Source: a plasmid. Taken from it: a DNA stretch of 64,000 nt. The notes beneath the pieces were generated by a model, which saw nothing but the letters and a program-made list of their open reading frames with translations, ran no database searches and had not been told where the DNA came from. Shown here piece after piece: positions 1-64,000 of the stretch (its first letter is position 1; each line of letters starts with the position of its first letter). Where the stretch lies: the NCBI RefSeq assembly GCF_056712565.1, contig NZ_JBWXXM010000003.1. One strand, written 5' to 3'. Both the position numbers and the translations under genes were made by a program.

Positions 1-690
1 CGAGTCGCCTGTACTTCCTGTTGATGCCAGTAATCCGGCTTCCTTAAGCCGCTGTGTGTAGGCCAGCGATACATACTGAGAACCTTTATCACTGTGATGG
101 ACTGTGCCGGACGGTCGACGGGCCCATAACGCCTGCTCCAGAGCATCCAGCACAAATGTCGTTTCCATAGACGATGAGACCCGCCACCCCACGATGTATC
201 CGGCAAACACATCAATGATGAACGCCACATAGACGACCCCCTGCCATGTGCTGACGTAAGTAGAATCAGCCACCCACAACTGGTCAGGACGTTCTGCCAC
301 GAACTGACGGTTTACGCGGTCGCCTGCGACAACGGCTTTCCGGCTGATGGTCGTACGGACCTTTTTACCACGGAGAACACCGGCAAGTCCCATAACCGCC
401 ATGAGACGTGCCACAGTGCATCTGGCCACTCTGATACCTTCCCGTAACAACTGACGCCAGACTTTACGCACACCGTATACCTTGTGATTTTCATCGTATA
501 CGCGCTGTATCTCTTTCTTCAGCCAGTCATCGCGCTGCGCACGGGCACTGCGTTTATCCGGATGATGTCGCTGTTGCTGACAGTGGTAATACGTTGACGG
601 GGCAATATGCAGTTCGCTGCATAGCGGTCCGACCCCGTACTGCTCACGCAGCTTATCCAGCAGTGGCATCATTTTTTCCAGAGGCGGTCG
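1..690 (-). CDS. IS3-family transposase OrfB (integrase core), partial
   Basis: Minus-strand translation gives ...[45 protein letters not shown]...[69 protein letters not shown]..., DDE transposase core; runs off window start. Confidence 0.75.
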
Positions 691-995
691 AACTCCGCCT
701 TCGCAAAATAAGCGGAAGCCTGGCGAAGGATATCGTTACTGCGGCGCAGTTCACGATTTTCACGTTCCAGCTCTTTCAGACGCTGACGTTCAGCGGTGGT
801 GAGCCCGCCATCACCGCCTCCGGTATCCCGCTCATGCTGGCGTACCCAGACACGCAGAGTCTCCGGTGTACAGCCAATCTTTGGGGCAATGGAACAAATT
901 GCCGCCCACTGTGAGTCATATTCGCCCTGACTTTCCAGAACCATACGAATCGCCCTCTGACGGACTTCGGGGGAAAAACGAGTATTTTTAGTCAT
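669..995 (-). CDS. IS3-family transposase OrfA (helix-turn-helix, leucine zipper)
   Basis: 108 aa [61 protein letters not shown]... recognised as IS3/IS629-type OrfA. Confidence 0.85.
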
Positions 996-1149
996 CCTGT
1001 TTACCTCTTTCTCAGGGAGTTTAGTCTCCAGGATTCCCGGGGCGGTTCAAGGATTGCGGAAAACCATGTCTATCCAGCTATGATTCGCATAGATTATGGC
1101 CAGGATTTTTTTTATCCAACACGGACGTAATGCGCAGAAAAACATGTAG

Positions 1150-1340
1150 TAAAACTGGAGATTACCCAATCAGGTAAGTTGGCGCAGAACGCTTTTATCG
1201 AGAGTTTTAACCGGACATACCGAACAAAAATACTCGGTTTTTGTCTGTTCAGAACGCTGGATGAAAAGCGGGAACTGGCGGCAAACTGGTTGTCAGAATA
1301 TAACAGTGAACGCCATATCAACTACTTAACCATATGACAC
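1150..1340 (+). pseudogene. C-terminal fragment of an IS3-family transposase (integrase core tail), remnant disrupted by the adjacent IS
   Basis: Plus-strand translation ...GKLAQNAFIESFNRTYRTKILGFCLFRTLDEKRELAANWLSEYNSERHINYLTI* matches conserved transposase C-terminal motif (NAxIESFNgxxRxEcL...YNxeRxHxxLgyltP); no N-terminal part present. Confidence 0.5.
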
Positions 1341-2116
1341 TGGAAGAACATCACTAACGCCATTATTTGGTCACGATCTCAAAAGGTGCATGGAACTAAA
1401 ACGAGTCTGTTTACAACGCAAGATGGGTTATGTTATAAAGTAACATAAATGAGTTGGTAAGCATAAAGTAAAGAGGATAACTTATAGTGCTCCCCTTATT
1501 TAAAGCATTTTGTTTTTTTTGTATTCTATTGTTAGGCTCAGTATTAATTCGGGGTAATAATAATCTTATTTCACCAGTGGTTAGACAAGAATTTTTTTTA
1601 TCGAAAAAAACAACCCCATCCTTTTATCAGAAAATTGATGCGTGCTTTAGCAACGTTAATCTTGACTTTACATACAAGTCTGTTGATTACTCAGCATCTA
1701 CCATTTTGCAATACATTAGAAGATTAATAAGAAAGCTTTACATTAAATAAAAGAGATGCAATTATCAATAAAATAAGAATATCTCGTTAAGAAATATAGC
1801 AATATATATGATATTTCAGGAAATAAGTAATCATACATCTATTGATTTATAAAGTATTATTGGAAGGAAGTGTTACATGAACGATTTACGCACTCCCCTC
1901 CATTACACTAATAAACACCACCGACTTGGTATTTATAAATTTTCTAATAAAAGCATCATTTTCACTGAAACAAAATAAATATCAATCACTAAGATAATTA
2001 ACTTATCTGAACAAGTAATCACACTCATATGTTATTAGTTTTCTTATTAATCAGAAAGGAGGGATTTATAAACCAGCAACTTTTTTTGTAGGTGGAGCCA
2101 CGGTTGATTTCTGATA

Positions 2117-2515
2117 TCAACCACCTGAGTTTATTTTCGTCGAATGGTAATGTCTTGTCGCACAAACGCTATCTGAATAATTAACTGTAATGGCGTTATT
2201 GGTATATTTGCCGACATTAACGCTAATAAAGACCCTGATTGCTTCATAATCGCAGGATTTGGCCATTTTGTCTCCCTTTAGATAAGAGTTAACAAAATAA
2301 CCCCAGGAAGAAGGTACCGGTTTCCACGTTACAGACGTTCCCGGCATAAAGTGTCCGACCAGGGCCTTATTCGCAGTTACCAGCGCCCTGTATGCCCTGA
2401 TATTTTCTGGAACATGGATGACCGGGGCAGTAATCATACCGGGTTTGACTGACTCCCCTGATATTCTGACATAAAAGGGAATAAATAAAGCGACATGTGG
2501 CCACATTGTAAACAA
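2117..2515 (-). CDS. hypothetical protein (132 aa), not recognised
   Basis: Intact ORF in intergenic space upstream of ompT; no family recognised from sequence. Confidence 0.3.
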   Translation of the reverse strand: MFTMWPHVALFIPFYVRISGESVKPGMITAPVIHVPENIRAYRALVTANKALVGHFMPGTSVTWKPVPSSWGYFVNSYLKGDKMAKSCDYEAIRVFISVNVGKYTNNAITVNYSDSVCATRHYHSTKINSGG

Positions 2516-2609
2516 ACGTTAAACAAAACAGCATTTTTCAGTTGACTACTACGAGTAAATAAAAAAATATTTATCAAAAACAAACGAGTGGAATGGAGTT
2601 AACTTGTCT

Positions 2610-3563
2610 ATGTACTTAAAGATTCTTGCTACTGCACTCTCAGCTCCTGTAGCGTTTGCTGCACTGGCTTCTGATACTGGGCTTTCTTTTACACCGGAGA
2701 AAATCAGTACGGAGATTGATTTTGGCACTTTAAGTGGCAAGGCCAAAGAACGGGTTTATCTGCCTGAAGAAAAAGGGCGCAAAGCCAGCCAGCTGGACTG
2801 GAAATACAGTAATGCGCCAATTGTCAAGGGGGCATTTAACTGGGATCTGTTACCCAGAGTATCTGTCGGTGCCTCAGGGTGGACAACATTAGCTGGTCGT
2901 GGAGGCAATATGGTGGACAGGGACTGGCTGGATACGAGCAATCCCGGAACCTGGACTGATGAGAGTAAACATCCGAATACCCGTCTAAATTTTGCTAATG
3001 AATTCGACCTGAATATTAAGGGATGGCTCCTGAATCAACCAGACTATCAGTTAGGTCTTATGGCTGGTTACCAGGAAAATCGTTATAGCTTTACAGCAAA
3101 AGGAGGCTCTTATATCTATAGTAGTGAGGGAGGCTTCCGGGATGAAACGGGATCATTTCCAGATGGTGAAAGAGCTATAGGCTACAAACAACACTTTAAA
3201 ATGCCCTATATAGGGTTAACCGGTAATTATCGGTATGATAGCTTTGAGTTCGGGGGGAGTTTCAAATATAGCGGATGGGTGAAGGCATCGGATAATGATG
3301 AGCATTACAACCCTGAGAAAAGGATCACCTATCGTAGCGATGTAAATAATCAGAACTATTACTCTGTCTCACTACATGCTGGTTATTATATTACACCTGC
3401 AGCTAAAGTTTATGTCGAAGGAACATGGAACCGTATTACTAATAAGAAAGGTGATACTTCTCTGTACTCCAGAAATTTGAATATATCTGATCACACCAAA
3501 AATGGTGCAGGCATTGAAAGCTATAACTTTATGACCACAGCTGGTCTGAAGTATTATTTTTAA
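2610..3563 (+). CDS. ompT: omptin-family outer membrane protease (plasmid OmpT)
   Basis: Track ORF 2604-3563; ATG at 2610 preceded by GGAG; signal peptide MYLKILATALSAPVAFA; omptin-like beta-barrel sequence with C-terminal ...TTAGLKYYF. Confidence 0.85.
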   Translation: MYLKILATALSAPVAFAALASDTGLSFTPEKISTEIDFGTLSGKAKERVYLPEEKGRKASQLDWKYSNAPIVKGAFNWDLLPRVSVGASGWTTLAGRGGNMVDRDWLDTSNPGTWTDESKHPNTRLNFANEFDLNIKGWLLNQPDYQLGLMAGYQENRYSFTAKGGSYIYSSEGGFRDETGSFPDGERAIGYKQHFKMPYIGLTGNYRYDSFEFGGSFKYSGWVKASDNDEHYNPEKRITYRSDVNNQNYYSVSLHAGYYITPAAKVYVEGTWNRITNKKGDTSLYSRNLNISDHTKNGAGIESYNFMTTAGLKYYF

Positions 3564-3995
3564 CCTGAAGCATGCCTGTTTTTAACTTTTTCATGACACT
3601 TTAAATATGATAAACAAAAGGCCAGCACTTCTGATGGTGGTCTTTTGATTTTTTATAATATGTGGAGGGTATATGTGCTCAACGATAAAAGTGTTTCTGT
3701 TAACTCTTGTATTTTTAAAGATGCTGCCCTGCCACTCTTCATGCATAACGACACAGTGTTATCGACATAAAAATAATTGATAAGCGATGTTAACAATATG
3801 AACTTTATTATAATTCTATTACTCGTCAATAATAAGAAGACCATCCAATAAAAACACACGCAATAACCTGAAGGATTCTGCCGTATAAAAATAAACATTG
3901 TTTTTACATTTAATCTCTCTTGATTTTGTTTAATCATTGTTTATGTAAGATAATTTATTTTTATAATGATCACATGAAAACAAAAGAGGTTAGAT

Positions 3996-5105
3996 ATGAA
4001 ATTATTATTACTTACAGGTGCAACAGGATTTCTTGGTGGCGCGGTCCTGGATAAGCTGCTGGATAACTGTAATAATATAAATTTGCTACTTTTAGTACGA
4101 GCACCTACTCCACAAGCGGGACTGGAAAGAATTAAAGAAAATATGCGTAAATTTAATGTTTGTGAGGAAAGGTTGCATGCATTAACTAATGATAACATCT
4201 TGCCTGGGGATCTAAATAATCCGGAAGCCTTTCTCATGGATCCTCGTCTTGATGAAGTCACTCATGTTATAAACTGTGCGGCTATAGCTTCTTTTGGTAA
4301 TAATCCTTTTATATGGAATGTGAATGTTACAGGTACACTTGCTTTTGCAAGAAGAATGGCAAAAGTGGCAGGACTGAAACGCTTCCTTCATGTTGGTACT
4401 GCTATGTCTTGTACACCTCATACGGGGTCGCTAGTTAAGGAAGAGTCTGCTTCATCAGAAACAGGTGAACATTTAGTGGAGTATACGCATTCAAAAGCAA
4501 CAATAGAATATCTGATGCGTAAGCAGTGTCCTGATTTACCTTTGTTGGTTGCCCGACCATCAATTATTGTTGGCCACAGTCGTTTAGGGTGCTTACCTTC
4601 AACCAGTATTTTCTGGGTATTCAGAATGGGGTTAATGTTGCAAAAATTTATGTGCTCTCTGGATGATAAAATAGATGTTATCCCTGTAGATTATTGTGCT
4701 GATGCATTGCTAATGTTGCTTGAAAGCTCGTTAATTAATGGTGAGATTGTTCATATATCAGCAGGTAAAGAAAGTAGTGTGACGTTCTCTGCTATTGACG
4801 AAGCTGTAGCCCGTGCTTTGAACTGTGATCCTGTTGGAGACAGATATACTAAAGTCAGTTATGACATACTGGCAATGAGCCGTCATGATTTTAAAAATAT
4901 TTTTGGTCCCTGTAACGAACGCCTTATGTTAAAAGCCATTCGTTTATATGGAGCGTTCAGTATGCTCAATGTTTGTTTCAGTAACGACAAGCTACTGAGT
5001 ATCGGAATGCCTAAACCGCCAAAGTTTACTGATTATATTAAATACTGTATAGAAACGACAAAACACCTTTCAATTCAACAACAAATGGAAGTTGATTTTA
5101 AATAA
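3996..5105 (+). CDS. hlyF: HlyF, NAD(P)-dependent epimerase/dehydratase (SDR) family protein
   Basis: N-terminal Rossmann motif LLLTGATGFLGGAV; 369 aa; gene order ompT-hlyF-mig-14 as on ColV-type plasmids; AT-rich. Confidence 0.8.
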   Translation: MKLLLLTGATGFLGGAVLDKLLDNCNNINLLLLVRAPTPQAGLERIKENMRKFNVCEERLHALTNDNILPGDLNNPEAFLMDPRLDEVTHVINCAAIASFGNNPFIWNVNVTGTLAFARRMAKVAGLKRFLHVGTAMSCTPHTGSLVKEESASSETGEHLVEYTHSKATIEYLMRKQCPDLPLLVARPSIIVGHSRLGCLPSTSIFWVFRMGLMLQKFMCSLDDKIDVIPVDYCADALLMLLESSLINGEIVHISAGKESSVTFSAIDEAVARALNCDPVGDRYTKVSYDILAMSRHDFKNIFGPCNERLMLKAIRLYGAFSMLNVCFSNDKLLSIGMPKPPKFTDYIKYCIETTKHLSIQQQMEVDFK

Positions 5106-5167
5106 TATTTATCATAATCAGAATTATTGTTGGTGTTGCACTCATAATATATAAAAACGCCGAGGAT

Positions 5168-6076
5168 ATGACTTTGTCAATTAAAAATATAAAGCGCATT
5201 ATTACGGCCTGGAAACCATCTACATTCGAAACGTACAAAAAAACTTTTGAAAAATACGGTGGTAGTGTAAACATGCATCCGGATGTTGTTTCATACTTTA
5301 TGATACATCATGACTGGAAGTTTGATTTTTTTCACTATGAAAAAGATGGTGATATCAAAGGCTCATATTTTCTGTGCAATGGAAAACAAATTGGGATAAT
5401 GGCAAGAAGGTCTTATCCTCTTTCATCTGATGAGGTATTAATTCCTTTTTCCCCACATGCAAGATGTTTTTTTCCGGATAAAACTAATAAATTATCAATT
5501 ATAAATAAACAAAATATTATCAATGCAACATGGAAAATAGCCAGAAAAAAACAAAATTGTATTATAAAGGAATCTTTTTCACCTAAATTTGAAAAAACTC
5601 GCCGAAATGAAATCCAGCGATTTATCAGGAATGGCGGAGAGATTAAGTGTATAAGCAAGTTATCCGATAAAGAAATATCCAGCTCTTATATATCACTTTT
5701 TCATTCCCGGTTTGGAGGTACCCTACCTTGCTACGAATATGATAATCTGTTAATGTTTATTTCTCACTTACGAGAACTTATGTTTGGCCATGTGCTATTC
5801 TGGGATAATAAACCGTGTGCTATTGATATAGTACTGAAATCTGAAAGCTCATGTAATGTTTATTATGACGTTCCAAATGGTGCAGTTCTGAATGATGAGA
5901 ATTGCATGAAACTAAGTCCGGGAAGTGTCCTTATGTGGCTGAATATAGATAAAGCGCGAAGGTATTGTCAGGATAATAATAAAAAGATGATATATTCTAT
6001 CGGTGCATTCAGACCTGAATGGAAATATAAACTACTATGGTCTGTTCCCTGTAAGGTTGGTAAATGCTTATGTTAG
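5168..6076 (+). CDS. mig-14: Mig-14 family protein (antimicrobial peptide resistance associated)
   Basis: 302 aa AT-rich ORF immediately downstream of hlyF; recognised by position and sequence. Confidence 0.7.
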   Translation: MTLSIKNIKRIITAWKPSTFETYKKTFEKYGGSVNMHPDVVSYFMIHHDWKFDFFHYEKDGDIKGSYFLCNGKQIGIMARRSYPLSSDEVLIPFSPHARCFFPDKTNKLSIINKQNIINATWKIARKKQNCIIKESFSPKFEKTRRNEIQRFIRNGGEIKCISKLSDKEISSSYISLFHSRFGGTLPCYEYDNLLMFISHLRELMFGHVLFWDNKPCAIDIVLKSESSCNVYYDVPNGAVLNDENCMKLSPGSVLMWLNIDKARRYCQDNNKKMIYSIGAFRPEWKYKLLWSVPCKVGKCLC

Positions 6077-6758
6077 AATATGTATAAAGGTAAGTAACTA
6101 TATAAGAGCGTCCAGTCTGCAAATACTCCTCTAAACATGGAGGAGTAGATTTATAATATCATAACATTTACTAAATCGTTTTACATTAATTTCAAATTTG
6201 AAATTAATGTATTTTGATAACTATATATTTTTGATTCCGAAAACAGACATTTCTTTCTTTGAGTCAGGGCTTACACTCAAAATATTAATATTGTTTGTGT
6301 GAAGACATATTATTCAATAACGATGGTGAGAAATATCTGTACTTTTTCGCATAATCTAACCATTTACTTAATTGTTCATTCTGTGAACAGAATCTGTTTG
6401 TTATGTATCAGGTTGATGATGTGATTAAGCAGTCTGAAACCAGAGGAATATGGAGTCAGAAATTTTCAGTTGTCTTTTAAGGGCGTCTGCAGGATTTTTT
6501 CTCCGTTTCTGCCTGTCCTGGCATTACCCCAATTCTCCCAAAAACAGTAAACCAGCCCTCAGCCCGCACCATGACTGGCTTAAGACGGGATCCCAGCGGC
6601 AAAATGCGCCTTTACGTATTTGGTTTTACCCGCAATAATGCGTGATAATCAAACAAAAGGATCCGCGCGCTGCGATTTATTGTCGTGGAAGGATCCGGGC
6701 GTTCAGGTCAGAATACCTGTATCCATAAACAGTGCGTGTGCTACGTGAAAAATAACTC

Positions 6759-7499
6759 ATGAACAATGTCATTCCCCTGCAGAATTCACCAGAACGCGTC
6801 TCCCTGTTACCCATTGCGCCGGGGGTGGATTTTGCAACAGCGCTCTCCCTGAGAAGAATGGCCACTTCCACGGGGGCCACACCGGCCTACCTGCTGGCCC
6901 CGGAAGTGAGTGCCCTTCTTTTCTATATGCCGGATCAGCGTCACCATATGCTGTTCGCCACCCTCTGGAATACCGGAATGCGTATTGGCGAAGCCCGGAT
7001 GCTGACGCCGGAATCATTTGACCTGAATGGAGTAAGACCGTTTGTGCGGATCCTGTCCGAAAAAGTGCGTGCGCGACGCGGACGCCCGCCAAAAGATGAA
7101 GTGCGCCTGGTTCCGCTGACAGATATAAGCTATGTCAGGCAGATGGAAAGCTGGATGATCACCACCCGGCCCCGTCGTCGTGAACCATTATGGGCCGTGA
7201 CCGACGAAACCATGCGCAACTGGCTGAAGCAGGCTGTCAGACGGGCCGAAGCTGACGGAGTACACTTTTCGATTCCGGTCACACCACACACCTTCCGGCA
7301 CAGCTATATCATGCACATGCTCTATCACCGCCAGCCCCGGAAAGTCATCCAGGCACTGGCTGGTCACAGGGATCCACGTTCGATGGAGGTTTATACCAGA
7401 GTGTTTGCACTGGATATGGCTGCCACGCTGGCAGTGCCTTTCACAGGTGACGGGCGGGATGCTGCGGAGATCCTGCGTACACTGCCTCCCCTGAGGTGA
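6759..7499 (+). CDS. int: tyrosine site-specific recombinase/integrase adjacent to RepFIB replicon
   Basis: 246 aa with C-terminal catalytic region ...[14 protein letters not shown]...[14 protein letters not shown] (R..H..R..Y signature of tyrosine recombinases). Confidence 0.75.
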
Positions 7500-7790
7500 C
7501 GGCATACGCGCTTCCTTATATAAGCTGTGGTCAGCAGAACAGACATAACATAAGCTGGAGCATGTATATAAGCTGTAGTGAGTAAGTCATGTTTTATGAA
7601 GGGAGCAATGCCTCAGCATCAGGTTACGGGATCACTTACGTAAGGGACAGGCAGATGGCAGCTCAGCTACAGACAGCACTGCAGGAAACAGAATATAAAC
7701 TGCAGTGAGCAGACCACTCACTGCACCGGTTAATATAAGCTGTAGTCAGTAAAGGAGCGCTCTTCACTGACTACAGTTTATGTTCAGCGG
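7500..7790. repeat. RepFIB iterons (direct repeats of ~ATATAAGCTGTAGTCAG) plus terminal palindrome
   Basis: Repeated ATAAGCTGTGGTCAGC / ATATAAGCTGTAGTGAGT / ATATAAACTGCAGTGAGC / ATATAAGCTGTAGTCAGT copies; palindrome CTGTAGTCAGTAAAGGAGCGCTCTTCACTGACTACAG at ~7741-7780. Confidence 0.65.
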
Positions 7791-8761
7791 GATTTGAAGA
7801 GTTTTTCCAGGTCATCCAGCGTGATGCCCAGTTTCTCAAGCAGGGCAAGCTTCTCCGCCATCTCCGGACTGACTTTTTCCGCAGGTGAAGGTTGCAACGG
7901 ATTTTCCTTACTCTCGTCATTCGGCGCTTTTAACCGGGGACGCCGGTAGTGAATACAGAAGAATTTTGTCCGCCCCCGCTGGATCTCCGTGTAATCAAGA
8001 TATCCAATCTCGCGCAACTGCTCCATTGCCCGTCTGACCGTCTGGTTCTGGGAAAATACAGGAGACTTCAGATTGAGGCGTGCACGCAGCCGCGCCAGCG
8101 ATATCGGTGCCGGATCCCGGGGCAGGCTCTCTATAAAGGTGTAGAGTGCCTGGGCGGACTCCCGTCGCTTCAGGGCATTAATCGCCTTAAGCTGGAGAAG
8201 GACTTTTCTGTCAAACTGGTACAGTTCAAACAGGCGGGGATCGGCCTGTAACTGCACAATATCCCGCTCAGTATCGTAGTAAGCTGACTGTACCAGATGG
8301 GTGATATATTCCCGGGTGTGCTTCTCATCGGTACGGGAAAACGAAATCACGGTACCGGCAATGCGCTTCAGGGAAGGGCTGATGCGCTCACGCAGCCTGC
8401 GGGATGACTGGCTTGAAGGTATACCACACAGTTTTGCAAACTCAACAAAAGGCAGTTCAACTTTGTCACCAATCACGTTATGGCGGGCAAAGGAATGAAT
8501 GATCCCCACCCAGGTCTTGAAATCATTATCCATATCCAGGCGGGGGCCGGTGATCTCAACCTTATCGAATCCCTCAGCACGGGCCAGGGAAAGACGTGTC
8601 AGCTCTTCCGTGGCATCAGTACGTGACAGTGTATTTTTTTTACTGTTCTTCAGTGATTTAAGGGTCGGTACAAAAACGCCCAGACGCATCAGCGCCACAG
8701 GTTGTACGGTGTTGTTATTGTTTGGTGTCAGTGTCACCAGCTCACCGGAGGACTTATCCAC
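7784..8761 (-). CDS. repA: RepFIB replication initiator RepA (iteron-binding Rep)
   Basis: 325 aa; iteron arrays on both flanks; sequence recognised as RepFIB RepA; start appears to be GTG. Confidence 0.85.
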
Positions 8762-8869
8762 CTCGCCGAACAGTTTTTTGATGTTTGAATTTTCGTTTTC
8801 CAGAAAGCCTCCAGCCTGTGGACAGTAAAAGAATAAACAGAAAATCGTGTGTCAGAACTCCGCTAACTG

Positions 8870-9030
8870 ACTGAAGAAAAACCTGCAGCCTGTATTTAAC
8901 AACTGAGTCTGGCATACTGACCATAGTTTATGTCATTAACTTACTTCAGTATATGGATTACTGAATACAGCTTATCATTAGCATGTTACAGTTTATCAGT
9001 AACATGCCACAGCTTATGTGATCGTGGTCC
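8870..9030. repeat. RepFIB iterons, distal set in inverted orientation
   Basis: Repeated ACAGCTTAT / ACAGTTTATC motifs (reverse complement of ATAAGCTGT) in AT-rich region. Confidence 0.5.
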
Positions 9031-9506
9031 CGGCCCATGAGTGACAAGGTTTGCAGCGATATGGGGATCTTTAATGGATCCTTTGTTGATCATTCATGGA
9101 TCTGTTTACTGGATCGGGCCTCCGGATATGTGGATAAATCATTCCAGAAGGACAGCGCACACAACCGTTTTATGAAAGGGCTTCAGGGCGTACCTGCTCC
9201 CTGTAACTACAGATACATTGCGCTTCCTCGCCGGTTCGCGGGCTTCGCCCGGTCACCGGTCTGCGGCGAGCACTGTTTTTTCTGATGTCTGTCTTTACAG
9301 GTAATTTTTGACGGAATCTGCCGTACTTCCTGAGCGTACGGTCATATCCGAAGTACACTTCATATGTGTGTTTCAATGCCAGGGATTGTGTATACAAACT
9401 ACAGGTGTCAGCGCCAGTGATATAAGACGGTAATTCACCATTTGGATTGTCCGCTCCACCCAACATGTTGTTTCCTTAAGGTTCTCACACCAGAAAGGAC
9501 ATCAAC

Positions 9507-9863
9507 ATGCTGAGCAGAGAGGACTTTTACATGATAAAGCAAATGCGCCAGCAGGGCGCGTACATTGTCGATATTGCGGCTCAGATTGGTTGCTCTGAAC
9601 GGACGGTCAGACGCTACCTCAAATACCCTGAACCGCCAGCCAGAAAGACCCGCCACAAAATGGTTAAGCTGAAACCGTTTATGGATTACATCGACATGCG
9701 CCTGGCAGAGAATGTCTGGAATAGCGAGGTTATCTTCGCGGAGATTAAGGCAATGGGTTATACGGGCGGACGTTCCATGCTGCGTTACTACATCCAGCCC
9801 AAACGTAAAATGCGTCCGTCAAAAAGAACAAGGAGAGAGTTACCGGTTAAAAGAGAAACGTAA
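9507..9863 (+). pseudogene. istA: IS21-family transposase IstA, N-terminal fragment only
   Basis: 118 aa MLSREDFYMIKQMRQQGAYIVDIAAQIGCSERTVRRYLKYPEPP... HTH N-terminus of IstA; ORF ends far short of full-length IstA. Confidence 0.6.
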
Positions 9864-9989
9864 AGCTGGAGTGCTGACCAAAAACACAACGCCAATCAGT
9901 GATGATGAAATGGTGCAAAGCGGACAGCATCAGTAACGAAAGTATTTAGCGGGCATGAAAATGGCAAATAACGGTCAAACATCGTGGCG

Positions 9990-10510
9990 TTGACATAGTC
10001 GCAGTTTTGGTGAACGAATCACAGACAAAGATGCCATGCACCAGGCTGTTGTTCAGTATGCAGAGCGGGCCGCAGAGAAACTACGTGGGGAGCGTCAGTA
10101 TTGCCGGCAGGTGACGACATTTGTACGGACATCCCCCTGAACCCTGTTACAGCAATGCCGCTGTGGAAAAGCTTTCATTACCCACACAGGACAGCCGGGA
10201 CATTATTGCCGCCGCATGCAGAGCCTTAAACCATGTCTGGCGTGAAGGGTACCGCTATATGAAGGCAGGAGTCATGCTGGCTGATTTCACACCATCGGGT
10301 ATAGCGCAGCCGGGATTATTTGATGAAATCCAGCCCCGTAAAAACAGTGAAAAGTTAATGAAAACACTCGATGAACTGAACCAGTCGGGAAAAGGGAAAG
10401 TGTGGTTTGCGGGGCGAGGAACCGCCCCTGAATGGCAAATGAAACGGGAAATGTTGAGTCAGTGTTATACAACTAAATGGCGAGATATTCCCCTGGCCAG
10501 GCTGGGTTAG
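9990..10510 (+). pseudogene. umuC: umuC/mucB/impB-family (error-prone polymerase Pol V subunit) 3' fragment, frameshifted
   Basis: Frame 1 ...AVVQYAERAAEKLRGERQYCRQVTTFVRTSP* then shifted frame ...PTQDSRDIIAAACRALNHVWREGYRYMKAGVMLADF...WQMKREMLSQCYTTKWRDIP, matching the conserved UmuC C-terminus; 5' part missing next to IS21 remnant. Confidence 0.6.
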
Positions 10511-10689
10511 TTCAGTCATCTCCGAACATATTTTCAGCGTTTCTTCTGGTCTGGTCTTCACCGTCATTTCTCGACAGACTCTGCTCTGTAAGGGGAGTAC
10601 TGCAATCCACAGACGTATGGAGACCAGATTGTTTTTCCAGTAATTCAATCAATTTCTTTTCAACCGAAAAAGCAGGTAATGACTCCAAC

Positions 10690-11193
10690 TTATTGATAGT
10701 GTTTTATGTTCAGATAATGCCCGATGACTTTGTCATGCAGCTCCACCGATTTTGAGAACGACAGCGACTTCCGTCCCAGCCGTGCCAGGTGCTGCCTCAG
10801 ATTCAGGTTATGCCGCTCAATTCGCTGCGTATATCGCTTGCTGATTACGTGCAGCTTTCCCTTCAGGCGGGATTCATACAGCGGCCAGCCATCCGTCATC
10901 CATATCACCACGTCAAAGGGTGACAGCAGGCTCATAAGACGCCCCAGCGTCGCCATAGTGCGTTCACCGAATACGTGCGCAACAACCGTCTTCCGGAGAC
11001 TGTCATACGCGTAAAACAGCCAGCGCTGGCGCGATTTAGCCCCGACATAGCCCCACTGTTCGTCCATTTCAGCGCAGACAATCACATCACTGCCCGGCTG
11101 TATGCGCGAGGTTACCGACTGCGGCCTGAGTTTTTTAAGTGACGTAAAATCGTGTTGAGGCCAACGCCCATAATGCGGGCAGTTACCCGGCAT
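10690..11193 (-). CDS. insB: IS1 InsB
   Basis: 167 aa [64 protein letters not shown]... Confidence 0.95.
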
Positions 11194-11387
11194 CCAACGC
11201 CATTCATGGCCATATCAATGATTTTCTGGTGCGTACCGGGTTGAGAAGCGGTGTAAGTGAACTGCAGTTGCCATGTTTTACGGCAGTGAGAGCAGAGATA
11301 GCGCTGATGTCCGGCGGTGCTTTTGCCGTTACGCACCACCCCGTCAGTAGCTGAACAGGAGGGACAGCTGATAGAAACAGAAGCCAC
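11112..11387 (-). CDS. insA: IS1 InsA
   Basis: 91 aa [43 protein letters not shown]... Confidence 0.95.
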
Positions 11388-11649
11388 TGGAGCACCTCAA
11401 AAACACCATCATACACTAAATCAGTAAGTTGGCAGCATCACCGATCCCTTCATTTAGTGACTGCCCCTGGGTTTTTCATGCTCTCCTGCGTCCTAGAGAA
11501 CTTGCCAATAACCTACATTATTTTTGCTTTGCCATTACCAATCGTCCTGAACAAGTTCATTTTAAAGCCAAAGCGCTGCCCAACTTTTATCCTCAATACC
11601 ACATCGTCAGCAGGAAATAACCTAATCCCTGTGTTGGGATCTTATAATC

Positions 11650-11710
11650 GCTAATGATAATTATTTACATTTTATAGCTTCTGCTATAAAACATAGTAGT
11701 TGCTATGTTT
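11650..11710. promoter_or_regulatory. sitA promoter region with Fur-box-like and MntR-box-like palindromes
   Basis: GCTAATGATAATTATTTAC (Fur-box-like) and AAACATAGTAGTTGCTATGTTT (palindrome resembling MntR operator) directly upstream of sitA. Confidence 0.5.
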
Positions 11711-11742
11711 ATTCTAATTTTGCTCACTATAGGTACTAAATC

Positions 11743-12657
11743 ATGCTCTCAATAAAAAAAGTAACCATGCTCTTGGGGTGCCTAGTCCTCACCTGCTCGA
11801 TAGCATTTCAGGCGAGTGCAGCTGAAAAATTCAAGGTCATTACAACTTTTACCATCATCGCAGATATGGCCAAAAACGTGGCGGGAGATGCTGCAGAAGT
11901 CTCATCCATAACCAAGCCTGGTGCAGAAATTCATGAGTATCAGCCTACCCCTGGCGATATTAAACGTGCGCAGGGGGCACAACTGATTCTCGCCAATGGT
12001 ATGAATCTGGAATTGTGGTTCCAACGCTTTTACCAGCATCTCAATGGGGTTCCAGAAGTAATTGTCTCTTCGGGTGTGACGCCAGTAGGGATCACCGAAG
12101 GGCCCTATGAGGGCAAACCTAACCCCCATGCCTGGATGTCGCCAGATAATGCTCTGATTTACGTCGATAATATTCGTGATGCGTTTATAAAATACGATCC
12201 GGCAAATGCACAAACCTACCAACGTAATGCCGATACTTATAAAGCCAAGATTACCCAAACCCTTGCCCCCCTGCGTAAGCAGATTGCGGAACTCCCTGAG
12301 AATCAGCGATGGATGGTCACCAGTGAAGGGGCTTTTTCTTATCTCGCACGCGATTTGGGGCTAAAAGAGCTTTATCTGTGGCCGATTAATGCCGATCAAC
12401 AAGGAACACCGCAGCAGGTACGTAAGGTTGTTGATATAGTTAAGAAAAATCATATCCCGGCAGTCTTTAGCGAGAGTACGATTTCCGATAAACCAGCGCG
12501 TCAGGTTGCGCGTGAAACCGGCGCGCACTACGGTGGTGTGCTCTATGTCGATTCCCTGAGCACAGAAAACGGCCCGGTACCTACGTATATCGACCTTCTG
12601 AAGGTTACTACCAGTACGCTGGTACAGGGAATTAAAGCCGGAAAAAGGGAGAAATAA
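11743..12657 (+). CDS. sitA: SitA, periplasmic Mn/Fe-binding protein of ABC transporter
   Basis: 304 aa with signal peptide; first gene of four-gene sit operon with overlapping stop/start codons. Confidence 0.9.
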
Positions 12658-13484
12658 TGATGCAATCTGCAGGCATTGTCGTTAATGATGTTACTGTCAC
12701 CTGGCGTAACGGGCACACAGCACTGCGCGATGCATCCTTCACAGTACCAGGCGGATCTATTGCCGCTCTGGTTGGGGTAAACGGTTCCGGAAAATCGACG
12801 TTGTTTAAAGCGATTATGGGATTTGTGCGTCTGACCAGCGGGAAGATATCTGTTCTGGGTATTCCCACACGACAGGCGCTACAGAAAAACCTGGTTGCCT
12901 ACGTCCCTCAGTCAGAAGAGGTTGACTGGTCATTTCCTGTACTGGTGGAAGATGTGGTGATGATGGGCCGCTATGGGCATATGGGTATGTTGCGTATCGC
13001 CAAAAAGAGGGATCGTCAGATTGTCACCGATGCGCTGGAACGTGTCGATATGGTGGATTTTCGCCATCGACAAATCGGCGAGCTTTCCGGTGGACAAAAG
13101 AAACGCGTCTTTCTGGCGAGAGCGATTGCACAGCAGGGTGATGTGATCCTGCTGGATGAACCTTTTACCGGCGTTGATGTGAAAACCGAAGCGAAAATCA
13201 TCAGCCTGTTGAGGGAGTTACGCGCGGAAGGCAAAACGATGCTTGTCTCAACGCACAATCTCGGATCCGTCACGACATTTTGCGATTATACGGTCATGGT
13301 CAAAGGCACCGTCCTGGCAAGCGGGCCGACAGACACCACTTTTACAGCCGAGAACCTGGAGCTGGCTTTTAGCGGCGTACTGCGCCATGTCACACTTAAC
13401 GGCTCGGAAGAAAGCATTATTACTGACGATGAACGCCCTTTTGTGGCACATCGACCGTCAGCGGTGCAGAGGGAAGAAAGATGA
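12657..13484 (+). CDS. sitB: SitB, ABC transporter ATP-binding protein
   Basis: Walker [13 protein letters not shown] signature LSGGQKKR, Walker B ILLDEP. Confidence 0.9.
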
Positions 13485-14338
13485 ACGCGCTACTGGAACC
13501 CTTCAGCTATGAATATATGCTCAATGCGATGTGGGTCTCGGCGATGGTCGGCGGTCTCTGCGCTTTCCTGTCATGCTATCTGATGCTAAAAGGCTGGTCG
13601 CTGATTGGCGATGCGCTGTCGCACTCTATTGTCCCGGGTGTTGCGGGGGCATATATGCTGGGGCTTCCGTTTTCTCTGGGAGCCTTCTTTTCCGGCGGAC
13701 TGGCAGCGGGCAGCATGCTGTTTCTTAACCAACTCACTCGCTTAAAAGAAGATGCCATCATCGGCCTGATCTTCTCGTCCTTTTTTGGCCTGGGGCTGTT
13801 TATGGTGTCATTGAACCCGACATCCGTGAACATTCAGACCATCGTCCTGGGCAATATTCTGGCAATCGATCCGGCGGATATCCTGCAACTCACTATCATT
13901 GGCATTCTCTCGATCATCGTGCTTTTTTTCAAATGGAAAGATCTTATGGTGACCTTTTTCGACGAGAATCACGCCCGTGCTATTGGATTGCATCCGGGCA
14001 GATTAAAAATCCTCTTCTTCACCCTGCTGTCGGTTTCGACCGTTGCGGCGCTGCAAACGGTTGGTGCCTTTCTGGTGATCTGTCTGGTGGTGACTCCCGG
14101 TGCAACAGCATGGTTGTTAACCGATCGTTTTCCCCGCCTGCTCATGATTGCTGTAACTATTGGCAGTGTGACCAGTTTCCTCGGCGCGTGGGTCAGTTAC
14201 TTTCTGGACGGCGCGACAGGTGGAATCATCGTGGTGGCGCAGACACTGCTGTTTCTTTTAGCATTTGTCTTTGCGCCCACCCATGGGCTTTTGGCAAATC
14301 GTCGGCGTGCGCATAAAGCGCTGGAGGATCGCTCATGA
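13481..14338 (+). CDS. sitC: SitC, ABC transporter permease
   Basis: 285 aa polytopic membrane protein; start overlaps sitB stop. Confidence 0.9.
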
Positions 14339-15192
14339 TGGCATTATTACTGGAGCCACTGCAGTTCACCTTTATGAGTCACGCACTGCTGATTTCACTG
14401 GTAGTTTCCATACCCTGTGCGCTGCTGTCGGTCTTTCTGGTCCTGAAAAGTTGGGCACTGATGGGTGACGCGATGAGTCATGCGGTTTTTCCTGGCATCG
14501 TGCTTGCCTGGATTCTGGGGTTACCTCTGGCTACAGGGGCATTCGTCGCCGGAGTATTCTGTGCGGTGGCGACGGGATACCTGAAAGACAACAGCCGAAT
14601 CAAGCAAGATACAGTGATGGGGATTGTTTTTTCTGGCATGTTTGCCGCAGGTCTGATCTTGTATATTGCAGTCAAACCAGACGTACATCTTGATCATATT
14701 CTTTTCGGCGACATGCTCGGGATAACCATCGGCGATATAATCCAGACGGTGATTATTGCCGGACTGGTTACACTTGTTATTAGCGTAAAATGGCGGGATT
14801 TTTTGCTGTTCAGCTTTGATTATCAACAGGCGCAGGCAAGCGGTTTGCATACGAGATGGCTGCATTATGGGCTGCTGTGCATGGTCTCCCTGACCATTGT
14901 GGCGACGCTGAAAGCGGTAGGTATCATTCTCTCTATTTCTCTTCTCATTGCGCCTGGTGCCATTGCGGTACTCCTGACACAACGCTTTCATATTGCGCTC
15001 CTGCTGGCGACTGGCATATCGATATTGGTCTCAATGACTGGTGTCTGGCTGTCCTTTTTTATCGACAGCGCGCCAGCTCCGACAATTGTTGTCTTATTCG
15101 CGGTCATGTTCATCATGACGTTTACCGTTACCAGCATCAACGCACGCACAAAGGAAAATGCCGAACCACGGGATTTGTTATCATCCGATTAG
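14335..15192 (+). CDS. sitD: SitD, ABC transporter permease
   Basis: 285 aa polytopic membrane protein paralogous to SitC; start overlaps sitC stop. Confidence 0.9.
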   Translation: MMALLLEPLQFTFMSHALLISLVVSIPCALLSVFLVLKSWALMGDAMSHAVFPGIVLAWILGLPLATGAFVAGVFCAVATGYLKDNSRIKQDTVMGIVFSGMFAAGLILYIAVKPDVHLDHILFGDMLGITIGDIIQTVIIAGLVTLVISVKWRDFLLFSFDYQQAQASGLHTRWLHYGLLCMVSLTIVATLKAVGIILSISLLIAPGAIAVLLTQRFHIALLLATGISILVSMTGVWLSFFIDSAPAPTIVVLFAVMFIMTFTVTSINARTKENAEPRDLLSSD

Positions 15193-15659
15193 CAGAACAC
15201 TCGGCCAGCAACATCCGCTTATTGGCGATGCGCTTGAACGAATAATGCACAGACTTATGATTCTGATAAGTTTTGTTGCCAGAGAGTTGCTGCGGACTGG
15301 ATAGCAAGTAATGTCGATTCTCAGGGGTAGCAAACAGCGCAGTAAAATGAGGGAAGTAGTGGCAAAACATAGAGAAAATTGGGGGGCGAGGGCCAGTGAT
15401 GTAAAAAACCACGCTAAGAGTTTAATTAATTGTTTGTATTGAAGTTTAATGATCTTAACTCACCCTTAAGAATATCTTCCGGTAACGAAGACGTATAATG
15501 CCCCAGCATATTTATATGGCTATGTATCAGCAGCGATAATCTTGCCGGATGCTACTCCTCAGGAGTTTCTCCCGATTTGCGAAGATGTGACAACGCCTCC
15601 TGCATGTAAAGTGTGTTTCACAGCACAACCGCATTGGTCACCAGCCCCAGAGCACCTAG

Positions 15660-16094
15660 TTGATCTTCCTGCCCTTAACGGTAGCTGAAGATGACTGGGC
15701 TGGATGGAAAATCCTGCATGGTGCATTGGGAGAGCAGATAGAATTGGTTGGCGACGATCTGTTTGTGACCAACGTAAAGTATATTCAGCGCGGCATTGAC
15801 GAAAACCTTGCCAATTCAGCATTGATTAAACTCAACCAGATTGGTTCCCTGAGTGAAACCTTTGATGCGGTACAACTTTGCCATGACAACAACTGGGGCA
15901 CCTTTATCTCACACCGCAGTGGTGAGACAGTGGACAGCTTTATCGCCGATATGACAGTTGCAATGCGCGCAGGTCATCTCAAAACGGGAGCTCCATGCCG
16001 GGGTGAGCGTATTGAAAAATATAACCAGCTTATGAGAATTGAGGATGAACTGGGTTCATCGGCGCAATTTGCCGGAAAGTCTGCCTTTAAATGA
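15660..16094 (+). pseudogene. eno: enolase (eno) 3' fragment
   Basis: ...[104 protein letters not shown]... matches enolase C-terminal third; N-terminal two thirds absent. Confidence 0.8.
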
Positions 16095-16144
16095 CATTAT
16101 TGTGCCAATCCCCCAGGCTTACACGTCGGGGTTATTCTGGAGGA

Positions 16145-16363
16145 ATGATGAAAGCTCACGTTTTTGTTATTTCTATGCTTACTGGCATTGTCGTCACCTA
16201 TGCCGTGTTACTTCTTGGTTGCTTGTTCATCGATAAAACGCTCCCCACTGTAGATGTTGTCATTCTGTCACTTGTCGTGGGGGCTTCTGCTCAGCAATTG
16301 TCGAGGGTATTAATGTCAATAAATAGAACCTTCCCTTATCTTGCATGTAGTCAAAGGATATAA
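16145..16363 (+). CDS. hypothetical small membrane protein (~72 aa) upstream of crcB
   Basis: MMKAHVFVISMLTGIVVTYAVLLLGCLFIDKTLPTVDVVILSLVVGASAQQL...; two predicted TM helices; start chosen inside track ORF 16091-16363. Confidence 0.3.
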   Translation: MMKAHVFVISMLTGIVVTYAVLLLGCLFIDKTLPTVDVVILSLVVGASAQQLSRVLMSINRTFPYLACSQRI

Positions 16364-16434
16364 ATTAACAATATCAGTCAAATGAGAACATATTCTGATA
16401 TTGTTACGATAAAAAATTATTTTATGAGGGGTAC

Positions 16435-16815
16435 ATGATTAAATCACTTTTTGCCGTCATTATCGGCGGTTCTGTTGGATGTACTCTGCGCTGGTTACTG
16501 TCCACACGCTTTAACAGTCTTTTTCCAAATCTACCTCCAGGTACACTGGTGGTGAACCTCCTTGCCGGGTTAATTATTGGTACTGCGTTGGCGTACTTTT
16601 TACGACAACCACACCTTGATCCTTTTTGGAAATTAATGATAACAACGGGACTTTGTGGAGGTCTGAGTACTTTCTCTACATTTTCTGTTGAAGTATTCGC
16701 ATTACTCCAGGCGGGAAATTATATATGGGCTTTGACGTCTGTACTTGTTCACGTCATTGGCTCCCTCATCATGACAGCTTTAGGCTTTTTTATCATAACC
16801 ATACTTTTCGCATGA
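16435..16815 (+). CDS. crcB: CrcB/FluC fluoride channel family protein
   Basis: 126 aa, four TM segments, motifs GGxxGxxxR and GxCGGLSTFSTFS characteristic of CrcB/Fluc. Confidence 0.85.
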   Translation: MIKSLFAVIIGGSVGCTLRWLLSTRFNSLFPNLPPGTLVVNLLAGLIIGTALAYFLRQPHLDPFWKLMITTGLCGGLSTFSTFSVEVFALLQAGNYIWALTSVLVHVIGSLIMTALGFFIITILFA

Positions 16816-16877
16816 GAATTCATTAACGTTACAGGTTTATCAACTAATGTGACGCTTAGGATAGAATTTCGCTCCAT

Positions 16878-16938
16878 GGTATGCGTTTGCAGTCATTACA
16901 GTCTCCATGACGACTGTAATGACTGCAAACGCATTACC
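16878..16938. repeat. long near-perfect inverted repeat (~26-bp arms, 7-nt spacer)
   Basis: GGTATGCGTTTGCAGTCATTACAGTC-TCCATGA-CGACTGTAATGACTGCAAACGCATTACC downstream of crcB. Confidence 0.7.
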
Positions 16939-17194
16939 TGACATATCAGTATAAACAATGAATTAACCTCTTGGCGTATTTTTTACATCACTGGCCCTCA
17001 CCCCCCAAAATTCTCTCTGAAAAATTGTTGCGGTTAACGTTGCCAATGTATCCACCCATTTCAGAAGACGATCTGGCATCCTGGTGGCATGCTGCGATGT
17101 GCTTCAGGTGAGTGCACTGGGCGGTCAGCACAGGCGGTTTCGACAGCGAAATTGCACAGGACGTTATGCCGGCTGTGAGTACAACATCATAGCC

Positions 17195-18388
17195 TTACTT
17201 GATTGTACGGTAATGCCAAATACATGCAGACACTATGGTAAATAATACAGCGGCAAATAATGCCGTCACAATCAGCGCGATTGAGACACCTGTTTTCGAC
17301 GCCAGTGGCACCAACAATGCGCACAGCCCATAGCCAAGTGTGTGACTGGCCGCAAGCCAGCCCGCGCCTGCGCCGTCGGCCAGCTTATCATTCAGTAAAA
17401 GTTGATAAGCGGGTGTTGCCAGAGCGGCCCCAAATGACAGCACTGCACAGCCCAGGTAAAACAACCATAGCTGTTCAGTGAGCATGATAGCCAGACCACT
17501 ACTCATCAACACCCCGGCACTCAGGAGCAGAGCCACTGGAGTCAGGCGCTGTGGACGGAGTACCACGAACTGCGCGATAAGCGCAGCTATTGCGGACAGC
17601 CCCAACAACCACGCCACCTGTTGGCTAATAGTGGTGGTATCAGTATCGAACTGGCGAGTAAGGGCTGGCGAAAGTCCAAGCTGCATCATGCTCATTGCCG
17701 CAGCCAGTAACATTGCGCAAAGCAGATAAGGCAGGCAATCCCGCTTCAGGCTGACGCTCTTGCGCTCCGGTGTGGGCTGTGGTGGTGTGCCGGGCAACCG
17801 CAGAAGCATCACCACAGCCCACACCGGAGCTGCCATCAGCATCCACACTGGCGCCAGAGGGTGAATGACCAACATTGCCGCCGCGCACAGCGGCCCGAAT
17901 AGCCTGCCGCAGCTCAGGCCGGAGCTGATGGTTGCCAGAGCGGCCATGCGATTCCCTTCTCCCGCTCTCTGCAATGCCCAGACCTGACAGGCTGGCACCA
18001 TTGCTGACACGGTCAGACCGTAGACGATCCGGGCGATGATTAATATTCCCAACCCCACCGCTGTTGTTACGGCACCGGTAGCCATCAGCACGCTTCCCAG
18101 CCCAAGCAGGGTAAAGCTTACGCCATATCCTCCCAGAGCCCACAGCACCACAGTCTTACTGCCAGTAAGGGAAATTTGCTTTCCCCACCATGGGGAAGAT
18201 GGCAGAAACAGCATTGAGCCCAGCATCAGCAGGGCAGCCCATACAGACAGACTCAGATTTGTCTGTATGACCAGAACAGGGAGTACAACCAGCAGACCGT
18301 TCTGTCCGATACCGAGAAGACCGGCACTGAACGCCAGTGGCCAGCAGGACAGGGTTTTTTGGGGCGTATCTTCGATCTTAGATGACAT
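17195..18388 (-). CDS. shiF: ShiF-like MFS transporter, divergent from aerobactin operon
   Basis: 397 aa polytopic membrane protein immediately upstream of and divergent from iucA. Confidence 0.75.
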   Translation of the reverse strand: MSSKIEDTPQKTLSCWPLAFSAGLLGIGQNGLLVVLPVLVIQTNLSLSVWAALLMLGSMLFLPSSPWWGKQISLTGSKTVVLWALGGYGVSFTLLGLGSVLMATGAVTTAVGLGILIIARIVYGLTVSAMVPACQVWALQRAGEGNRMAALATISSGLSCGRLFGPLCAAAMLVIHPLAPVWMLMAAPVWAVVMLLRLPGTPPQPTPERKSVSLKRDCLPYLLCAMLLAAAMSMMQLGLSPALTRQFDTDTTTISQQVAWLLGLSAIAALIAQFVVLRPQRLTPVALLLSAGVLMSSGLAIMLTEQLWLFYLGCAVLSFGAALATPAYQLLLNDKLADGAGAGWLAASHTLGYGLCALLVPLASKTGVSIALIVTALFAAVLFTIVSACIWHYRTIK

Positions 18389-18459
18389 TGTAATGTTTCA
18401 ACACCATGTATTAATTGTGTTTATTTGTAAAATTAATTTTTCTGACAATAACATTTCTC

Positions 18460-18500
18460 ATTGATAATGAGAATCATTATTGACATAATTGTTATTATTT
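18460..18500. promoter_or_regulatory. aerobactin (iucA) promoter with Fur boxes
   Basis: CATTGATAATGAGAATCATTATTGACATAATTGTTATTATTTTAC matches Fur consensus GATAATGATAATCATTATC; just upstream of iucA RBS AGGAG. Confidence 0.85.
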
Positions 18501-18523
18501 TACTGTGTAGGAGCTGTTTGATT

Positions 18524-20248
18524 ATGATCCTGCCCTCTGAAAAATCCGCCACAGATGTGGCTGCGCAGTGCTTCCTGAATGCCTTGATTCGTGAAACCAA
18601 AGACTGGCAACTGGCGGAATACCCGCCAGACGAATTGATTATCCCGCTGGACGAACAGAAGTCGCTCCATTTCAGAGTGGCTTATTTCTCCCCAACCCAG
18701 CATCACCGCTTTGCATTTCCTGCTCATCTGGTCACGGCATCAGGCAGTTATCCTGTCGACTTTACCACTCTCTCCCGGCTTATTATTGATAAGCTCCGGC
18801 ATCAACTTTTTCTGCCAGTTCCCCTCTGCGAAACTTTCCACCAACGCGTGCTGGAAAGCTACGCCCATACGCAACAGACAATTGATGCCCGCCATGACTG
18901 GGCCATCCTGCGTGAAAAAGCGTTGAATTTTGGCGAGGCTGAGCAGGCACTGCTGACAGGACACGCTTTCCACCCTGCACCTAAGTCTCATGAACCGTTT
19001 AACCGCCAGGAAGCTGAACGATACCTGCCTGACATGGCACCTCACTTCCCGCTGCGGTGGTTTTCGGTGGATAAAACGCAAATCGCTGGTGAAAGTCTGC
19101 ATCTTAACCTTCAACAGCGGTTGACGCGATTTGCCGCAGAAAATGCGCCCCAGTTACTCAACGAATTAAGTGACAATCAATGGCTGTTCCCGCTGCACCC
19201 GTGGCAGGGAGAATATCTTTTGCAGCAAGTGTGGTGCCAGGCACTTTTTGCTAAAGGACTTATCAGAGACTTAGGCGAGGCCGGCACGTCGTGGCTGCCG
19301 ACCACCTCTTCCCGCTCCCTCTACTGTGCTACCAGCCGCGATATGATCAAGTTCTCCCTGAGCGTTCGGCTGACCAACTCCGTCCGTACTCTGTCTGTGA
19401 AAGAGGTGGAGCGAGGAATGCGCCTGGCACGTCTGGCGCAAACCGACGGCTGGCAGATGCTACAGGCCCGCTTCCCTACTTTCCGGGTAATGCAGGAGGA
19501 CGGCTGGGCCGGGCTGCGCGATCTTAACGGCAACATCATGCAGGAAAGTTTGTTTTCCCTGCGTGAAAACCTGCTGCTGGAGCAGCCGCAAAGCCAGACC
19601 AACGTTCTGGTTTCCCTGACTCAGGCCGCACCGGATGGCGGTGATTCGCTGCTGGTTTCGGCGGTAAAACGCCTGAGCGATCGCCTCGGTATCACTGTGC
19701 AACAGGCCGCCCACGCATGGGTCGATGCTTACTGTCAGCAGGTGCTGAAGCCTCTGTTTACGGCTGAAGCGGATTACGGCCTGGTGCTGCTGGCGCATCA
19801 GCAAAATATTCTTGTGCAGATGCTTGGGGATCTGCCGGTCGGATTTATTTACCGTGACTGCCAGGGCAGCGCGTTTATGCCTCACGCGACAGAGTGGCTC
19901 GATACCATTGACGAGGCGCAGGCGGAAAATATTTTCACCCGTGAGCAGTTGCTGCGCTATTTCCCTTATTACCTGCTGGTTAACTCCACTTTTGCCGTAA
20001 CTGCTGCGCTGGGTGCTGCCGGGCTGGACAGCGAAGCGAATCTGATGGCTCGTGTACGAACATTGCTGGCTGAAGTGCGTGACCAGGTGACTCATAAAAC
20101 CTGTCTCAACTATGTTCTGGAAAGTCCGTACTGGAACGTAAAAGGTAACTTTTTCTGTTATCTGAACGATCATAACGAGAACACCATCGTTGACCCTTCG
20201 GTGATCTATTTTGATTTCGCTAACCCGCTGCAGGCTCAGGAGGTCTGA
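18524..20248 (+). CDS. iucA: IucA, aerobactin synthetase (NIS synthetase)
   Basis: Start MILPSEKSATDVAAQCFLNALIRETKDW inside track ORF 18461-20248, preceded by AGGAG; IucA/IucC family. Confidence 0.9.
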   Translation: MILPSEKSATDVAAQCFLNALIRETKDWQLAEYPPDELIIPLDEQKSLHFRVAYFSPTQHHRFAFPAHLVTASGSYPVDFTTLSRLIIDKLRHQLFLPVPLCETFHQRVLESYAHTQQTIDARHDWAILREKALNFGEAEQALLTGHAFHPAPKSHEPFNRQEAERYLPDMAPHFPLRWFSVDKTQIAGESLHLNLQQRLTRFAAENAPQLLNELSDNQWLFPLHPWQGEYLLQQVWCQALFAKGLIRDLGEAGTSWLPTTSSRSLYCATSRDMIKFSLSVRLTNSVRTLSVKEVERGMRLARLAQTDGWQMLQARFPTFRVMQEDGWAGLRDLNGNIMQESLFSLRENLLLEQPQSQTNVLVSLTQAAPDGGDSLLVSAVKRLSDRLGITVQQAAHAWVDAYCQQVLKPLFTAEADYGLVLLAHQQNILVQMLGDLPVGFIYRDCQGSAFMPHATEWLDTIDEAQAENIFTREQLLRYFPYYLLVNSTFAVTAALGAAGLDSEANLMARVRTLLAEVRDQVTHKTCLNYVLESPYWNVKGNFFCYLNDHNENTIVDPSVIYFDFANPLQAQEV

Positions 20249-21196
20249 ATGTCTGGGGCAAACATTGTTCACAGCGGATATGGACTGCGCTGTGAAAAAC
20301 TCGACAAGCCTCTGAATCTTGGCTGGGGGCTGGACAATAGCGCGGTGTTGCACTGGCCCGGGGAGCTGCCAACAGGGTGGCTGTGCGACGCGCTGGATCA
20401 GATATTTATCGCCGCACCACAACTTTCAGCAGTGGTTCTTCCCTGGTCCGAATGGTATGAGGAGCCACAGGCGCTGACGCTTTTCGGACAGGTACAAAGC
20501 GACATTATCCATCGTTCCGCTTTCTGGCAGTTACCGTTATGGCTGAGTTCTCCGGCAAACCGGGCCTCCGGTGAAATGGTTTTTGATGCAGAGCGTGAGA
20601 TTTATTTCCCGCAGCGCCCCCCCCGTCCGCAGGGTGAAGTTTATCGTCGTTACGATCCACGCATTCGCAGGATGCTGAGTTTCCGCATTGCCGATCCCGT
20701 TTCTGATGCAGAACGTTTCACTCGCTGGATGAACGATCCGCGCGTTGAGTATTTCTGGGAGCAAAGTGGCTCACTGGAGGTACAGATCGCCTATCTGGAA
20801 CGCCAGCTCACCAGTAAACATGCATTCCCGCTGATTGGTTGTTTCGACGATCGGCCGTTCAGTTATTTCGAAATCTACTGGGCGGCGGAAGACCGCATTG
20901 GTCGCCACTATTCGTGGCAGCCCTTTGACCGTGGCCTGCATCTGCTGGTTGGTGAACAGCAATGGCGCGGAGCCCACTATGTGCAAAGCTGGCTGCGCGG
21001 GGTGACACATTACCTGCTGCTGAATGAGCCACGTACGCAGCGCACAGTACTGGAGCCACGCATCGATAACCAGCGCCTGTTCCGCCATCTTGAGCCTGCG
21101 GGATACCGGACAATTAAAGAGTTCGACTTCCCACATAAACGCTCGCGCATGGTGATGGCGGATCGTCATCACTTCTTCACGGAGGTCGGTCTGTAA
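20249..21196 (+). CDS. iucB: IucB, N6-hydroxylysine acetyltransferase
   Basis: 315 aa between iucA and iucC; operon position and sequence. Confidence 0.9.
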   Translation: MSGANIVHSGYGLRCEKLDKPLNLGWGLDNSAVLHWPGELPTGWLCDALDQIFIAAPQLSAVVLPWSEWYEEPQALTLFGQVQSDIIHRSAFWQLPLWLSSPANRASGEMVFDAEREIYFPQRPPRPQGEVYRRYDPRIRRMLSFRIADPVSDAERFTRWMNDPRVEYFWEQSGSLEVQIAYLERQLTSKHAFPLIGCFDDRPFSYFEIYWAAEDRIGRHYSWQPFDRGLHLLVGEQQWRGAHYVQSWLRGVTHYLLLNEPRTQRTVLEPRIDNQRLFRHLEPAGYRTIKEFDFPHKRSRMVMADRHHFFTEVGL

Positions 21197-22938
21197 TGAA
21201 TCACAAAGACTGGGATTTGGTCAACCGCCGCCTGGTGGCAAAAATGTTGTCTGAGCTGGAGTATGAGCAGGTTTTCCACGCGGAATCTCAGGGCGATGAC
21301 CGCTACTGCATTAACCTGCCGGGAGCACAATGGCGCTTCATCGCTGAACGTGGTATCTGGGGCTGGCTCTGGATTGATGCTCAAACTCTGCGCTGCGCGG
21401 ACGAGCCAGTACTGGCTCAGACGCTGCTGATGCAGCTAAAGCAGGTACTGTCAATGAGCGATGCAACCGTTGCTGAGCATATGCAGGATTTGTATGCCAC
21501 GCTGCTGGGCGACCTGCAACTACTGAAAGCCCGTCGCGGGCTGAGCGCCAGTGACCTGATTAATCTTAATGCCGACCGCCTGCAATGCCTGCTGAGCGGT
21601 CATCCTAAATTCGTTTTTAATAAAGGTCGCCGTGGCTGGGGTAAAGAGGCGCTGGAACGATATGCGCCAGAGTATGCCAACACCTTCAGACTGCACTGGC
21701 TGGCGGTAAAACGTGAACATATGATCTGGCGCTGTGATAACGAGATGGATATTCATCAGTTGTTGACGGCCGCAATGGATCCGCAGGAGTTTGCCCGCTT
21801 CAGTCAGGTCTGGCAGGAAAACGGACTGGATCATAACTGGCTGCCGCTGCCGGTACATCCGTGGCAGTGGCAGCAAAAAATCGCTACCGACTTCATCGCT
21901 GATTTTGCCGAAGGCAGGATGGTGTCTCTCGGCGAGTTTGGCGACCAGTGGCTCGCCCAGCAGTCGCTGCGTACCCTGACCAACGCCAGTCGCCGGGGCG
22001 GGCTGGATATCAAGCTGCCGCTGACCATCTACAACACCTCATGCTACCGGGGGATCCCTGGCAGATACATCGCTGCCGGACCACTGGCTTCACGCTGGCT
22101 ACAACAGGTTTTTGCGACCGACGCCACCCTAGTGCAAAGCGGCGCAGTGATACTTGGTGAACCGGCTGCAGGCTATGTCTCCCATGAAGGCTATGCCGCG
22201 CTTGCCCGGGCTCCCTATCGCTACCAGGAAATGCTTGGTGTTATCTGGCGGGAGAATCCGTGCCGCTGGCTGAAACCGGATGAAAGTCCGGTTCTGATGG
22301 CAACACTGATGGAGTGCGACGAAAACAATCAGCCGCTGGCAGGCGCATATATAGACCGCTCCGGGCTGGACGCTGAAACCTGGCTTACGCAACTGTTCCG
22401 GGTGGTCGTGGTTCCTCTGTATCACCTGCTTTGCCGCTACGGTGTCGCGCTTATTGCACATGGACAAAATATAACTCTCGCCATGAAAGAGGGGGTTCCA
22501 CAGCGTGTTCTGCTGAAAGACTTCCAGGGCGATATGCGACTGGTGAAAGAAGAGTTCCCCGAAATGGACTCTTTGCCTCAGGAGGTTCGTGATGTTACAT
22601 CCCGCCTGAGTGCGGACTACTTAATCCATGATTTGCAGACGGGTCACTTCGTGACAGTACTGCGTTTTATTTCGCCACTGATGGTTCGTCTTGGCGTACC
22701 TGAAAGGCGATTTTATCAACTGCTGGCAGCAGTGTTGAGTGATTACATGAAAAAACATCCACAAATGTCAGAGCGTTTTGCGCTTTTCTCACTTTTCAGG
22801 CCACAAATCATTCGCGTGGTGCTGAACCCGGTAAAACTGACCTGGCCTGATCTGGATGGCGGCAGCCGCATGCTGCCGAATTACCTTGAGGATCTGCAAA
22901 ATCCGCTGTGGCTGGTAACTCAGGAATATGAATCATGA
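21196..22938 (+). CDS. iucC: IucC, aerobactin synthetase
   Basis: 580 aa IucA/IucC family paralog. Confidence 0.9.
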   Translation: MNHKDWDLVNRRLVAKMLSELEYEQVFHAESQGDDRYCINLPGAQWRFIAERGIWGWLWIDAQTLRCADEPVLAQTLLMQLKQVLSMSDATVAEHMQDLYATLLGDLQLLKARRGLSASDLINLNADRLQCLLSGHPKFVFNKGRRGWGKEALERYAPEYANTFRLHWLAVKREHMIWRCDNEMDIHQLLTAAMDPQEFARFSQVWQENGLDHNWLPLPVHPWQWQQKIATDFIADFAEGRMVSLGEFGDQWLAQQSLRTLTNASRRGGLDIKLPLTIYNTSCYRGIPGRYIAAGPLASRWLQQVFATDATLVQSGAVILGEPAAGYVSHEGYAALARAPYRYQEMLGVIWRENPCRWLKPDESPVLMATLMECDENNQPLAGAYIDRSGLDAETWLTQLFRVVVVPLYHLLCRYGVALIAHGQNITLAMKEGVPQRVLLKDFQGDMRLVKEEFPEMDSLPQEVRDVTSRLSADYLIHDLQTGHFVTVLRFISPLMVRLGVPERRFYQLLAAVLSDYMKKHPQMSERFALFSLFRPQIIRVVLNPVKLTWPDLDGGSRMLPNYLEDLQNPLWLVTQEYES

Positions 22939-24212
22939 AAAAAAGTGTCGATTTTATTGGTGTAGGGACAGGGCCATTTAATCTCAGCATTGCTGCGTTG
23001 TCACATCAGATCGAAGAACTGGACTGTCTCTTCTTTGATGAACATCCTCATTTTTCCTGGCATCCGGGTATGCTGGTACCGGATTGTCATATGCAGACCG
23101 TCTTTCTGAAAGATCTGGTCAGTGCTGTTGCACCTACAAATCCCTACAGTTTTGTTAACTATCTGGTGAAGCACAAAAAGTTCTATCGCTTCCTTACAAG
23201 CAGACTACGTACAGTATCCCGTGAAGAGTTTTCTGACTACCTCCGCTGGGCTGCTGAAGATATGAATAACCTGTATTTCAGTCATACCGTTGAAAACATT
23301 GATTTCGATAAAAAACGTCGATTGTTTCTGGTGCAAACCAGCCAGGGAGAATATTTTGCCCGCAATATCTGCCTTGGTACAGGAAAACAACCTTATTTAC
23401 CACCCTGTGTGAAGCATATGACACAATCCTGTTTCCATGCCAGTGAAATGAATCTTCGTCGGCCGGACCTTAGTGGAAAACGGATAACCGTGGTTGGTGG
23501 AGGACAGAGTGGTGCAGACCTGTTCCTTAATGCATTACGCGGGGAATGGGGAGAAGCGGCGGAAATAAACTGGGTCTCCCGGCGTAATAATTTTAACGCA
23601 CTGGATGAGGCTGCTTTTGCTGATGAGTATTTTACACCTGAATATATTTCAGGCTTCTCCGGACTGGAGGAAGATATTCGCCATCAGTTACTGGATGAGC
23701 AGAAAATGACATCGGATGGCATCACTGCCGATTCTTTACTGACCATTTATCGTGAGTTGTACCACCGTTTTGAAGTTCTGAGAAAACCAAGAAATATCCG
23801 TCTGCTACCCAGCCGCTCGGTAACAACTCTGGAAAGTAGTGGTCCTGGCTGGAAGTTGCTGATGGAGCATCATCTGGATCAGGGCAGGGAGAGCCTGGAA
23901 AGTGATGTGGTGATTTTCGCCACAGGTTACCGTTCTGCGTTGCCACAAATACTTCCCTCACTGATGCCCCTGATCACCATGCACGATAAGAACACCTTTA
24001 AAGTGCGTGATGACTTCACTCTGGAATGGAGTGGCCCGAAAGAGAACAACATCTTCGTGGTCAACGCCAGTATGCAAACCCATGGCATCGCCGAACCCCA
24101 GCTCAGCCTGATGGCATGGAGATCTGCACGTATTCTTAATCGCGTAATGGGACGTGATTTATTCGATCTCAGTATGCCGCCCGCCCTGATTCAGTGGCGC
24201 AGCGGCACCTAG
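22935..24212 (+). CDS. iucD: IucD, L-lysine N6-monooxygenase
   Basis: FAD-binding GxGxxN (IGVGTGPFNLS) and second dinucleotide motif VVGGGQSGAD; exact start not resolved. Confidence 0.9.
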   Translation: MKKSVDFIGVGTGPFNLSIAALSHQIEELDCLFFDEHPHFSWHPGMLVPDCHMQTVFLKDLVSAVAPTNPYSFVNYLVKHKKFYRFLTSRLRTVSREEFSDYLRWAAEDMNNLYFSHTVENIDFDKKRRLFLVQTSQGEYFARNICLGTGKQPYLPPCVKHMTQSCFHASEMNLRRPDLSGKRITVVGGGQSGADLFLNALRGEWGEAAEINWVSRRNNFNALDEAAFADEYFTPEYISGFSGLEEDIRHQLLDEQKMTSDGITADSLLTIYRELYHRFEVLRKPRNIRLLPSRSVTTLESSGPGWKLLMEHHLDQGRESLESDVVIFATGYRSALPQILPSLMPLITMHDKNTFKVRDDFTLEWSGPKENNIFVVNASMQTHGIAEPQLSLMAWRSARILNRVMGRDLFDLSMPPALIQWRSGT

Positions 24213-24293
24213 GGAAAACGCAGCCGGAGGCTGCTTCTTTAACTCGCTACACAGCATCTTTGGGCTGATTTTTTCCGCCCGTATGGAGGAATA

Positions 24294-26495
24294 ATGATGA
24301 TAAGCAAAAAGTATACGCTTTGGGCTCTCAACCCACTGCTTCTTACCATGATGGCGCCAGCAGTCGCTCAACAAACCGATGATGAAACGTTCGTGGTGTC
24401 TGCCAACCGCAGCAATCGCACCGTAGCGGAGATGGCGCAAACCACCTGGGTTATCGAAAACGCCGAACTGGAACAGCAGATTCAGGGCGGCAAAGAGCTT
24501 AAAGACGCACTGGCTCAGCTGATCCCTGGCCTTGACGTCAGCAGCCGGAGCCGCACCAACTACGGTATGAATGTGCGTGGCCGCCCGCTGGTCGTGCTGG
24601 TTGACGGCGTGCGTCTCAACTCTTCACGTACCGACAGCCGACAACTGGACTCTATAGATCCTTTTAATATCGACCATATTGAAGTGATCTCCGGTGCGAC
24701 GTCCCTGTACGGCGGCGGCAGTACCGGTGGCCTGATCAACATCGTGACCAAAAAAGGCCAGCCGGAAACCATGATGGAGTTTGAGGCTGGCACCAAAAGT
24801 GGCTTTAGCAGCAGTAAAGATCACGATGAACGCATTGCCGGAGCTGTCTCCGGCGGAAATGAGCATATCTCCGGACGTCTTTCCGTGGCATATCAGAAAT
24901 TTGGCGGCTGGTTTGACGGTAACGGCGATGCCACCTTGCTTGATAACACCCAGACCGGCCTGCAGTACTCCGATCGGCTGGACATCATGGGAACTGGTAC
25001 GCTGAACATCGATGAATCCCGGCAGCTTCAGTTGATCACACAGTACTATAAAAGCCAGGGCGACGACGATTACGGGCTTAATCTCGGGAAAGGCTTCTCT
25101 GCCATCAGAGGGACCAGCACGCCATTCGTCAGTAACGGGCTGAATTCCGACCGTATTCCCGGCACTGAGCGGCATTTGATCAGCCTGCAGTACTCTGACA
25201 GCGCTTTTCTGGGACAGGAGCTGGTCGGTCAGGTTTACTACCGCGATGAGTCGTTGCGATTCTACCCGTTCCCGACGGTAAATGCGAACAAACAGGTGAC
25301 GGCTTTCTCTTCGTCACAGCAGGACACCGACCAGTACGGCATGAAACTGACTCTGAACAGCAAACCGATGGACGGCTGGCAAATCACCTGGGGGCTGGAT
25401 GCTGATCATGAGCGCTTTACCTCCAACCAGATGTTCTTCGACCTGGCTCAGGCAAGCGCTTCCGGAGGGCTGAACAACAAGAAGATTTACACCACCGGGC
25501 GCTATCCGTCGTATGACATCACCAACCTGGCGGCCTTCCTGCAATCAGGCTATGACATCAATAATCTCTTTACCCTCAACGGTGGCGTACGCTATCAGTA
25601 CACTGAAAACAAGATTGATGATTTCATCGGCTACGCGCAGCAACGGCAGATTGCCGCCGGGAAGGCTACATCCGCCGACGCCATTCCTGGCGGCTCAGTC
25701 GATTACGACAACTTCCTGTTCAACGCCGGTCTGCTGATGCACATCACCGAACGCCAGCAGGCATGGCTCAACTTCTCCCAGGGCGTGGAGCTGCCGGACC
25801 CGGGTAAATACTATGGTCGCGGCATCTATGGTGCTGCAGTGAACGGCCATCTTCCTCTAACAAAGAGTGTGAACGTCAGCGACAGCAAGCTGGAAGGCGT
25901 GAAAGTCGATTCTTATGAGCTGGGCTGGCGCTTTACTGGCAATAATCTGCGTACCCAAATCGCGGCCTACTATTCGATTTCTGATAAGAGCGTGGTGGCG
26001 AATAAAGATCTGACCATCAGCGTGGTGGACGACAAACGCCGTATTTACGGCGTGGAAGGTGCGGTGGACTACCTGATTCCTGATACTGACTGGAGTACCG
26101 GAGTGAACTTCAACGTGCTGAAAACTGAGTCGAAAGTGAACGGTACCTGGCAGAAATACGATGTGAAGACAGCAAGCCCATCAAAAGCGACAGCCTACAT
26201 TGGCTGGGCACCGGACCCGTGGAGTCTGCGCGTGCAGAGCACCACCTCCTTTGACGTGAGCGACGCGCAGGGCTACAAGGTCGATGGCTATACCACCGCG
26301 GATCTGCTCGGCAGTTATCAGCTTCCGGTGGGTACACTCAGCTTCAGCATTGAAAACCTCTTCGACCGTGACTACACCACTGTCTGGGGGCAGCGTGCAC
26401 CACTGTACTACAGCCCGGGTTACGGCCCAGCGTCACTGTACGACTACAAAGGCAGGGGCCGAACCTTTGGTCTGAACTACTCTGTGCTGTTCTGA
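24294..26495 (+). CDS. iutA: IutA, TonB-dependent ferric aerobactin receptor
   Basis: 733 aa with signal peptide, TonB box region, C-terminal ...NYSVLF typical of TonB-dependent receptors. Confidence 0.9.
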   Translation: MMISKKYTLWALNPLLLTMMAPAVAQQTDDETFVVSANRSNRTVAEMAQTTWVIENAELEQQIQGGKELKDALAQLIPGLDVSSRSRTNYGMNVRGRPLVVLVDGVRLNSSRTDSRQLDSIDPFNIDHIEVISGATSLYGGGSTGGLINIVTKKGQPETMMEFEAGTKSGFSSSKDHDERIAGAVSGGNEHISGRLSVAYQKFGGWFDGNGDATLLDNTQTGLQYSDRLDIMGTGTLNIDESRQLQLITQYYKSQGDDDYGLNLGKGFSAIRGTSTPFVSNGLNSDRIPGTERHLISLQYSDSAFLGQELVGQVYYRDESLRFYPFPTVNANKQVTAFSSSQQDTDQYGMKLTLNSKPMDGWQITWGLDADHERFTSNQMFFDLAQASASGGLNNKKIYTTGRYPSYDITNLAAFLQSGYDINNLFTLNGGVRYQYTENKIDDFIGYAQQRQIAAGKATSADAIPGGSVDYDNFLFNAGLLMHITERQQAWLNFSQGVELPDPGKYYGRGIYGAAVNGHLPLTKSVNVSDSKLEGVKVDSYELGWRFTGNNLRTQIAAYYSISDKSVVANKDLTISVVDDKRRIYGVEGAVDYLIPDTDWSTGVNFNVLKTESKVNGTWQKYDVKTASPSKATAYIGWAPDPWSLRVQSTTSFDVSDAQGYKVDGYTTADLLGSYQLPVGTLSFSIENLFDRDYTTVWGQRAPLYYSPGYGPASLYDYKGRGRTFGLNYSVLF

Positions 26496-26564
26496 CCGGT
26501 ATTCCTTTACAACAAAGGTACGCTGATATCAACATGGCCGCTGACAGCCAAGTTGATATCATAT

Positions 26565-26632
26565 AATACACGACATAATCTGTAGTCAGGGAGGATAGAC
26601 TCTTTACTGACTACAGATTATGTCGTGTTCCG
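26565..26632. repeat. palindrome downstream of iutA resembling the RepFIB iteron-proximal palindrome
   Basis: ACACGACATAATCTGTAGTCAGGGAGGATAGACTCTTTACTGACTACAGATTATGTCGTGT; compare 7738-7785 CTGTAGTCAGTAAAGGAGCGCTCTTCACTGACTACAG. Confidence 0.6.
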
Positions 26633-27019
26633 TGCTCATTTCCTCAAAAAATACAAGAAAAGAATTAGTATTCTAACAAAAAGTGAAATAAATTGTATCA
26701 AACTCCCTCTTTTAATCCTGTTGAGTAAATCAGCTTTTGCAATAGGATTGAAAGAGTGTAAGTGGAATCTCTTCCGGATACTCGTTACCACCGTGGCTAG
26801 AATATCTACGGCTGCGGGCCAGTAATAGATTAAGTGATAACAGCTGTCTGGAAATGTAGGGGCGTATCCACTAATCATAATCATTGTGAGATAAATATTA
26901 CGGGGCATTTTATAATGAATAAAATATACTCTCTAAAATATTGTCATATTACCAATACCATGAAGGTGATGCTGCCAACTTACTGATTTAGTGTATGATG
27001 GTGTTTTTGAGGTGCTCCA

Positions 27020-27295
27020 GTGGCTTCTGTTTCTATCAGCTGTCCCTCCTGTTCAGCTACTGACGGGGTGGTGCGTAACGGCAAAAGCACCGCCGGACAT
27101 CAGCGCTATCTCTGCTCTCACTGCCGTAAAACATGGCAACTGCAGTTCACTTACACCGCTTCTCAACCCGGTACGCACCAGAAAATCATTGATATGGCCA
27201 TGAATGGCGTTGGATGCCGGGTAACTGCCCGCATTATGGGCGTTGGCCTCAACACGATTTTACGTCACTTAAAAAACTCAGGCCGCAGTCGGTAA
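27020..27295 (+). CDS. insA: IS1 InsA
   Basis: 91 aa identical to copy 1 InsA. Confidence 0.95.
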
Positions 27296-27717
27296 CCTCG
27301 CGCATACAGCCGGGCAGTGATGTGATTGTCTGCGCTGAAATGGACGAACAGTGGGGCTATGTCGGGGCTAAATCGCGCCAGCGCTGGCTGTTTTACGCGT
27401 ATGACAGTCTCCGGAAGACGGTTGTTGCGCACGTATTCGGTGAACGCACTATGGCGACGCTGGGGCGTCTTATGAGCCTGCTGTCACCCTTTGACGTGGT
27501 GATATGGATGACGGATGGCTGGCCGCTGTATGAATCCCGCCTGAAGGGAAAGCTGCACGTAATCAGCAAGCGATATACGCAGCGAATTGAGCGGCATAAC
27601 CTGAATCTGAGGCAGCACCTGGCACGGCTGGGACGGAAGTCGCTGTCGTTCTCAAAATCGGTGGAGCTGCATGACAAAGTCATCGGGCATTATCTGAACA
27701 TAAAACACTATCAATAA
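27214..27717 (+). CDS. insB: IS1 InsB
   Basis: 167 aa identical to copy 1 InsB. Confidence 0.95.
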
Positions 27718-27727
27718 GTTGGAGTCA

Positions 27728-28402
27728 TTACCGTGCACGGTAACGGGCCATATCAATGAGCAGTTCCTCTCCAATTTTATTTGCCCCTAGAGAGCGGCGA
27801 GTTTTCTTCACTTCAATGACAATCTTCTCTTTCTTCAGAAGAAAATCCTGTCTGGATGATGAACCTGCGAAGCTAGGTGAATTTTCTTCAGGTCTGACAT
27901 CATTAAAATGCAGCAGCAGAAGAGCATGAACAAGATCCTGTACATCATACTCGTCATTAATTTCAAGCGGCGTTCTGTCATTGTATCGTTGCTTTAATTG
28001 ACGACAAAAAGCTGGAAATTTATTGAGTATATTTATAATCAAATCCAGTTCGGCATGTTTTGTTGCTATAGTCGATGCCGTGCCGGAGTAAGTTAAATCG
28101 TCTCTGGCTGCATCAAAAATAGGTTTGTAATGTCTAACCAATCCCTGATAATTACTAGACCAAGCAATCCTTTGTGTATCATTAAAATCTTTGTAGTAAT
28201 CAGATTCCTTTCCATAACTGTCTTCAAGTAACTTTTTTGCTCTTGCAATCCAGTTATTACCTTTAGCCGAATCAATATATTCCTGGCTTCTGTGACTAAA
28301 TGCACTTGTTCCCATATATTTTGTCGACATGACAGAATTGTACTCTTGTTCAAGCACTTCAAATCTTTCAGCTAAGGTCTTCTTCGTCATAGCGCAATCC
28401 AA
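27728..28402 (-). CDS. hypothetical protein with PD-(D/E)xK-like motif; C-terminus and stop codon supplied by IS1 end (probably 3'-truncated)
   Basis: 224 aa; C-terminal region ...LLLLHFNDVRPEE...(25 aa)...KIVIEVKK fits hhhD...hhhExK pattern; stop TAA lies inside IS1 terminal GGTAATGA. Confidence 0.5.
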   Translation of the reverse strand: MDCAMTKKTLAERFEVLEQEYNSVMSTKYMGTSAFSHRSQEYIDSAKGNNWIARAKKLLEDSYGKESDYYKDFNDTQRIAWSSNYQGLVRHYKPIFDAARDDLTYSGTASTIATKHAELDLIINILNKFPAFCRQLKQRYNDRTPLEINDEYDVQDLVHALLLLHFNDVRPEENSPSFAGSSSRQDFLLKKEKIVIEVKKTRRSLGANKIGEELLIDMARYRAR

Positions 28403-28559
28403 ATTATATGCTAATAATACCTGTGAATTTTAATATTCTACCATATCTGGCTTTCTTCCGTTCACATTGGACATTCAGGTAATTTCGTCCAGTTCTGCTG
28501 GCTGTGCTGGAGCTAGCCTGGTATAATTTAACCAGCCATTTCAACAGCGGTGGTGTCTT

Positions 28560-28754
28560 ATGAACGTCAAGAACATGTTTTACGGTGCCATTCTGGTAAG
28601 TGCTGTATGGGCGGTTATTTTGCTCTCATGGTTTGAATCCAGCCTTACCTTAAGCGATTACCTCAGGTACGAATCGGTAATCCTGATCCCATGCCTGCTG
28701 TGGGTTGCTGTTTATGGGTTAGGTAAACGTTACCTCCAAAGAACATCAAACTAG
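28560..28754 (+). CDS. hypothetical small membrane protein (64 aa, two predicted TM helices)
   Basis: MNVKNMFYGAILVSAVWAVILLSWFESSLTLSDYLRYESVILIPCLLWVAVYGLGKRY...; preceded by extended -10-like TGGTATAAT (~28521) and followed by hairpin TCCCTGGCT-CACCTGGAC-AGCCAGGGA. Confidence 0.4.
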   Translation: MNVKNMFYGAILVSAVWAVILLSWFESSLTLSDYLRYESVILIPCLLWVAVYGLGKRYLQRTSN

Positions 28755-28829
28755 CCGCGCCAGCGACTTTTTTTACACCTTCGTTTAATTCCCTGGCTCA
28801 CCTGGACAGCCAGGGAATTCTGCCCAGCG

Positions 28830-29309
28830 CTACTGGCTTGCTGTGCCAAACTTTCCGTTGCAGATTTCCTCATTCACAATGGCCTGAAACATGGAAACAG
28901 AATTTCTAGCCTTATCCCTCAGTGCATTAATGAGTTCTGTGTCGTGTATTTTGTTGTAGAAAATGAAAGTAGAAACATCAAACTGGAGTTTAAATGCTGC
29001 TTTCCTTATGGCTAAACCTGACGTGATCGTTATCTCATTATGTATGCGAAGATAGGCAAGATAATCATCGTTATTTGCTTCACACTGCTCATATAAATAT
29101 TTTTGCATGAGAGATTGAGACAAGGCCAGAAATTCCACATATCGTTTGGTTTTTATTTCTTTATCTTTTAATCCCTGTACTGCCGCTTCTTTTTTTAATT
29201 CGTGCTTTTGTGTTAGCTTAAGAGTCAGCCACCCCCCTAAAATAGTCAGCAACGACCCCAAACCTATTTTTACGGCATTATCAGCCACATCCACCCACTC
29301 AGTCGCCAT
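28830..29309 (-). CDS. hypothetical protein (159 aa) with N-terminal TM segment
   Basis: AT-rich ORF, N-terminal hydrophobic helix IGLGSLLTILGGWLTL; divergent from 29427-29876. Confidence 0.45.
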   Translation of the reverse strand: MATEWVDVADNAVKIGLGSLLTILGGWLTLKLTQKHELKKEAAVQGLKDKEIKTKRYVEFLALSQSLMQKYLYEQCEANNDDYLAYLRIHNEITITSGLAIRKAAFKLQFDVSTFIFYNKIHDTELINALRDKARNSVSMFQAIVNEEICNGKFGTASQ

Positions 29310-29426
29310 CTGTTACTCGTTCTTCCTGTGATGATCATGGTTGCCAGTATAATTCCAGCACAGACTGGACGTACAGCATTTTCTGTCCAGTAGACAGACT
29401 GTTACACTCAGGATAGGATAGCTTCT

Positions 29427-29876
29427 ATGGTTAAATTTCCAGGTGAAGTTATGAGTTCGTCCGCTGCTGTAACCGTTATAACTGGTGTTCTTGTTTTTGT
29501 TGGTGGTCAGCTCATTGTAAAGAGCGCGATTGAACCTTATATAGAATTCAAGAAACAATTGGGAAAAATATCAAATCTGCTATTAGCTAACCAAGCTAAA
29601 TTAGCTAATCCTTGTGCTGTTGAAATGTCTGAGATCATCCATGAGTTGAAAGATGCCGCAGCTCAGTTAATGTCGAAGCATTCAGCTTTGCCTTTCTATA
29701 TCAAAAAATTCCATATCGGATTCCGCTTTGTTCCATCAACGCCTGAAATTATTAGTTCGGCGCAAAAATTGAATTTGATAGCATCAATACATGAAGGTAA
29801 AAGCAAGGAAAGTACATATGAGCACATAGCCGAGATTGGACGTATGCTCAAAATCCCAACCACCTATTCTCTTTAA
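29427..29876 (+). CDS. hypothetical protein (149 aa) with N-terminal TM segment
   Basis: AT-rich ORF, hydrophobic VTVITGVLVFVGGQLIV; followed by hairpin plus T-tract terminator at ~29926-29957. Confidence 0.45.
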   Translation: MVKFPGEVMSSSAAVTVITGVLVFVGGQLIVKSAIEPYIEFKKQLGKISNLLLANQAKLANPCAVEMSEIIHELKDAAAQLMSKHSALPFYIKKFHIGFRFVPSTPEIISSAQKLNLIASIHEGKSKESTYEHIAEIGRMLKIPTTYSL

Positions 29877-30049
29877 TCTTCACGCCGATCAGATTACATA
29901 ATCCACGCGCCACCTGGACATTCAGGTAAAAAAGTCCAACTGGTGAGGTTGGGCTTTTTGGCTTTCCGGTTCTGTTGGTGGCTATGACCGGAGAAAATTG
30001 CTCTACACCTAACGCTTACATTTTATTTACAGCGTTTGATATCTTCCTC

Positions 30050-30094
30050 GCCTTTAACGCCTTTAACGCCTTTAACGCCTTTAACGCCTTTAAG
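30050..30094. repeat. 9-bp tandem repeat (GCCTTTAAC)x5
   Basis: GCCTTTAACGCCTTTAACGCCTTTAACGCCTTTAACGCCTTTAAG read directly. Confidence 0.9.
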
Positions 30095-30501
30095 GGGGGA
30101 AGATAGAGCAACTCACCGATGATGAATAAAGTGGACGAAGAGACGATAACTACACTCCCATCCAGGGGGGGGCTTTTTTTGTGGTACTGTAGTGTGGGAG
30201 TAAGTTCGGGTCTCATATTGAATGAGGCGATTGCGAGCTGCCTTTCATCGAAAACTAATGTCCATTGTCATTGTATTGTCTGACTCTATCTCGTAACAAG
30301 TCTTTGACACAAAGTTTTATATTTTTATCAAAGTGGACATGAGGGGAATTAAATTTGTGATCTTTTTCAAATAATGTGTTCTTGATAGTAGATTCTGGTT
30401 AGTGATATCTATTAACAATATATTAAATTTCTTTTGTATTATCGCTGATAAAACTACTGTATTGGTATACTATATATTATTGAGTAACAGGAGATATCAC
30501 T

Positions 30502-32004
30502 ATGAAGAAATTTTATCAATTTAGGGATGAACAGCGAAAGGAGCTTGAACAACATGATTTTTATAGTTTGATTTCTTCAGATTGTATAGCGTTGAAAGAT
30601 AAACTATTATTTGCTCCTGTTATGGCTCATTTCATAATGAACTTCAGAGACATGAATAAATGGGTTATCAGGTTTGATAACAATGATAATGAATATAAAT
30701 CTGTTATAAACGGTGGAACAATCGAGGATGAAACACATTCAAGATTGTTTCTGGAAGACTGGAGGAAACTATATATAGATGACAAACTTAACTGGAAAGC
30801 AAGTGATGTTATATACTGGTTGTTTATTAGTCGAGAAATGGAGTGTTTCCGAAAATTTGGTATTGATTTTATGAGACTTTGTGTAGATGATGGAGGAGAC
30901 CCAATACTTCGATATTCTCACTCCGAGTCAGGAGAAACTTGCGGTAATATATTCTTTTCAAGAATTAGTCCTATTGCTGATCAAGTTGCCAATCATTTGG
31001 GAATATCACTCCGTTATTTTGGAACATTTCACCTTAATCTTGAAAATGGACATGTATGGAAGTCAGAAGGTGTTTTTGAAAATATAGAGTTGTCACCAGA
31101 TTCTTATAAGAAAATGGCTACTCTATCAAAGAGAATGTTTGATATATTTGAAGGAATTCATGACTCTTTTTATAATTACCTGTCCAGTTATGTTCTTAAT
31201 GGAAGTCATCCGTCATTTTTTGAATCATTACCTGTAGGGAAAAATGTTGCACCTATATACCCTGAATTTGTGATAGAAAACAAAAGCCATAACGATGGTA
31301 GACATATTGAACATATAAACAATTACCTGGAAAAAATATCGAGTCATGAGTTCTTTAAATGGCTGGTTAACACCTCAATAGACCCTCAATTGAAATTGAA
31401 AAGTTTCATACCTCTTTGGATTGTTGATATTATGGGGTATAGAGATATTAATAAATATGTTTTTACATATGAACAGCCTGAATCAGAAAGTGAAAAGATT
31501 ATAAATGATTATGCATTACACTTGTCAGAGCATAGCCGTTTATTTTATCATGACTGGAAGTCACTTCAACTTGATGATATGTTACGTTGGAGTGCCAGTG
31601 ATACTCTTGAGTTTATTTTTCTTAATTCAGATATGGATATGCATAGAGAAAATATAGTTAAGTTTTCTTTGTTCGGATTAAAACACAGAGATCCTGTTAT
31701 CAGGTTCTGGTTTATGATGATACTGGAGTTAAGTGGAAAAGAATTTTTCTCTCATGTTGGAGATATAGCTTTACAGGTGGAAAGTAAATATAATATTTAT
31801 CTCCCATATTTATGTGGACGCCATGCAACAGAAAATGAGCATGAAGCATATAATAATATGTATGAGCATTTTATGGTAAAGGAACTTAGCCCTGAACAAA
31901 GTGATCTAATAATACAAATTACAGACATGGTTATGCGGTCATTATTGAATAATTTGGATATCTCATATCGATATGTAGTAAATAATTTATTGGCAGCTCG
32001 TTAG
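30502..32004 (+). CDS. hypothetical 500-aa protein with internal duplication, AT-rich
   Basis: ATG at 30502 with AGGAG RBS; internal repeats HSRLFLEDWRKLYIDDKLNWKASDVIYWLFISREMECF and HSRLFYHDWKSLQLDDMLRWSASDTLEFIFLNSDMDMH; terminator hairpin AAATCCCACTT-TTCA-GAGTGGGATTTGTTT at ~32040-32070. Confidence 0.6.
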   Translation: MKKFYQFRDEQRKELEQHDFYSLISSDCIALKDKLLFAPVMAHFIMNFRDMNKWVIRFDNNDNEYKSVINGGTIEDETHSRLFLEDWRKLYIDDKLNWKASDVIYWLFISREMECFRKFGIDFMRLCVDDGGDPILRYSHSESGETCGNIFFSRISPIADQVANHLGISLRYFGTFHLNLENGHVWKSEGVFENIELSPDSYKKMATLSKRMFDIFEGIHDSFYNYLSSYVLNGSHPSFFESLPVGKNVAPIYPEFVIENKSHNDGRHIEHINNYLEKISSHEFFKWLVNTSIDPQLKLKSFIPLWIVDIMGYRDINKYVFTYEQPESESEKIINDYALHLSEHSRLFYHDWKSLQLDDMLRWSASDTLEFIFLNSDMDMHRENIVKFSLFGLKHRDPVIRFWFMMILELSGKEFFSHVGDIALQVESKYNIYLPYLCGRHATENEHEAYNNMYEHFMVKELSPEQSDLIIQITDMVMRSLLNNLDISYRYVVNNLLAAR

Positions 32005-32789
32005 AAGAACAGCATTGGTATGACTCTGATGCTCCTTAAAATCCCACTTTTCAGAGTGGGATTTGTTTAATGCCCAGAACAGGGGGAATTTCCATTCATG
32101 CCCAAAAAATATTTTGATGTCCTCTCGCCAATTCTCGCGCTCAGTCCTTCCTGAAAAACCTCAGAATTCACGTAGCGCATCGCCGCTACTGCATCCATCA
32201 AAAAAAATGACAGCTTTTTTAATCATCTTGTGTTACTCAACTTACTGAAAAATGTGATTTATGAAAATGCCGCCGTCGGCATCAAGCAGTTGGCCAGCGC
32301 AACCGGCTGCATCGACCGCAACAAAAAAACTGAAAGAGAAAGCCCCTCAAATGAGGGAGAAAAAAAGGAAGTGCAGTCAACGAGAGGCGTAAAAAACCCG
32401 ACTGGTGAGGTCGGGTTTTAATACGGTTCCGGTTCTGAGTTGGTGGCTCTGACCGGAGGAAGTCACTCTACACCTAACGTTTACATTTTATGCACTCAGC
32501 CGCAGTATTGCAACTAACTGTGGTTAAGGCACCACATTTAGTTGTGTATCGTGGGTTTTATATACCTTATAATCATGAAGTTAGCCGTGTGGTGTGGCTT
32601 CTTCCTCTGCCCTTCCCGTTTATGCAGGTATGAACGATTTTAAAGTCCTGGCTGAACAAACAGGTGGTGCTGTGTTTAGTGCTCTGGCAGGAGGAAGTCA
32701 CTCTGCACCTAACAATGCGAGAGAACCGTTGTGACAGGCAGTGTAAGAGCAAGCAACGGTGATTTCCTCCAGTTTTACTGGAGAAACGG

Positions 32790-32885
32790 ATGATTAATCT
32801 GTTAATCATCGTTCTCAGGGCTGTGGTCGCCGTTGCAAACGCGCTGATTGCAATTCTGGAACTGATTCGCCAGTTCATCGACTGA
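32790..32885 (+). CDS. putative small hydrophobic toxin peptide (31 aa), DinQ/TisB-like, copy 1
   Basis: MINLLIIVLRAVVAVANALIAILELIRQFID; GGAG RBS; start codon inside perfect inverted repeat GATGATTAA-TCTG-TTAATCATC; coordinates approximate. Confidence 0.45.
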   Translation: MINLLIIVLRAVVAVANALIAILELIRQFID

Positions 32886-33707
32886 TGACAGCGGAAACGT
32901 AACTAAGGACAGGAAGTGAACCGCTTCCTGCCCTTTAACGTACTGTGATATTTTTCAAAAAAACTCACCAATATTCTCCTCGGCAGAAATGACATAACTC
33001 ACTGTAAAATAACAAATCATCTAAACGCCAGCTTTGTATTGAGCGCGTTGGCCAACGCCTTTATCAGCTGCGACCGCACCAGATAATTTGAATAAGATTT
33101 CCCGCATCACCTGGACATACAGGTTATTCTGTCCATACCTCATTAGTTACAACATTCACGCGTTCTGTTCCTTTATCCGGTGCCCTGTTCCAGTATATGT
33201 GCCCATATCCTGGGTTATTCAGGATAACCGCTTCCTTTTCGCCCTGTCCTGTCGTTCATATCCCCCTGGACAAAAATGCATTATCGGAAAAAATGTCCAA
33301 AATTTTTTTGGTGATCGGAATTTTTGTTGTCGGACGCACCTCTTCTTCAGGTCATAATTGCTGACACATCCCAAAAAACAGGAGCGGAGATTTAAAAATT
33401 GAGTCACTTACCCGCCAAAATTTTCCAGATTTCACGTAGCGTACCGTCGATACTGTATCCATCAACAAATGACTATTTTTTGAATGTGTCATTTCCTGTA
33501 ACCTACTGAAAAATATCAGTGAATGACAATATCGGCGACAGCATCGGAGCTGATAGCCAGTTTCCTGAATGCATATGGCCAGAACAGTAAATTTGAACCA
33601 GGTTCTCACGTCACCAGGCGACGTGTCTGGGAAACTGGTGAACAACAGGCACAGAAAAGCCCAACTTTATGGGGGTCAGTTCAGTGAGGTTGGGCTAAGA
33701 GAAACGA

Positions 33708-33803
33708 ATGATTAACCTGTTAATCATCATTCTCAGGGATGTGGTCGCCGTTGCAAACGCGCGGATTGCAGTTCTGGAACTGATTCGCCAGTTCATCGTT
33801 TGA
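33708..33803 (+). CDS. putative small hydrophobic toxin peptide (31 aa), DinQ/TisB-like, copy 2
   Basis: MINLLIIILRDVVAVANARIAVLELIRQFIV; same start-codon inverted repeat ATGATTAA-CCTG-TTAATCAT; coordinates approximate. Confidence 0.4.
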   Translation: MINLLIIILRDVVAVANARIAVLELIRQFIV

Positions 33804-34028
33804 TGACAGCGGAAACGTAACTCAGGACAGGAAGTTCCAAATAGCTCCCAGCCAGCATATGTAATTTTCAAAGGGGCAGTTGTTAACTCTGTAATAACGC
33901 CATGTAAAGTATTCCTGCCCCCTCCATGATCCTCCATAGTATTTCTTGAGTTAATTTTCAAAAAGCTTCTGATGGTGATGCTGCCAACTTACTGATTTAG
34001 TGTATGATGGTGTTTTTGAGGTGCTCCA

Positions 34029-34304
34029 GTGGCTTCTGTTTCTATCAGCTGTCCCTCCTGTTCAGCTACTGACGGGGTGGTGCGTAACGACAAAAGCACC
34101 ACCGGACATCAGCGCTATCTCTGCTCTCACTGCCGTAAAACATGGCAACTGCAGTTCACTTACACCGCTTCTCAACCCGGTACGCACCAGAAAATCATTG
34201 ATATGGCCATGAATGGCGTTGGATGCCGGGCAACTGCCCGCATTATGGGCGTTGGCCTCAACACGATTTTACGTCACTTAAAAAACTCAGGCCGCAGTCG
34301 GTAA
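34029..34304 (+). CDS. insA: IS1 InsA
   Basis: 91 aa. Confidence 0.95.
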
Positions 34305-34726
34305 CCTCGCGCATACAGCCGGGCAGTGACGTCATCGTCTGCGCGGAAATGGACGAACAGTGGGGCTATGTCGGGGCTAAATCGCGCCAGCGCTGGCTGT
34401 TTTACGCGTATGACAGTCTCCGGAAGACGGTTGTTGCGCACGTATTCGGTGAACGCACTATGGCGACGCTGGGGCGTCTTATGAGCCTGCTGTCACCCTT
34501 TGACGTGGTGATATGGATGACGGATGGCTGGCCGCTGTATGAATCCCGCCTGAAGGGAAAGCTGCACGTAATCAGCAAGCGATATACGCAGCGAATTGAG
34601 CGGCATAACCTGAATCTGAGGCAGCACCTGGCACGGCTGGGACGGAAGTCGCTGTCGTTTTCAAAATCGGTGGAGCTGCATGACAAAGTCATCGGGCATT
34701 ATCTGAACATAAAACACTATCAATAA
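34223..34726 (+). CDS. insB: IS1 InsB
   Basis: 167 aa. Confidence 0.95.
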
Positions 34727-34929
34727 GTTGGAGTCATTACCGCCTTGACCATCAGATAGTTATTTTGGTGCTAGGGATACTGAGTGTGAACAGTTAGCGC
34801 GCGTCCTCGCCAGTTAGCTCGCTACGCTCGGTTACACGACGGCTACGAGTACTAGTGATAATTATTGACTGAGGTATGTGCTCTTCCTGTTTCCTTTTTT
34901 GATGTGTTGCTCTCATTTTAAACAACTTT

Positions 34930-35016
34930 GCGGTTTTTTGACTACTTTGCAATTTTGTTGTTGCTTTGCAATAAAATGCAAGATTAAATGAAAATATGCA
35001 AAGCAATGATTAAAGG
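34930..35016. promoter_or_regulatory. sopAB promoter/operator region
   Basis: Repeated TTTGCAA/TTGCAA motifs (CTTTGCAATTTTGTTGTTGCTTTGCAATAAAATGCAAG...ATGCAAAGCAATG) immediately upstream of sopA. Confidence 0.55.
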
Positions 35017-36192
35017 ATGTTCAGAATGAGACTCATGGAAACACTTAACCAGTGCATAAACGCTGGTCATGAAATGACGAAGGCTATCGCCATTGCACAG
35101 TTTAATGATGACAGCCCGGAAGCGAGGAAAATCACCCGACGCTGGAGAATAGGTGAAGCAGCGGATTTAGTTGGAGTATCTTCTCAGGCTATCAGGGATG
35201 CCGAGAAAGCAGGCCGGCTACCGCACCCGGATATGGAAATACGAGGACGGGTTGAGCAACGTGTTGGTTATACAATTGAACAAATTAATCATATGCGTGA
35301 CGTGTTTGGTACGAGACTACGACGTGCTGAAGACGTATTTCCGCCGGTGATTGGAGTTGCTGCTCATAAAGGGGGCGTTTACAAAACCTCTGTTTCTGTT
35401 CATCTTGCTCAGGATCTGGCTCTGAAGGGATTACGTGTTCTGCTCGTGGAAGGTAACGACCCCCAGGGAACAGCATCGATGTATCACGGCTGGGTGCCAG
35501 ATCTTCATATTCATGCAGAGGATACTCTCCTTCCCTTCTATCTTGGGGAAAAGGACGATGTCACTTATGCAATAAAGCCTACTTGCTGGCCTGGGCTTGA
35601 CATTATTCCTTCCTGTTTGGCTCTGCACCGCATTGAAACTGAGCTAATGGGCAAATTTGATGAAGGTAAATTGCCCACCGATCCACACCTGATGCTCCGA
35701 CTGGCCATTGAAACCGTCGCTCATGACTATGATGTCATTGTCATTGACAGCGCGCCTAACCTAGGTATCGGCACGATTAATGTTGTATGTGCTGCTGATG
35801 TGTTGATTGTCCCCACGCCTGCTGAGTTGTTCGACTACACTTCCGCTCTGCAGTTTTTCGATATGCTTCGTGATCTGCTCAAAAACGTAGATCTTAAAGG
35901 ATTCGAGCCTGATGTACGTATTTTGCTTACCAAATACAGTAATAGTAATGGTTCTCAGTCCCCGTGGATGGAGGAGCAAATTCGGGACGCCTGGGGAAGC
36001 ATGGTCCTAAAAAATGTTGTGCGTGAAACGGATGAAGTTGGTAAAGGTCAGATCCGGATGAGAACTGTTTTTGAACAGGCTATTGATCAACGCTCTTCAA
36101 CAGGTGCCTGGAGAAATGCCCTTTCTATTTGGGAACCTGTCTGCAATGAAATTTTCGATCGTTTGATTAAACCACGCTGGGAGATTAGATAA
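35017..36192 (+). CDS. sopA: SopA, ParA-type partition ATPase
   Basis: Deviant Walker [12 protein letters not shown]-plasmid SopA-like sequence; start may be a few codons downstream. Confidence 0.9.
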
Positions 36193-37163
36193 TGAAGCGT
36201 GCGCCTGTCATTCCAAAACATACGATTAAGACTCAACCGCTTGAAGATACTCCGTCATCGGCACCAGCTGCACCGATGGTGGATTCGTTAATTGCGCGCG
36301 TAGGAGCTATGGCTCGTGGCAATGCTATTACTTTGCCTGTATGTGGTAGGGACGTGAAATTTACCCTTGAGGTGCTCCGGGGAGATAGTGTTGAGAAGAC
36401 CTCTCGGGTATGGTCAGGTAATGAACGTGACCAGGAACTGCTTACCGAAGACGCCCTGGATGATCTTATCCCTTCTTTTCTACTGACAGGTCAGCAGACA
36501 CCAGCATTCGGTCGAAGAGTGTCTGGGGTCATAGAAATTGCCGATGGGAGCCGCCGTCGTAAAGCTGCTGCACTTACAGAAAGTGATTATCGAGTTCTGG
36601 TTGGTGAGCTGGATGATGAGCAGATGGCTGCATTGTCCAGATTGGGTAACGATTATAGGCCAACAAGTGCTTATGAACGTGGTCAGCGTTATGCAAGCCG
36701 ATTGCAGAATGAATTTGCTGGAAATATTTCTGCGCTGGCTGATGCAGAAAATATTTCACGTAAGATTATTACCCGCTGTATCAACACAGCTAAACTGCCT
36801 AAATCAGTTGTTGCTCTTTTTTCTCATCCCGGTGAACTATCTGCCCGGTCAGGTGATGCACTTCAAAGAGCTTTTACAGATAAAGAAGAATTACTTAAGC
36901 AGCAGGCATCTAACCTTCACGAGCAGAAAAAAGCAGGAGTGATATTTGAAGCTGAAGAAGTCATCACTCTTTTAACGTCTGTGCTTAAAACGTCATCTGC
37001 CTCAAGAACTAGCTTAAGCTCACGACATCAGTTTGCTCCTGGAGCGACAGTGTTGTACAAGGGCGATAAAATGGTGTTAAACCTAGATAGATCTCGTATT
37101 CCAACTGAGTGTATAGAGAGAATTGAAGCCATTCTTAAGGAACTTGAAAAAGCGGCACTTTGA
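36192..37163 (+). CDS. sopB: SopB, ParB-type centromere-binding protein
   Basis: 323 aa directly downstream of sopA and upstream of sopC repeats. Confidence 0.9.
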
Positions 37164-37242
37164 TGCGGCACGTTTTAGTCTACATTTATCTGTCTTTACT
37201 TAATTTCCTTTAGCACAGGCTAGAAAACATAACTAACTGGCC

Positions 37243-37760
37243 TGAATATTATATCTGGGACCACGGTCCCAGTTGTATTGTCGGTCTGATAATCAGTCTG
37301 GGACCACGGTCCCACTCATATTGTCGGTCTGATAATCAGTCTGGGACCACGGTCCCACTCATATTGTCGGTCTGATTATCGGTCTGGGACCACGGGCCCA
37401 CTCATATTGTTAGTCTGCTAATCAGTCTGGGACCGCGGTCCCACTCGTATTGTTGGTCTGCTAATCAGTCTGGGACCACGGTCCCACTCATATTGTCGGT
37501 CTGCTAATCAGTCTGGGACCACGGTCCCACTCATATTGTCGGTCTGCTAATCAGTCTGGGACCACGGTCCCACTCATATTGTCGGTCTGCTAATCAGTCT
37601 GGGACCACGGTCCCACTCATATTGTTGGTCTGATTATCGGTCTGGGACCACGGTCCCACTCATATTGTTAGTCTGATAATCAGTCTGGGACCGCGGTCCC
37701 ACTCGTATTGTTGGTCTGCTAATCAGTCTGGGACCACGGTCTCACTTGTATTGTCGATCT
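37243..37760. repeat. sopC: sopC centromere, ~12 tandem 43-bp repeats
   Basis: Repeating CTGGGACCACGGTCCCACTCATATTGTCGGTCTGATAATCAGT units, each with inverted repeat GGGACCACGGTCCC. Confidence 0.95.
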
Positions 37761-38375
37761 GATTATCAGCGTGAGACTACGATTCCATTAATGCCTGCCA
37801 GTGAGTGTGTGGAACATATCTTGGCCAGTGGCTTGGTCTGTGATGTGCTGCGTATACCGGGTGAACCGCCCCGCCGCTTGTTTGACCGCTATATTCTGCG
37901 GGAGTTTTCTTGGAGGCACGGGATGAAATCCGCAGCATGGCGGATGCCCTGGCAAAAATCCGGAAATGATGACGATGGCGGGGAAAATCCCCGCCTTTTT
38001 CCTGCCGGTCCCCGGACAGAGCACAAAGGAAGTCGCCGCCGGCTCCGCTTTACCCGGCCATGCGGAGCATGGCCTTGTGGGGGTTCAGTTATGTGGACGT
38101 CGAGTCGTGTGCGGGCTGTGCCGTGCCTCCATCTTAGCCGGGCTGGCGTTGATGCAAGCAACTGTCTTAATGGGAGGCGGTTATCTGAAAAAAGTACGGG
38201 ATAATATTATGGAATCGCCCATCTCAAGCAAAAAACTGACTCGCTTCGATACTACGCTGACAGGCTGTTTTGAGCGAGATATCTCTCGTGTCGGGCATCG
38301 ACATTTTAAATGATTCTAAATAATATGAGCAGGGTCAGTCTTATTAAAGATTAAAACACCGGATAACAAGTTTTA

Positions 38376-38957
38376 TTGATTATGGATGAAGAGAAAACTC
38401 GTGCTGAAGTGGCACACATAGAATTTATTTCATATGGTACGTCTCGAATTTTTGATAGGCGTATGAGATCCTTAGACTGGAAGCGTAAGGTTGTCACCTT
38501 CCTTGGGGTCTTTGTTCCACTGATGATAGGTTGTGCAGTTTTATCATTCGGACTTGAAGCTCCATTTCTGCCGCTTTGCATCACAATTGCCGGTGTGGCA
38601 AGTATCATGCAATTGGGGTTCTCGCTGTGGTCTTTGGTTTCCGGATGGGATCGCTCATATAGTGATTGCATGGCTTCCGTTAAGGAAAATACAGCCATTT
38701 ATAACCTAGCTGGTAGTGTTCGCAAGAAAATAGGTAAGCTTGACGAAGCCAAATTGGAAATTTTGATAGACGATTTGACGGAAAAATTTGAGCGAAGGGA
38801 GCAGGAAGACTTAACTTTGTGTGTGAGTGATAAAGAACTTCGTTATGCAAACCGTATGTCCTGTTTCTACTTCAAAAAAAAATGCCATATTTGTAATGTC
38901 GTTCCCCTAACTTTGAAACCGGGAAAATGTGTTTGTGATGGTTGTGGGAAATTTTAA
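38376..38957 (+). CDS. hypothetical membrane protein (193 aa): two TM helices, C-terminal Cys cluster
   Basis: TM segments VVTFLGVFVPLMIGCAVLSFGL and LPLCITIAGVASIMQLGFSLWSLV; C-terminal CHICN...KCVCDGCG; AT-rich. Confidence 0.5.
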   Translation: MIMDEEKTRAEVAHIEFISYGTSRIFDRRMRSLDWKRKVVTFLGVFVPLMIGCAVLSFGLEAPFLPLCITIAGVASIMQLGFSLWSLVSGWDRSYSDCMASVKENTAIYNLAGSVRKKIGKLDEAKLEILIDDLTEKFERREQEDLTLCVSDKELRYANRMSCFYFKKKCHICNVVPLTLKPGKCVCDGCGKF

Positions 38958-38969
38958 CAAGGAGAACAT

Positions 38970-39182
38970 ATGAGTAGTGCAAAAATTCTTAACGCTTACT
39001 TCGAGGCTTCTGAAGAAGATCGAAAGGAGTTCCTACGGGTTCTTAGTCATTTTTATAAGGATAACCGAAGAGTACCTCTGCAAGAGGGCATGGAGAGCTT
39101 TGCCGTCAATGAAAGCATCCGTAAATCGCAGTCAATTAACTTTGCCCCTATGCAAGGTGGGTGTCCACTCTGCGGCAAGTAA
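38970..39182 (+). CDS. hypothetical small protein (70 aa) with C-terminal CPLCGK
   Basis: Strong RBS AAGGAGAACATATG 12 nt after upstream stop, suggesting translational coupling with 38376-38957. Confidence 0.5.
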   Translation: MSSAKILNAYFEASEEDRKEFLRVLSHFYKDNRRVPLQEGMESFAVNESIRKSQSINFAPMQGGCPLCGK

Positions 39183-39379
39183 CGACCAAAGCCGCTTGAC
39201 TAGCGGCTTGATAGATTTCTTTATATTGTAACTAGCATCTTTACATCCTGTTAAAAAAGTGGCTATTGCCCGCTATCTTGCAATTCTCCGTATTTGGTAC
39301 AAAAACAGCCGAAAGCTGCACTATCAGCAGCTATGAGCAGCGGCCCCACTGACATCGCGGATGCTTTGTCCGTGGGAGG

Positions 39380-40650
<1,271 letters not shown>

Positions 40651-40815
40651 TTTACCCGCTCAGATTTCGCGGTCTCACCCTCCAACTCCCGCCAGCCGTG
40701 TGTGTCAGGCTGCGGCTTCCCTTGCGCCCTTTGCATCCCCGCCTTATCGCCCGGCTTTTATGGAGGCACGGCACAGCCCGGTGTCGCGGAATATGTGAAC
40801 AACGGAGGAAATCCC

Positions 40816-41241
40816 ATGCAGTATGCGAAACCTGTCACTCTGAATGTTGAAGAGTGCGACCGTCTGTCTTTTCTGCCTTACCTGTTTGGCAACGATTTTC
40901 TGTATGCCGAAGCATATGTGTACGCGCTGGCGCAAAAAATGATGCCGGAATATCAGGGAGGCTTCTGGCACTTCATCCGCCTGCCGGACGGTGGCGGTTA
41001 CATGATGCCGGATGGCGACCGTTTTCATCTGGTTAACGGTGAAAACTGGTTTGACCGCACGGTCAGTGCCGATGCCGCAGGCATCATTCTGACTTCCCTT
41101 GTGATTAACCGCCAGTTGTGGCTGTACCACGACAGCGGTAACGCAGGGCTGACACACCTGTACCGGATGCGTGATGCGCAGTTGTGGAGCCACATCGAAT
41201 TTCACCCCGAATGTAACGCGATTTACGCGGCGCTGGACTGA
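40816..41241 (+). CDS. klcA: KlcA/ArdB-family antirestriction protein
   Basis: 141 aa; pattern [13 protein letters not shown]...[22 protein letters not shown]...[10 protein letters not shown] matches KlcA/ArdB family; RBS GGAGG. Confidence 0.7.
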
Positions 41242-41330
41242 TTAACGGACGGGGCGGCAATGCCGCCCCTGTAAAGGAGACGAGAACATGTACTGTTAAA
41301 GAAATTATCCGCGATGTACTGGATACAGAC

Positions 41331-41702
41331 GTGCCGGACAGTGAATGCGTTTTTGCCGTGGTGCTGACCCGTGGGAATGTGCGCCATATGGCTCAGGACT
41401 GGAACCTGTCAGACGATGAGCTGGAAACCGTCATGCAGCGGCTGGACGATGCTTTTGTATATGGCGCATGTGACAGAGTTGTTTCCGATATTGTCAATGA
41501 ACTGATGGAGGAAAAGCGCGTAAACCGCCTTGTAACAGTCCCTGCGGTGCTGCTGGAAAAAGTGATGGTGATGGCTGGTAGTGAAATTTATCGCCTCCAT
41601 GCTGTCGGGAGCGAGAACGGGGGCGACGGTGACGCATTTGTCAGGGAAGAACGTGAGATTATGCGGGTGATGCGTCAGGCGCTGGACGGGGAGAACGGGT
41701 AA
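41331..41702 (+). CDS. hypothetical leading-region protein
   Basis: 123 aa ORF; start uncertain (GTG at 41331 or internal ATG). Confidence 0.4.
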   Translation: MPDSECVFAVVLTRGNVRHMAQDWNLSDDELETVMQRLDDAFVYGACDRVVSDIVNELMEEKRVNRLVTVPAVLLEKVMVMAGSEIYRLHAVGSENGGDGDAFVREEREIMRVMRQALDGENG

Positions 41703-41884
41703 TGAATATCAGCACGGAAACCCGCGAAATTCTGCGTAATTACAAAACCGTGATTAATGCGCGGCGTCGTGAGATGGGGCAGAAACCGCTCACCACCGCG
41801 CAGATTGTTGATGAAATCTGCGATTTTGTGACGAATCAGCAGGCGGTTTTCCTCGGTGGTCACTATATCCTTCAGGGCAGCTGA
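41702..41884 (+). CDS. hypothetical small leading-region protein (60 aa)
   Basis: Start overlaps upstream stop (coupled). Confidence 0.35.
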   Translation: MNISTETREILRNYKTVINARRREMGQKPLTTAQIVDEICDFVTNQQAVFLGGHYILQGS

Positions 41885-42094
41885 AACAGGTGATACAGGG
41901 CAGGCGGTGGAGGCCGCCTGTCAGCCCGCGCGAACCCCCTGGCAGGCTGACGCCTGCCGGAAGGGAAGCGGGCCACGCTGACGCGTCGCCCGTTACCCTT
42001 CCCGTTAGTGATGTGTCCGGAATGTTTTTTCTGATGTTATTTTTCTGTGGTTACCGTGTTTGTTATTGTTCTTCTTCTTTTTCCTCTTCCTCTT

Positions 42095-42650
42095 CTTTCC
42101 GTTCCTCTCCTGTTTATGGCTTTTCCGGGCGTCCCCCTGGCGGGGCGGGCTGTCGTGAACGGAGCCAGCGGAGCTGTCTCCGCCCTGGCGGGCTTCCATC
42201 CCTGACGCGAAACCATGGCTTGCAGCGACCGTTCCGGTCGCGCCGCCTCTGTCGCGCCGTGGCCTGCGCTCCCGGCATCCCGGCAAAAGGCGCCGGAATG
42301 TAAGGAGCAACGCCGTTTCGCAAACCGCGCTTCACGTCGTTGCGGCGGGTCCCTGCTCATTGCCTGCCAAGTGCCACACACCCGTATGAGTCCCTGTCGC
42401 CGGGGGCTGAGACAGCCACAACCTGCCGCACTGACTGTCCAGGGTAAATGAACAGCCCACAAAATTTTTTACCCAGAACCCGGTAAAAAATTTTGCGTTC
42501 TGCCCAGGACAGGTGCGTCAGGCCGTGGCAGTGATGCCCCTTGCGGCGAAGGTTCTCAAACGGGTGAAGTTCATACCACAGGGAATACAGCAGCAGGTTC
42601 CCGCGAAACGTCAAAACCGCGGCTCCCGAAACTCAACGGGTGATGTTCTT
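42095..42650. repeat. Frpo-like leading-region repeat (single-strand promoter/ssi-like element), copy 1
   Basis: ~550-bp GC-rich block CCTTTTCCGGGCGTCCCCCTGGCGGGGCGGGCTGTCGTGAACGGAGCCAGCGGAGCTGTCTCCGCCCTGGCGGGCTTCC... ending ...CAAAACCGCGGCTCCCGAAACTCAA, recurring 3 times, each upstream of a leading-region gene and preceded by a polypyrimidine tract. Confidence 0.65.
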
Positions 42651-42876
42651 TAAAAATCAGGATTTATTTCAGGCTCCGGCAATACGCATTTATTTGTTCT
42701 GTCAGTCATCCGGCTGGCAGGTAATGAGAACGCAGGAACAGAAGGAGGAAAACACCGGAAAGCGTCAGATGCAGATATGAAAAAAGCAGGTCAGGGACCT
42801 GCTTAATCCACGCCGTAGAAATCGCCGCAATCGATTTTCACGGCTTCACTAACCTGTGTCATAAGGAGTTTCATTT

Positions 42877-43107
42877 ATGACAGTAAGTATTGTTTCACCT
42901 TCCGCAGCGGCTGTAAAGCCCCGCCGTCATCCCCGTTTCAGACGCGAAGACATCCCCGCGCCGGAAATTGACCCCGTGCTGAAAGCATTCGGGCGACACA
43001 TAGCCCGGAGTTTTCACCGGGGACGTGGTGTACACATCCCCGCCATGAAAAACACGGCTTTCGGGCAGGTGCTCCGCACACTTGAACTGAAACGCGCTTT
43101 TAACTGA
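42877..43107 (+). CDS. hypothetical leading-region protein (76 aa)
   Basis: ORF immediately downstream of Frpo-like repeat 1. Confidence 0.45.
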   Translation: MTVSIVSPSAAAVKPRRHPRFRREDIPAPEIDPVLKAFGRHIARSFHRGRGVHIPAMKNTAFGQVLRTLELKRAFN

Positions 43108-43158
43108 TGAGGTGAGCCGCCCCGCGAGGGGCGGCAACAGACGGAAGGAGAACATTTT

Positions 43159-44520
43159 ATGACATTAGCAGCAATCACCATGACCGCCCCGGAAGCCGCC
43201 AGCCCTGTGCAGATGTACCGCGCGACCTACTCACCGGATGACAACAAACTGCGCCTGTATGCTGCGTCACGTCTTGACCCGGAGACGTATAAAAAAGTGC
43301 ATGATGCCGGTTTTCGCTGGGCACCAAAACAGGCGCTGTTTGTGGCTCCAGCCTGGACACCGGGCCGGGAAGACGTGCTCCTCTCACTTGCCGGAGAGAT
43401 TGAGGATGAAGACAGCACGCTCGCTGAACGTCAGGAAGCACGGGCGGAGCGGTTTACCGGATACAGCGGAAAGCGGGCCAGTGAATCCGCACAGGCACTT
43501 GATGAAGTGGAAAGACTGGCCGCGATGATCCCGCCCGGTCAGCCCATTCTTGTGGGGCATCACAGCGAACGCCGCGCCCGTCGTGATGCGCAGCGTATTG
43601 AAAACGGCATGAAACGTGCCGTGATGCTCGTTGAACGTGCGGAATACTGGGAAGAGCGGGCGCGGTCGGCACTGCTTCACGCGAAGTATAAAGAACGTCC
43701 GGACGTTCGCTGGCGTCGTATCAAAAAAATCGAAGCTGATTTGCGCAAGGCTGAAAAGACCATCGCGCAGTCGCAGAAATATCTGACGATATGGCGGGCT
43801 GAATCGCTGGATCTGAATATGGCAAAACTCATCAGTAGTCATGACCGTATCAGTGCCTGTTTCCCGCTGGATACGTATCCGCGCCCGGCAGAAAAAAGCC
43901 AGTATGAAGGAAGTCGATCGTTATGGTCGGCCCTGGATGATGACATCATCACCACGGAGCAGGCCCGCGAAATTGCGATCCGCTGTCATAAACGGCAGAT
44001 TCAGCATCAGCAACGCTGGGTTAACCACTATCAGAACCGCCTGATCTATGAGCGTGCCATGCTGGACGAAAGCGGCGGCGTGGTTACCCGGACACAGGAT
44101 TTTGAGCCGGGCGGACAGGTTTTCAGCCGGGGCGAGTGGCTGACCATCATCCGCGTGAACAAAAGCAACGGGACGGTGAGTTCAGTCACAACGCCGAATT
44201 ACAGTTTTCTCGGGTACAGTGGCACGATGAAAGTGACGCCCGATCGCATTACGGACTACAAAGCACCATCGGCAGAAGAGGCTGCCGTCGCCAGTCAGGC
44301 CGCTAAGCGTCCGCCTGTTGTCAACTATCCGGGAGAAGGTTTCCGGGAAATGACAAAGGCACAGTGGGCTGCCCTGCCCCGGGACTGTAAGGCCGTGCGC
44401 AGTGTGGCAGAGGCAGAAGACCACGGGGCATATCGTTACCGCCGCACAATGGACAATAATTTCCGCCTGGTGAATGTGTATATCACCGACATGAAGATTA
44501 CGGAAATCCCACAGAAATAA
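43159..44520 (+). CDS. conserved leading-region protein of unknown function (453 aa)
   Basis: Long ORF with strong RBS GGAGAACATTTTATG; no domain recognised. Confidence 0.6.
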   Translation: MTLAAITMTAPEAASPVQMYRATYSPDDNKLRLYAASRLDPETYKKVHDAGFRWAPKQALFVAPAWTPGREDVLLSLAGEIEDEDSTLAERQEARAERFTGYSGKRASESAQALDEVERLAAMIPPGQPILVGHHSERRARRDAQRIENGMKRAVMLVERAEYWEERARSALLHAKYKERPDVRWRRIKKIEADLRKAEKTIAQSQKYLTIWRAESLDLNMAKLISSHDRISACFPLDTYPRPAEKSQYEGSRSLWSALDDDIITTEQAREIAIRCHKRQIQHQQRWVNHYQNRLIYERAMLDESGGVVTRTQDFEPGGQVFSRGEWLTIIRVNKSNGTVSSVTTPNYSFLGYSGTMKVTPDRITDYKAPSAEEAAVASQAAKRPPVVNYPGEGFREMTKAQWAALPRDCKAVRSVAEAEDHGAYRYRRTMDNNFRLVNVYITDMKITEIPQK

Positions 44521-44567
44521 GGTATATCCTCCCGGGAAAATCCCCGGGGGATGACGGAGATAATGAC

Positions 44568-45131
44568 ATGTACAGTCAGTTAAGAGAACGTATCCGGCTG
44601 ATGCGCGCAAGGCTGGATAACGCCGCGCCGGTTGCTGAAATCCGGGCTGAATCTCAGCTTTTTGTGACTCCTGCCCCGGTCTGTGATCGCCTGGTGACGC
44701 TGGCGGGGATCAGCAACCGTGATCACATTCTGGAACCCTCTGCCGGCACCGGGGCCATACTGCGGGCGATTAGGGATACCGCGCCGGTAGCCATGTGTGA
44801 TGCGGTGGAAATCAACAGCGGGCTGGTCCGGTATCTGCGGGAAAATTTTAACGGTGTCAGGGTTCAGTGTGGCGACTTCATGGAATGGCAGCCGGTGCAG
44901 TATTACAGCCGGGTTATCATGAATCCGCCGTTCAGCCACGGGCAGGATATCCGGCATATCCTGCGGGCCTTTTCCCTGTTGCGTCCGGGTGGCGTGCTGG
45001 TCGCCGTCTGTCTCAACGGGCCACGCCAGCAGGAGAAGCTGTTACCGTTTTCTGACGTCCGCGAGGAGCTGCCGCGCGGCACATTTGCTTATACCGATGT
45101 CCCGACGATGATTATTCGTCTGCGTGCCTGA
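44568..45131 (+). CDS. putative orphan DNA adenine methyltransferase
   Basis: SAM-binding LEPSAGTGAIL and catalytic NPPF motif; no adjacent restriction endonuclease gene. Confidence 0.65.
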   Translation: MYSQLRERIRLMRARLDNAAPVAEIRAESQLFVTPAPVCDRLVTLAGISNRDHILEPSAGTGAILRAIRDTAPVAMCDAVEINSGLVRYLRENFNGVRVQCGDFMEWQPVQYYSRVIMNPPFSHGQDIRHILRAFSLLRPGGVLVAVCLNGPRQQEKLLPFSDVREELPRGTFAYTDVPTMIIRLRA

Positions 45132-45354
45132 AGACTCCGGGCAGGCGGGAGGATAAATGCTCGTCTGCCCGCGCCGGGAAAAGACCGCGCGCCGGTGGCG
45201 CTGAAAGGGGCCGCGCTCACGCGCCGCCCCTTTCATTACGCGGAAATTCTGCTGTGGGCTTCTGTCTTTTCAGATCTGTCATTTGTCTGTTACTGATGAT
45301 GTTCCTGCTACTGCTACTGTTTTTCTTTTTTCTGCTGCTCTGATTACTGTCTGT

Positions 45355-45900
45355 CTTGTTCTTCTTCTGCCTGTGCCTTTTCCGGGCGTCCCCCTGGCGG
45401 GGCGGGCTGTCGTGAACGGAGCCAGCGGAGCTGTCTCCGCCCTGGCGGGCTTCCATCCCTGACGCAAAACCCCTGGCTTGCAGCGACTGTTCCGGTCGCG
45501 CGCCTCTGTCGCGCCGTGGCCTGCGCTCCTGGCATCCCGGCAAAAGGCCGCCGGGATGTAAGGCGCAACGCCGTTTCGCAAACCGCGCTTCACGTCGTTG
45601 CGGCGGGTCCCTGCCCGTTGTTATGTCCGGTGCCATTCACCTGTTTAAGCCCCTGTCGCCGGGGGCAAAGACAGCCACAACCGTCTCCGCCAGTCCAGGG
45701 GTGAAATGCACATCCCGCAAAACTTTTTGCCCAAAAGCAGGCAAAAACTTTTGCGGTCTGCCCCCGGACAGTCGTTTCCTGCCGTGGCAGTGATGCCCCT
45801 TGCGGCGAAGGTTTTCAAAAAGGTGATGGTGAATACCGGAGGGAACAAAAGGCAGGTCCCCGCAAAACGTCAAAACCGCGGCTCCCGAAACTCAAAAGAT
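45355..45900. repeat. Frpo-like leading-region repeat, copy 2
   Basis: Same repeat family as 42095-42650; immediately upstream of ssb. Confidence 0.65.
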
Positions 45901-45936
45901 GATGGGGCTGAAAACATCAACAGAAGGAGACACATC

Positions 45937-46765
<829 letters not shown>

Positions 46766-46828
46766 GAGAGGTGCCGGACGGGAATGCGTCCGGCAGACAT
46801 ACAACCATCCCGGTCAAAGGAGAAATAT

Positions 46829-48787
46829 ATGTCGGTTACAGAGTCTAAGACAAAAACGGAGCGTAAATCCAGCCGTAAACCGTCAAAAGAGCAGGAGACT
46901 GCCCTGTCTGCCCTGCTGGCGCAGACGGCGGAAGTGAGCGTGCCGCTGGCCTCACTGATTAAATCACCACTGAATGTGCGCACGGTGCCGTATTCTGCGG
47001 AGTCTGTCAGCGAACTGGCGGAGTCCATTAAGGGCGTTGGCCTGTTGCAGAATCTGGTCGTGCATACCCTGCCTGGTGACCGTTACGGTGTCGCCGCAGG
47101 TGGTCGCCGACTGGCTGCACTCAACATGCTGGCAGAGCGTGGCATCATTCCGGCTGACTGGCCTGTCCGTGTGAAGGTCATTCCGCAGGAGCTGGCGACG
47201 GCGGCATCAATGACTGAAAACGGTCATCGTCGGGATATGCACCCTGCTGAACAGATTGCCGGATTCCGCGCAATGGCGCAGGAAGGCAAAACACCTGCAC
47301 AAATCGGTGATTTGCTGGGCTATTCACCCCGCTATGTCCAGCGAATGCTGAAACTGGCTGACCTTGCGCCTGTCATCCTCGATGCGCTGGCAGAAGACCG
47401 CATCACTACCGAACACTGTCAGGCGCTGGCGCTGGAGAACGACACCGCGCGTCAGGTACAGGTGTTTGAAGCCGCCTGTCAGTCGGGATGGGGCGGAAAA
47501 CCGGATGTGCGGGTTATCCGCAATCTGATTACGGAAAGTGAAGTGGCGGTGGCGGGGAACAGTAAATTCCGCTTCGTGGGGGCTGATGCTTTCTCACCTG
47601 ACGAACTGCGTACTGATTTGTTCAGCGATGACGGGGACGGTTATGTCGACCGCGTGGCGCTCGATGCTGCCCTGCTGGAAAAACTCCAGGCTGTCGCTGA
47701 ACACCTTCGGGAAGCCGAAGGCTGGGAATGGTGCGCCGGACGCATGGAGCCTGTCGGTGAGTGCCGTGAGGATGCCGGAACATACCGCTGTCTGCCGGAG
47801 CCGGACGCGGTGCTGACGGAGGCGGAAGAAGAACGCCTGAACGAACTGATGACGCGTTACGACGCGCTGGAAAACCAGTGTGAGGAATCCGACCTGCTGG
47901 AAGCAGAAATGAAGCTGATGCGCTGCATGGCGAAGGTCAGAGCGTGGACGCCGGAGATGCGTACCGGAAGCGGTGTGGTGGTGTCCTGGCGTTACGGTAA
48001 TGTGTGTGTCCAGCGTGGTGTGCAGTTGCGCAGCGAGGATGACGCGGCTGACGACGCTGACCGCACGGAACAGGTGCAGGAGAAAGCATCAGTGGAGGAA
48101 ATCAGTCTGCCACTGCTGACGAAAATGTCTTCCGAACGCACGCTGGCAGTCCAGGCGGCACTCATGCAGCAACCGGACAAATCCCTGGCACTGCTGGCAT
48201 GGACGCTCTGCCTGAATGTGTTTGGCAGCGGAGCGTACAGTAAACCAGCACAAATCAGCCTGGAATGTAAACATTATTCGCTGACCAGCGATGCGCCGTC
48301 AGGGAAGGAAGGTGCCGCGTTCATGGCGATGATGGCAGAAAAAGCCCGTCTTGCGGCCCTGTTACCGGAGGGATGGTCACGGGACATGACGACGTTCCTG
48401 TCACTCAGTCAGGAGGTGCTGTTATCCCTGCTCAGTTTCTGCACCGCGTGCAGCATCCACGGCGTTCAGACCCGCGAGTGTGGTCACACGTCACGCAGCC
48501 CGCTGGACACGCTGGAGAGCGCCATCGGTTTTCACATGCGTGACTGGTGGCAGCCGACAAAAGCAAACTTCTTCGGACACCTGAAAAAGCCGCAGATTAT
48601 CGCAGCTCTGAATGATGCCGGACTGTCCGGTGCCGCACGGGATGCAGAGAAGATGAAGAAAGGTGATGCGGCTGAACATGCAGAGCACCATATGAAAGAC
48701 AACCGCTGGGTGCCTGGCTGGATGTGTGCACCACATCCACAGACGGATACCACTGAACGCACCGATAACCTGGCTGATGCCGCCTGA
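46829..48787 (+). CDS. ParB/Srx-like nuclease domain protein (leading region)
   Basis: N-terminal ParB-like region (…LLQNLVVHTLPGDRYGVAAGGRRLAAL…); start MSVTESK with AAGGAG RBS inside track ORF 46784-48787. Confidence 0.7.
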   Translation: MSVTESKTKTERKSSRKPSKEQETALSALLAQTAEVSVPLASLIKSPLNVRTVPYSAESVSELAESIKGVGLLQNLVVHTLPGDRYGVAAGGRRLAALNMLAERGIIPADWPVRVKVIPQELATAASMTENGHRRDMHPAEQIAGFRAMAQEGKTPAQIGDLLGYSPRYVQRMLKLADLAPVILDALAEDRITTEHCQALALENDTARQVQVFEAACQSGWGGKPDVRVIRNLITESEVAVAGNSKFRFVGADAFSPDELRTDLFSDDGDGYVDRVALDAALLEKLQAVAEHLREAEGWEWCAGRMEPVGECREDAGTYRCLPEPDAVLTEAEEERLNELMTRYDALENQCEESDLLEAEMKLMRCMAKVRAWTPEMRTGSGVVVSWRYGNVCVQRGVQLRSEDDAADDADRTEQVQEKASVEEISLPLLTKMSSERTLAVQAALMQQPDKSLALLAWTLCLNVFGSGAYSKPAQISLECKHYSLTSDAPSGKEGAAFMAMMAEKARLAALLPEGWSRDMTTFLSLSQEVLLSLLSFCTACSIHGVQTRECGHTSRSPLDTLESAIGFHMRDWWQPTKANFFGHLKKPQIIAALNDAGLSGAARDAEKMKKGDAAEHAEHHMKDNRWVPGWMCAPHPQTDTTERTDNLADAA

Positions 48788-48838
48788 TGAACAACCACAC
48801 CGCCCCGCCGGAGACGGGGCAGCAGCAAGGGAGATACC

Positions 48839-49276
48839 GTGATGAAAACTGAACTGACCCTGAATGTATTACAGACCATGAACGCACAGGAATATGAAGA
48901 TATCAGGGCTGCCGGAAGTGATGAACGCCGTGAGCTGACACACGCCGTGATGCGGGAACTGGATGCGCCGGACAACTGGACGATGAATGGCGAGTACGGC
49001 AGCGAGTTCGGCGGCTTTTTCCCCGTCCAGGTCCGTTTCACGCCTGCCCACGAACGTTTTCACCTGGCGTTATGTTCACCGGGTGATGTCTCCCAGGTCT
49101 GGGTGCTGGTTCTGGTGAATGCCGGTGGTGAGCCGTTTGCGGTGGTTCAGGTACAGCGGCGGTTTGCACCGGAAGCAGTCAGCCATTCACTGGCACTGGC
49201 GGCGTCACTGGATGCGCAGGGGTACAGCGTTAACGACATCATCCATATCCTGATGGCGGAAGGAGGTCAGGTATGA
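48839..49276 (+). CDS. psiB: PsiB, plasmid SOS inhibition protein B
   Basis: [53 protein letters not shown]... recognised as PsiB. Confidence 0.9.
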
Positions 49277-49992
49277 ACGCACGTTCACGGGCACTGGTTC
49301 CCCTCAGCACAGAGCAACAGGCCGCATGGCGGGCGGTGGCGGAGACGGAAAAACGCCGCCATCAGGGAAACACGCTGGCGGAATATCCGTATGCGGGAGC
49401 ATTTTTCCGCTGTCTGAACGGAAGCCGCCGGATTTCGCTGTCTGACCTGCGATTTTTCATGCCGTCCCTGACCGCAGAAGAACTGCACGGCAACCGTCTT
49501 CAGTGGCTGTGTGCCATCGATGTGCTGATTGAAACACAGGGCGAGGTCTGCCTCCTTCCCCTTCCCGGCGATGCAGCAGAACGCTTGTTCCCGTCGGTGC
49601 GGTTTCGTGTCAGGGAACGCAGTCGCCATAAATCCGCGCTGGTCATGCAGAAGTACAGCCGCCAGCAAGCGAGGGAGGCAGAGCAGAAAGCCCGTGCGTA
49701 CCAGGTGCTGGTTGCTCAGGCTGAAATCGAACTGGCATTTCATTCACCGGAAACAGTCGGAAGCTGGCATGCACGCTGGAGTGACCGGGTGGCAGAGCAT
49801 GACCTGGAACCCCTGTTCTGGCAGTGGGGCGAGCGTTTTCCGTCACTGGCCGGAATGGAACGCTGGCAGTGGCAGGATATGCCATTCTGGCAGGTTATCG
49901 CGGAAGCCAGTCTGGCAGCCAGAGAGGCCGGTCATGCTGTCCGTGAGATGGAGCGGTGGATGGTGCCGAACAAACTCCGGGAGGCAGCGTGA
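49273..49992 (+). CDS. psiA: PsiA, plasmid SOS inhibition protein A
   Basis: 239 aa translationally coupled to psiB, F-like order psiB-psiA. Confidence 0.85.
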
Positions 49993-50267
49993 TGCGGCAA
50001 TAATCACACGGATTACCCGTGAACTGGTTGAACGACCAGATTATTTTCAGGGAAAGTGAGTGTGGTCAGCGTGCAGGGATATGAGCTATGATGTGCCCGG
50101 CGCTTGAGGCTTTCTGCCTCATGACGTGAAGGTGGTTTGTTACCGTGTTGTGTGGCAGAAGGCAGAAAGCCCCGTAGTTAATTTTTCATTAACCCACGAG
50201 GCCCCCTGTATGTCTGATCAACAACAGTATGGCCTCTTACCGTGCTTAATGCAAGGAGGAGTAAACC

Positions 50268-50429
50268 ATGAAACTACCGGGAAACGCCCTTATCTGGTGC
50301 GTATTAATCGTGTGCTGCACGTTGTTAATATTCACACTCCTGACCCGGAATCGTCTGTGCGAAGTCCGGCTGAAGGACGGATACAGGGAGGTTACGGCAA
50401 GTTTGGCTTACGAATCCAGCGGTAAGTAG
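50268..50429 (+). CDS. hok: Hok/Gef-family type I toxin (flmA/hok-like)
   Basis: [53 protein letters not shown]; overlapping upstream ORF in another frame (50126-50425) consistent with mok. Confidence 0.8.
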
Positions 50430-50744
50430 CAACCTGGAGGCGGGCGCAGGCCCGCCTTTTCAGGGCTGATGCTGGTCTGACTGCACTGAAGCGCCTTTAT
50501 AAAGGGGCTGCTGGTTCGCCGGTGGCCCCTTTCTCCTTGCTGGCATTGTGCGGGCATGAACAACCAGACTGCCAGGAAGGCCGTTTCCCTCCGGGAACGG
50601 GGATGAACGTGCGCCTGCGGCGCCCGTTCTTTTCCCCCGCCTTCTCTGTTTATGACCTGTCAGAAATCACATCACCTTCCCTTTGATTATTCTCTTTTTC
50701 CTCCTGTTCTGACTCTGATTACTGCTGCCCTGATTATTGTCTGT

Positions 50745-51300
50745 TTTGTTGTTCTCCTGCTTATGCCTTTTCCGGGCGTCCCCCTGGCGGGGCGGGCTGT
50801 CGTGAACGGAGCCAGCGGAGCTGTCTCCGCCCTGGCGGGCTTCCATCCCTGACGCGAAACCCCGGGCTTGCAGCGACCGTTCCGGTCGCGCCGCCTCTGT
50901 CGCGCCGTGGCCTGCGCTCCCGGCATCCCGGCAAAAGGCCGCCGGGATGTAAGGGGCAACGCCGTTTCGCAAACCGCGCTTCACGTCGTTGCGGCGGGTT
51001 CCTGCCCGTTGTTGTGTCCGGTGCCATTCACCTGTTTAAGCCCCTGTCGCCGGGAGCTGATACAGCCACAACCTGCCGCACTGACTGTCCAGGGTAAATG
51101 AACAGCCCACAAAATTTTTTACCCAAAACCCGGTAAAAAATTTTGCGTTCTGCCCAGGACAGGTGCGTCAGGCCGTGGCAGTGATGCCCCTTGCGGCGAA
51201 GGTTCTCAAACAGGTGATGGTGAATACCGGAGGGAACAAACGGCAGGTCCCCGCAAAACGTCAAAACCGCGGCTCCCGAAACTCAACAGATGATGGGGGC
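50745..51300. repeat. Frpo-like leading-region repeat, copy 3
   Basis: Third copy of the repeat seen at 42095 and 45355. Confidence 0.65.
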
Positions 51301-51327
51301 TGAAAACCAGAGAGAGGAGAAAGCAGG

Positions 51328-51615
51328 ATGAGTACCCGAAATATCCACGTTAACATCGCGTCGTACACGCTTCTTGTTGCCGGGAAGAAAAAATACACCG
51401 GGGAAGAGTGGGACGTCCTGGAATTCAGCAGCCTGACTGAGCTGAAAAAATATCGCAAAAGCCACCCGGAAAAGATGGCCTTCAGCTATAGCTATGCGCT
51501 CAGCCGGGGTGTGGATACGCAGTTCCGCCATATCAACATTGCGGAAGCCGATCACTTCAAACAGTTCCTGCGTCAGATTAAGCGTACCGGCCTCGATATC
51601 CGGGCTATCTGCTGA
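51328..51615 (+). CDS. hypothetical leading-region protein (95 aa)
   Basis: ORF immediately downstream of repeat copy 3, RBS GAGAGGAG. Confidence 0.5.
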   Translation: MSTRNIHVNIASYTLLVAGKKKYTGEEWDVLEFSSLTELKKYRKSHPEKMAFSYSYALSRGVDTQFRHINIAEADHFKQFLRQIKRTGLDIRAIC

Positions 51616-51733
51616 CCGGATGTGATGAATATCCCTCCTGATTGTTGCAATCTTGTTAATGGAGATCGGGAGGGATGATATTAAGCGGAAAAATTTTTTA
51701 TTAAATTTATTCTTTCATAAAGGAGTAGCTGTT

Positions 51734-52555
51734 ATGCGATTAGCTTCCCGTTTTGGTCGGTATAATTCCATCCGCCGTGAACGTCCTTTAACGGATGATG
51801 AATTAATGCAGTTTGTGCCTTCGGTGTTTTCCGGTGATAAACATGAGTCCCGGAGTGAACGTTATACGTATATTTCAACAATCAATATCATCAATAAGTT
51901 ACGTGATGAAGGTTTCCAGCCATTCTTTGCCTGTCAGAGTCGGGTTCGTGATTTGGGACGTCGCGAATACAGTAAACATATGTTACGTCTTCGCAGGGAA
52001 GGGCATATTAACGGGCAGGAAGTTCCTGAAATTATCCTGCTTAATTCACATGATGGTTCATCCAGTTATCAGATGATCCCCGGAATTTTTCGTTTTGTCT
52101 GCACAAATGGCCTGGTGTGCGGAAATAATTTTGGCGAAATCCGCGTTCCACATAAAGGTGATATTGTCGGGCAGGTTATCGAGGGAGCGTATGAAGTGCT
52201 CGGTGTCTTTGATAAGGTCACTGATAATATGGAGGCGATGAAAGAAATTCATCTTAACAGTGACGAGCAACATTTATTTGGCAGAGCTGCACTGATGGTC
52301 AGGTATGAAGATGAAAATAAAACGCCGGTGACGCCTGAACAGATAATTACTCCCCGTCGTCGGGAGGATAAACAGAACGATCTCTGGACAACCTGGCAGC
52401 GGGTTCAGGAGAATATGATAAAAGGTGGATTATCGGGGCGAAGTGCCTCCGGGAAAAATACCAGGACAAGAGCCATTACAGGTATTGATGGTGATATAAG
52501 AATCAACAAAGCATTATGGATGATTGCCGAACAGTTCAGGGAGTGGAAGTCGTGA
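51734..52555 (+). CDS. conserved leading-region protein of unknown function (~273 aa; possibly DUF932-like)
   Basis: MRLASRFGRYNSIRRERPLTDDELMQFVPSVF...LLNSHDGSSSYQMIPGIFRFVCTNGLVCG...; family assignment from memory only. Confidence 0.5.
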   Translation: MRLASRFGRYNSIRRERPLTDDELMQFVPSVFSGDKHESRSERYTYISTINIINKLRDEGFQPFFACQSRVRDLGRREYSKHMLRLRREGHINGQEVPEIILLNSHDGSSSYQMIPGIFRFVCTNGLVCGNNFGEIRVPHKGDIVGQVIEGAYEVLGVFDKVTDNMEAMKEIHLNSDEQHLFGRAALMVRYEDENKTPVTPEQIITPRRREDKQNDLWTTWQRVQENMIKGGLSGRSASGKNTRTRAITGIDGDIRINKALWMIAEQFREWKS

Positions 52556-52850
52556 TAATATAGGTAAAGCCCCGAAAAATTTTCGGGGCTTTACTTATAT
52601 TGTCATCCTTCGGCATTGCTATGTCGTCTGATATGCCTCAATTTCATCAACTGGCTTTTCGGTAGTCTGTAAATATTGTGCCCGCGAAAAATGGTCTGGC
52701 AGGAGGCTACGCAGTTACCGGATATATATAATATGGGTTCCCGCTTTGCGGGGCTTCGGCCAGTCAGCATTATCACTCATATGATATTTTTGTGTGTGGC
52801 CTTCCATGCCGCTGTCGCGGCATAACCGGTATTTGACAATGTATACAATA

Positions 52851-53360
52851 TTAATTGTTCTGCACACTGTTCATTTGGGAAAGTGATTTCTTCGTGGTCG
52901 GAACCCGGATACCTTTACTGCTTTTTATCCCGGTATAAATCCGGTAAACATCTGATGCGTAGGCAAGACGCCTCTGGTTCTGGCGTTCGGTTTTCCTGAA
53001 TCCGGCATTGTATGCACCAACGGCCTCCCAGGTGACGCCCCATTTTTTAAATGCTATTGCCAGATAATAAGCACCGGTATAAATGTTCATGCAGGGATCT
53101 GTTGTCATATGTTCCGGCTTAATTCCGTAGCGGGCCAGTTCGTTAAAATGCTGGGAATCTACCTGCATCAGTCCGCTGCCATATCCCGTTACCGGGTTAA
53201 TACCGATGGCATTAACCCGGTAACGGGATTCTTGCCATGATATTGCTCTCAGTAAATCAGGATCTATTTTGTAATCCCTGCCTGCAAGATCAAAGCAATC
53301 AGTGGCCAGACAGATCTCATTTATAAACATCAGGCAGATGGCTAACATCCATTTTTTCAT
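52851..53360 (-). CDS. lytic transglycosylase (F orf169/gene X-like)
   Basis: Signal peptide then ...[12 protein letters not shown]...GLMQV...AYNAG lytic transglycosylase motifs; adjacent to oriT. Confidence 0.8.
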
Positions 53361-53399
53361 TTTTCCACCTCTGGTGACTTTATCCGTAAATAATTTAAC

Positions 53400-53770
53400 T
53401 CACTCCACAAAAAGGCTCAACAGGTTGGTGGTTCTCACCACCAAAAGCACCACACCCCACGCAAAAACAAGTTTTTGCTGATTTTTCTTTATAAATAGAG
53501 TGTTATGAAAAATTAGTTTCTCTTACTCTCTTTATGATATTTAAAAAAGCGGTATCGGCGCGGCTACAACAACGCGCCGACACCGTTTTGTAGGGGTGGT
53601 ACTGACTATTTTTATAAAAAACATTATTTTATATTAGGGGGGGCTGCTAGCGGCGCGGTGTGTTTTTTTATAGGATACCGCTAGGGGCGCTGCTAGCGGT
53701 GCGTCCCTGTTTGCATTATGAATTTTAGTGTTTCGAAATTAACTTTATTTTATGTTCAAAAAAGGTAATC
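53400..53770. other. oriT: origin of transfer (oriT), F-like, with nic region
   Basis: AAAAGCACCACACCCCAC (complement GTGGGGTGTGGTGCTTTT, F-type nic motif) at ~53443-53460; AT-rich tracts and inverted repeats (GCTGCTAGCGGCGCGGTG / CGCTGCTAGCGGTGCG) between gene X and traM. Confidence 0.8.
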
Positions 53771-53774
53771 TCTA

Positions 53775-54158
53775 ATGGCTAAGGTGAACCTGTATATCAG
53801 CAATGATGCCTATGAAAAAATAAATGCGATTATTGAGAAGCGTCGACAGGAAGGGGCAAGGGAAAAAGATGTCAGTTTTTCAGCAACAGCTTCAATGCTT
53901 CTTGAACTGGGGCTTCGTGTACATGAGGCTCAGATGGAGCGTAAAGAGTCTGCATTTAATCAGACTGAGTTTAATAAATTGCTTCTTGAATGCGTTGTAA
54001 AAACACAATCATCAGTAGCGAAAATTTTGGGTATTGAGTCTCTCAGTCCTCATGTCTCCGGAAATCCAAAGTTTGAATATGCCAATATGGTTGAAGATAT
54101 CAGGGAGAAGGTATCATCTGAGATGGAACGATTTTTTCCAAAAAATGATGATGAATAA
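53775..54158 (+). CDS. traM: TraM, relaxosome accessory protein
   Basis: 127 aa MAKVNLYISNDAYEKINAIIEKRRQEGAREKDVSFSATASMLLELGLRV... Confidence 0.9.
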   Translation: MAKVNLYISNDAYEKINAIIEKRRQEGAREKDVSFSATASMLLELGLRVHEAQMERKESAFNQTEFNKLLLECVVKTQSSVAKILGIESLSPHVSGNPKFEYANMVEDIREKVSSEMERFFPKNDDE

Positions 54159-54279
54159 AAGAAATTTGACTTCGTTCAAATATCAGAGTTTTTATGATTT
54201 AAAAAGGTGACAGTACGAAAGATAATTAGTATATTAATTACGTGGTTAATGCCACGTTAAAATTTGAAATTAAAAATCG

Positions 54280-54360
54280 CCGATGCAGGGAGACGTGAAC
54301 TCCCTGCATCGACTGTCCATAGAATCCTTTGTGAGGAGGTTCCTATGTATCCGATGGATC
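54280..54360 (-). ncRNA. finP: FinP antisense RNA (approximate position, antisense to traJ leader/start)
   Basis: By F-like organisation FinP is antisense to traJ 5' UTR and start codon (traJ ATG ~54345); not verified by structure. Confidence 0.35.
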
Positions 54361-55034
54361 GTATTCAACAAAAACATGCTCGTCAAATAGATCTGCTGGA
54401 AAATCTGACGGCAGTTATTCAGGATTATCCAAATCCAGCCTGTATCAGGGACGAAACTGGAAAATTTATTTTTTGCAATACGCTGTTTCATGAGTCATTT
54501 CTTACACAAGATCAAAGTGCTGAAAAATGGCTTCTGTCGCAGAGAGATTTTTGTGAATTGATCTCTGTCACAGAGATGGAAGCATATAGGAATGAGCATA
54601 CGCATCTTAATCTTGTAGAGGATGTTTTTATTCAGAACAGATTCTGGACAATATCTGTCCAGTCATTTCTTAATGGACACAGAAATATTATTCTGTGGCA
54701 ATTTTATGATGCTGCTCATGTTCGTCATAAAGACAGTTATAATCAAAAAACGATTGTCAGTGATGATATCAGAAATATAATCAGAAGAATGAGTGATGAT
54801 TCTTCTGTATCATCATATGTAAATGATGTCTTTTACTTATATAGCACCGGAATCAGTCATAATGCTATAGCAAGAATATTAAATATATCCATCTCCACAT
54901 CAAAGAAACACGCATCTCTGATATGCGACTACTTCTCTGTTTCTAATAAAGATGAGTTAATTATCTTACTCTACAATAAAAAGTTTATTTATTATTTATA
55001 CGAGAAAGCTATGTGTATCATAAATACGCGTTAA
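54345..55034 (+). CDS. traJ: TraJ, transfer operon activator
   Basis: 229 aa from MYPMDRIQQKHARQIDLLENL inside track ORF 54264-55034; AT-rich; position between traM and traY. Confidence 0.85.
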   Translation: MYPMDRIQQKHARQIDLLENLTAVIQDYPNPACIRDETGKFIFCNTLFHESFLTQDQSAEKWLLSQRDFCELISVTEMEAYRNEHTHLNLVEDVFIQNRFWTISVQSFLNGHRNIILWQFYDAAHVRHKDSYNQKTIVSDDIRNIIRRMSDDSSVSSYVNDVFYLYSTGISHNAIARILNISISTSKKHASLICDYFSVSNKDELIILLYNKKFIYYLYEKAMCIINTR

Positions 55035-55126
55035 TAAGGTGTTAATAAAATATAGACTTTCCGTCTATTTACCTTTTCTGATTATTCTGCAAACATAAGT
55101 GGTAACCAGAAGATAAACAGCGGGAG

Positions 55127-55528
55127 GTGTTATTGAAAAGATTTGGTACACGTTCTGCAACAGGTAAGATGGTAAAACTAAAATTACCTGTAGATGTGGA
55201 AAGTCTATTAATTGAGGCAAGTAACAGAAGCGGAAGAAGTCGATCGTTTGAGGCAGTAATAAGACTTAAAGATCATCTTCACCGCTATCCAAAGTTTAAC
55301 AGGGCAGGGAATATCTATGGTAAGTCGCTGGTTAAGTATCTGACAATGCGTCTGGATGATGAAACTAACCAGCTACTTATTGCAGCCAAAAATCGTAGTG
55401 GATGGTGTAAAACAGATGAGGCTGCAGACAGAGTTATTGATCATTTGATCAAGTTTCCTGATTTTTATAACTCGGAGATATTCAGGGAGGCAGATAAAGA
55501 GGAAGATATAACATTTAATACACTCTAG
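55127..55528 (+). CDS. traY: TraY, relaxosome accessory protein (ribbon-helix-helix)
   Basis: ...KRFGTRSATGKMVKLKLPVDVESLLIEASNRSGRSRSFEAVIRLKDHL... duplicated RHH modules; non-ATG start likely. Confidence 0.85.
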   Translation: MLLKRFGTRSATGKMVKLKLPVDVESLLIEASNRSGRSRSFEAVIRLKDHLHRYPKFNRAGNIYGKSLVKYLTMRLDDETNQLLIAAKNRSGWCKTDEAADRVIDHLIKFPDFYNSEIFREADKEEDITFNTL

Positions 55529-55560
55529 TTTTATTCATTTATCCGAAATTGAGGTAACTT

Positions 55561-55926
55561 ATGAATGCTGTTTTAAGTGTTCAGGGTGCTTCTGCGCCCG
55601 TCAAAAAGAAGTCGTTTTTTTCCAAATTCACTCGTCTGAATATGCTTCGCCTGGCTCGCGCAGTGATCCCGGCTGCTGTTCTGATGATGTTCTTCCCGCA
55701 GCTGGCGATGGCCGCCGGCAGCAGTGGTCAGGACCTGATGGCAAGCGGTAACACCACGGTTAAGGCGACCTTCGGTAAGGACTCCAGTGTTGTTAAATGG
55801 GTTGTTCTGGCTGAAGTTCTGGTCGGTGCTGTCATGTACATGATGACCAAAAACGTCAAGTTCCTGGCCGGTTTTGCCATCATCTCTGTATTTATTGCTG
55901 TGGGTATGGCCGTCGTTGGCCTCTGA
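55561..55926 (+). CDS. traA: TraA, F-pilin precursor (propilin)
   Basis: 121 aa with long leader and mature pilin [70 protein letters not shown]. Confidence 0.95.
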
Positions 55927-55940
55927 CAGGAAATAAAACG

Positions 55941-56252
55941 ATGTCGGGAGACGAGAATAAACTTAAGAAATATCGTTTCCCGGAAACACTGACCAACCAG
56001 AGCCGCTGGTTTGGCCTGCCACTGGATGAACTGATCCCCGCAGCAATCTGTATTGGCTGGGGTATCACAACATCGAAATATCTGTTCGGTATTGGTGCAG
56101 CGGTTCTGGTTTATTTCGGGATTAAAAAACTGAAAAAAGGGCGGGGCAGTTCCTGGTTACGTGACCTGATTTACTGGTATATGCCAACAGCCCTGCTGCG
56201 CGGTATTTTTCATAATGTTCCCGATTCGTGTTTCCGGCAGTGGATTAAATAG
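55941..56252 (+). CDS. traL: TraL, pilus assembly protein
   Basis: 103 aa membrane protein in F-like order after traA. Confidence 0.85.
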
Positions 56253-56273
56253 AACTGATACCAGGATTGTTAT

Positions 56274-56840
56274 ATGGAACACGGTGCCCGTTTAAGTACC
56301 AGTCGTGTAATGGCCATCGCCTTTATATTTATGTCAGTGCTTATTGTTCTCAGCCTCTCTGTTAACGTCATTCAGGGGATGAATAACTACCGTCTTCAGA
56401 ATGAGCAACGCACTGCCGTGACGCCAATGGCATTTAATGCCCCCTTTGCCGTGTCACAGAACAGTGCCGACGCCTCTTATTTACAGCAGATGGCGCTGTC
56501 ATTTATTGCCCTCCGTCTGAATGTTTCATCAGAAACCGTCGATGCCTCACATCAGGCGCTTCTGCAATATATCCGCCCGGGCGCACAGAACCAGATGAAA
56601 GTTATTCTGGCTGAAGAAGCGAAGCGTATTAAAAACGATAACGTGAACTCAGCCTTTTTCCAGACCAGTGTTCGTGTCTGGCCTCAGTATGGCCGTGTGG
56701 AAATTCGAGGTGTGCTTAAAACCTGGATTGGTGATTCAAAACCTTTCACTGATATCAAACATTACATCCTTATTCTGAAGCGGGAAAACGGGGTGACCTG
56801 GCTGGATAATTTCGGGGAAACAGACGATGAGAAAAAATAA
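56274..56840 (+). CDS. traE: TraE, pilus assembly protein
   Basis: 188 aa with N-terminal TM anchor. Confidence 0.85.
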
Positions 56841-57555
56841 TACGGCAATAATATTCGGCAGCCTGTTTTTTTCCTGCAGCGTGATGGCCGCAAACGGTAC
56901 GCTGGCCCCCACCGTGGTGCCAATGGTGAACGGTGGTCAGGCCAGTATTGCCATCAGCAATACCAGCCCGAATCTGTTTACCGTTCCCGGTGATCGGATT
57001 ATCGCCGTGAACAGTCTGGATGGTGCCCTGACCAATAATGAGCAGACCGCCTCCGGCGGTGTGGTGGTTGCCACCGTCAACAAAAAGCCCTTTACGTTCA
57101 TTCTGGAAACAGAACGTGGTCTGAATCTTTCCATTCAGGCCGTTCCCCGTGAAGGCGCGGGGCGTACCATTCAGCTGGTCAGTGACCTGCGCGGAACCGG
57201 AGAAGAAGCCGGTGCGTGGGAAACGTCCACGCCTTACGAATCCCTGCTTGTGACCATCAGCCAGGCCGTCCGTGGCGGAAAATTACCCGCAGGCTGGTAT
57301 CAGGTCCCAGTGACAAAGGAAACCCTGCAGGCCCCGGCGGGGCTGTCTTCAGTGGCAGATGCCGTATGGACGGGGAATCACCTGAAGATGGTCCGCTTTG
57401 CCGTGGAAAATAAAACGCTGTCTGCCCTGAATATCCGGGAAAGTGACTTCTGGCAGCCGGGAACCCGTGCCGTGATGTTCAGCCAGCCTGCCAGCCAGTT
57501 ACTGGCAGGTGCGCGCATGGATGTGTATGTCATCCGTGACGGGGAGGGCAACTGA
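56827..57555 (+). CDS. traK: TraK, secretin-like T4SS protein
   Basis: 242 aa with signal peptide; overlaps traE end. Confidence 0.85.
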
Positions 57556-58982
57556 TGGCCAGTATCAATACCATTGTGAAACGCAAGCAGTACCTGTGGC
57601 TGGGGATTGTGGTTGTCGGTACAGCCTCCGCGATTGGTGGGGCACTGTATCTGTCTGATGTGGACATGTCCGGTAACGGTGAAACCGTGGCTGAACAGGA
57701 GCCTGTGCCGGATATGACCGGTGTGGTGGATACGACCTTTGATGACAAGGTGCGTCAGCATGCCACCACCGAGATGCAGGTGACGGCAGCGCAGATGCAG
57801 AAGCAGTATGAGGAAATCCGTCGTGAGCTGGATGTTCTGAACAAACAGCGCGGTGATGACCAGCGTCGTATTGAAAAGTTGGGACAGGACAATGCCGCCC
57901 TGGCAGAGCAGGTAAAAGCCCTGGGTGCTAATCCCGTCACGGCGACCGGTGAGCCTGTACCGCAGATGCCTGCCTCACCGCCCGGCCCGGAAGGCGAACC
58001 ACAGCCAGGAAACACCCCCGTATCCTTCCCGCCGCAGGGCAGCGTTGCTGTTCCACCGCCGACGGCGTTTTATCCCGGGAATGGTGTCACGCCACCACCA
58101 CAGGTGACGTACCAGTCTGTGCCGGTGCCTAACCGGATACAGCGTAAGGTGTTTACCCGTAATGAGGGAAAACAGGGACCATCACTGCCGTACATTCCGT
58201 CAGGAAGTTTTGCGAAAGCCATGCTGATTGAAGGGGCGGATGCCAATGCCTCTGTCACCGGTAATGAATCCACGGTGCCGATGCAGCTGCGTATCACCGG
58301 CCTGGTGGAAATGCCGAACAGCAAGACGTATGACGCAACGGGATGTTTTGTGGGTCTGGAAGCCTGGGGGGATGTGTCCAGTGAGCGTGCCATTGTACGC
58401 ACCCGCAATATCAGTTGCCTGAAGGACGGCAAAACTATTGATATGCCGATTAAGGGGCATGTCAGCTTCCGGGGTAAAAACGGTATCAAGGGCGAAGTGG
58501 TGATGCGTAACGGCAAAATCCTCGGCTGGGCATGGGGCGCGGGATTTGTTGACGGTATTGGTCAGGGAATGGAGCGCGCCTCCCAGCCGGCTGTCGGGCT
58601 GGGTGCCACAGCCGCTTACGGGGCTGGTGATGTCCTGAAAATGGGTATCGGTGGCGGCGCATCGAAAGCCGCACAGACGCTCAGTGACTACTACATCAAA
58701 CGTGCCGAACAGTATCACCCGGTGATACCGATTGGTGCGGGCAACGAAGTGACCGTGGTGTTCCAGGACGGCTTCCAGCTGAAAACCGTGGAAGAGATGG
58801 CGCTGGAACGCACGCAGAGCAGAGCGGAAGAAGACAATCCGGAAAGTCCGGTTCCTGTTCCGCCATCGGCTGAAAGTCATCTTAACGGCTTTAATACTGA
58901 CCAGATGCTGAAGCAGCTGGGCAACCTGAATCCGCAGCAGTTTATGTCCGGCAGCCAGGGAGGGGGCAACGATGGCAAATAA
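57555..58982 (+). CDS. traB: TraB, T4SS inner-membrane protein (VirB10-like)
   Basis: 475 aa, N-terminal TM, proline-rich linker, VirB10-like C-terminal domain. Confidence 0.9.
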   Translation: MASINTIVKRKQYLWLGIVVVGTASAIGGALYLSDVDMSGNGETVAEQEPVPDMTGVVDTTFDDKVRQHATTEMQVTAAQMQKQYEEIRRELDVLNKQRGDDQRRIEKLGQDNAALAEQVKALGANPVTATGEPVPQMPASPPGPEGEPQPGNTPVSFPPQGSVAVPPPTAFYPGNGVTPPPQVTYQSVPVPNRIQRKVFTRNEGKQGPSLPYIPSGSFAKAMLIEGADANASVTGNESTVPMQLRITGLVEMPNSKTYDATGCFVGLEAWGDVSSERAIVRTRNISCLKDGKTIDMPIKGHVSFRGKNGIKGEVVMRNGKILGWAWGAGFVDGIGQGMERASQPAVGLGATAAYGAGDVLKMGIGGGASKAAQTLSDYYIKRAEQYHPVIPIGAGNEVTVVFQDGFQLKTVEEMALERTQSRAEEDNPESPVPVPPSAESHLNGFNTDQMLKQLGNLNPQQFMSGSQGGGNDGK

Positions 58983-59562
58983 TATGTCGTCCCGTCAGGC
59001 GTGCCATGCCGCCCGGTATGTTGTCGCCCGGGTTCTGCGAGGACTGTTCTGGTGTCTGAAGTACACCGTCATTCTGCCACTGGCCACAATGGCCCTGATG
59101 GCTCTGTTTGTTTTATGGAAGGACAACACCACGCCGGGGAAATTACTGGTTAAGGAGATTAACTTCGTAAGACAAACAGCACCTGCCGGACAGTTCCCGG
59201 TCAGTGAATGCTGGTTTTCTTCCTCTGATTCTTCAGGCAGATCAGAAATACAGGGTATCTGCCATTACCGCGCGGCTGATGCTGCAGATTATGTCAGGGA
59301 GACTGACCGGTCACTGATGCAACTGGTCACCGCATTATGGGCAACACTGGCACTGATGTATGTCTCGCTGGCAGCGATCACCGGGAAATATCCGGTGCGA
59401 CCCGGAAAAATGAAATGTATCCGGGTGGTAACCGCAGATGAACATCTGAAGGAAGTTTATACGGAAGACGCTTCCCTGCCGGGAAAAATCAGGAAATGCC
59501 CTGTTTATCTTCCTGATGACAGAACAAACAGAAACAACGGAGATAAAAATGAACATGCGTAA
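58972..59562 (+). CDS. traP: TraP
   Basis: 196 aa membrane protein following traB. Confidence 0.75.
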   Translation: MANNMSSRQACHAARYVVARVLRGLFWCLKYTVILPLATMALMALFVLWKDNTTPGKLLVKEINFVRQTAPAGQFPVSECWFSSSDSSGRSEIQGICHYRAADAADYVRETDRSLMQLVTALWATLALMYVSLAAITGKYPVRPGKMKCIRVVTADEHLKEVYTEDASLPGKIRKCPVYLPDDRTNRNNGDKNEHA

Positions 59563-59746
59563 TATTAATGTTATTACAGCCCTCTCTGTGCCGGGTAAAA
59601 CCGTGTCAGATGATTTTATGCATGCTGTTCTCAGTAACTGCGCCACAAGAATCGTACTTCCTGCACCGGAGAAATTCGGTTCTGAGTCATTGCCGGACAA
59701 TTTTAATATGACTGCTGTCGGTGTGATGAAGAATTCAGAAATATAA
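59549..59746 (+). CDS. trbD: TrbD
   Basis: 65 aa MNMRNINVITALSVPGKTVSDDF... inside track ORF 59516-59746. Confidence 0.7.
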   Translation: MNMRNINVITALSVPGKTVSDDFMHAVLSNCATRIVLPAPEKFGSESLPDNFNMTAVGVMKNSEI

Positions 59747-59757
59747 GGAACCCTTCG

Positions 59758-60009
59758 ATGAATAAGCTGGTTTCTGATGGCAGCGTCAAAAAAATAAATT
59801 ATCCGGTGCTGTATGAGTCCGGAATAACACCTCCGTTATGTGAAGTCAGTGCACCAGAACCTGATGCGGGTGGGAAACGCATTGTGGCATATGTTTATAA
59901 ATCATCACGGAGTACGGTTTTTGAAAATCCTGACATTGTAAAAACCTGTACGGTCAGGGATTTGAAGAAGGATTTTGTGAACTGCGATGAGAAAGGTGAG
60001 GGACAATGA
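59758..60009 (+). CDS. trbG: TrbG
   Basis: 83 aa ORF between trbD and traV. Confidence 0.7.
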   Translation: MNKLVSDGSVKKINYPVLYESGITPPLCEVSAPEPDAGGKRIVAYVYKSSRSTVFENPDIVKTCTVRDLKKDFVNCDEKGEGQ

Positions 60010-60521
60010 AACAGATTTCTTTCTTTATTCCTCTGCTGGGGACCTTATTACTTTCCGGCTGTGCCGGAACCAGTACGGAATTTGAGTGTAACGCCACCAC
60101 ATCCGATACCTGTATGACGATGGAGCAGGCCAATGAGAAGGCCAAAAAACTGGAGCGGTCCTCAGAAGCAAAGCCGGTTGCGGCATCACTGCCGCGCCTG
60201 GCTGAAGGGAACTTCCGGACAATGCCGGTGCAGACCGTCACCGCGACCACTCCGTCCGGCAGCAGACCTGCGGTGACAGCACATCCGGAGCAGAAACTGC
60301 TGGCACCTCGCCCGCTGTTTACCGCTGCCCGGGAAGTGAAAACGGTTGTTCCGGTCAGTTCAGTTACGCCGGTAACACCTCCTCGTCCGCTAAGAACGGG
60401 TGAGCAGACGGCAGCATTATGGATAGCGCCTTATATTGATAACCAGGATGTTTATCATCAGCCATCCAGCGTGTTTTTTGTTATTAAACCGTCTGCGTGG
60501 GGAAAACCACGTATTAATTAA
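60006..60521 (+). CDS. traV: TraV, outer-membrane lipoprotein of T4SS core
   Basis: Lipobox LLSGCAGT; 171 aa. Confidence 0.85.
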   Translation: MKQISFFIPLLGTLLLSGCAGTSTEFECNATTSDTCMTMEQANEKAKKLERSSEAKPVAASLPRLAEGNFRTMPVQTVTATTPSGSRPAVTAHPEQKLLAPRPLFTAAREVKTVVPVSSVTPVTPPRPLRTGEQTAALWIAPYIDNQDVYHQPSSVFFVIKPSAWGKPRIN

Positions 60522-60655
60522 CTGGCCCTGAAGTTGTATATCAGCCGGCAATGCCGGCGGGCTTTCTGTATTCAAAATCTGCCTGTAAAACGAGTGCCCT
60601 GTGCGTGAAAAGGGATGGGCGGTAGCGTGTCAGAATATGTCGGGAGGAATATTCC

Positions 60656-60877
60656 GTGAGTGATGAAGCCGATGAAGCATATTCAGTGACAGAACAACTG
60701 ACCATGACAGGAATAAACCGGATACGCCAGAAAATAAATGCTCATGGTATTCCTGTTTATCTCTGTGAAGCATGCGGAAATCCTATTCCGGAAGCCCGGC
60801 GGAAAATATTTCCCGGTGTGACGTTGTGCGTTGAATGTCAGGCGTATCAGGAAAGACAGAGAAAACATTATGCATAA
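60656..60877 (+). CDS. traR: TraR, DksA/TraR-family C4 zinc finger protein
   Basis: 73 aa with CEACGNPIPEARRKIFPGVTLCVEC (CxxC...CxxC). Confidence 0.9.
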   Translation: MSDEADEAYSVTEQLTMTGINRIRQKINAHGIPVYLCEACGNPIPEARRKIFPGVTLCVECQAYQERQRKHYA

Positions 60878-61036
60878 GTCAGTCGCAGAACATAGTGATT
60901 TAATTCCGGATGAACATGAGTGGATATTCAGAAAACAGAAATCTTTGTATATGCGCCGGGAAATGGCGCGTTAATTACAGGTATTCCCTTCATGGCTACC
61001 GCATTTCTCGCTTTATTTTTCAACTAAGGAATTCAT

Positions 61037-63664
61037 GTGAATAACCCACTTGAGGCCGTCACTCAGGCGGTTAACTCCCTCGTCACAGCACTGAAACTGC
61101 CTGACGAATCCGCAAAGGCCAATGAAGTTCTGGGCGAAATGAGCTTCCCGCAGTTCAGCCGTCTGCTGCCGTACCGTGATTACAACCAGGAATCCGGTCT
61201 GTTCATGAATGACACCACGATGGGCTTTATGCTGGAAGCCATTCCCATCAATGGGGCGAATGAGTCCATTGTGGAGGCCCTCGATCACATGCTGCGCACC
61301 AAACTGCCGCGCGGTATTCCGTTGTGTATCCATCTGATGTCCAGTCAGCTGGTTGGTGACAGGATTGAATACGGGCTGCGTGAGTTCTCCTGGTCAGGTG
61401 AACAGGCTGAACGGTTTAACGCCATTACCCGGGCCTATTATATGAAAGCGGCAGCGACACAGTTTCCGCTGCCGGAGGGGATGAATCTGCCCCTGACCCT
61501 GCGCCATTACCGGGTGTTTATCTCGTACTGTTCTCCTTCGAAGAAAAAAAGCCGGGCCGACATTCTGGAAATGGAAAACCTGGTGAAAATCATCCGGGCG
61601 TCGTTACAGGGGGCCAGTATCACCACACAGACGGTGGATGCACAGGCCTTTATCGATATTGTCGGGGAGATGATTAACCATAACCCGGACTCCCTGTACC
61701 CGAAAAGACGCCAGCTGGACCCGTATTCTGATCTGAATTATCAGTGTGTGGAGGACAGTTTTGACCTGAAAGTCCGGGCTGATTACCTGACGCTGGGCCT
61801 GCGTGAGAGCGGCAGGAACAGTACGGCCCGCATCCTGAATTTCCATCTGGCCCGTAACCCGGAAATCGCTTTTTTGTGGAACATGGCCGACAACTACAGC
61901 AACCTGCTGAACCCGGAGTTGTCCATCTCCTGCCCGTTCATCCTGACGCTGACTCTGGTGGTGGAAGACCAGGTGAAAACCCACAGCGAAGCCAACCTGA
62001 AGTACATGGACCTGGAGAAAAAGTCGAAGACCTCCTATGCCAAATGGTTTCCGTCCGTGGAGAAAGAAGCGAAGGAGTGGGGGGAACTGCGTCAGCGGCT
62101 GGGCTCCGGTCAGTCCTCTGTCGTGTCCTACTTCCTCAACATCACAGCCTTCTGCAAGGACAATAATGAAACGGCACTGGAAGTGGAGCAGGACATCCTG
62201 AACAGCTTCCGTAAAAACGGTTTTGAGCTGATTTCACCGCGCTTTAACCACATGCGCAATTTCCTGACCTGTCTGCCCTTTATGGCCGGGAAAGGGTTGT
62301 TTAAACAGCTGAAAGAGGCCGGAGTGGTACAGCGCGCAGAGAGCTTTAATGTGGCCAACCTGATGCCGTTAGTGGCGGATAACCCCCTGACACCGGCAGG
62401 TCTGCTGGCACCCACCTACCGTAACCAGCTGGCGTTTATCGATATTTTCTTCCGGGGGATGAATAACACCAACTATAACATGGCGGTCTGTGGCACCTCC
62501 GGGGCCGGTAAAACCGGGCTGATACAGCCACTTATCCGCAGCGTGCTGGACTCCGGAGGCTTTGCCGTGGTGTTCGACATGGGGGATGGATACAAGTCCC
62601 TGTGTGAGAACATGGGCGGGGTGTATCTGGACGGTGAAACCCTGCGCTTTAACCCGTTTGCGAACATCACCGATATTGACCAGTCAGCGGAGCGTGTCCG
62701 TGACCAGCTGTCGGTGATGGCCAGCCCCAACGGTAACCTGGATGAAGTGCATGAAGGTCTGCTGCTGCAGGCAGTCAGGGCATCATGGCTGGCCAAAGAG
62801 AACAGGGCACGTATTGATGACGTGGTGGATTTCCTGAAAAACGCCAGTGACAGCGAGCAGTATGCCGAGTCACCGACCATCCGCAGCCGTCTGGACGAAA
62901 TGATTGTGCTGCTTGACCAGTACACTGCTAACGGCACTTATGGCCAGTATTTCAACTCCGATGAGCCGTCCCTGCGGGATGATGCGAAAATGGTGGTGCT
63001 GGAGCTGGGCGGACTGGAAGACCGTCCGTCCCTGCTGGTTGCGGTGATGTTCAGCCTTATCATTTACATTGAGAACCGGATGTACCGCACGCCGCGTAAC
63101 CTCAAGAAACTGAACGTCATTGATGAAGGCTGGCGTCTGCTGGACTTCAAAAATCACAAGGTCGGTGAATTTATTGAGAAAGGCTACCGTACCGCCCGCC
63201 GTCATACCGGTGCCTATATCACCATCACCCAGAACATCGTCGACTTTGACTCTGACAAGGCCTCCAGTGCGGCCCGTGCAGCATGGGGTAACTCCTCCTA
63301 CAAAATTATCCTCAAACAGAGTGCGAAGGAGTTCGCGAAATACAACCAGCTGTATCCGGACCAGTTCCTGCCACTGCAGCGTGACATGATTGGTAAGTTC
63401 GGTGCGGCCAAAGATCAGTGGTTCAGTTCCTTCCTGCTGCAGGTGGAAAACCATTCCTCCTGGCACCGCCTGTTTGTGGACCCGTTAAGCCGCGCCATGT
63501 ACAGCTCTGACGGCCCGGATTTTGAGTTTGTGCAGCAGAAACGTAAAGAGGGGCTGAGTATTCATGAGGCAGTGTGGCAGCTGGCGTGGAAGAAGTCAGG
63601 GCCGGAGATGGCTTCGCTGGAAGCCTGGCTGGAAGAACATGAGAAATACAGGAGTGTTGCATGA
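61037..63664 (+). CDS. traC: TraC, T4SS ATPase (VirB4-like)
   Basis: 875 aa, Walker A GTSGAGKT, VirB4-like architecture. Confidence 0.9.
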   Translation: MNNPLEAVTQAVNSLVTALKLPDESAKANEVLGEMSFPQFSRLLPYRDYNQESGLFMNDTTMGFMLEAIPINGANESIVEALDHMLRTKLPRGIPLCIHLMSSQLVGDRIEYGLREFSWSGEQAERFNAITRAYYMKAAATQFPLPEGMNLPLTLRHYRVFISYCSPSKKKSRADILEMENLVKIIRASLQGASITTQTVDAQAFIDIVGEMINHNPDSLYPKRRQLDPYSDLNYQCVEDSFDLKVRADYLTLGLRESGRNSTARILNFHLARNPEIAFLWNMADNYSNLLNPELSISCPFILTLTLVVEDQVKTHSEANLKYMDLEKKSKTSYAKWFPSVEKEAKEWGELRQRLGSGQSSVVSYFLNITAFCKDNNETALEVEQDILNSFRKNGFELISPRFNHMRNFLTCLPFMAGKGLFKQLKEAGVVQRAESFNVANLMPLVADNPLTPAGLLAPTYRNQLAFIDIFFRGMNNTNYNMAVCGTSGAGKTGLIQPLIRSVLDSGGFAVVFDMGDGYKSLCENMGGVYLDGETLRFNPFANITDIDQSAERVRDQLSVMASPNGNLDEVHEGLLLQAVRASWLAKENRARIDDVVDFLKNASDSEQYAESPTIRSRLDEMIVLLDQYTANGTYGQYFNSDEPSLRDDAKMVVLELGGLEDRPSLLVAVMFSLIIYIENRMYRTPRNLKKLNVIDEGWRLLDFKNHKVGEFIEKGYRTARRHTGAYITITQNIVDFDSDKASSAARAAWGNSSYKIILKQSAKEFAKYNQLYPDQFLPLQRDMIGKFGAAKDQWFSSFLLQVENHSSWHRLFVDPLSRAMYSSDGPDFEFVQQKRKEGLSIHEAVWQLAWKKSGPEMASLEAWLEEHEKYRSVA

Positions 63665-64000
63665 CCACAACGCAAAAAACGACTGACGTTACAGCCCCCC
63701 GACGCAGCCACTGGTGGTGGACGGTGCCGGGATGCCTGGCAATGGTGTTACTGAACGCAGCCATCAGTTACGGCATTGTCAGACTGAACGCACCGGTGAC
63801 TGCCGCCTTCAACATGAAACAGACCGTGGATGCGTTTTTTGACAGCGCCAGTCAGAAACAACTGTCAGAAGCACAGTCAAAAGCCCTTTCAGCGCGTTTT
63901 AACACGGCACTGGAAGCCAGCCTGCAGGCATGGCAGCAGAAACACCACGCGGTCATTCTGGTGTCGCCTGCCGTGGTACAGGGGGCTCCGGATATCACCC
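63661..64000 (+). CDS. trbI: TrbI, partial (runs off window end)
   Basis: MTTTQKTTDVTAPRRSHWWWTVPGCLAMVLLNAAISYGIVRLN... start overlaps traC stop. Confidence 0.75.
   Translation, partial: MTTTQKTTDVTAPRRSHWWWTVPGCLAMVLLNAAISYGIVRLNAPVTAAFNMKQTVDAFFDSASQKQLSEAQSKALSARFNTALEASLQAWQQKHHAVILVSPAVVQGAPDIT

Follow-up and report, generated by a model that had tools for sequence, protein, structure and literature searches.

In the 64-kb stretch of plasmid DNA analysed here (hereafter the window), the minus-strand ORF that abuts an IS1 copy is, with high confidence, a non-functional, 3′-truncated remnant of a single-gene nuclease borne by mobile elements. The right end of IS1 follows nt 658 of the 792-nt gene, and the last 134 nt of the gene are removed. 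The features of the window on which this reading is based are as follows.

27733..28390, minus strand: native part of the nuclease pseudogene, comprising codons 1–219 and, of codon 220, the first base; the full gene has 263 codons
27728..27732, minus strand: the ORF bases supplied by IS1, GG, which finish a non-native Arg codon where intact homologs have His, and the TAA stop, from the junction read and the alignment with the intact homolog P0001
26965..27732, plus strand: IS1 (IS1A-like), 768 bp, whose right end abuts and truncates the nuclease gene; matching records carry an IS1A-family transposase
10675..11442, minus strand: second IS1 copy, inverted, 768/768 identical to the copy at 26965
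27845..27847, minus strand: codon of D182, the putative catalytic motif-II Asp, invariant in 36 sequences, aligned with EcbAgaN D298 and at the start of strand 182–185
27806..27814, minus strand: codons of E193-V194-K195, the (D/E)xK motif on strand 190–196; E193 and K195 are invariant and the three residues align with EcbAgaN E309-V-K311
28830..29309, minus strand: 159-aa hypothetical gene (WP_000190053.1), the immediate upstream neighbour of the nuclease gene both in the window and on IncX4 plasmids

Family and catalytic residues of the truncated gene

The ORF is the remnant of a real gene, with homologs detected down to E = 2.9e-139. A search of about 5.8 billion proteins yielded 669 relatives, the closest of which (P0001) has 263 aa and is 99% identical. 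Nearly all full-length homologs were 261–265 aa long, or longer where an upstream start had been called, and the shorter entries among those listed were mostly labelled partial or came from short contigs. The sole Pfam match of the window ORF was PF18742 (REase_DpnII-MboI; E = 3.1e-33, 114.9 bits), a domain present in all of the homologs listed, and the restriction-endonuclease-like fold proposed in the original prediction was thereby borne out. This match spanned only model positions 3–106 of 150, the end of the domain being missing. The PADLOC profile Aga_Helical-REase was also matched, by the window ORF (E = 4.2e-23) as well as by the intact protein (E = 4e-29), in both cases over the nuclease part only. 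The intact protein consists of an N-terminal helical domain followed by a C-terminal DpnII/MboI-type PD-(D/E)xK domain; an example is WP_000163250.1, a stand-alone “PD-(D/E)XK nuclease domain-containing protein” on IncX4 plasmids. The pseudogene status of the remnant is already known, since RefSeq annotates it: at the same coordinates of plasmid pECOS88 the entry is a pseudogene labelled [quoted passage not shown].

Numerous entries in RefSeq, nr and UniRef name the product of this gene “malate dehydrogenase”. There is virtually no chance that this name is right, because no Ldh/MDH domain was matched, PF18742 was the only Pfam match, and the sole NCBIfam match scored 16.5 bits against a cut-off of 350 and belonged to an unrelated family. 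The Pfam and NCBIfam results thus refute a malate dehydrogenase identity, newer PGAP records have been renamed “PD-(D/E)XK nuclease domain-containing protein”, and a widespread mislabel is hereby corrected.

The only solved structure found by sequence was EcbAgaN (PDB 23wq), residues 256–337 of which aligned with residues 140–220 of our protein (phmmer E = 0.004). Counted along this alignment, D298, E309 and K311 of EcbAgaN correspond to D182, E193 and K195, all of which are invariant among the 36 sequences aligned. Song et al. (2023, PMC10620215) reported that the EcbAgaN substitutions D298A and E309A/K311A abolish Mn2+-dependent DNase activity and cell killing. The demonstrated metal-dependent nuclease activity is that of EcbAgaN, a distant relative. 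D182 (in SRQDFLL) sits 11 residues before E193, and the D...(D/E)xK motif lies on strands beta2 and beta3 in the window ORF.

These results sort out the motif assignments of the original prediction. The E-x-K of KIVIEVKK was a real motif, given its invariance and its alignment with the essential residues of EcbAgaN. A hydrophobic strand ending in D had been read from LLLLHFNDV; in the AlphaFold model of the intact protein, LLLLHF is instead the C-terminus of helix 147–159, and D182 rather than D164 aligns with the essential D298. D164 is invariant in the family even though it is not the canonical motif-II Asp, and it may have a supporting role. The nearest fold neighbours of the nuclease domain were CdiA-CT DNase toxins, FokI, N.BspD6I, Can2 and Shedu, with modest scores.

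The IS1 junction and the missing 3′ end

The element at 26965–27732 was read directly from the sequence as 768 bp. It starts with GGTGATGCTGCC and ends with GAGTCATTACC (its termini are also given as GGTGATGCTGCCAAC at the start and GTTGGAGTCATTACC at the end), and with its length, terminal inverted repeats and insA/insB ORFs it is an IS1; identical records assign it to the IS1A family. On the minus strand the junction reads ...CGT TAC CGT GCA C/GG TAA TGA, where the slash marks the joint. The last codon of the ORF (Arg) is therefore composed of one native base, the C at 27733, and GG from IS1, and the TAA stop (27730–27728) lies inside the IS1 terminus GGTAATGA, as had been predicted. The ORF listing had placed the start at a TTG (28402), but the homologs and RefSeq start at the ATG at 28390 (MTKKTL...), and the TTG is probably unused. 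From this ATG, 219 native codons and one hybrid codon give a product of 220 aa. A sigma-70 scan of the minus strand upstream of the ORF revealed no convincing promoter.

Comparison with an intact allele (L002) showed 99.2% DNA identity between its first 752 bases and window positions 28484..27733, with L002:95-752 matching the native part 27733..28390. The identity stopped at 27733, exactly at the end of IS1. IS1 had been said to lie in the gene or exactly at its end; the former holds and the latter does not, as the full-length relatives continue past the break. The intact protein continues after ...MARYRA with HPDCETLVCFVYDPEGWVTNPKGVIDDLEGKDTEGKTRVVIAQF, and in place of these 44 residues the window product has a single Arg. 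Neither a tblastn search of the whole 64-kb window with the last 48 residues of P0001, the missing 44 among them, nor a blastn search of the window with the downstream DNA gave any match.

The native part codes for the helical N-terminal domain and for the PF18742 domain up to two thirds of its length. In the structure predicted by AlphaFold for the intact protein (mean pLDDT 82.6), the helical N-terminal domain extends to about residue 134 and is followed by helix 147–159, strands 165–167, 182–185 and 190–196, helix 203–217, strand 225–231, helix 240–250 and strand 256–261. In this model, the fourth core strand (225–231), the last helix (240–250) and the last strand (256–261) all lie beyond the break, which falls after residue 219, and are lost. 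The alpha-beta-beta-beta-alpha-beta core is thus complete in intact P0001, whereas the window ORF ends after helix 203–217. The lost block also contains H220, C223, L226, F229, Y231, D232, P233, N239, P240, G242, D246 and L247, all near-invariant in the 36-sequence alignment. Because beta4, the following helix, beta5 and about a dozen near-invariant residues are gone, the window product has probably lost its activity: although it keeps the catalytic triad, on the predicted structure it can most likely neither fold nor work as a nuclease. Inactivation by IS1, which the original prediction had offered as one outcome, is supported by this loss of 44 native residues along with core elements.

We also considered whether the truncated protein might still be active, possibly as a deregulated nuclease (toxin or defence effector) relieved of an autoinhibitory or regulatory C-terminal tail. 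It does retain D182, E193 and K195 as well as the helix-strand-strand-strand-helix part of the domain, and its ORF is open and conserved at 99–100% identity in the 59 genomes described below. However, that identity is explained by recent common ancestry of the plasmids, and the lost segment is not a variable tail but the most uniformly conserved C-terminal block (HPDC..L.CFVYDP.....NP.G...DL), and it contributes two of the domain's predicted strands, one of them the fourth strand of the canonical PD-(D/E)xK core. Moreover, the remnants on sister plasmids have been cut further, to 404 and 227 nt, with the catalytic residues gone, which argues for neutral decay. We therefore regard continued activity as very unlikely, and the altered regulation that had been suggested for the IS-capped gene is unlikely for the same reasons: core secondary-structure elements and conserved residues are lost, and sister plasmids carry still shorter remnants.

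Rearrangement of the region and distribution of remnants

The window contains three copies of IS1 (10675–11442, 26965–27732 and 33974–34741), the third being about 98.7% identical. The first two, an identical inverted pair, bracket sitABCD...iucABCD-iutA like a composite element, and the DNA to the left of the copy at 26965 is that downstream of iutA. pECOS88 has this IS1-nuclease joint too, with sitA on the far side where iutA stands here; the bracketed segment is thus flipped between the two plasmids. No 9-bp target duplication was present at the copy at 26965–27732, whose flanks (TACCATGAA and GTGCACGGT) differ, and none was found in any pairing of the three copies, including the patterns expected after inversion. 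The joint therefore points to a later deletion or recombination rather than a simple insertion. Just downstream of iutA we also observed a perfect 22-nt inverted repeat with a 17-nt spacer (26568–26628) and a second, 15-nt inverted repeat (26524–26561), which may be terminators or a relic of an element end.

Insertion of IS1 into genes is common, and the original description permitted a simple insertion that split the gene, with the 3′ part lying across the element and precise excision being restorative. This is extremely unlikely. On the far side of IS1 lies the region downstream of iutA, or in pECOS88 sitA, the missing 134 nt (44 aa) have no counterpart anywhere in the 64-kb window, and no 9-bp flanks agree, however the three IS1 copies are paired. 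A simply split gene was accordingly rejected, its 3′ end being absent from the window at both the DNA and the protein level.

The best explanation of the joint, we infer, is a deletion or recombination associated with IS1 and then an IS1-IS1 inversion. In an ancestor of the ColV-type plasmid, an IS1-mediated adjacent deletion or IS1-IS1 recombination would have set the IS1 end after nt 658; translation would then run one hybrid codon into IS1 and halt at the in-frame TAA, and the inversion would have come after. The aerobactin operon of pColV-K30 is IS1-flanked. The arrangement in the window resembles IS1-mediated rearrangement of ColV aerobactin/sit cargo, in that sit-iuc-iutA stands between IS1 copies, its orientation differs between plasmids and the nested deletions share the same IS1 end. 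Nothing in this is unusual, as such behaviour is expected of IS1, and the remnant, which borders the IS1-flanked sit/aerobactin cargo region, is a passenger in decay.

The identical 120-bp junction was present in 59 of 5,426 complete E. coli genomes; the carriers among those listed, pECOS88 being one, were all large plasmids of the ColV/ColBM type. This remnant region is also found on the plasmid of APEC O1. Of the 5,426 genomes, 306 contained at least a portion of the gene, but only 91 had its 3′ end. Copies with the 3′ end were always on plasmids (20–100 kb among those listed), one example being typed as IncX4 and conjugative.

Two shorter remnants were found on ColV-type plasmids. In the first (L004), nt 1–404 stand against the same IS1/iutA, which corresponds to the window minus 27733–27986 (254 bp) and is a typical IS1-adjacent deletion. 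In the second (L005), nt 1–227 are fused to an enolase (eno) fragment beside sitDCBA, corresponding to the window arrangement minus about 15816–28163. Such a fusion could have arisen from an arrangement like that of the window by the loss of about 12.3 kb, IS1 and the aerobactin operon included. In L005 and L012 (NZ_CP019247.1 92434–92789), the 227-nt remnant and a 132-bp enolase fragment overlap by 5 bp, and this form was found in many ColV-type plasmids. The 658-, 404- and 227-nt forms can be arranged as a nested series with a single origin, which speaks for neutral decay rather than for a maintained new function. The exact IS1-nuclease joint and its 404-nt and 227-nt derivatives are a possible lineage marker for rearrangements of ColV/ColBM plasmids.

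The repeated erosion might instead reflect selection against the intact nuclease on ColV plasmids, for example through self-toxicity or incompatibility with a co-resident element. ColV-type plasmids show three truncation end-points while the upstream 159-aa, 149-aa and 500-aa genes are intact, and the listed examples among the 91 genomes with the 3′ end are other, smaller plasmids. We nevertheless consider such selection unlikely: the three forms fit one nested series from a single IS1 event, independent inactivations may number only one, and deletions next to an IS1 end, where the gene is situated, are to be expected in any case.

Context of the intact family and its possible role

The 159-aa protein was 100% identical upstream of the intact gene (L003 and L011) and upstream of remnants (L001, L004 and L005). 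The 159-aa gene is shared by the IncX4 and ColV contexts and therefore moved together with the nuclease gene. It was absent beside the distant nuclease homologs, co-occurring only in E. coli plasmid contexts. Those homologs lay in an integrase-flanked island in Pectobacterium, beside P4-like replication and terminase genes in Serratia, and in a prophage-like string of genes in Paenibacillus. A conserved partner gene (methyltransferase, Argonaute or immunity protein) was sought and none was found, the neighbourhoods of the distant homologs being completely different. No cognate methyltransferase was annotated, and no such Pfam domain was present among the neighbours, in the window-equivalent records and seven other contexts; no Argonaute gene was adjacent in the window, IncX4 or distant loci. 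The neighbouring ORFs in the window (64, 159, 149 and 500 aa) had no PADLOC hits.

Several features of this neighbourhood were recorded in addition. The 159-aa protein (28830–29309) had no PADLOC or PHROGs match, nor did the 500-aa hypothetical protein (30502–32004, plus strand), which is conserved on ColV plasmids and consists of two homologous halves (residues 1–253 against 254–500; 32% identity, E = 3e-25). The 149-aa ORF (29427–29876, plus strand) matched phrog_7512 (E = 3.8e-60), a phage-associated family that here is found on a plasmid. Between the 149-aa and 500-aa ORFs, at 30049–30093, lies a perfect tandem repeat of five copies of the 9-bp unit CGCCTTTAA. Window positions 33099–33441 and 32164–32220 belong to the region in which two DinQ-like type I toxin genes (dqlB) are annotated in pECOS88. 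Non-coding DNA of this dqlB region was 72–88% identical to the IncX4 DNA flanking the 159-aa/nuclease module (L003 4695–5039), the identity being 88.5% to the DNA upstream of the 159-aa gene (L003) and 72–80% to that downstream of the nuclease gene (L002). This likeness hints that the whole block may be derived from a related backbone.

The nuclease gene was then compared with known systems. WP_000163250.1 on IncX4 plasmids shares with the window copy 99% identity over residues 1–219, the same two domains, D182/E193/K195 and the upstream 159-aa neighbour; the window copy differs in lacking the last 44 residues (beta4, helix and beta5) and in ending in an IS1-encoded Arg and stop. bAgaN (EcbAgaN, PDB 23wq), the BPAN nuclease effector that acts with long-B pAgo, has a homologous nuclease domain in which D-EVK aligns residue for residue, and the general layout of a helical domain plus REase is common to both. 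However, our protein has some 120 aa fewer, the match is limited to the nuclease part (positions 212–362 of 378 in the Aga_Helical-REase profile), and there is no adjacent Argonaute. As described in a preprint (Rousset et al. 2023, 10.1101/2023.01.24.525353, legend to Fig. S8), REase-type effector variants of Detocs use PF18742 as an immune effector module, and thus have the same Pfam domain; Detocs is a three-gene, two-component-like system, whereas no such partner genes are present here. Membership in BPAN, Detocs or type II R-M was rejected because the defining partner genes are absent.

Because the domain serves as an immune effector in BPAN and Detocs, the intact protein would, by analogy, most likely serve in conflicts between elements as an effector that degrades DNA, its helical N-domain being a putative sensor or regulator. 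A broader proposal is that the intact 263-aa family is a single-gene defence or plasmid-competition nuclease on IncX4/small plasmids, integrative islands, P4-like elements and prophages, and that its loss from ColV plasmids was selected as the nuclease was harmful there; this we regard as doubtful. The remnant itself is of little biological weight, being an ordinary pseudogene clipped by IS1 on virulence plasmids of a well-studied class. The stand-alone bAgaN relative on IncX4 plasmids is a candidate defence gene, although only a mildly novel thread. If the broader proposal were true, the ColV remnant would mark a conflict between plasmid-borne immunity and virulence-plasmid cargo.

Follow-up and report, generated by a model that had tools for sequence, protein, structure and literature searches.

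The IS1-bracketed island and its repeated motif

The window, meaning the whole 64-kb stretch of DNA that was analysed, belongs to a ColV/pS88-type E. coli plasmid and carries, at 27.7–34 kb, an island bracketed by two IS1 copies in the same orientation on the plus strand. The left copy (26965–27732, 768 bp, terminal repeat at 26965) is annotated as IS1A in identical plasmids, and the right copy (33974–34741) was located by an IS1 search and from annotation. The island is a fragment of the variable region known from IncX plasmids, with 82–100% identity to it; there, the same cassettes are followed by a gene for a tyrosine recombinase.

A scan of the window for TGGACNNNNNNNNNNNNNNGTCCA (TGGAC-N14-GTCCA) found exact copies at 28468–28491, 29366–29389, 29915–29938 and 33112–33135, reproducing the positions, quoted sequences and 14-nt spacing of the four copies reported in the initial annotation. 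These four compare with 0.11 copies expected (sd 0.31) from 100 dinucleotide-preserving shuffles of the window, none of which gave four (maximum one), in agreement with the earlier judgement that a chance origin was very unlikely. Further copies had been considered possible, and a fifth with one mismatch, TGGACAGCCAGGGAATTCTGCCCA, was found at 28803–28826. With a weight matrix trained on related sites, these five were the only positions in the window to score at least 25, the runners-up scoring 12–14. All five copies have the same polarity and all lie between ORFs. The earlier description of the sites as intergenic or promoter-located thus holds in its intergenic part, with the 28468 and 29366 copies lying between divergent genes; however, the 28803 copy lies between two convergent ORFs and the 29915 copy lies 3′ of a gene, so that neither is in a promoter position.

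The inner 14 nt of the core are asymmetric and conserved (..T.CAGG.AAT..), with conservation reaching approximately 16 nt further upstream, up to a TAATTCC box. The core is read here as a pair of inverted 9-bp arms, TGGACATWC and TTCTGTCCA, flanking a 6-bp asymmetric centre, AGGTNA, which would set the polarity of the site. The centres vary between copies (CAGGTAA, CAGCATT and CAGGGAA). A spacing scan also detected a related element with another spacing, CTGGACA-N21-TGTCCA, at 33266–33300.

The sites divide the island into cassettes in the order (C)-D-A-B-F; in the site sequences that follow, the caret marks the junction described in the next section. Cassette C is a remnant on the minus strand (27728–28482), with a restriction-endonuclease-like gene (224-aa ORF, 27728–28402) that is truncated by the left IS1 and matches PADLOC Aga_Helical-REase (4e-23) and phrog_29450 (2e-39). 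Intact copies of this cassette in L011, L013, L014, L019 and L020 are 905 bp in length and encode 263–267 aa, and the cassette 3′ end, tttcttccgttcacatTGGACATTCAGGTAA, is common to the remnant and the full-length copies. Core site 1 (28468–28491, TGGACATTCAGGTAA^TTTCGTCCA) is followed by cassette D (28483–28817, plus strand, 335 bp) with a 64-aa membrane-type ORF (28560–28754); this cassette, of 335–337 bp, was found in four contexts and is the sole cassette of L005. Core site 2 (28803–28826, TGGACAGCCAGGGAA^TTCTGCCCA), the copy missed by the initial annotation, precedes cassette A (28818–29380, minus strand) with its 159-aa ORF (28830–29309). Six copies of cassette A, each of 563 bp and 94–99.6% identical, occur in six different neighbour contexts. 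Core site 3 (29366–29389, TGGACGTACAGCATT^TTCTGTCCA) leads into the 549-bp cassette B (29381–29929, plus strand), whose 149-aa ORF (29427–29876) belongs to phrog_7512 (PHROG, 4e-60) and of which five copies were found in four contexts. A homologue with 65% identity is also carried by phage D6.

Core site 4 (29915–29938, TGGACATTCAGGTAA^AAAAGTCCA) is followed by cassette F (29930–33126, plus strand, 3197 bp), which contains a 9-bp tandem repeat, a 500-aa ORF (30502–32004) with no match in the family searches, and dqlB (32790–32885), annotated as a type I toxin gene. Three copies of this cassette were found (3164–3197 bp). In the window and L004, F comes after B, whereas in L018 the order of the two is reversed, F lying upstream of B with cassette W between them. 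The last or 'platform' site, core site 5 (33112–33135, TGGACATACAGGTTA^TTCTGTCCA), adjoins a leader (33136–33398, plus strand) that is conserved in an alignment of 17 loci and holds the invariant CTGGACA-N21-TGTCCA element together with a palindrome, ATCCTGGGTTATTCAGGAT. The leader runs into the first 14 codons of a recombinase gene (LSHLPAKIFQISRS, 33399–33440, plus strand; tblastn), and in place of the remainder of this gene there is a second dqlB type I toxin gene (33708–33803, plus strand), taken from the ORF list and the annotation of an identical plasmid.

Cassette arrays in related plasmids and the position of the junction

Within 417 kb from 17 related loci, 69 sites were found on one strand against one on the other, in arrays of one to nine sites. 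The segments between sites fall into 29 cassette families of fixed length, ranging from 0.25 to 3 kb and mostly single-gene, whose orders and neighbours vary: cassette A was found in six contexts, C in five, and B and D in four each. Among the genes they carry are those for AbiD as well as restriction-endonuclease-like, HEPN-like and toxin-antitoxin genes. The cassettes A, C, E, K, L and M are on the minus strand, and B, D and F on the plus strand. Arrays are also present in contigs of Erwinia and Pantoea.

Partial BLAST matches in E. coli plasmids begin and stop at the sites, and among the 896 plasmids matched by the platform region the breakpoints coincide with the centre of the core or with its left or right edge. 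The near-identical IncX4 plasmids L005 and L007 differ by exactly the 337 bp, one cassette, that lie between two sites, with flanks 99.5–99.8% identical on both sides of the indel; the single site of L007 consists of the left part of one L005 site and the right part of the other.

Analysis of flank sharing placed a sharp junction at TGGACATWCAGGTNA^TTCTGTCCA, such that a cassette begins with TTCTGTCCA and ends with TAATTCC-N9-TGGACATWCAGGTNA. Between sites with only the left flank in common, 55 of 68 mismatches fall at core positions 16–24, and between those with only the right flank in common, 164 of 184 fall at positions 1–15 (Fisher p = 4e-26, a value that serves only as a description, since the pairs depend on one another). 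The apparent crossover thus lies between core positions 15 and 16, which would be where cleavage occurs. Differing site centres are poorly tolerated by classical tyrosine recombination, and a single sharp junction is contrary to the prediction for two-strand exchange with heterologous overlaps. The single junction may reflect a one-strand exchange that is resolved by replication, or the arm and overlap model given above may be wrong.

The recombinase gene and the function of the sites

The IncX4 variable region ends 287–290 bp upstream of a gene for a 274-aa tyrosine recombinase, and in 15 of the 17 loci the same 287–290 bp separate the last site from the start codon of this gene or its remnant (287 bp in the window). 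The gene is intact, at 271–274 aa, in the parental IncX4 plasmids. Its product shares 46% identity with ResD of the F plasmid (E = 9e-61), other plasmids carry homologues with the annotation resD resolvase, and Pfam recognises only its catalytic domain (Phage_integrase). In Erwinia, a homologue of 41% identity is encoded close to the array, although its gene is in the opposite orientation.

From these data, TGGAC-N14-GTCCA is most likely the core site at which a ResD-family tyrosine recombinase from IncX-type plasmids acts, and its copies probably delimit small exchangeable gene cassettes in an integron-like arrangement. The suggestion in the initial annotation that the motif could be a set of recombination sites at module boundaries is therefore borne out by the breakpoints on the sites, the shuffled cassettes, the precise indel and the adjacent ResD-like gene in IncX4. 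In the simplest IncX4 state there is one site approximately 290 bp upstream of the recombinase gene, beside partition genes, and by homology with ResD/rfsF of the F plasmid it would presumably serve in the resolution of plasmid multimers. The same reaction also appears either to integrate, excise and swap small circles of DNA or to let plasmids in one cell exchange segments, and would give rise to an array in which the sites are direct repeats and each pair encloses one self-contained cassette.

In the window, only residues 1–14 of the recombinase are retained (93% identity by tblastn), the break following CACGTAGCG, and the 17-locus alignment places the break of IncX1 plasmids at the same point. 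With only 14 codons left, the array of the window is probably an orphan fossil, its sites being probably inert scars unless an IncX4 plasmid provides the enzyme in trans. Both the IncX1 plasmids and the window carry long arrays, of up to nine sites, without an intact tyrosine recombinase, so that arrays can persist, and perhaps change, without a recombinase in cis.

This persistence would also be expected were the sites conserved elements of the intergenic regions, for instance terminator or promoter modules, around which the mosaic arose by homologous or short-homology recombination with no dedicated recombinase. Repeats of 24–40 bp could likewise yield precise indels such as that between L005 and L007, and in the 28803 copy the upstream box and the core centre do form a strong 12-bp hairpin (28787–28832) between convergent genes. 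However, the other four of the five copies are weak single-strand folders (−3 to −6 kcal/mol, z-scores −0.8 to −2.2), and the junction is sharp at 15|16 instead of being spread over the repeat. The nearly uniform polarity (69 to 1), a core with the anatomy of a recombinase site, in which inverted arms surround an asymmetric centre, and the fixed distance of the terminal site from a ResD-like gene all argue against this explanation, which also leaves the origin of the flanking copy on each unrelated cassette unaccounted for. It is therefore considered unlikely.

Even less probable is that the sites are operators of a dimeric regulator co-regulating the flanking genes, the first of the two alternatives offered in the initial annotation. 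The palindromic half-sites, their fixed spacing and intergenic location and the two copies between divergent genes would suit such a role, but two of the five copies, 28803 and 29915, are located at the 3′ ends of genes, and polarity tracks the array and not the orientation of the flanking genes, which are found on both strands. A promoter scan showed no enrichment of promoter-like sites near the motif copies (17 found against 15.8 expected), family searches detected no regulator gene within the island, and regulation would leave the homology breakpoints and the shuffling of cassettes unexplained. ResD of the F plasmid (D protein) is reported to repress transcription in addition to its role in multimer resolution. 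By analogy, binding of the recombinase at the platform site and at CTGGACA-N21-TGTCCA could autoregulate the recombinase gene, so that a secondary, autoregulatory role of the last site could accompany recombination.

The dif site of E. coli is GGTGCGCATAATGTATATTATGTTAAAT, with an 11-6-11 layout, and by direct reading the core of the present sites is unlike it. That host XerC/XerD acts on these sites, as on cer-type sites or on the pdif modules of Acinetobacter, whose layout of plasmid modules flanked by short recombinase-type sites is similar (PMC5790767), is highly improbable given direct repeats (69 to 1) where pdif sites alternate in orientation, and a dedicated recombinase gene linked to the array.

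For the ResD-type recombinase and its site, the IncX, Erwinia and Pantoea relatives allow a broader proposal, which is given about even weight: that they represent a previously unrecognised, integron-independent cassette system in which a resolvase docks, captures and reshuffles single-gene cassettes at its own resolution site. The crossover would be asymmetric and at one fixed position, possibly through a one-strand exchange that replication completes, as happens in integrons, the orphan arrays would be fossils of the process, and many of the cassettes would be abortive-infection, nuclease or toxin-antitoxin genes. No description of integron-like cassette arrays for ResD systems was found in the literature searched, which lay mostly outside subscription journals. 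Plasmids of the IncX group are important vehicles of mcr-1, blaNDM and blaCTX-M, and their 'variable region' has been regarded until now as a mosaic without explanation. Should a resolvase double as a cassette integrase, this would be a second, independently evolved route of integron-like gene capture. It would account for the way in which small genes for defence and addiction pass between the backbones of IncX plasmids, IncF plasmids and phage-plasmids, and genetic engineering would gain a compact recombinase that uses a 24-bp site. Because the junction is single and sharp, a specific and unusual mechanism of strand exchange becomes directly testable. For the window itself the result is more modest, the motif representing scars of a cassette system that is probably inactive here.

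Comparison with known systems

The pdif modules of Acinetobacter resemble the present cassettes in being small modules, often of toxin-antitoxin or resistance genes, that are bounded by short tyrosine-recombinase sites and occur in varied plasmid contexts. Their sites are dif-like, alternate in orientation and are acted on by host XerCD, whereas the sites described here show no likeness to dif on direct reading, are all repeated in the same direction and are associated with a ResD-type enzyme that the plasmid itself encodes.

The likeness to integrons is more extensive. A platform site lies by a tyrosine recombinase gene, the co-oriented sites delimit an array of discrete, mostly single-gene cassettes, and the same cassettes occur in different orders across elements. 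There is a single sharp junction, which leaves most of the site at the 3′ end of the cassette and a short stub beginning with TT at the 5′ end, and the orphan arrays of the IncX1 plasmids and the window parallel CALINs (attC clusters without an integrase). However, the IncX recombinase falls far below the cutoffs of the integron-integrase models (TIGR02249, 54.7 bits against 265; PRK15417, 39 against 435), which take in the extra domain specific to IntI, its match being limited to shared catalytic motifs. Where attC sites are imperfect palindromes of 55–140 bp that have R''/L''/L'/R' boxes and fold into hairpins as single strands, the present sites comprise a 24–26-bp core and a 7-bp box with weak single-strand folding, and no GTTRRRY/RYYYAAC pair was seen in the core by direct reading. 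The cassette genes lie on both strands, seemingly with their own promoters, whereas integron cassettes mostly lack promoters, share one orientation and are transcribed from a platform promoter. The recombinase gene follows the array and points in the same direction, whereas the integron integrase gene is divergent.

The closest system is ResD/rfsF of the F plasmid, together with resD/rsd of IncI1, IncR, IncFII and Salmonella virulence plasmids. The IncX recombinase is similarly short (274 aa against 268 aa for F ResD), and its gene likewise adjoins genes for plasmid maintenance and has a cis site a short distance upstream. The ResD-family gene itself is present in IncX4 and reduced to codons 1–14 in the window, and the cis site close to it is found in both. 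At 40–54 kb of the F plasmid (pifC-ccd-resD-repE) no position reached a matrix score of 8 and no similar site was seen, so that sequence gives no grounds for equating the present site with rfsF; this comparison shows a different specificity and not the absence of an analogous site. The rfsF sites have been proposed as points at which large segments are swapped among IncI1, IncR and IncFII plasmids (PMC8004404, PMC9412624). The arrays described here differ from ResD/rfsF in having up to nine direct copies of the site, with single-gene cassettes of 0.25–3 kb between them.

Anatomy of the repeated site

Four copies of a 24-bp palindrome, TGGAC-N14-GTCCA, had been described in the initial annotation at 28468-28491, 29366-29389, 29915-29938 and 33112-33135. 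This observation is real: exactly four copies are present at these positions in the 64-kb window, compared with 0.11 in shuffled sequence (maximum of 1 per shuffle). A fifth copy (28803-28826, TGGACAGCCAGGGAATTCTGCCCA) appeared in the scan of the window once mismatches were allowed. As the inner 14 nt are conserved and asymmetric, the sites have a polarity, which is identical in all five copies, and upstream conservation reaches ~16 nt beyond the sites (repeat families D4 and D10). When 417 kb from 17 loci were scanned with a weight matrix of the 24-mer, 69 of the sites detected shared one strand and a single site lay on the opposite strand. The logo of 62 unique sites reads c-TGGACAT(T/A)CAGGT-N-ATTCTGTCCA-g, with no information carried by core position 14 and with a separate TAATTCC box at -16 to -10. 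Conservation of this box represents independent evidence, because the matrix did not use it. In reverse complement, the consensus box also nearly matches core positions 12-18 (GGTAATT).

A junction test was done with pairs of sites having only one flank in common. Where this was the left flank, 55 of 68 core mismatches fell at positions 16-24; where it was the right flank, 164 of 184 fell at positions 1-15 (Fisher p = 4e-26, a descriptive value given the non-independence of the pairs). This places the apparent junction at TGGACATWCAGGTNA^TTCTGTCCA. Were the core to consist of two inverted arms of 9 bp flanking a centre of 6 bp (positions 10-15), 15|16 would be one of the two expected cleavage positions. 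Junctions on the 9|10 side are almost wholly absent, though the centres differ, which suggests that the reaction is asymmetric; either a single strand pair would be productively exchanged, as in integrons, or the arm and centre model would need revision.

A scan of other spacings found one related element, CTGGACA-N21-TGTCCA at 33266-33300 (CTGGACAAAAATGCATTATCGGAAAAAATGTCCA), with half-sites as in the core placed 21 nt apart. Although its surroundings vary, this element is the same in all of 15 aligned loci; it precedes the recombinase start by about 100 bp and could be bound in an accessory or autoregulatory role. There is a second conserved palindrome, ATCCTGGGTTATTCAGGAT, at about 33207-33225.

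Cassette arrays in IncX plasmids

When 28400-29960 was used as a megablast query against complete E. coli genomes, many partial matches in plasmids of 30-77 kb were found to begin and end at sites (for example 28467-28827, 28788-29388 and 29349-29927 in window coordinates), with one match of 41 bp spanning a single site. The plasmids with these site-bounded matches are IncX plasmids. Their variable region holds the same genes and is flanked by topB/hha/hns and, at its other end, by a gene for a tyrosine recombinase and then a parA-like gene. In the IncX4 plasmids examined, a site in the same orientation lies about 290 bp upstream of the recombinase start, and in 15 of the 17 loci the last site is 287-290 bp upstream of this start or its remnant. 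The region around this last site in the window (32900-33445) matched 896 plasmids in PLSDB by megablast, from Escherichia, Salmonella, Klebsiella, Enterobacter, Shigella, Citrobacter and Morganella; among the matches listed, most of the partial ones begin at the left edge of the core or inside its centre, or end at its right edge.

Arrays contain 1 to 9 sites. Cutting them at the sites and clustering the segments by BLAST gave 29 cassette families, each of fixed length (A, 563 bp; C, 905 bp; D, 335–337 bp; E, 451 bp). The window array is D-A-B-F, and the other loci carry A-B-F (L004), D (L005), K-I-A-J (L008), E-G-L-B (L010), A-N-D-C-O-M (L011), E-P (L012), Q-C-D-A (L013), H-C-E-A-R-S (L014), B (L015), T-U (L016), E-G (L017), F-W-B-V (L018), H-C-Z-a-b-c-X-Y (L019) and C (L020), with a single site and no cassette in L007 and L009. 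The number of neighbour contexts is six for cassette A, five for C and four for each of B and D; F lies downstream of B in the window and upstream of B in L018, with W between them. The IncX4 plasmids L005 and L007 are 99.5-99.8% identical on either side of the site; in L005, cassette D lies between two sites with a spacing of 337 bp, and the one site of L007 is made up of the left part of the first L005 site and the right part of the second. Judged from sequence, this indel is the signature of conservative site-specific recombination.

Most cassettes hold one gene, on either strand. From scans and the record annotations of the loci, the cargo includes AbiD (cassette O; PADLOC, 8.5e-61), an Argonaute-associated-type restriction endonuclease (C; PADLOC, 8e-29), HigB/HigA (X), a MazF-like toxin (U), a RelB/DinJ-like protein (R) and dqlB (F). 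Cassette M is placed here as a sequence paralogue of C, and K and L encode proteins with an R-x4-H motif, without database match and read as HEPN-like by eye. Many other cassettes encode small membrane proteins without assigned function.

Species-representative genomes, a collection holding few IncX plasmids, were also scanned for the consensus site and yielded two loci only, on contigs of Erwinia persicina and Pantoea, with arrays of four to five co-oriented sites. The Erwinia array is near a ResD-like gene (41% identity) in opposite orientation. The Pantoea array adjoins parA/parB-like genes. It encodes a partial homologue of the cassette B protein, and the left flank of one of its sites matches the 3′ end of cassette E.

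The recombinase and the island in the ColV plasmid

The IncX recombinase is 271-274 aa long, with the Phage_integrase catalytic domain alone recognised by Pfam; the NCBIfam Xer and integron-integrase models gave weak matches far below their cutoffs. It is assigned to the ResD family because of its 46% identity to F-plasmid ResD (E = 9e-61) and its identity of about 44-47% to genes that carry a resD or resolvase annotation in thousands of plasmids from enterobacteria. ResD resolves multimers of F at rfsF. Of the IncX recombinase, the window retains the first 14 residues (LSHLPAKIFQISRS, encoded at 33399-33440), beyond which homology stops. The gene is truncated at the same point in the IncX1 plasmids examined, followed by dinQ and a serine resolvase gene. 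In the IncX1 plasmids L010, L012 and L017-L020, arrays of up to 9 sites are kept with only these 14 codons of the tyrosine recombinase gene, and the serine resolvase gene lies nearby on the opposite strand. The string (A)TTCACGTAGCG, codons 10-14 of the IncX recombinase gene, is the exact break point in the window and in the IncX1 plasmids. It is found at 33432-33442 and 32168-32178 of the window and at 7458-7470 of L005, with every dqlB/dinQ toxin module having a copy at its upstream end, which suggests a second recurrent recombination or insertion point at which the recombinase is swapped for a type I toxin module.

The window has a ResD-like recombinase gene of its own (6759-7499), whose product is 47% identical to F ResD and 41% (blastp) or 42% (tblastn) identical to the IncX recombinase. 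The palindrome TTCAGGTCAGAATACCTGTATCC at 6702-6724, about 35 bp upstream of this gene and unique in the window, has the string TTCAGGT in common with the IncX core and is a candidate resolution site for this enzyme. Action of the enzyme on the island sites was rejected, given the identity of only 41%, the differing upstream palindrome and no sign of recognition.

The window belongs to a ColV/pS88-type IncFIB virulence plasmid of E. coli, with identity of up to 100% to pECCH138-1, pS88 and similar plasmids. Its sites sit in a 6.2-kb island flanked by two directly oriented IS1 copies (26965-27732 and 33974-34741), with sitABCD on one side and sopAB on the other. A composite IS1 transposon was rejected, as no matching target duplications were found outside the two copies. 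The island begins with a truncated restriction-endonuclease-like gene (27728-28402), the remnant of cassette C, so that the array reads (C)-D-A-B-F. It also holds a 64-aa membrane-type ORF, a 159-aa ORF on the minus strand, a 149-aa ORF (phrog_7512), two dqlB type I toxin genes and an AT-rich 500-aa ORF (30502-32004) for which no match was found in NCBIfam, PADLOC or PHROGs; this last ORF is kept at 97-99% DNA identity within cassette F of IncX plasmids. A ~48-nt repeat, GGTTCTG.GTTGGTGGCTCTGACCGGAGGAAGTCACTCTACACCTAAC, is present in the dqlB region and at the start of cassette F (29966-30013, 32431-32478 and 32666-32713; copies 75-81% identical) and may be an antisense-RNA or 5′-UTR repeat of a DinQ-like type I toxin-antitoxin system. 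The non-coding start of cassette F also contains about five tandem copies of the 9-bp unit CCTTTAACG (30052-30095), with a related copy at 32924-32940.

A phage origin of the island was rejected, as the phage collection gave IS1 matches only and the sole protein homologue, from phage D6, is preceded by no more than a degraded trace of a site (score 7.1). In this P1-like phage-plasmid the gene is homologous to that of cassette B (65% aa identity), and the decayed TGGCCATTTAAATGATTCCTCCCA just upstream (D6 5940-5963) resembles a remnant of a core site. Cassette B may have reached a phage-plasmid together with its site.

Alternative readings and known systems

The sites are best explained as recombination core sites which delimit mobile cassettes, inherited from an IncX plasmid and now orphaned in the ColV plasmid. 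Recombination sites at module boundaries had been one suggestion of the initial annotation, and it is upheld by the breakpoints at sites, the shuffled cassettes of fixed length and the precise 337-bp indel. Homologous recombination between copies of a conserved intergenic repeat could mimic some of these patterns; however, it leaves unexplained the sharp junction, the polarity, the linkage to a recombinase and the gain by each cassette of its copy of the site. The other suggestion, an operator set for one dimeric regulator, is at odds with two copies at the 3′ ends of genes, a polarity shared along the whole array, the breakpoints and the promoter scan, in which promoter-like sites were not enriched near core sites. 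Single-strand folding is weak for all sites but the copy at 28787-28832. This argues against an attC-like single-stranded substrate, and hairpin readings (attC-like, ssDNA promoter or terminator) were rejected. Only in that copy does the upstream TAATTCC-type box pair with the core centre; the resulting hairpin of 12 bp (-12 kcal/mol, z = -3.5) has a convergent gene on each side and may double as a bidirectional terminator. A sigma-70, ECF or sigma-54 promoter was rejected, as in none of the copies is TGGACA, taken as a -35 region, followed by a usable -10 at 16-18 nt, and so was a LexA box, considered because of the nearby dinQ-like toxin genes, as CTGT-N8-ACAG is absent from the sites.

In the literature searched, which covered few subscription journals, no paper was found that contains the motif in such a setting or describes cassette arrays with several sites at a ResD-type site, and nothing relevant turned up on IncX cassettes, resolvases or hotspots. 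No recombinase, resolvase or integrase is mentioned in a study of IncX4 plasmids that describes “variable regions” (PMC5428312). For plasmids of the IncI1, IncR and IncFII groups, site-specific recombination at rfsF/ResD has been proposed as a means of exchanging large segments (PMC8004404; PMC9412624). Direct reading of the sites against Xer/dif, integron attC, shufflon and invertase sites showed no sequence resemblance, and the island system fails the defining features of both Xer/dif and integrons. Neither the enzyme family nor the notion of exchange mediated by rfsF is new. What appears to be new is the cassette-array organisation and its asymmetric junction.

Follow-up and report, generated by a model that had tools for sequence, protein, structure and literature searches.

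A repeated plasmid element interpreted as two AgrB antitoxin RNA genes, one apparently intact beside the toxin gene dqlB and one degenerate

The element of ~100 bp that is repeated in this plasmid most probably represents two copies of the gene for the small antisense RNA AgrB, both on the minus strand: copy B, an intact antitoxin gene for the toxin gene dqlB-1, with which it would constitute an addiction module, and copy A, a degenerate paralogue (we give this reading as a whole a probability of about 0.9). The window, that is, the complete stretch of 64,000 nucleotides that was analysed, contains the two copies at 29926-30026 (A) and 32389-32491 (B), which in a global alignment share 88 identical columns out of 107 (82%, 10 gap positions), with unrelated flanks on either side and sharp borders of homology. 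Tested over the full model (positions 1-84 of 84), the Rfam family RF02891 (AgrB) matches both copies on the minus strand only, with 64.0 bits for copy B and 46.0 bits for copy A against a gathering score of 40 bits, and the E-values across the whole window, 1.6e-08 and 1.5e-04 respectively, exclude chance for either copy. The sequence-only reading, which had also proposed the Infernal/Rfam search, was correct in placing two copies here, each with two hairpins and a conserved tail (CTCTACACCTAACGYTTACATTTTAT), and its idea of a small RNA gene serving as antitoxin of the adjacent small ORFs is right for copy B, the ORFs being DqlB. Its order of parts has to be reversed, however, because the RNA is encoded on the minus strand: the hairpin and T-run that it placed first form the 3' terminator, while its "tail" is the 5' antisense seed of the RNA, beyond which follow the transcription start and the -10 box.

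The gene in copy B, AgrB-B, corresponds to an antisense RNA of ~90 nt (32389-32478, minus strand) that is supported by the Rfam match, by 100.4 bits with our own covariance model (R1), by its fold and by covariation. The RNA begins with a single-stranded antisense region, continues with an internal hairpin (UCCGGU...ACCGGA) whose inner helix is GAG/CUC, and ends in a Rho-independent terminator, AAAACCCGAC-CUCACCA-GUCGGGUUUU followed by UU; the predicted fold agrees with the expected AgrB structure. Both a promoter scan and conservation point to a sigma-70 promoter on the same strand (32485-32513), composed of a -35 box TTGCAA (32513-32508), a 17-nt spacer and a -10 box TAAAAT (32490-32485); TTGCA and TAnnAT boxes occur at the same positions in 13 of 16 aligned rows. 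From these signals we infer the start of transcription, at about 32478, as well as expression of the gene. The promoter is divergent from the -10 box of dqlB-1 (32568-32573) and does not overlap the toxin gene.

Compensatory changes between the stems of the two copies had previously been taken as a sign of selection on secondary structure. One base pair has indeed been exchanged (A-U to G-C), but a second difference in the terminator stem is uncompensated on the RNA strand, where copy A has a C·A mismatch (U·G if read on the plus strand), and two sequences are insufficient for such a conclusion. Selection on structure is shown by a structural alignment of 24 distinct homologues, the covariation check suggested at the outset, in which covariation is seen in both helices: paired cells make up 91.9% and two-sided changes occur in 7 of 20 pairs, counts made on a model-fitted alignment, which favours the structure, and reached by none of 500 shuffles (0/500), with slid controls at 34-61% paired. 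The covariance-model alignment was used in place of a plain MAFFT alignment, in which the terminator was out of register (40% paired).

A quite different view, implied by the order of parts in the sequence-only reading, would be that the element acts on the plus strand, where it would terminate upstream genes in a Rho-independent manner and continue into a 3' region that is structured or processed, with no sRNA gene at all. Four to five T follow both hairpins on that strand, the stem irregularity of copy A becomes a U·G pair there instead of a C·A mismatch, copy A lies 50 nt past the stop codon of a 149-aa ORF, and thermodynamic folding, which does not discriminate between the strands, is at least equally good and even slightly better for the plus strand (z = -2.6 and -3.7). 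We nevertheless give this view very little credence, since the covariance models match the minus strand only, the conserved sigma-70 promoter reads the minus strand, and the asymmetry of G·U over A·C cells (28 versus 6) favours the minus strand. The "tail", moreover, co-varies with the toxin 5' UTR as its antisense partner, for which a plus-strand 3' region offers no reason, and the orientation of the AgrB family has been mapped experimentally (PMC3567139). A "terminator with a processing site" as the main function of the element is unsupported, the terminator being the 3' end of the sRNA; read on the plus strand, it may in addition stop transcription of the ORF upstream, and such a bidirectional role is compatible with the AgrB explanation without replacing it.

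The 5' 31 nt of AgrB-B are complementary to positions 32683-32713 (plus strand) in the 5' UTR of dqlB-1, with 28/31 Watson-Crick and two G·U pairs, 24 of the pairs being contiguous. This segment, which contains switch element 2 (GGAGGAAGUC), is the sole AgrB target site found in a scan of the whole 64-kb window, and it is the partial copy of the tail that had been noticed earlier, real and identical to copy B at 28/31 positions. The duplex has a predicted energy of -56.9 kcal/mol (z = -12.9), a value obtained, as are all duplex energies here, from the 31-nt seed and its shuffles, RNAduplex on full-length RNAs having given inflated, loop-filled duplexes. The same arrangement recurs in homologous loci: in each of the 14 that were examined, AgrB and the toxin gene have opposite orientations, with AgrB 250-350 nt upstream. 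Rfam recognised 12 of these loci, and two from pOXA-48 (L013 and L014) were recognised by model R1 only. Where an ungapped 31-nt comparison in register could be made, the cognate AgrB and target match at 27-30/31 positions in 9 of 11 loci, and at L010b and L011 the proximal AgrB matches at 25/31, which is still the highest value in its row. Non-cognate pairs match mostly at 12-25/31, and close lineages cross-match like cognates (win_B against L002 and L003, 28+2; L015 against L010b and L011, 29+1). A loose pattern scan of genome contigs gave mostly chance matches among the matches listed, those of seeming relevance being in Citrobacter werkmanii, a Haemophilus-labelled contig of 1.3 kb, E. albertii and Pseudescherichia; the loci of the latter two contain no AgrB match.

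The toxin gene dqlB-1 (32790-32885, plus strand) encodes a 31-aa DinQ-like type I toxin, MINLLIIVLRAVVAVANALIAILELIRQFID, which scores 72.4 bits with NCBIfam NF041473 (DqlB; cut-off 35 bits) and is listed in RefSeq as dqlB (WP_000609147.1). Its -10 box, TATAAT (32568-32573), identified in alignment A5, is nearly invariant over the 14 homologous loci (TATAAT, TATACT or TATGAT). By homology to the mapped dinQ transcript, the mRNA would extend from about 32580 to 32940, giving ~360 nt with a 5' UTR of ~210 nt ahead of the ORF and a stem-loop at the 3' end, and 5' processing would be expected at about 32640, the counterpart of dinQ +44. This mRNA is predicted to be strongly structured (minimum free energy -136.3 kcal/mol, z = -5.1). 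Alignment A5 and folding together show all of switch elements 1-4, the Shine-Dalgarno hairpin CUCCAGU-UUU-ACUGGAG formed by elements 3 and 4 (32767-32783) and a conserved G+C-rich 3' stem-loop and terminator (32905-32935). In constrained folding the Shine-Dalgarno hairpin was open in the 5'-processed form but closed both in the primary transcript and with the AgrB site occupied. Chromosomal dinQ has a LexA operator over its -10 box (TACTGTATGATTATCCAGTT), whereas at the dqlB-1 promoter of this plasmid the operator is absent and the window carries CCTTATAATCATGAAGTT in its place. We also considered the motif CTGG-N8-ACAG (32649-32664) as a LexA operator and rejected it, as it is a conserved hairpin of the 5' UTR that is present in dinQ as well and lies downstream of the presumed transcription start; binding of LexA to it is possible. 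Positions 32647-32666, inside the transcribed 5' UTR, correspond to a LexA-like motif that was published for pTF2 and is weak (HI 11.64, PMC12211044).

These features would fit a structural switch that has been shown experimentally for dinQ (PMC5066626) and is reproduced here for dqlB-1 in silico. Leftward transcription from the sigma-70 promoter of AgrB-B, divergent from dqlB-1, would yield an sRNA whose unstructured 5' 31 nt pair with the target (32683-32713) in the long 5' UTR of the toxin mRNA. Two features would keep the primary toxin transcript inert, the pairing of its 5' end to the AgrB site and the sequestration of its Shine-Dalgarno sequence in the hairpin; removal of the 5' leader would free GGAGGAA for pairing with UUCCUCC and thereby open the Shine-Dalgarno sequence. 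AgrB binding would block this GGAGGAA/UUCCUCC pairing, re-close the hairpin and probably invite cleavage by RNase III. Type I antitoxin RNAs are generally short-lived, and AgrB is presumed to be so likewise. After loss of the plasmid the toxin mRNA would outlast the decaying sRNA, and the membrane toxin would then kill the cell; this would make the module an addiction system.

Copy A is not equivalent to copy B and differs from it in several respects. AgrB-A (29926-30013, minus strand), at 86.7 bits with model R1, has lost the inner 3-bp helix of its first hairpin through a 2-nt deletion, carries the C·A mismatch in its terminator stem and five substitutions in its antisense region, and has a fold z-score of only -0.9. 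Its match to the dqlB-1 target is 23/31 Watson-Crick pairs plus four G·U (28/31 for copy B), within the range of chromosomal agrA, in a duplex of 13 bp and 9 bp with a predicted energy of -39.8 kcal/mol (z = -7.9). A -10 box TAAAAT is retained (30020-30025, minus strand, by alignment with copy B), yet the homology with copy B ends immediately upstream of it (30027 onward), and upstream of this box no -35 hexamer was found (best 2/6) nor any promoter reported by the promoter scan. In other plasmids the same gene has different lesions, with its 5' antisense part deleted in L136 and 5 nt missing from the terminator loop in L137. With no -35 hexamer, lower complementarity to the target and deletions that differ between plasmids, AgrB-A looks like a decaying paralogue; that it is non-functional we infer by analogy with agrA, as a substantial predicted duplex and the -10 box are both kept. 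As part of the overall explanation, and by the same comparison with chromosomal agrA, AgrB-A would be what remains of a module minus its toxin half. The truncated promoter is abutted by a 9-bp tandem repeat of ~5 units (CGCCTTTAA, 30043-30095, found by repeat search) that is single-copy in the E. albertii plasmid L137. Its unit is similar to the 3' arm of the stem-loop that terminates dqlB (CTTCCTGCCCTTTAACG), and this suggests, without proving it, that module A lost its toxin half by deletion, although the match of 15/17 is by itself near chance expectation.

It could alternatively be supposed that copy A is a working second antitoxin or regulator, either a back-up AgrB for dqlB-1, an anti-addiction RNA against the dqlB of competing plasmids, or a regulator of the neighbouring 500-aa ORF. 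Copy A does retain a complete sRNA body together with its terminator and -10 box, exceeds the Rfam threshold and can form the duplex described above, it is linked to the 500-aa ORF in both other plasmids compared, and several AgrB copies per toxin recur elsewhere (in L011, and seven copies in Citrobacter werkmanii). We regard a working copy A as unlikely, given its missing -35 hexamer, the end of promoter homology at the -10 box and its further lesions in L136 and L137; in addition, the analogous chromosomal agrA, with 25/31 matches, neither binds nor represses (PMC5066626). As antitoxin to another dqlB allele it was rejected, reaching no more than 23-24/31 with all 14 sampled targets against 27-30/31 for cognate pairs, and so was regulation of the 500-aa ORF or of the second toxin copy, dqlB-2, complementarity to the region upstream of the former (z = 0.0) and to the latter (z = -1.1) being no higher than in shuffles. 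More specifically, AgrB-A might have been kept to act in trans as an anti-addiction RNA, blunting the DqlB-mediated killing exerted by related modules of competing plasmids, or to tune AgrB-B and dqlB-1 as a decoy, which we consider decidedly improbable; if true, the locus would be one of toxin, antitoxin and anti-addiction instead of one module plus debris. The orphan AgrB-A was always found adjoining the 500-aa ORF, which is AT-rich, uncharacterised and without a match in Pfam, NCBIfam or PADLOC.

The debris includes a second toxin ORF, dqlB-2 (MINLLIIILRDVVAVANARIAVLELIRQFIV, 33708-33803, plus strand; 58.2 bits with NF041473, dqlB in RefSeq), which is the converse of copy A, namely a toxin ORF stripped of AgrB, promoter and 5' UTR. 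Its homology to dqlB-1 begins only ~15 nt before the ATG, and promoter, 5' UTR, switch elements 1-3 and the AgrB target are all absent from it. The Shine-Dalgarno sequence is changed from GGAG to AGAG, and the substitutions A11D and L18R place charged residues in the helix; dqlB-2 is probably silent or inactive. A dqlB-2 module is also found alone, with no AgrB, on plasmid pEA25_2. The weakened ribosome-binding site of dqlB-2 is joined directly to what remains of a copy-A-type AgrB terminator hairpin (AAAAGCCCAAC...GTGAGGTTGGGCT, 33655-33696, plus strand), which was rightly noticed as a partial third hairpin and matches copy A at 10/11 and 13/13 positions around a 19-nt insertion in the loop. 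The region to the left of this remnant shares homology with two other sequences, the left flank of AgrB-B and the 3' ends of tyrosine-recombinase genes. The conserved block that lies to the left of AgrB-B (32162-32253) and again to the left of dqlB-2 (33426-33515) was examined as another RNA gene and discarded, since it matches the 3' ends of tyrosine-recombinase genes from IncX-type plasmids. The whole segment lies between two IS1 copies, and the company of the recombinase remnant, the orphan dqlB-2 and the truncated module A might suggest that all copies, B included, are mere repeated DNA, recombination scars in an IS1-bracketed mosaic of which nothing functions today. We think there is scant likelihood of this, because the module of AgrB-B and dqlB-1 is intact in both promoters, target, four switch elements, ORF and terminator, its DqlB-1 has the same RefSeq sequence as that of plasmid L002, and homologous modules are active in experiments (PMC12365149, PMC12317039). 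One intact addiction module, an orphan antitoxin relic and an orphan toxin relic account for the repeats.

One of the nearest known relatives is found on the chromosome of E. coli K-12, the agrB/agrA-dinQ locus (Weel-Sneve et al. 2013, PMC3567139; Kristiansen et al. 2016, PMC5066626), where agrB represses dinQ and agrA (25/31) does not (PMC3567139, PMC5066626). AgrB-B shares the build of K-12 agrB: ~31 antisense nt at the 5' end, an internal hairpin whose loop is GCCACCAAC, and a terminator. As in K-12, the sRNA gene is divergent from the toxin gene, and the target lies in the 5' UTR upstream of the ribosome-binding site of an mRNA with a four-element switch. Both loci likewise have one well-matched and one mismatched copy (28/31 and 23/31 here; 30/31 for agrB and 25/31 for agrA in K-12). 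Unlike the K-12 locus, the present one is plasmid-borne, encodes DqlB (31 aa) instead of DinQ (27 aa) and has a 5' leader that is ~19 nt longer; its sRNA copies are separated by 2.4 kb with the unrelated 500-aa ORF between them, whereas agrA and agrB are in tandem, and it contains a copy A that lacks a -35 hexamer and a third, orphan toxin ORF.

Plasmid modules of the same family, with agrB upstream and divergent, are known from pOXA-48 (IncL) and pOXA-484 (IncX3) (PMC12365149, PMC12317039); toxicity, its rescue by agrB and a stabilising effect on plasmids have been shown for such dqlB-agrB modules (PMC12365149, PMC12317039). An AgrB transcript of ~85-90 nt that neutralises the toxin has been shown for homologues (PMC3567139, PMC12365149, PMC12317039). 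The locus described here shares with pOXA-48 and pOXA-484 a complementarity of ~31-35 nt to the 5' UTR and the same presumed role in post-segregational killing and plasmid stability. It differs from them in sequence lineage, the AgrB of pOXA-48 scoring only 37.7 bits with model R1 and having no Rfam match at E <= 1, and the IncF locus combines one intact module with two half modules in a mosaic. More distantly, tisB-istR1 and zorO-orzO are also pairs with a trans-encoded, divergent sRNA, a long 5' UTR and an inert primary mRNA that is activated by 5' processing, but their toxins and sRNA bodies are unrelated. The AgrB terminator loop CCUCACCAG resembles OrzO (22 bits), and the OrzO-P antitoxin RNA (RF02083) was rejected as an identity of the element, with 22.3 and 22.2 bits against a gathering score of 60 and a match to the terminator only.

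The locus belongs to widespread ColV-type IncF virulence plasmids (pS88- and pMS7163A-like), with at least 80% of the 4-kb region present in 53 PLSDB records, and IncF plasmids have already been counted among the carriers of dqlB-agrB, at 4.2% (PMC12365149, PMC12317039). Descriptions of the AgrB/DqlB family date from 2013 and 2016 and its validation on plasmids from 2025, and as family, mechanism and plasmid role are all published, no new question is opened by this locus, although the module is a likely contributor to plasmid stability. The significance of the finding is mainly for annotation: RefSeq names both dqlB ORFs and leaves the AgrB genes unannotated, and a RefSeq "hypothetical protein" CDS that overlies the AgrB-B terminator is probably spurious.

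The main interpretation of the sequence-only reading, an sRNA antitoxin, proved right in our analysis; its strand had to be corrected, copies A and B turned out not to be equivalent, and the partial copies were reinterpreted. Copy A (AgrB-A, 29926-30026) and copy B (AgrB-B, 32389-32491) share 88 identities over 107 columns, have unrelated flanks on both sides, and carry the hairpins and conserved tail that had been described. When the whole window was scanned with Rfam, both matched the AgrB model RF02891 over its full length and on the minus strand, copy B with 64.0 and copy A with 46.0 bits (gathering score 40 bits). Read on that strand, the tail combines three parts: a -10 box (TAAAAT), the start of transcription and, at the 5' end of the RNA, a single-stranded antisense region beginning UUAGGUGUAGAG. 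The "second hairpin" is the AgrB internal hairpin, and the "first hairpin with T-run" corresponds to the 3'-terminal, Rho-independent terminator of AgrB. Thermodynamic folding alone did not separate the strands; the excess of G·U over A·C cells in our AgrB realignment (28 to 6) points to the modelled, minus strand. The compensatory stem change claimed between the copies holds for one terminator base pair (A-U for G-C).

The ORFs at 32790-32885 (dqlB-1, module 1) and 33708-33803 (dqlB-2, module 2) are DinQ-like type I toxins, with 72.4 and 58.2 bits to NCBIfam NF041473 (cut-off 35 bits), and both are named dqlB by RefSeq on identical plasmids, e.g. pMS7163A and pS88; the annotation inspected for these plasmids contains no AgrB sRNAs. 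The system is an already known family, described in 2013 and 2016 (PMC3567139, PMC5066626) and validated on plasmids in 2025 (PMC12365149, PMC12317039); Rfam and NCBIfam both curate it, and its carriage by IncF plasmids has been counted before. The practical value of our results is a better annotation of these plasmids. One RefSeq CDS, the "hypothetical protein" WP_000638861.1 (32254-32421, plus strand), overlaps the AgrB-B terminator inside a remnant of a tyrosine-recombinase region, and is probably a spurious gene call.

Module 1 is intact. The AgrB-B promoter (32513-32485, minus strand, TTGCAA-17-TAAAAT) has boxes conserved among homologues, and about 100 bp from it, on the opposite strand, lies the toxin -10 box TATAAT (32568-32573), nearly invariant in 14 loci as TATAAT, TATACT or TATGAT. 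After it comes GTTAGC, the counterpart of the 5' end that was mapped for the dinQ transcript. A small hairpin, TGTGGTTAAGGCACCACA (32519-32536), sits between the divergent promoters and is kept in two of the comparison sequences (L002 and L003). The dqlB-1 mRNA, with inferred ends at about 32580 and 32940 on the plus strand, is strongly structured on folding (z = -5.1). Over its first 31 nt, AgrB-B forms 28 Watson-Crick and 2 G·U pairs with 32683-32713, 24 of them contiguous (-56.9 kcal/mol, z = -12.9), and this stretch was the sole AgrB target site in a scan of the 64-kb window; it is also the partial tail copy noticed earlier, with 28/31 identity to copy B. Whereas chromosomal dinQ has a LexA operator over its -10 box, dqlB-1 has none there, and no SOS control is visible at the plasmid toxin promoter in this comparison of -10 boxes. 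The sequence TCCTGGCTGAACAAACAGGT (32647-32666) is, when reverse-complemented, exactly the putative SOS box reported for pTF2 dqlB (at -119, HI 11.64; PMC12211044); here it lies outside the promoter, within a hairpin that is conserved in the transcribed 5' UTR.

The primary transcript of dinQ has been shown by experiment to be untranslatable; loss of 44 nt lets element 2 pair with element 3 and opens the Shine-Dalgarno (SD) hairpin, which AgrB binding over element 2 re-closes, promoting RNase III cleavage (PMC5066626). All four elements of this switch are present in dqlB-1, and in silico folding of its RNA reproduced it. In the primary transcript the AgrB site is sequestered by pairing with the 5' end and the SD lies in a hairpin (probability of being unpaired 0.01-0.09); when the RNA begins instead at the conserved AAAGUCC (about 32642), a GGAGGAA/UUCCUCC pairing forms and this probability is 0.11-0.77; with 32683-32713 blocked in that shorter RNA, the SD hairpin re-forms and it falls to about 0. 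By this modelling dqlB-1 would follow the dinQ steps, from an inert primary RNA to a processed RNA with an open SD that AgrB-B would re-close. That DqlB is toxic, that agrB counters this toxicity and that the module stabilises plasmids is known only from the homologues on pOXA-48 and pOXA-484 (PMC12365149, PMC12317039).

In each of the 14 loci examined, the strand opposite the toxin gene carries an AgrB 250-350 nt upstream of that gene; Rfam detects it in 12 of them, and in pOXA-48 and L014 it is seen only with our own covariance model, built on 14 homologues. Among 26 copies (24 distinct) realigned with that model, a fitting that itself favours the structure, 91.9% of cells were paired and two-sided changes occurred in 7/20 pairs, values reached by 0/500 shuffles, with slid controls 34-61% paired. 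For the 11 loci in register in an ungapped seed/target comparison, AgrB matched its own target at 27-30/31 positions in nine; for the proximal AgrB of L010b and of L011 the match is 25/31, still the top of its row. Non-cognate pairs mostly reach 12-25/31, and close lineages cross-match at cognate level (copy B with L002/L003, 28+2; L015 with L010b/L011, 29+1). An antisense pair would be expected to show just this kind of intermolecular covariation. A Citrobacter werkmanii contig (BBMW01000020; L033 4744-5797, L034 675-992) carries seven AgrB in the same orientation around two dqlB genes, two ahead of the first and five ahead of the second, so multi-copy arrays recur outside plasmids. An enterobacterial-type AgrB (85 bits with our model) on a 1319-bp contig of Haemophilus sputorum CCUG 13788 (L082, 419-506) probably marks a plasmid fragment or contamination.

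We read copy A as a decaying paralogue. It retains the sRNA body, terminator and -10 box; homology to copy B stops directly upstream of that box, and no -35 hexamer was found there. Hairpin 1 has lost its inner helix through a 2-nt deletion, the terminator contains a C·A mismatch, and the fold z-score is only -0.9. Its pairing with the dqlB-1 target (23/31) mirrors that of the non-functional chromosomal agrA (25/31; agrB has 30/31; PMC3567139). Weak activity on this target is conceivable given the residual duplex of -39.8 kcal/mol; none of 14 sampled targets fitted copy A better, and no complementarity was found to the neighbouring 500-aa ORF or to dqlB-2. In other plasmids it has additional lesions of other kinds, the 5' part being deleted in L136 and the terminator loop lacking 5 nt in the E. 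albertii plasmid L137. Directly beside the truncated promoter, there is a 9-bp tandem repeat of about five units (30043-30095, CGCCTTTAA), whose unit is similar to the dqlB terminator's 3' arm; the unit is single in L137, so its copy number varies.

Ahead of its ATG, dqlB-2 is homologous to module 1 for only about 15 nt. Further upstream lies the partial third hairpin, a terminator-hairpin remnant (33655-33696) matching copy A at 10/11 and 13/13 positions around a 19-nt insertion, and beyond it a stretch with homology both to the AgrB-B left flank and to tyrosine-recombinase genes at their 3' ends. Compared with module 1, module 2 thus has neither an AgrB body nor a regulatory 5' UTR, and both promoters are missing. 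The dqlB-2 SD is weakened and the helix has two charged residues. E. albertii pEA25_2 (NZ_CP117617.1, L138-L140) has a solitary module of the dqlB-2 type, 100% identical over 341 bp, adjoining the microcin J25 cluster; AgrB was not detectable on that whole 96-kb plasmid, and this tolerance suggests a silent or harmless module.

Between the two AgrB copies lies an AT-rich 500-aa ORF (30502-32004, plus strand) with no match in Pfam, NCBIfam or PADLOC, linked to AgrB-A in both other plasmids fetched (L136, L137). A 224-aa ORF abutting IS1 (27728-28402, minus strand) is similar to the PADLOC "Aga_Helical-REase" models over their C-terminal part (E = 4e-23) and may be a truncated defence-system nuclease. 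Two direct-orientation IS1 copies (about 26980-27750 and 33990-34760) bracket a segment of about 6.2 kb with all AgrB and dqlB pieces and both these ORFs, a layout that looks like a composite transposon. Further Rfam matches in the window, to the sok antitoxin (50098-50270), the traJ 5' UTR with FinP (54240-54351), the AS-pc01 antisense RNA (42781-42882) and the IS-element ALIL frameshift pseudoknot (598-714), are all as expected of an F-like plasmid.

Follow-up and report, generated by a model that had tools for sequence, protein, structure and literature searches.

We analyzed a 64,000-nucleotide stretch of plasmid DNA, called the window here, that carries a short tandem repeat within a segment bracketed by two direct copies of IS1 (26961-27728 and 33970-34737). 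The window comes from a ColV/ColBM-type IncFIB virulence plasmid of Escherichia coli. It carries iutA at 24294-26495 and is nearly identical to pECOS88, pAPEC-O1-ColBM, pVM01, and many other plasmids. Beyond the segment are twelve 43-bp tandem repeats (37254-37769; 92% matches), which we interpret as sopC, the centromere of the F-type SopAB partition system; in pECOS88, the annotation places sopA beside the second IS1. Between the two IS1 copies we found a gene with a restriction endonuclease (REase) domain, several small ORFs, an AgrB-family small RNA (sRNA) gene that we call AgrB-A, a gene for a 500-amino-acid (aa) protein, a second AgrB-family gene that we call AgrB-B, and two dqlB toxin genes. 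IncX1 and IncX4 plasmids also carry the module made up of AgrB-A, the array, the 500-aa gene, AgrB-B, and dqlB. The two bracketing IS1 copies suggest that this IncX-like segment is a composite IS1 unit acquired from an IncX plasmid.

Two other features of the segment lie to the left of AgrB-A or are scattered between its genes. The 224-aa ORF at 27728-28402 (minus strand) contains a restriction endonuclease domain of the DpnII/MboI type (Pfam PF18742, E value of 1.6e-33) and gave PADLOC "Aga_Helical-REase" matches; it is possibly a defense-related gene. A palindrome, TGGAC-N14-GTCCA (…CACCTGGACAnnCAGGT…GTCCA), occurs in four copies, at 28468-28491, 28803-28826, 29915-29938, and 33112-33135. 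These copies sit between the small gene cassettes of the segment, and one of them overlaps the AgrB-A terminator.

AgrB-A (29926-30012, minus strand) was identified as an AgrB-family antisense sRNA gene with Rfam model RF02891 and by alignment with agrA and agrB of E. coli K-12. Its score was 46.0 bits, above the gathering score of 40, and the match covered the full length of the model (model positions 1-84). The initial annotation had listed this stretch as "conserved element copy A" but had missed its identity as an AgrB antisense sRNA gene. We found the same AgrB-A copy in the IncX1 and IncX4 loci. AgrB-B (32389-32477, minus strand) scored 64 bits with Rfam, has an intact TTGCAA-17-TAAAAT promoter, and is the cognate antitoxin sRNA. 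Judged by its sequence, AgrB-A is a diverged paralogue of the AgrB-B antitoxin.

Downstream of AgrB-B lie the two dqlB genes, which encode DinQ-like type I toxins (32790-32885 and 33708-33803). Two published studies describe agrB-dqlB as an experimentally validated plasmid addiction module, in which about 35 nt of the dqlB 5' untranslated region (UTR) is paired by the AgrB sRNA (PMC12365149, PMC12317039). In the window, the first copy, dqlB-1 (plus strand), has an AgrB target in its 5' UTR at 32669-32713, followed by the toxin ORF at 32790-32885; this assignment draws on duplex prediction, the pECOS88 annotation, and the sequence. The 5' part of AgrB-B is predicted to pair with 32669-32713 at -65.1 kcal/mol. 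AgrB-A is predicted to form an interrupted duplex with the same target at -46.8 kcal/mol, and background sites score about -41. In a duplex search of the window, the dqlB-1 5' UTR was the best target of AgrB-A, and no further good one emerged. This pair of a strong and a weak pairing partner, AgrB-B and AgrB-A, mirrors agrB and agrA of the K-12 dinQ-agrA-agrB locus. In K-12, agrB matches dinQ at 30 of 31 positions and agrA at 25 of 31, and toxicity is counteracted by agrB only (PMC3567139).

The similarity of the second dqlB (33708-33803) to dqlB-1 starts only about 9 nt before the ATG. Its 5' region contains no AgrB target, and a hairpin, AGCCCAAC…GTTGGGCT, lies directly before it (33659-33697). 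This second dqlB is perhaps silent or under a different kind of control. On the IncX1 plasmid p573-5, a third AgrB-family copy (positions 2754-2841 of that locus, L002) lies just to the left of AgrB-A, so that three AgrB genes surround one dqlB next to a single-unit form of the repeat.

Upstream of AgrB-A, we found an array of five perfect head-to-tail units of CGCCTTTAA at 30049-30093, which on the minus strand reads (TTAAAGGCG)x5. Tandem Repeats Finder reported the same interval with a period of 9, 5.0 copies, 100% matches, and a score of 90, with CGCCTTTAA as the unit. All five occurrences of the 9-mer in the 64-kb window lie within the array; 0.5 would be expected by chance, and none of 100 shuffled sequences reached five. 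The initial annotation had described a perfect fivefold 9-bp repeat at 30050-30094. The repeat itself is confirmed, but its phase had been set one base too far to the right: read as GCCTTTAAC from 30050, there are four perfect units, and the fifth (30086-30094) is GCCTTTAAG, which ends in G and thus has a terminal mismatch.

The layout of 30040-30105 is TATCTTCC-T-(CGCCTTTAA)x5-GGGGGGAAGATA. A real 8-bp inverted repeat brackets the array, with TATCTTCC at 30040-30047 as the left arm and GGAAGATA at 30098-30105 as the right arm. When the inverted repeat and array were folded as DNA, the arms paired, and the resulting hairpin was not clearly better than those of shuffled sequences (z of -0.7 and -1.84 for the window and -2.35 for the single-unit allele). 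We therefore do not claim the array and its inverted repeat as a structural element. A G6 homopolymer at 30094-30099 touches the array and varies in length, with 6 G's in IncF, 7 in IncX4, and 9 in IncX1 plasmids. A search of 26500-35000 with Rfam at a permissive E value returned just the AgrB-A and AgrB-B copies plus a subthreshold STnc410 match, and nothing at the array. Inspection by eye of the array units and nearby hexamers revealed no promoter at a usable spacing, and a generic promoter scan returned one minus-strand candidate (30299-30270), where 2.1 are expected by chance. The repeat sequence was not found in the collection of papers searched, and a broader keyword search returned nothing relevant. 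In addition, CTTCCTCGCCTTTAACG (30043-30059) matches CTTCCTGCCCTTTAACG (about 32917-32933, after the dqlB-1 terminator) at 15/17 positions. This match is too short to support a claim and was spotted post hoc.

Two ORFs cross the array, one at 29975-30106 (plus strand), which reads AFNAFN, and one at 30016-30216 (minus strand), which reads KALKAL. A 9-bp unit keeps the reading frame, so the repeat could in principle encode a repetitive peptide, (AFN)n or (KAL)n, and some NCBI records include the plus-strand ORF as an automatically annotated gene. Both ORFs, however, cross homopolymers whose length depends on the plasmid: the G run is 6, 7, or 9 long, and a second tract reads GGGATG, GGGGTG, or G6 to G9. 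Neither ORF therefore has a conserved frame or end. In addition, the plus-strand ORF begins with TTG inside the AgrB-A gene and lacks a ribosome-binding site, and the ORFs gave no family match. We consider it extremely improbable that the repeat is translated, and we regard both ORFs as artifacts, as the initial annotation had judged most likely for the minus-strand one.

To the right of the array, the sequence consists of pieces of other plasmid backbones. Positions 30105-30165 (plus strand) match the 3' end of an IncX1 backbone ORF of 87 aa that lies downstream of hha-hns and has the C terminus …KEQLTDDEKEWAKRR*, and they continue a few bases past its stop codon. As blastn, annotation, alignment, and translation indicate, the copy in the window is a frameshifted remnant (…EQLTDDE…), in which a 1-nt deletion leads to an early stop. 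A weak terminator-like site at 30155-30180 (plus strand) follows this remnant. The hairpin and T run noted initially are present here as G8 (30165-30172), C, and T7 (30174-30180), but the terminator scan scored the site as weak, with a stem of just 5 bp (CTCCC/GGGGG) before the T7. In other plasmids, the G tract before the T7 is GGGATG, GGGGTG, or G6 to G9, and part of the homopolymer differences at 30094-30099 and 30165-30180 may be sequencing error. A second IncX backbone remnant follows at 30180-30296, which blastn matched to the 3' region of an IncX1 hypothetical gene and to IncX3 SprT-like genes. No similarity to the dqlB locus that might indicate a hidden toxin between AgrB-A and the 500-aa gene was found beyond 30026.

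The 500-aa gene (30502-32004, plus strand) was characterized from its ORF, by alignment with Escherichia fergusonii homologues, and by its similarity to AetD. Residues 1 to 231 match AetD, a heme-oxygenase-like diiron nitrile synthase (PDB 8ji2, E value of 8e-18). By eye, the C-terminal half contains the same motifs again, and the protein would then be a tandem double domain. Homologues with 43% identity are found on Piscirickettsia salmonis plasmids. Searches with Pfam, NCBIfam, and PADLOC gave no match for the 149-aa, 159-aa, and 500-aa proteins.

The 500-aa gene has the array on its upstream side, and IncF, IncX1, and IncX4 carriers are nearly identical over the entire 490-bp interval. Both facts would fit the proposal of the initial annotation that the array is a phase-variable spacer or a protein-binding array controlling this gene. 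We found several results that contradict it. The array and the ATG are separated by 408 bp, which contain a gene remnant, the terminator-like site, and another remnant. The E. fergusonii plasmid homologues, whose products are 87 to 88% identical in aa sequence, have only the proximal sequence of about 160 bp before the ATG in common with the window, from about 30345; neither the array nor an AgrB copy is present at their loci. One plasmid sub-lineage tolerates an IS1 that puts a further 777 bp between the array and the gene. Finally, the near-identity of the interval reflects recent spread and not constraint, since the flanks of the array contain no single-nucleotide polymorphisms (SNPs) among the plasmids compared below. 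By its sequence, 30013-30345 is a patchwork of remnants and not a control region common to the homologues of the 500-aa gene, and a role for the array in controlling that gene is very unlikely.

The candidate functional neighbor of the array is on its other side. We aligned AgrB-A, AgrB-B, the third copy from the IncX1 plasmid, and K-12 agrA and agrB, and we placed the AgrB-A start by alignment with the mapped starts of K-12 agrA and agrB (PMC3567139). The sRNA body is common to all five genes. AgrB-A has a -10 hexamer, TAAAAT, at 30020-30025 (minus strand), 7 nt before the start. The same hexamer is found in AgrB-B, and its geometry is that of TAGTAT in K-12 agrB. AgrB-B, K-12 agrA, and K-12 agrB all have a -35 TTGCAA at 17-nt spacing, whereas the corresponding position of AgrB-A (30043-30048) reads AGGAAG. 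Similarity between AgrB-A and AgrB-B ends at 30026, directly upstream of the -10 hexamer. The array begins one base past the -35 position and spans -37 to -81 of AgrB-A. The generic promoter scan made no call at the AgrB-A promoter. This promoter is the only candidate functional neighbor of the array, and given that the -35 box is absent, an effect of the array there is conceivable.

We next compared the array across related plasmids, as the initial annotation had proposed. Among 15 sequenced loci that we read directly, the number of perfect units ranged from 1 to 9. IncX1 p573-5 has 1 unit; IncX4 plasmids have 2, 4, or 5; and IncF plasmids have 2, 3, 4, 5, 6, 7, 8, or 9. The head-to-tail units were perfect in 14 of the 15 loci, the exception being pETN48, which has a single-base variant. 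Searching PLSDB with a 161-bp query returned 238 plasmids, whose identity bands fit numerous alleles that differ from five units by one or two, and in a 60-row sample of these matches the spans corresponded to 2 to 8 units. Among complete RefSeq E. coli genomes, 231 of 5,426 (about 4%) carry the repeat segment. In a 60-row sample from this set, 1 unit was found in 2 rows, 2 units in 2, 3 units in 13, 4 units in 13, 5 units in 12, 6 units in 8, 7 units in 4, 8 units in 1, and 9 units in 1; among the remaining 4 rows, 3 had arrays interrupted by IS1, with 5 units to the left of it, and 1 was a partial match missing the array. The distribution is unimodal, with 3 to 5 units the commonest; these copy numbers come from consensus assemblies and are not mutation rates. 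The initial prediction of a slippage-prone copy number was thus borne out, with the same spread in the directly read loci, in PLSDB, and in the E. coli genomes.

These differences are found among very close relatives. Eight IncF plasmids with 2, 3, 4, 5, 6, 7, 8, and 9 units, which differ by whole-unit steps, had no SNPs in 671 bp of flanking sequence. The copy number of the array therefore changes much more rapidly than point substitutions accumulate. Within a single study, plasmids of identical size had identical spans, which argues that the span differences are not assembly noise. We concluded that the array is a genuine variable-number tandem repeat (VNTR) with a hypervariable copy number.

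In one IncF sub-lineage (loci L006, L007, and L008), an IS1 has inserted within the array itself, giving …TAACGCCTT|IS1|TAACGCCTT-TAAGGGGGG. The target duplication is 9 bp, and TAACGCCTT is one permuted repeat unit. Such interrupted arrays make up about 8% of the carriers in the spread sample and are common in databases. In the lineage marked by this IS1, either 5 or 7 units make up the left sub-array, and three alleles are indicated by spans of 1437, 1446, and 1456; the presence of several alleles indicates that slippage went on after the insertion.

The length of the repeat unit coincides with that of the IS1 duplication. IS1 makes 9-bp target duplications, and it is normally lost by slippage between the duplicates, which restores a single copy. 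With IS1 copies flanking the segment and an IS1 duplication in one sub-lineage that is itself a permuted unit, one could imagine that the first duplication of the 9-mer was the footprint of a lost IS1 and that slippage did the rest. We regard this origin as quite unlikely. Normal loss of IS1 would have restored a single copy, and the insertion that is actually seen lies in a register other than that of CGCCTTTAA and needs at least 2 pre-existing units. Ordinary microhomology-independent duplication is a sufficient source of the first copy.

We favor the explanation that the array is a slippage-driven VNTR that persists as a neutral by-product and has no required function, and we give it a probability of about 60%. 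According to this model, a copy of the AgrB sRNA gene cut upstream of its -10 hexamer would have been joined to decayed IncX backbone, and CGCCTTTAA would have been duplicated at the joint. In a run of perfect head-to-tail units, replication slippage could then gain and lose whole 9-bp units, and nothing around the array would depend on its length. The homogeneity of the array is what would be expected under continual slippage, as in other bacterial VNTRs. The 8-bp inverted repeat may aid this process by drawing the ends of the array together. We infer neutrality from the variation that is tolerated: array lengths of 9 to 81 bp are found, an IS1 insertion is tolerated, and the surroundings are remnants. 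If the array had any effect, it would probably be graded and exerted on the sequence upstream of the weak AgrB-A promoter rather than on the 500-aa gene. Three results fit this model less well. The array directly adjoins the -35 position of an sRNA promoter without a -35 box, where upstream sequence can matter; the AgrB-A body scores above the Rfam gathering threshold, so the neighboring gene may be functional; and the unimodal distribution around 3 to 5 units is also compatible with weak selection.

A different hypothesis is that the array tunes the AgrB-A promoter, which keeps only a -10 hexamer. The TTAAA-containing units at -37 to -81 could act as UP-like contacts for the alpha subunit of RNA polymerase, or the array could set the distance or helical phase of more distal upstream sequences. 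Slippage would then generate sub-populations that differ in how much of a second antitoxin-like sRNA they make and hence in the strength of post-segregational killing by dqlB. Consistently with this, the array starts exactly at -37 of the alignment-inferred start, where the TTGCAA of AgrB-B and of K-12 agrA and agrB is missing, AgrB-A is still predicted to pair with the dqlB-1 5' UTR, and agrB-dqlB is a validated addiction module. However, the promoter-proximal unit stays in place whatever the copy number, which makes alleles with at least 3 units identical out to about -65. The units are also just 5/9 A+T, unlike the UP consensus, and an IS1 within the array is tolerated. Finally, AgrB-A pairs clearly worse than AgrB-B, as does K-12 AgrA, which counteracts no toxicity. 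We consider it possible, though not likely, that the array tunes this promoter. The stronger proposal, that the VNTR is a contingency-type rheostat of the toxin-antitoxin system working through the AgrB-A promoter without its -35 box, is doubtful.

In being contiguous, identical short units in plasmid intergenic DNA, the array also resembles the heptads bound by omega repressors and the iterons bound by ParR. It could accordingly be an operator with contiguous sites for a plasmid DNA-binding protein. Iteron and heptad operators have a linked gene for the binding protein and a conserved array; here, we found neither. The array has no consistently linked gene for replication, for partition, or for a small DNA-binding protein, the left neighbors differ among IncX1, IncX4, and IncF carriers, and Pfam, NCBIfam, and PADLOC gave no DNA-binding match for the ORFs adjoining it. 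The copy number varies from 1 to 9 without constraint, with a single unit in IncX1, and the 9-mer is present nowhere else in the window. An operator of this type is thus highly unlikely.

Like the VNTRs and contingency loci of other bacteria, the array consists of perfect short head-to-tail units whose number differs between otherwise identical relatives. Classic contingency repeats lie within a reading frame and have a unit that is not a multiple of 3, or they lie in the spacer between -35 and -10, and they switch expression in on/off steps. In contrast, the array described here has a 9-bp unit, lies outside any conserved ORF, and is located upstream of the -35 position, at -37 to -81, with no evident switch. 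It is an ordinary kind of feature, a plasmid VNTR.

The locus around the array shares its AgrB-family sRNA (RF02891) with K-12 dinQ-agrA-agrB and with the plasmid agrB-dqlB loci of pOXA-48 and the IncX3 plasmid pOXA-484. As in K-12, a DinQ-like toxin gene is accompanied by two AgrB paralogues whose transcription runs away from it. Unlike in K-12, the sRNA genes are 2.4 kb apart with the 500-aa gene between them, and the distal copy has no -35 box and a VNTR upstream instead. We found no tandem repeat upstream of the AgrB promoters in the K-12 locus, at AgrB-B, or at the third copy of p573-5, and the available portions of the agrB-dqlB literature mention none.

These results correct the annotation of this segment: what was listed as a "conserved element" is a gene for a second AgrB antitoxin-like sRNA, and the short ORFs that RefSeq places across the repeat are artifacts. 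The array would represent a new route for tuning a plasmid addiction system only if its copy number alters AgrB-A expression. If that were the case, levels of a second antitoxin sRNA would vary heritably and reversibly, and dqlB killing of plasmid-free segregants would be diversified on both ColV virulence plasmids and IncX plasmids. As a marker, the array is clean, easily scored, and fast evolving, and it could separate otherwise identical plasmids in outbreak and transmission studies. Its carriers include the ColV/ColBM virulence plasmids of avian and neonatal-meningitis strains as well as IncX plasmids.

Follow-up and report, generated by a model that had tools for sequence, protein, structure and literature searches.

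A probable amino-acid-oxidising enzyme with tandem AetD/SktA-type diiron oxidase domains, so far overlooked on Escherichia coli virulence plasmids

The window analysed here is a stretch of 64,000 nucleotides of plasmid DNA (NCBI RefSeq assembly GCF_056712565.1, contig NZ_JBWXXM010000003.1), in which a gene for a 500-residue protein lies between two copies of IS1. Positions 30300-32200 show 100% DNA identity to the pECOS88 locus encoding WP_000715081.1, and UniProt entry B7LI34 is the best match in AFDB (100% identity). The features of the locus are listed below, where HDO stands for heme-oxygenase-like diiron oxidase. The end coordinates of the IS1 copies assume the canonical IS1 length of 768 bp; the codon positions of D76 and H79 were read from the sequence, and those of the other four ligands were computed from the residue numbers.

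26961-27728 (end approximate), + strand: IS1 copy, left boundary of the segment (InsA and InsB ORFs, repeat start, pECOS88 annotation)
30347-30501, + strand: upstream region conserved together with the gene, presumably comprising promoter and 5' UTR (the Salmonella blastn match begins at 30347)
30489-30493, + strand: Shine-Dalgarno sequence AGGAG, 8 nt before the ATG (direct sequence reading)
30502-32004, + strand: CDS of 500 aa, tandem AetD-like HDO protein (ATG start, no internal stops)
30502-31206, + strand: aa 1-235, N-terminal HDO domain whose AetD-type diiron site is complete (AetD alignment, 108 homologs)
30727-31053, + strand: span of the six predicted iron-ligand codons of the N-terminal domain (alignment to the AetD ligands), namely D76 30727-29, H79 30736-38, E145 30934-36, H177 31030-32, E181 31042-44 and H184 31051-53
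31207-31296, + strand: inter-domain linker, aa 236-265 (model confidence, dN/dS)
31297-32001, + strand: aa 266-500, C-terminal HDO-like domain whose metal site is degenerate (AetD match, E=1e-5)
32039-32064, + strand: hairpin 3' of the stop codon with an 11-bp stem, possible weak intrinsic terminator
33970-34737 (end approximate), + strand: IS1 copy, right boundary of the segment (ORFs, repeat start, pECOS88 annotation)

The ORF at 30502-32004 is the largest gene between the two IS1 copies and carries a canonical ribosome binding site, both as described in an earlier note on this DNA. A consensus scan of 30347-30501 called no strong sigma-70 promoter. The same note had assigned the gene a terminator hairpin of its own. 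The hairpin is present, sits in a 66-nt fold of -19.9 kcal/mol (z = -2.4 versus shuffles) and falls within 30347-32066, the stretch conserved with the Salmonella homolog locus (blastn, 85% identity); however, a consensus terminator scan did not call it, and only GUUUAAU follows it, so that a weak intrinsic terminator is plausible. The GC content is 0.35 and 0.32 in two 1-kb windows over the gene, compared with about 0.45-0.55 for the plasmid backbone. This low GC content, together with the occurrence of the gene as a single-gene unit on other mobile elements as well, supports the foreign origin that had been proposed.

The suggestion that the gene is an effector of the IS1-bracketed segment fared less well. 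Similarity to the closest relatives extends beyond the ORF by about 150 bp on the upstream side and 60 bp on the downstream side, no other context has the same neighbours, and the protein has no family in PADLOC-DB at E<=1; for these reasons the segment looks like a mosaic and not a functional unit. Neither the locus comparison nor PADLOC gave evidence that the gene works with its neighbours in the segment. The tblastx matches that extend beyond the gene were short, spurious segments and were discarded, and a plasmid search with the whole segment returned matches dominated by the IS1 ends and dqlB repeats.

The protein had been reported as having no recognisable family, which holds for Pfam, NCBIfam and PADLOC only: the Pfam and NCBIfam scans gave chance-level matches to ribosomal protein S16, whereas a plain sequence search of the PDB leads to the AetD family, and the predicted fold agrees. 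The N-terminal half matches AetD over aa 1-231 (phmmer, E=8e-18), the C-terminal half alone matches it at E=1e-5, and a profile of the family matches AetD at E=6e-38 as the sole family in the PDB; the identity between the protein and AetD is 24%. The internal duplication that had been noticed is real and exceeds the two 45-aa segments originally quoted, since the two halves align with 32% identity over 173 aa (E=3e-25). As judged from these alignments, both halves are homologous to AetD and to one another.

The AlphaFold (AF2) model is all-helical and globular, with a pLDDT of 93.5 and a pTM of 0.92, and is in keeping with a soluble protein of about 58 kDa that lacks transmembrane helices and a signal peptide, as previously noted. 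A Foldseek search of the PDB ranks AetD first (TM 0.84-0.87, rmsd 2.1-2.6 Å to the AetD chains), and other HDO, TenA and HO folds appear only at E>0.03. The independent AFDB model B7LI34 agrees with the AF2 model (TM 0.98), and the AFDB models of distant tandem homologs retain the two-domain geometry (TMq 0.89-0.93); the modelled fold is thus AetD-like with a fixed two-domain arrangement. The protein consists of tandem AetD/SktA-type HDO domains arranged head to tail and is not a housekeeping enzyme. Members of the AetD/SktA family are single-domain homodimers of approximately 240 aa, whereas the 500-aa tandem form is conserved in about 100 homologs. A literature search for WP_000715081, for tandem or fused HDOs and for AetD homologs returned nothing besides the SktA paper, and no description of a tandem HDO with one intact and one degenerate site was found in the literature searched.

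The iron ligands of AetD are D76, H79, E140, H172, E176 and H179 (PMC11611611, PMC10654658), and the N-terminal domain retains the full set of three histidines and three carboxylates. D76, H79, E145, H177 and E181 are each present in at least 107 of the 108 homologs, and H184 is kept in 100 and replaced in the other 8. In AetD, Phe48 occupies the place of a Glu ligand and leaves Fe1 open for chelation by the amino and carboxylate groups of the substrate, and Tyr167 forms a hydrogen bond with the carboxylate (PMC11611611). Both features of an open Fe1 are found in the N-terminal domain, with Phe at position 48 of aux-α2 (108/108) and Y172 as the equivalent of Tyr167 (107/108). F44, also equivalent to a substrate contact, is conserved among the 108 homologs and is kept with F151 as an aromatic clamp. 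The dN/dS of this domain is 0.08-0.10 (0.10 in E. coli versus Salmonella).

The C-terminal domain differs markedly at the metal site. The equivalent of D76 is an invariant leucine (L341, 108/108), the equivalents of E176 and H179 vary among the homologs, the query having N445 and E448, and only H344, E409 and H441 of the diiron ligand set are kept. H344 is invariant, H441 and Y436 are each found in 107 of the 108 homologs and E409 in 105, and a further histidine four residues past H441 occurs in 78 homologs and is absent from the E. coli clade. The pocket has become polar, with F44 replaced by an invariant D309 and F48 by Y313. With a dN/dS of 0.14-0.17 (0.17 in E. coli versus Salmonella), the C-terminal domain is without Fe2 ligands yet under purifying selection. 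The linker is the sole part of the model with low confidence (pLDDT <50 at aa 257-262) and shows the highest dN/dS, 0.16-0.53 (0.53 in E. coli versus Salmonella).

AetD is a homodimer with an interface formed by helices α4a and α4b (PMC10654658), which, reading the alignment together with the helix boundaries of the model, correspond to the most similar repeated segment of both halves. We infer that the protein is a pseudo-dimer that mimics the AetD homodimer, in which the fusion would provide an intramolecular version with one catalytic and one non-canonical subunit. The role of the C-terminal domain would be that of a structural partner, and it may accommodate a ligand or a mononuclear 2-His/1-Glu site.

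A comparison with the characterised enzymes narrows the possible chemistry. AetD from Aetokthonos hydrillicola (PDB 8TWW, 8JI3) is the nitrile synthase of aetokthonotoxin biosynthesis; it shares with the N-terminal domain an identical diiron ligand set, Phe48, the Tyr167 position and the aromatic clamp, and its cluster includes a P450 (AetB), just as the tandem family often adjoins a P450. In contrast, AetD has a single domain of about 240 aa and forms a homodimer, whereas two domains are fused here and the second has no Fe2 site. Additionally, S214 of AetD, which contacts the C7 bromine, is replaced by F216, and M139 and A142 by Gly and Cys. SktA, the skatole and cyanide synthase of Nostoc punctiforme, is likewise an HDO of the AetD family, a single self-sufficient enzyme that uses free tryptophan, and it sets the precedent that a lone gene of this family expressed in E. 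coli yields a volatile or toxic product (PMC11869266). SktA, its residues being compared by description, has Phe at position 214 (PMC13108848), and the aligned F216 fits a substrate that would not be halogenated at C7. SktA differs in having a single domain and in T139 and T142, which are not found in the tandem protein. The second-sphere residues at these positions, G144 and C147, match neither AetD nor SktA, and the outcome of the reaction is therefore not predictable from them.

The C-terminal domain resembles FlcD and HamA, in which an HDO domain minus the core-α3 ligands carries a mononuclear site of two histidines and one carboxylate, in that it keeps two His and one Glu; however, no sequence similarity to these enzymes is detectable, and the kept carboxylate corresponds to an Fe2 ligand of AetD. 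The heme-oxygenase-like helical bundle and a dimetal chemistry based on 3-His/3-4-carboxylate ligands are common to SznF, UndA, BesC, CADD, PolF, HrmI and MboA as well, and SznF provides a precedent for an HDO domain inside a multi-domain protein, but Foldseek matches these enzymes only weakly (E>0.03, TM 0.3-0.65), none of them is found by sequence, and none is a tandem HDO.

The preferred reading is that the protein is a fused, pseudo-dimeric AetD/SktA-type oxidase for a free, probably aromatic, L-amino acid, to which we assign a probability of roughly 65%. The aromatic nature of the substrate is probable from a few conserved pocket residues at 24% identity to AetD. The N-terminal domain would bind the free L-amino acid, most likely an aromatic one such as tryptophan, and the Fe(II)2 center would assemble around the substrate. 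With O2, a substrate-triggered peroxo-diferric species would form, and the aminopropionate chain would then be oxidatively cleaved or rearranged. The expected products would be a nitrile or an aldehyde by analogy with AetD, or a methyl-arene, cyanide and CO2 by analogy with SktA.

The family numbers 738 members. The tandem form of approximately 500 aa is rare and occurs in three phyla. In 16 of 37 loci, spread over Proteobacteria, Actinomycetota and Myxococcota, the tandem gene has as its neighbour a P450 with the heme motif, and in Comamonas this P450 is translationally coupled to it and followed by an MFS transporter. In other contexts than that of E. coli, the conserved partner is this P450, with or without methyltransferases, a neighbourhood typical of small-molecule biosynthesis, and in many bacteria the product may be passed to the adjacent cytochrome P450. 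No halogenase or tryptophanase was seen in any context. Natural fusions to an IucA/IucC ligase and to a flavin monooxygenase also occur. Two candidate observations were set aside: neighbour clusters 1 and 3 consist of shadow ORFs lying antisense to the P450 and methyltransferase genes of high-GC genomes, and the idea of a split gene with separate N-only and C-only genes was dropped, the C-only match examined (P0132) being a fragment whose start lies 11 nt short of the end of its 2.4-kb contig.

In Enterobacterales and Piscirickettsia, the gene stands alone on mobile elements and is always flanked by IS elements or transposons. Of the complete E. coli genomes, 4.9% carry it, nearly always intact and on a plasmid, and the carriers include the neonatal-meningitis strain S88 and the E. 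coli type strain. Among the matching E. coli records, 244 of 267 are at least 99% identical; every listed record is annotated as a hypothetical protein and none as a pseudogene. The E. coli locus has no P450 partner, and the gene would be there a single-gene unit that was acquired horizontally and stands alone on plasmids of the ColV type and others; whatever the enzyme makes directly would then also be the end product. In pS88, no ORF of the group lying between sitA and sopA (pS88026-031) changed significantly upon iron chelation or in serum or urine, and for four of these ORFs the transcriptome table lists no value for a pS88-like plasmid (PMC3438092); nothing therefore points to a condition under which the enzyme would be important.

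An HDO enzyme for another class of substrate, such as a fatty acid (UndA), a peptide C-terminus (MboA), a non-aromatic amino acid (BesC, PolF, HrmI) or an amine or acid destined for siderophore-like assembly, is an unlikely alternative that draws on the very different reactions of HDOs with identical ligand sets (PMC13108848) and on the divergence of pocket positions 144 and 147 from both AetD and SktA. Additionally, two divergent tandem members carry fused IucA/IucC-type ligase domains, which condense acids with amines, and the E. coli copy adjoins iutA on an iron-acquisition plasmid. However, AetD alone among the solved HDOs is picked up by sequence, no other structure matches nearly as well, and the AetD-specific features for bidentate binding of an amino acid (F48, Y167, and the clamp of F44 and F151) are invariant. 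An iron or siderophore role in particular, as suggested by the ColV context and the IucA/IucC fusions, was ranked low because the pS88 segment is not iron-regulated (PMC3438092) and the gene is not linked to aerobactin or other siderophore genes in any other context examined. It is similarly doubtful that the protein has two active sites, with a mononuclear iron on H344, H441 and E409 of the C-terminal domain, as in FlcD or HamA, performing a second step on the product of the N-terminal domain. The near-invariance of these residues and of Y436, the extra histidine in most homologs, the purifying selection on the domain and its polar pocket with D309 and Y313 would all suit such a site, and mononuclear HDOs do arise through loss of core-α3 ligands (PMC13108848, PMC11363339). 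On the other hand, E140 of AetD binds Fe2 and not Fe1, leaving the geometry of the triad unproven, and the E. coli clade lacks the extra histidine. An Amycolatopsis paralog in which all three residues are replaced (H to A, E to S, H to S) is nevertheless retained beside a canonical copy, and domain packing or ligand binding would explain the conservation equally well.

Two further explanations are far less probable. A defence or toxin effector acting with other genes of the IS1 segment could be imagined from the neighbouring ORF at 27728-28402 (- strand), which resembles an Argonaute-associated REase domain (PADLOC, E=4e-23), from the two dqlB type I toxin loci downstream, and from one distant metagenomic relative that is fused to a ThsB-type TIR domain. 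The protein itself, however, has no PADLOC match, its homology to relatives stops at the gene flanks, and no neighbour is shared with the other contexts, the conserved partner elsewhere being the P450 with or without methyltransferases; the missing co-inheritance weakly refutes this explanation. A catalytically dead remnant or binding protein passively carried by plasmids is also very improbable. It would account for the lack of regulation in serum, urine and low iron (PMC3438092), for the constant IS or transposon flanks in Enterobacterales and Piscirickettsia and for the missing partner gene in E. coli, but all six iron ligands and the substrate contacts are fully or almost fully conserved across three phyla, the dN/dS is 0.11-0.16, and the gene is intact in the 244 nearly identical E. 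coli records and is not a pseudogene.

The AetD/SktA family has two characterised members, which make unusual tryptophan products without helper enzymes (a nitrile, or skatole and cyanide), and the assignment of the protein to this family turns a hypothetical gene into a directly testable enzyme. In the tandem form, nature provides an HDO resembling a heterodimer, in which one site is intact and the other degenerate. The conserved pairing of HDO and P450, sometimes accompanied by methyltransferases, suggests that myxobacteria, actinomycetes and betaproteobacteria harbour unexplored small biosynthetic clusters. The gene is present in about 5% of complete E. coli genomes and is labelled "hypothetical" or "uncharacterized" wherever we looked. 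A more speculative extension of the preferred reading, put forward tentatively, is that E. coli and Salmonella plasmids (ExPEC, APEC and others) confer a self-sufficient aerobic conversion of a free aromatic amino acid to a diffusible bioactive product, conceivably an indole nitrile or aldehyde, or a skatole-type compound and cyanide, through an undescribed fused HDO in which a degenerate, possibly mononuclear-iron or regulatory, second domain replaces the second subunit of the dimer. If true, these plasmids would confer a new metabolic trait that bears on competition or host interaction.

[quoted passage not shown] The earlier note had recognised no family, which holds for Pfam (a check it had proposed), NCBIfam and PADLOC, none of which has a model for the protein, but a phmmer search of PDB sequences matches AetD in both halves, with E=8e-18 for aa 1-231 and E=1e-5 for aa 251-500 alone. 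Searched against solved proteins, a 58-member family profile matches AetD (E=6e-38) and no other. An AlphaFold2 model built from the family alignment (pLDDT 93.5, pTM 0.92) is disordered only in the linker, aa 257-262, and the Foldseek comparison with the PDB, also proposed in that note, is headed by 21 AetD chains (TM 0.84-0.87 by AetD length, rmsd 2.1-2.6 Å), with all other HDO, TenA and heme-oxygenase folds at E>0.03. In AFDB50, an independently made model of this protein (B7LI34 from E. coli S88, named "Uncharacterized protein") agrees with ours at TM 0.98, and tandem homologs at 30-43% identity share the two-domain geometry (TMq 0.89-0.93).

The reading frame and its signals are as follows, the first two as read from the window sequence:

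30502-32004, + strand: 500-codon ORF, frame uninterrupted
8 nt 5' of its ATG, + strand: AGGAG
32039-32064, downstream of the ORF: 11-bp hairpin, part of a 66-nt fold (-19.9 kcal/mol, z = -2.4)

The AGGAG ribosome-binding site had been described correctly, as had the AT-richness, with a GC of 0.32-0.35 over the ORF versus ~0.45-0.55 in the adjoining backbone. The claimed terminator stands as a hairpin, but its U-tract is short and a consensus terminator scan does not call it. The claimed internal duplication is real and spans whole domains, the N-half (aa 1-235) and C-half (aa 266-500) being 32% identical over 173 residues (E=3e-25). Approximately 400 bp upstream of the ORF, the 9-bp unit CGCCTTTAA is present five times as a perfect tandem repeat (30049-30093), which falls outside the block conserved with a Salmonella homolog.

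Aetokthonotoxin biosynthesis relies on AetD as its nitrile synthase; the homologous SktA turns tryptophan into skatole, cyanide and bicarbonate (PMC11869266). In AetD, the Fe1 ligands are H79, H172, E176 (which bridges the irons) and, from the substrate, its amine N and carboxylate O, and those of Fe2 are D76, E140, E176 and H179; F48 sits where other HDOs have a Glu ligand, so that Fe1 stays open to substrate, Y167 hydrogen-bonds the substrate carboxylate, F44 and I146 clamp the indole, and S214 contacts the C7 bromine (PMC11611611, PMC10654658).

Equivalents of AetD active-site residues in the two domains (query plus 107 full-length homologs aligned, n=108)
F44: N-domain F44, 106/108; C-domain D309, 108/108
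F48: N-domain F48, 108/108; C-domain Y313, 108/108
D76: N-domain D76, 108/108; C-domain L341, 108/108
H79: N-domain H79, 108/108; C-domain H344, 108/108
E140: N-domain E145, 107/108; C-domain E409, 105/108
I146: N-domain F151, 92/108; C-domain F415, 108/108
Y167: N-domain Y172, 107/108; C-domain Y436, 107/108
H172: N-domain H177, 108/108; C-domain H441, 107/108
E176: N-domain E181, 107/108; C-domain mostly His, 78/108 (query N445)
H179: N-domain H184, 100/108; C-domain not conserved
S214: N-domain F216, 95/108; C-domain L481, 61/108

Judged by the conservation of these ligands and contacts, the N-domain has all that this family requires to act catalytically on an amino acid that chelates metal and bears a hydrophobic or aromatic side chain. 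At the position of AetD S214, SktA has F214, and the query N-domain likewise carries Phe (F216) (PMC13108848). The C-domain is predicted to be unable to build the Fe2 site and to retain at most a 2-His/1-Glu set, which, if formed, would recall FlcD and HamA, both mononuclear HDOs (PMC13108848, PMC11363339). Both domains are under purifying selection: where dS is unsaturated, dN/dS lies at 0.08-0.10 in the N-domain and 0.14-0.17 in the C-domain, against 0.16-0.53 in the linker.

AetD is a homodimer with an interface formed via helices alpha4a and alpha4b. The equivalents in the query, aa 92-109 and 357-374 (from the AetD alignment and model helix boundaries), lie within the repeated segments flagged in the earlier note and are the best-conserved portion of the repeat, and for this reason we infer that the tandem fusion may be an intramolecular version of the AetD dimer.

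The AetD-like family as profiled is rare: 1.84 billion representative proteins yield 738 matches at E<=1e-3. These comprise ~500-aa tandem forms, ~240-aa single-domain AetD/SktA-like proteins, which align with the profile only over its N-half, and also fragments and a small number of larger fusions. Tandem members are found in Enterobacterales, Piscirickettsia, Comamonadaceae, Salinisphaera, Mycobacterium, Pseudonocardiales, Streptomyces, Actinomadura, Polyangium, Sorangium and Plesiocystis. Among the fusions, P0197 joins one HDO domain to a flavin monooxygenase. In P0211 (metagenomic, 1222 aa), a divergent tandem HDO is joined to an IucA/IucC-type (NIS synthetase) domain (E=6e-9) and a C-terminal ThsB-type TIR domain (E=1e-16), and in P0196 (1039 aa), a weak match, to IucA/IucC; such combinations are unusual. 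Of complete E. coli genomes, 266/5,426 carry the gene, at 265 plasmid places versus 5 chromosomal ones; 244 E. coli records have it at >=99% identity, and PLSDB has it on 337 plasmids, chiefly from Escherichia and Salmonella.

The neighbourhood analysis suggested in the earlier note, performed by clustering ORFs <=6 kb from the gene at 37 loci, reveals a recurrent partner, a cytochrome P450 (FxxGxxxCxG heme motif, PF00067), adjacent in 16 loci from three phyla. In Comamonas antarctica (L007 10001-14216), the tandem HDO, P450 and an MFS transporter form a compact cassette in that order, the P450 start overlapping the HDO stop, which suggests small-molecule production and export. The P450 starts 54-87 bp downstream of the HDO in Acidovorax (L028) and a MAG (L022), and is joined by O- and other methyltransferases in Sorangium and actinomycetes. 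Two neighbouring tandem paralogs, 51% identical, adjoin a P450, two methyltransferases and a DUF6875 protein in Amycolatopsis orientalis (L005 10001-12986), and the second paralog has also replaced the residual C-domain ligands. Because of a conserved ~500-aa ORF cluster, Actinomadura and S. triculaminicus probably also have paired paralogs (L038, L040, L042, L047), the L005 pair being the one compared directly; the set appears to be a gene cluster conserved among actinomycetes.

At the Enterobacterales and Piscirickettsia loci it is a lone gene, surrounded by IS elements, Tn3, partition or transfer genes, and relatives cease to resemble the E. coli copy ~150 bp before the ORF and ~60 bp after it. 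The window plasmid is of the ColV/IncFIB, pS88 (pECOS88)-like type, and NC_011747.1 matches the gene region at 100% identity, its annotated product being WP_000715081.1, "hypothetical protein". The surroundings are:

24294-26495, + strand: iutA (aerobactin receptor), directly left of the left IS1
26961 and 33970: starts of the two IS1 copies
27728-28402, - strand: 224-aa ORF with TTG start, abutting the IS1 end
28560-28754 (+), 28830-29309 (-), 29427-29876 (+): three small ORFs that separate the 224-aa ORF from the HDO gene; some appear to have membrane segments
32781-32917 and 33699-33835: 137-nt direct repeat, 93% identical, copies 918 bp apart
35017-37163, + strand: sopA/sopB, right of the right IS1

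In pECOS88, sitABCD rather than iutA precedes the corresponding IS1, so the window plasmid is rearranged relative to pS88 at that IS1. The C-terminal ~120 aa of the 224-aa ORF match the PADLOC model 'Aga_Helical-REase' (E=4e-23); since it abuts the IS1 end and the PLSDB gene table for pECOS88 does not list it, this ORF is possibly a pseudogene or the remnant of a truncated nuclease. The three small ORFs have no family matches and are not found in the other contexts of the HDO gene. The pECOS88 annotation places its two dqlB genes (DinQ-like type I toxin) at the 137-nt repeats, and dqlB-like sequence is very common across enterobacterial plasmids. The proposal that the protein acts as effector for an IS1-bracketed functional module is not supported, as no other gene of the segment travels with the HDO gene, which moves as a single gene and is both conserved and under selection. 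In the pS88 transcriptome, none of the ORFs pS88026-031 (sitA to sopA) changed significantly in iron-chelated LB, serum or urine, and the data for the pS88-like plasmid pAMM lack values for four of them (PMC3438092).

The fold and chemistry class are already known. What is new is the architecture, a putative fused pseudo-dimer whose second site is degenerate, along with the conserved pairing with a P450 and the occurrence of the gene on E. coli virulence plasmids. Our searches of the literature turned up no tandem or fused AetD-like HDO, and all database entries seen for the protein are hypothetical or uncharacterized. The SktA paper states that the function of all AetD homologs is unknown, and its similarity network is mostly cyanobacterial (PMC11869266).

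The function of the tandem HDO is open to direct test. The N-domain would bind a free, probably aromatic, L-amino acid on Fe1, activate O2 through a peroxo-diferric intermediate and cleave or rearrange the aminopropionate chain, with the C-domain as an obligatory partner subunit and possibly also a second, mononuclear or ligand-binding, site. The outcome (nitrile, aldehyde, methyl-arene plus cyanide, or other) cannot be predicted. The second-sphere positions that separate AetD from SktA (139 and 142) are G144 and C147 in the query, which differs from both. In P450-linked loci the HDO product would be processed further, and in E. coli it would be released unchanged.
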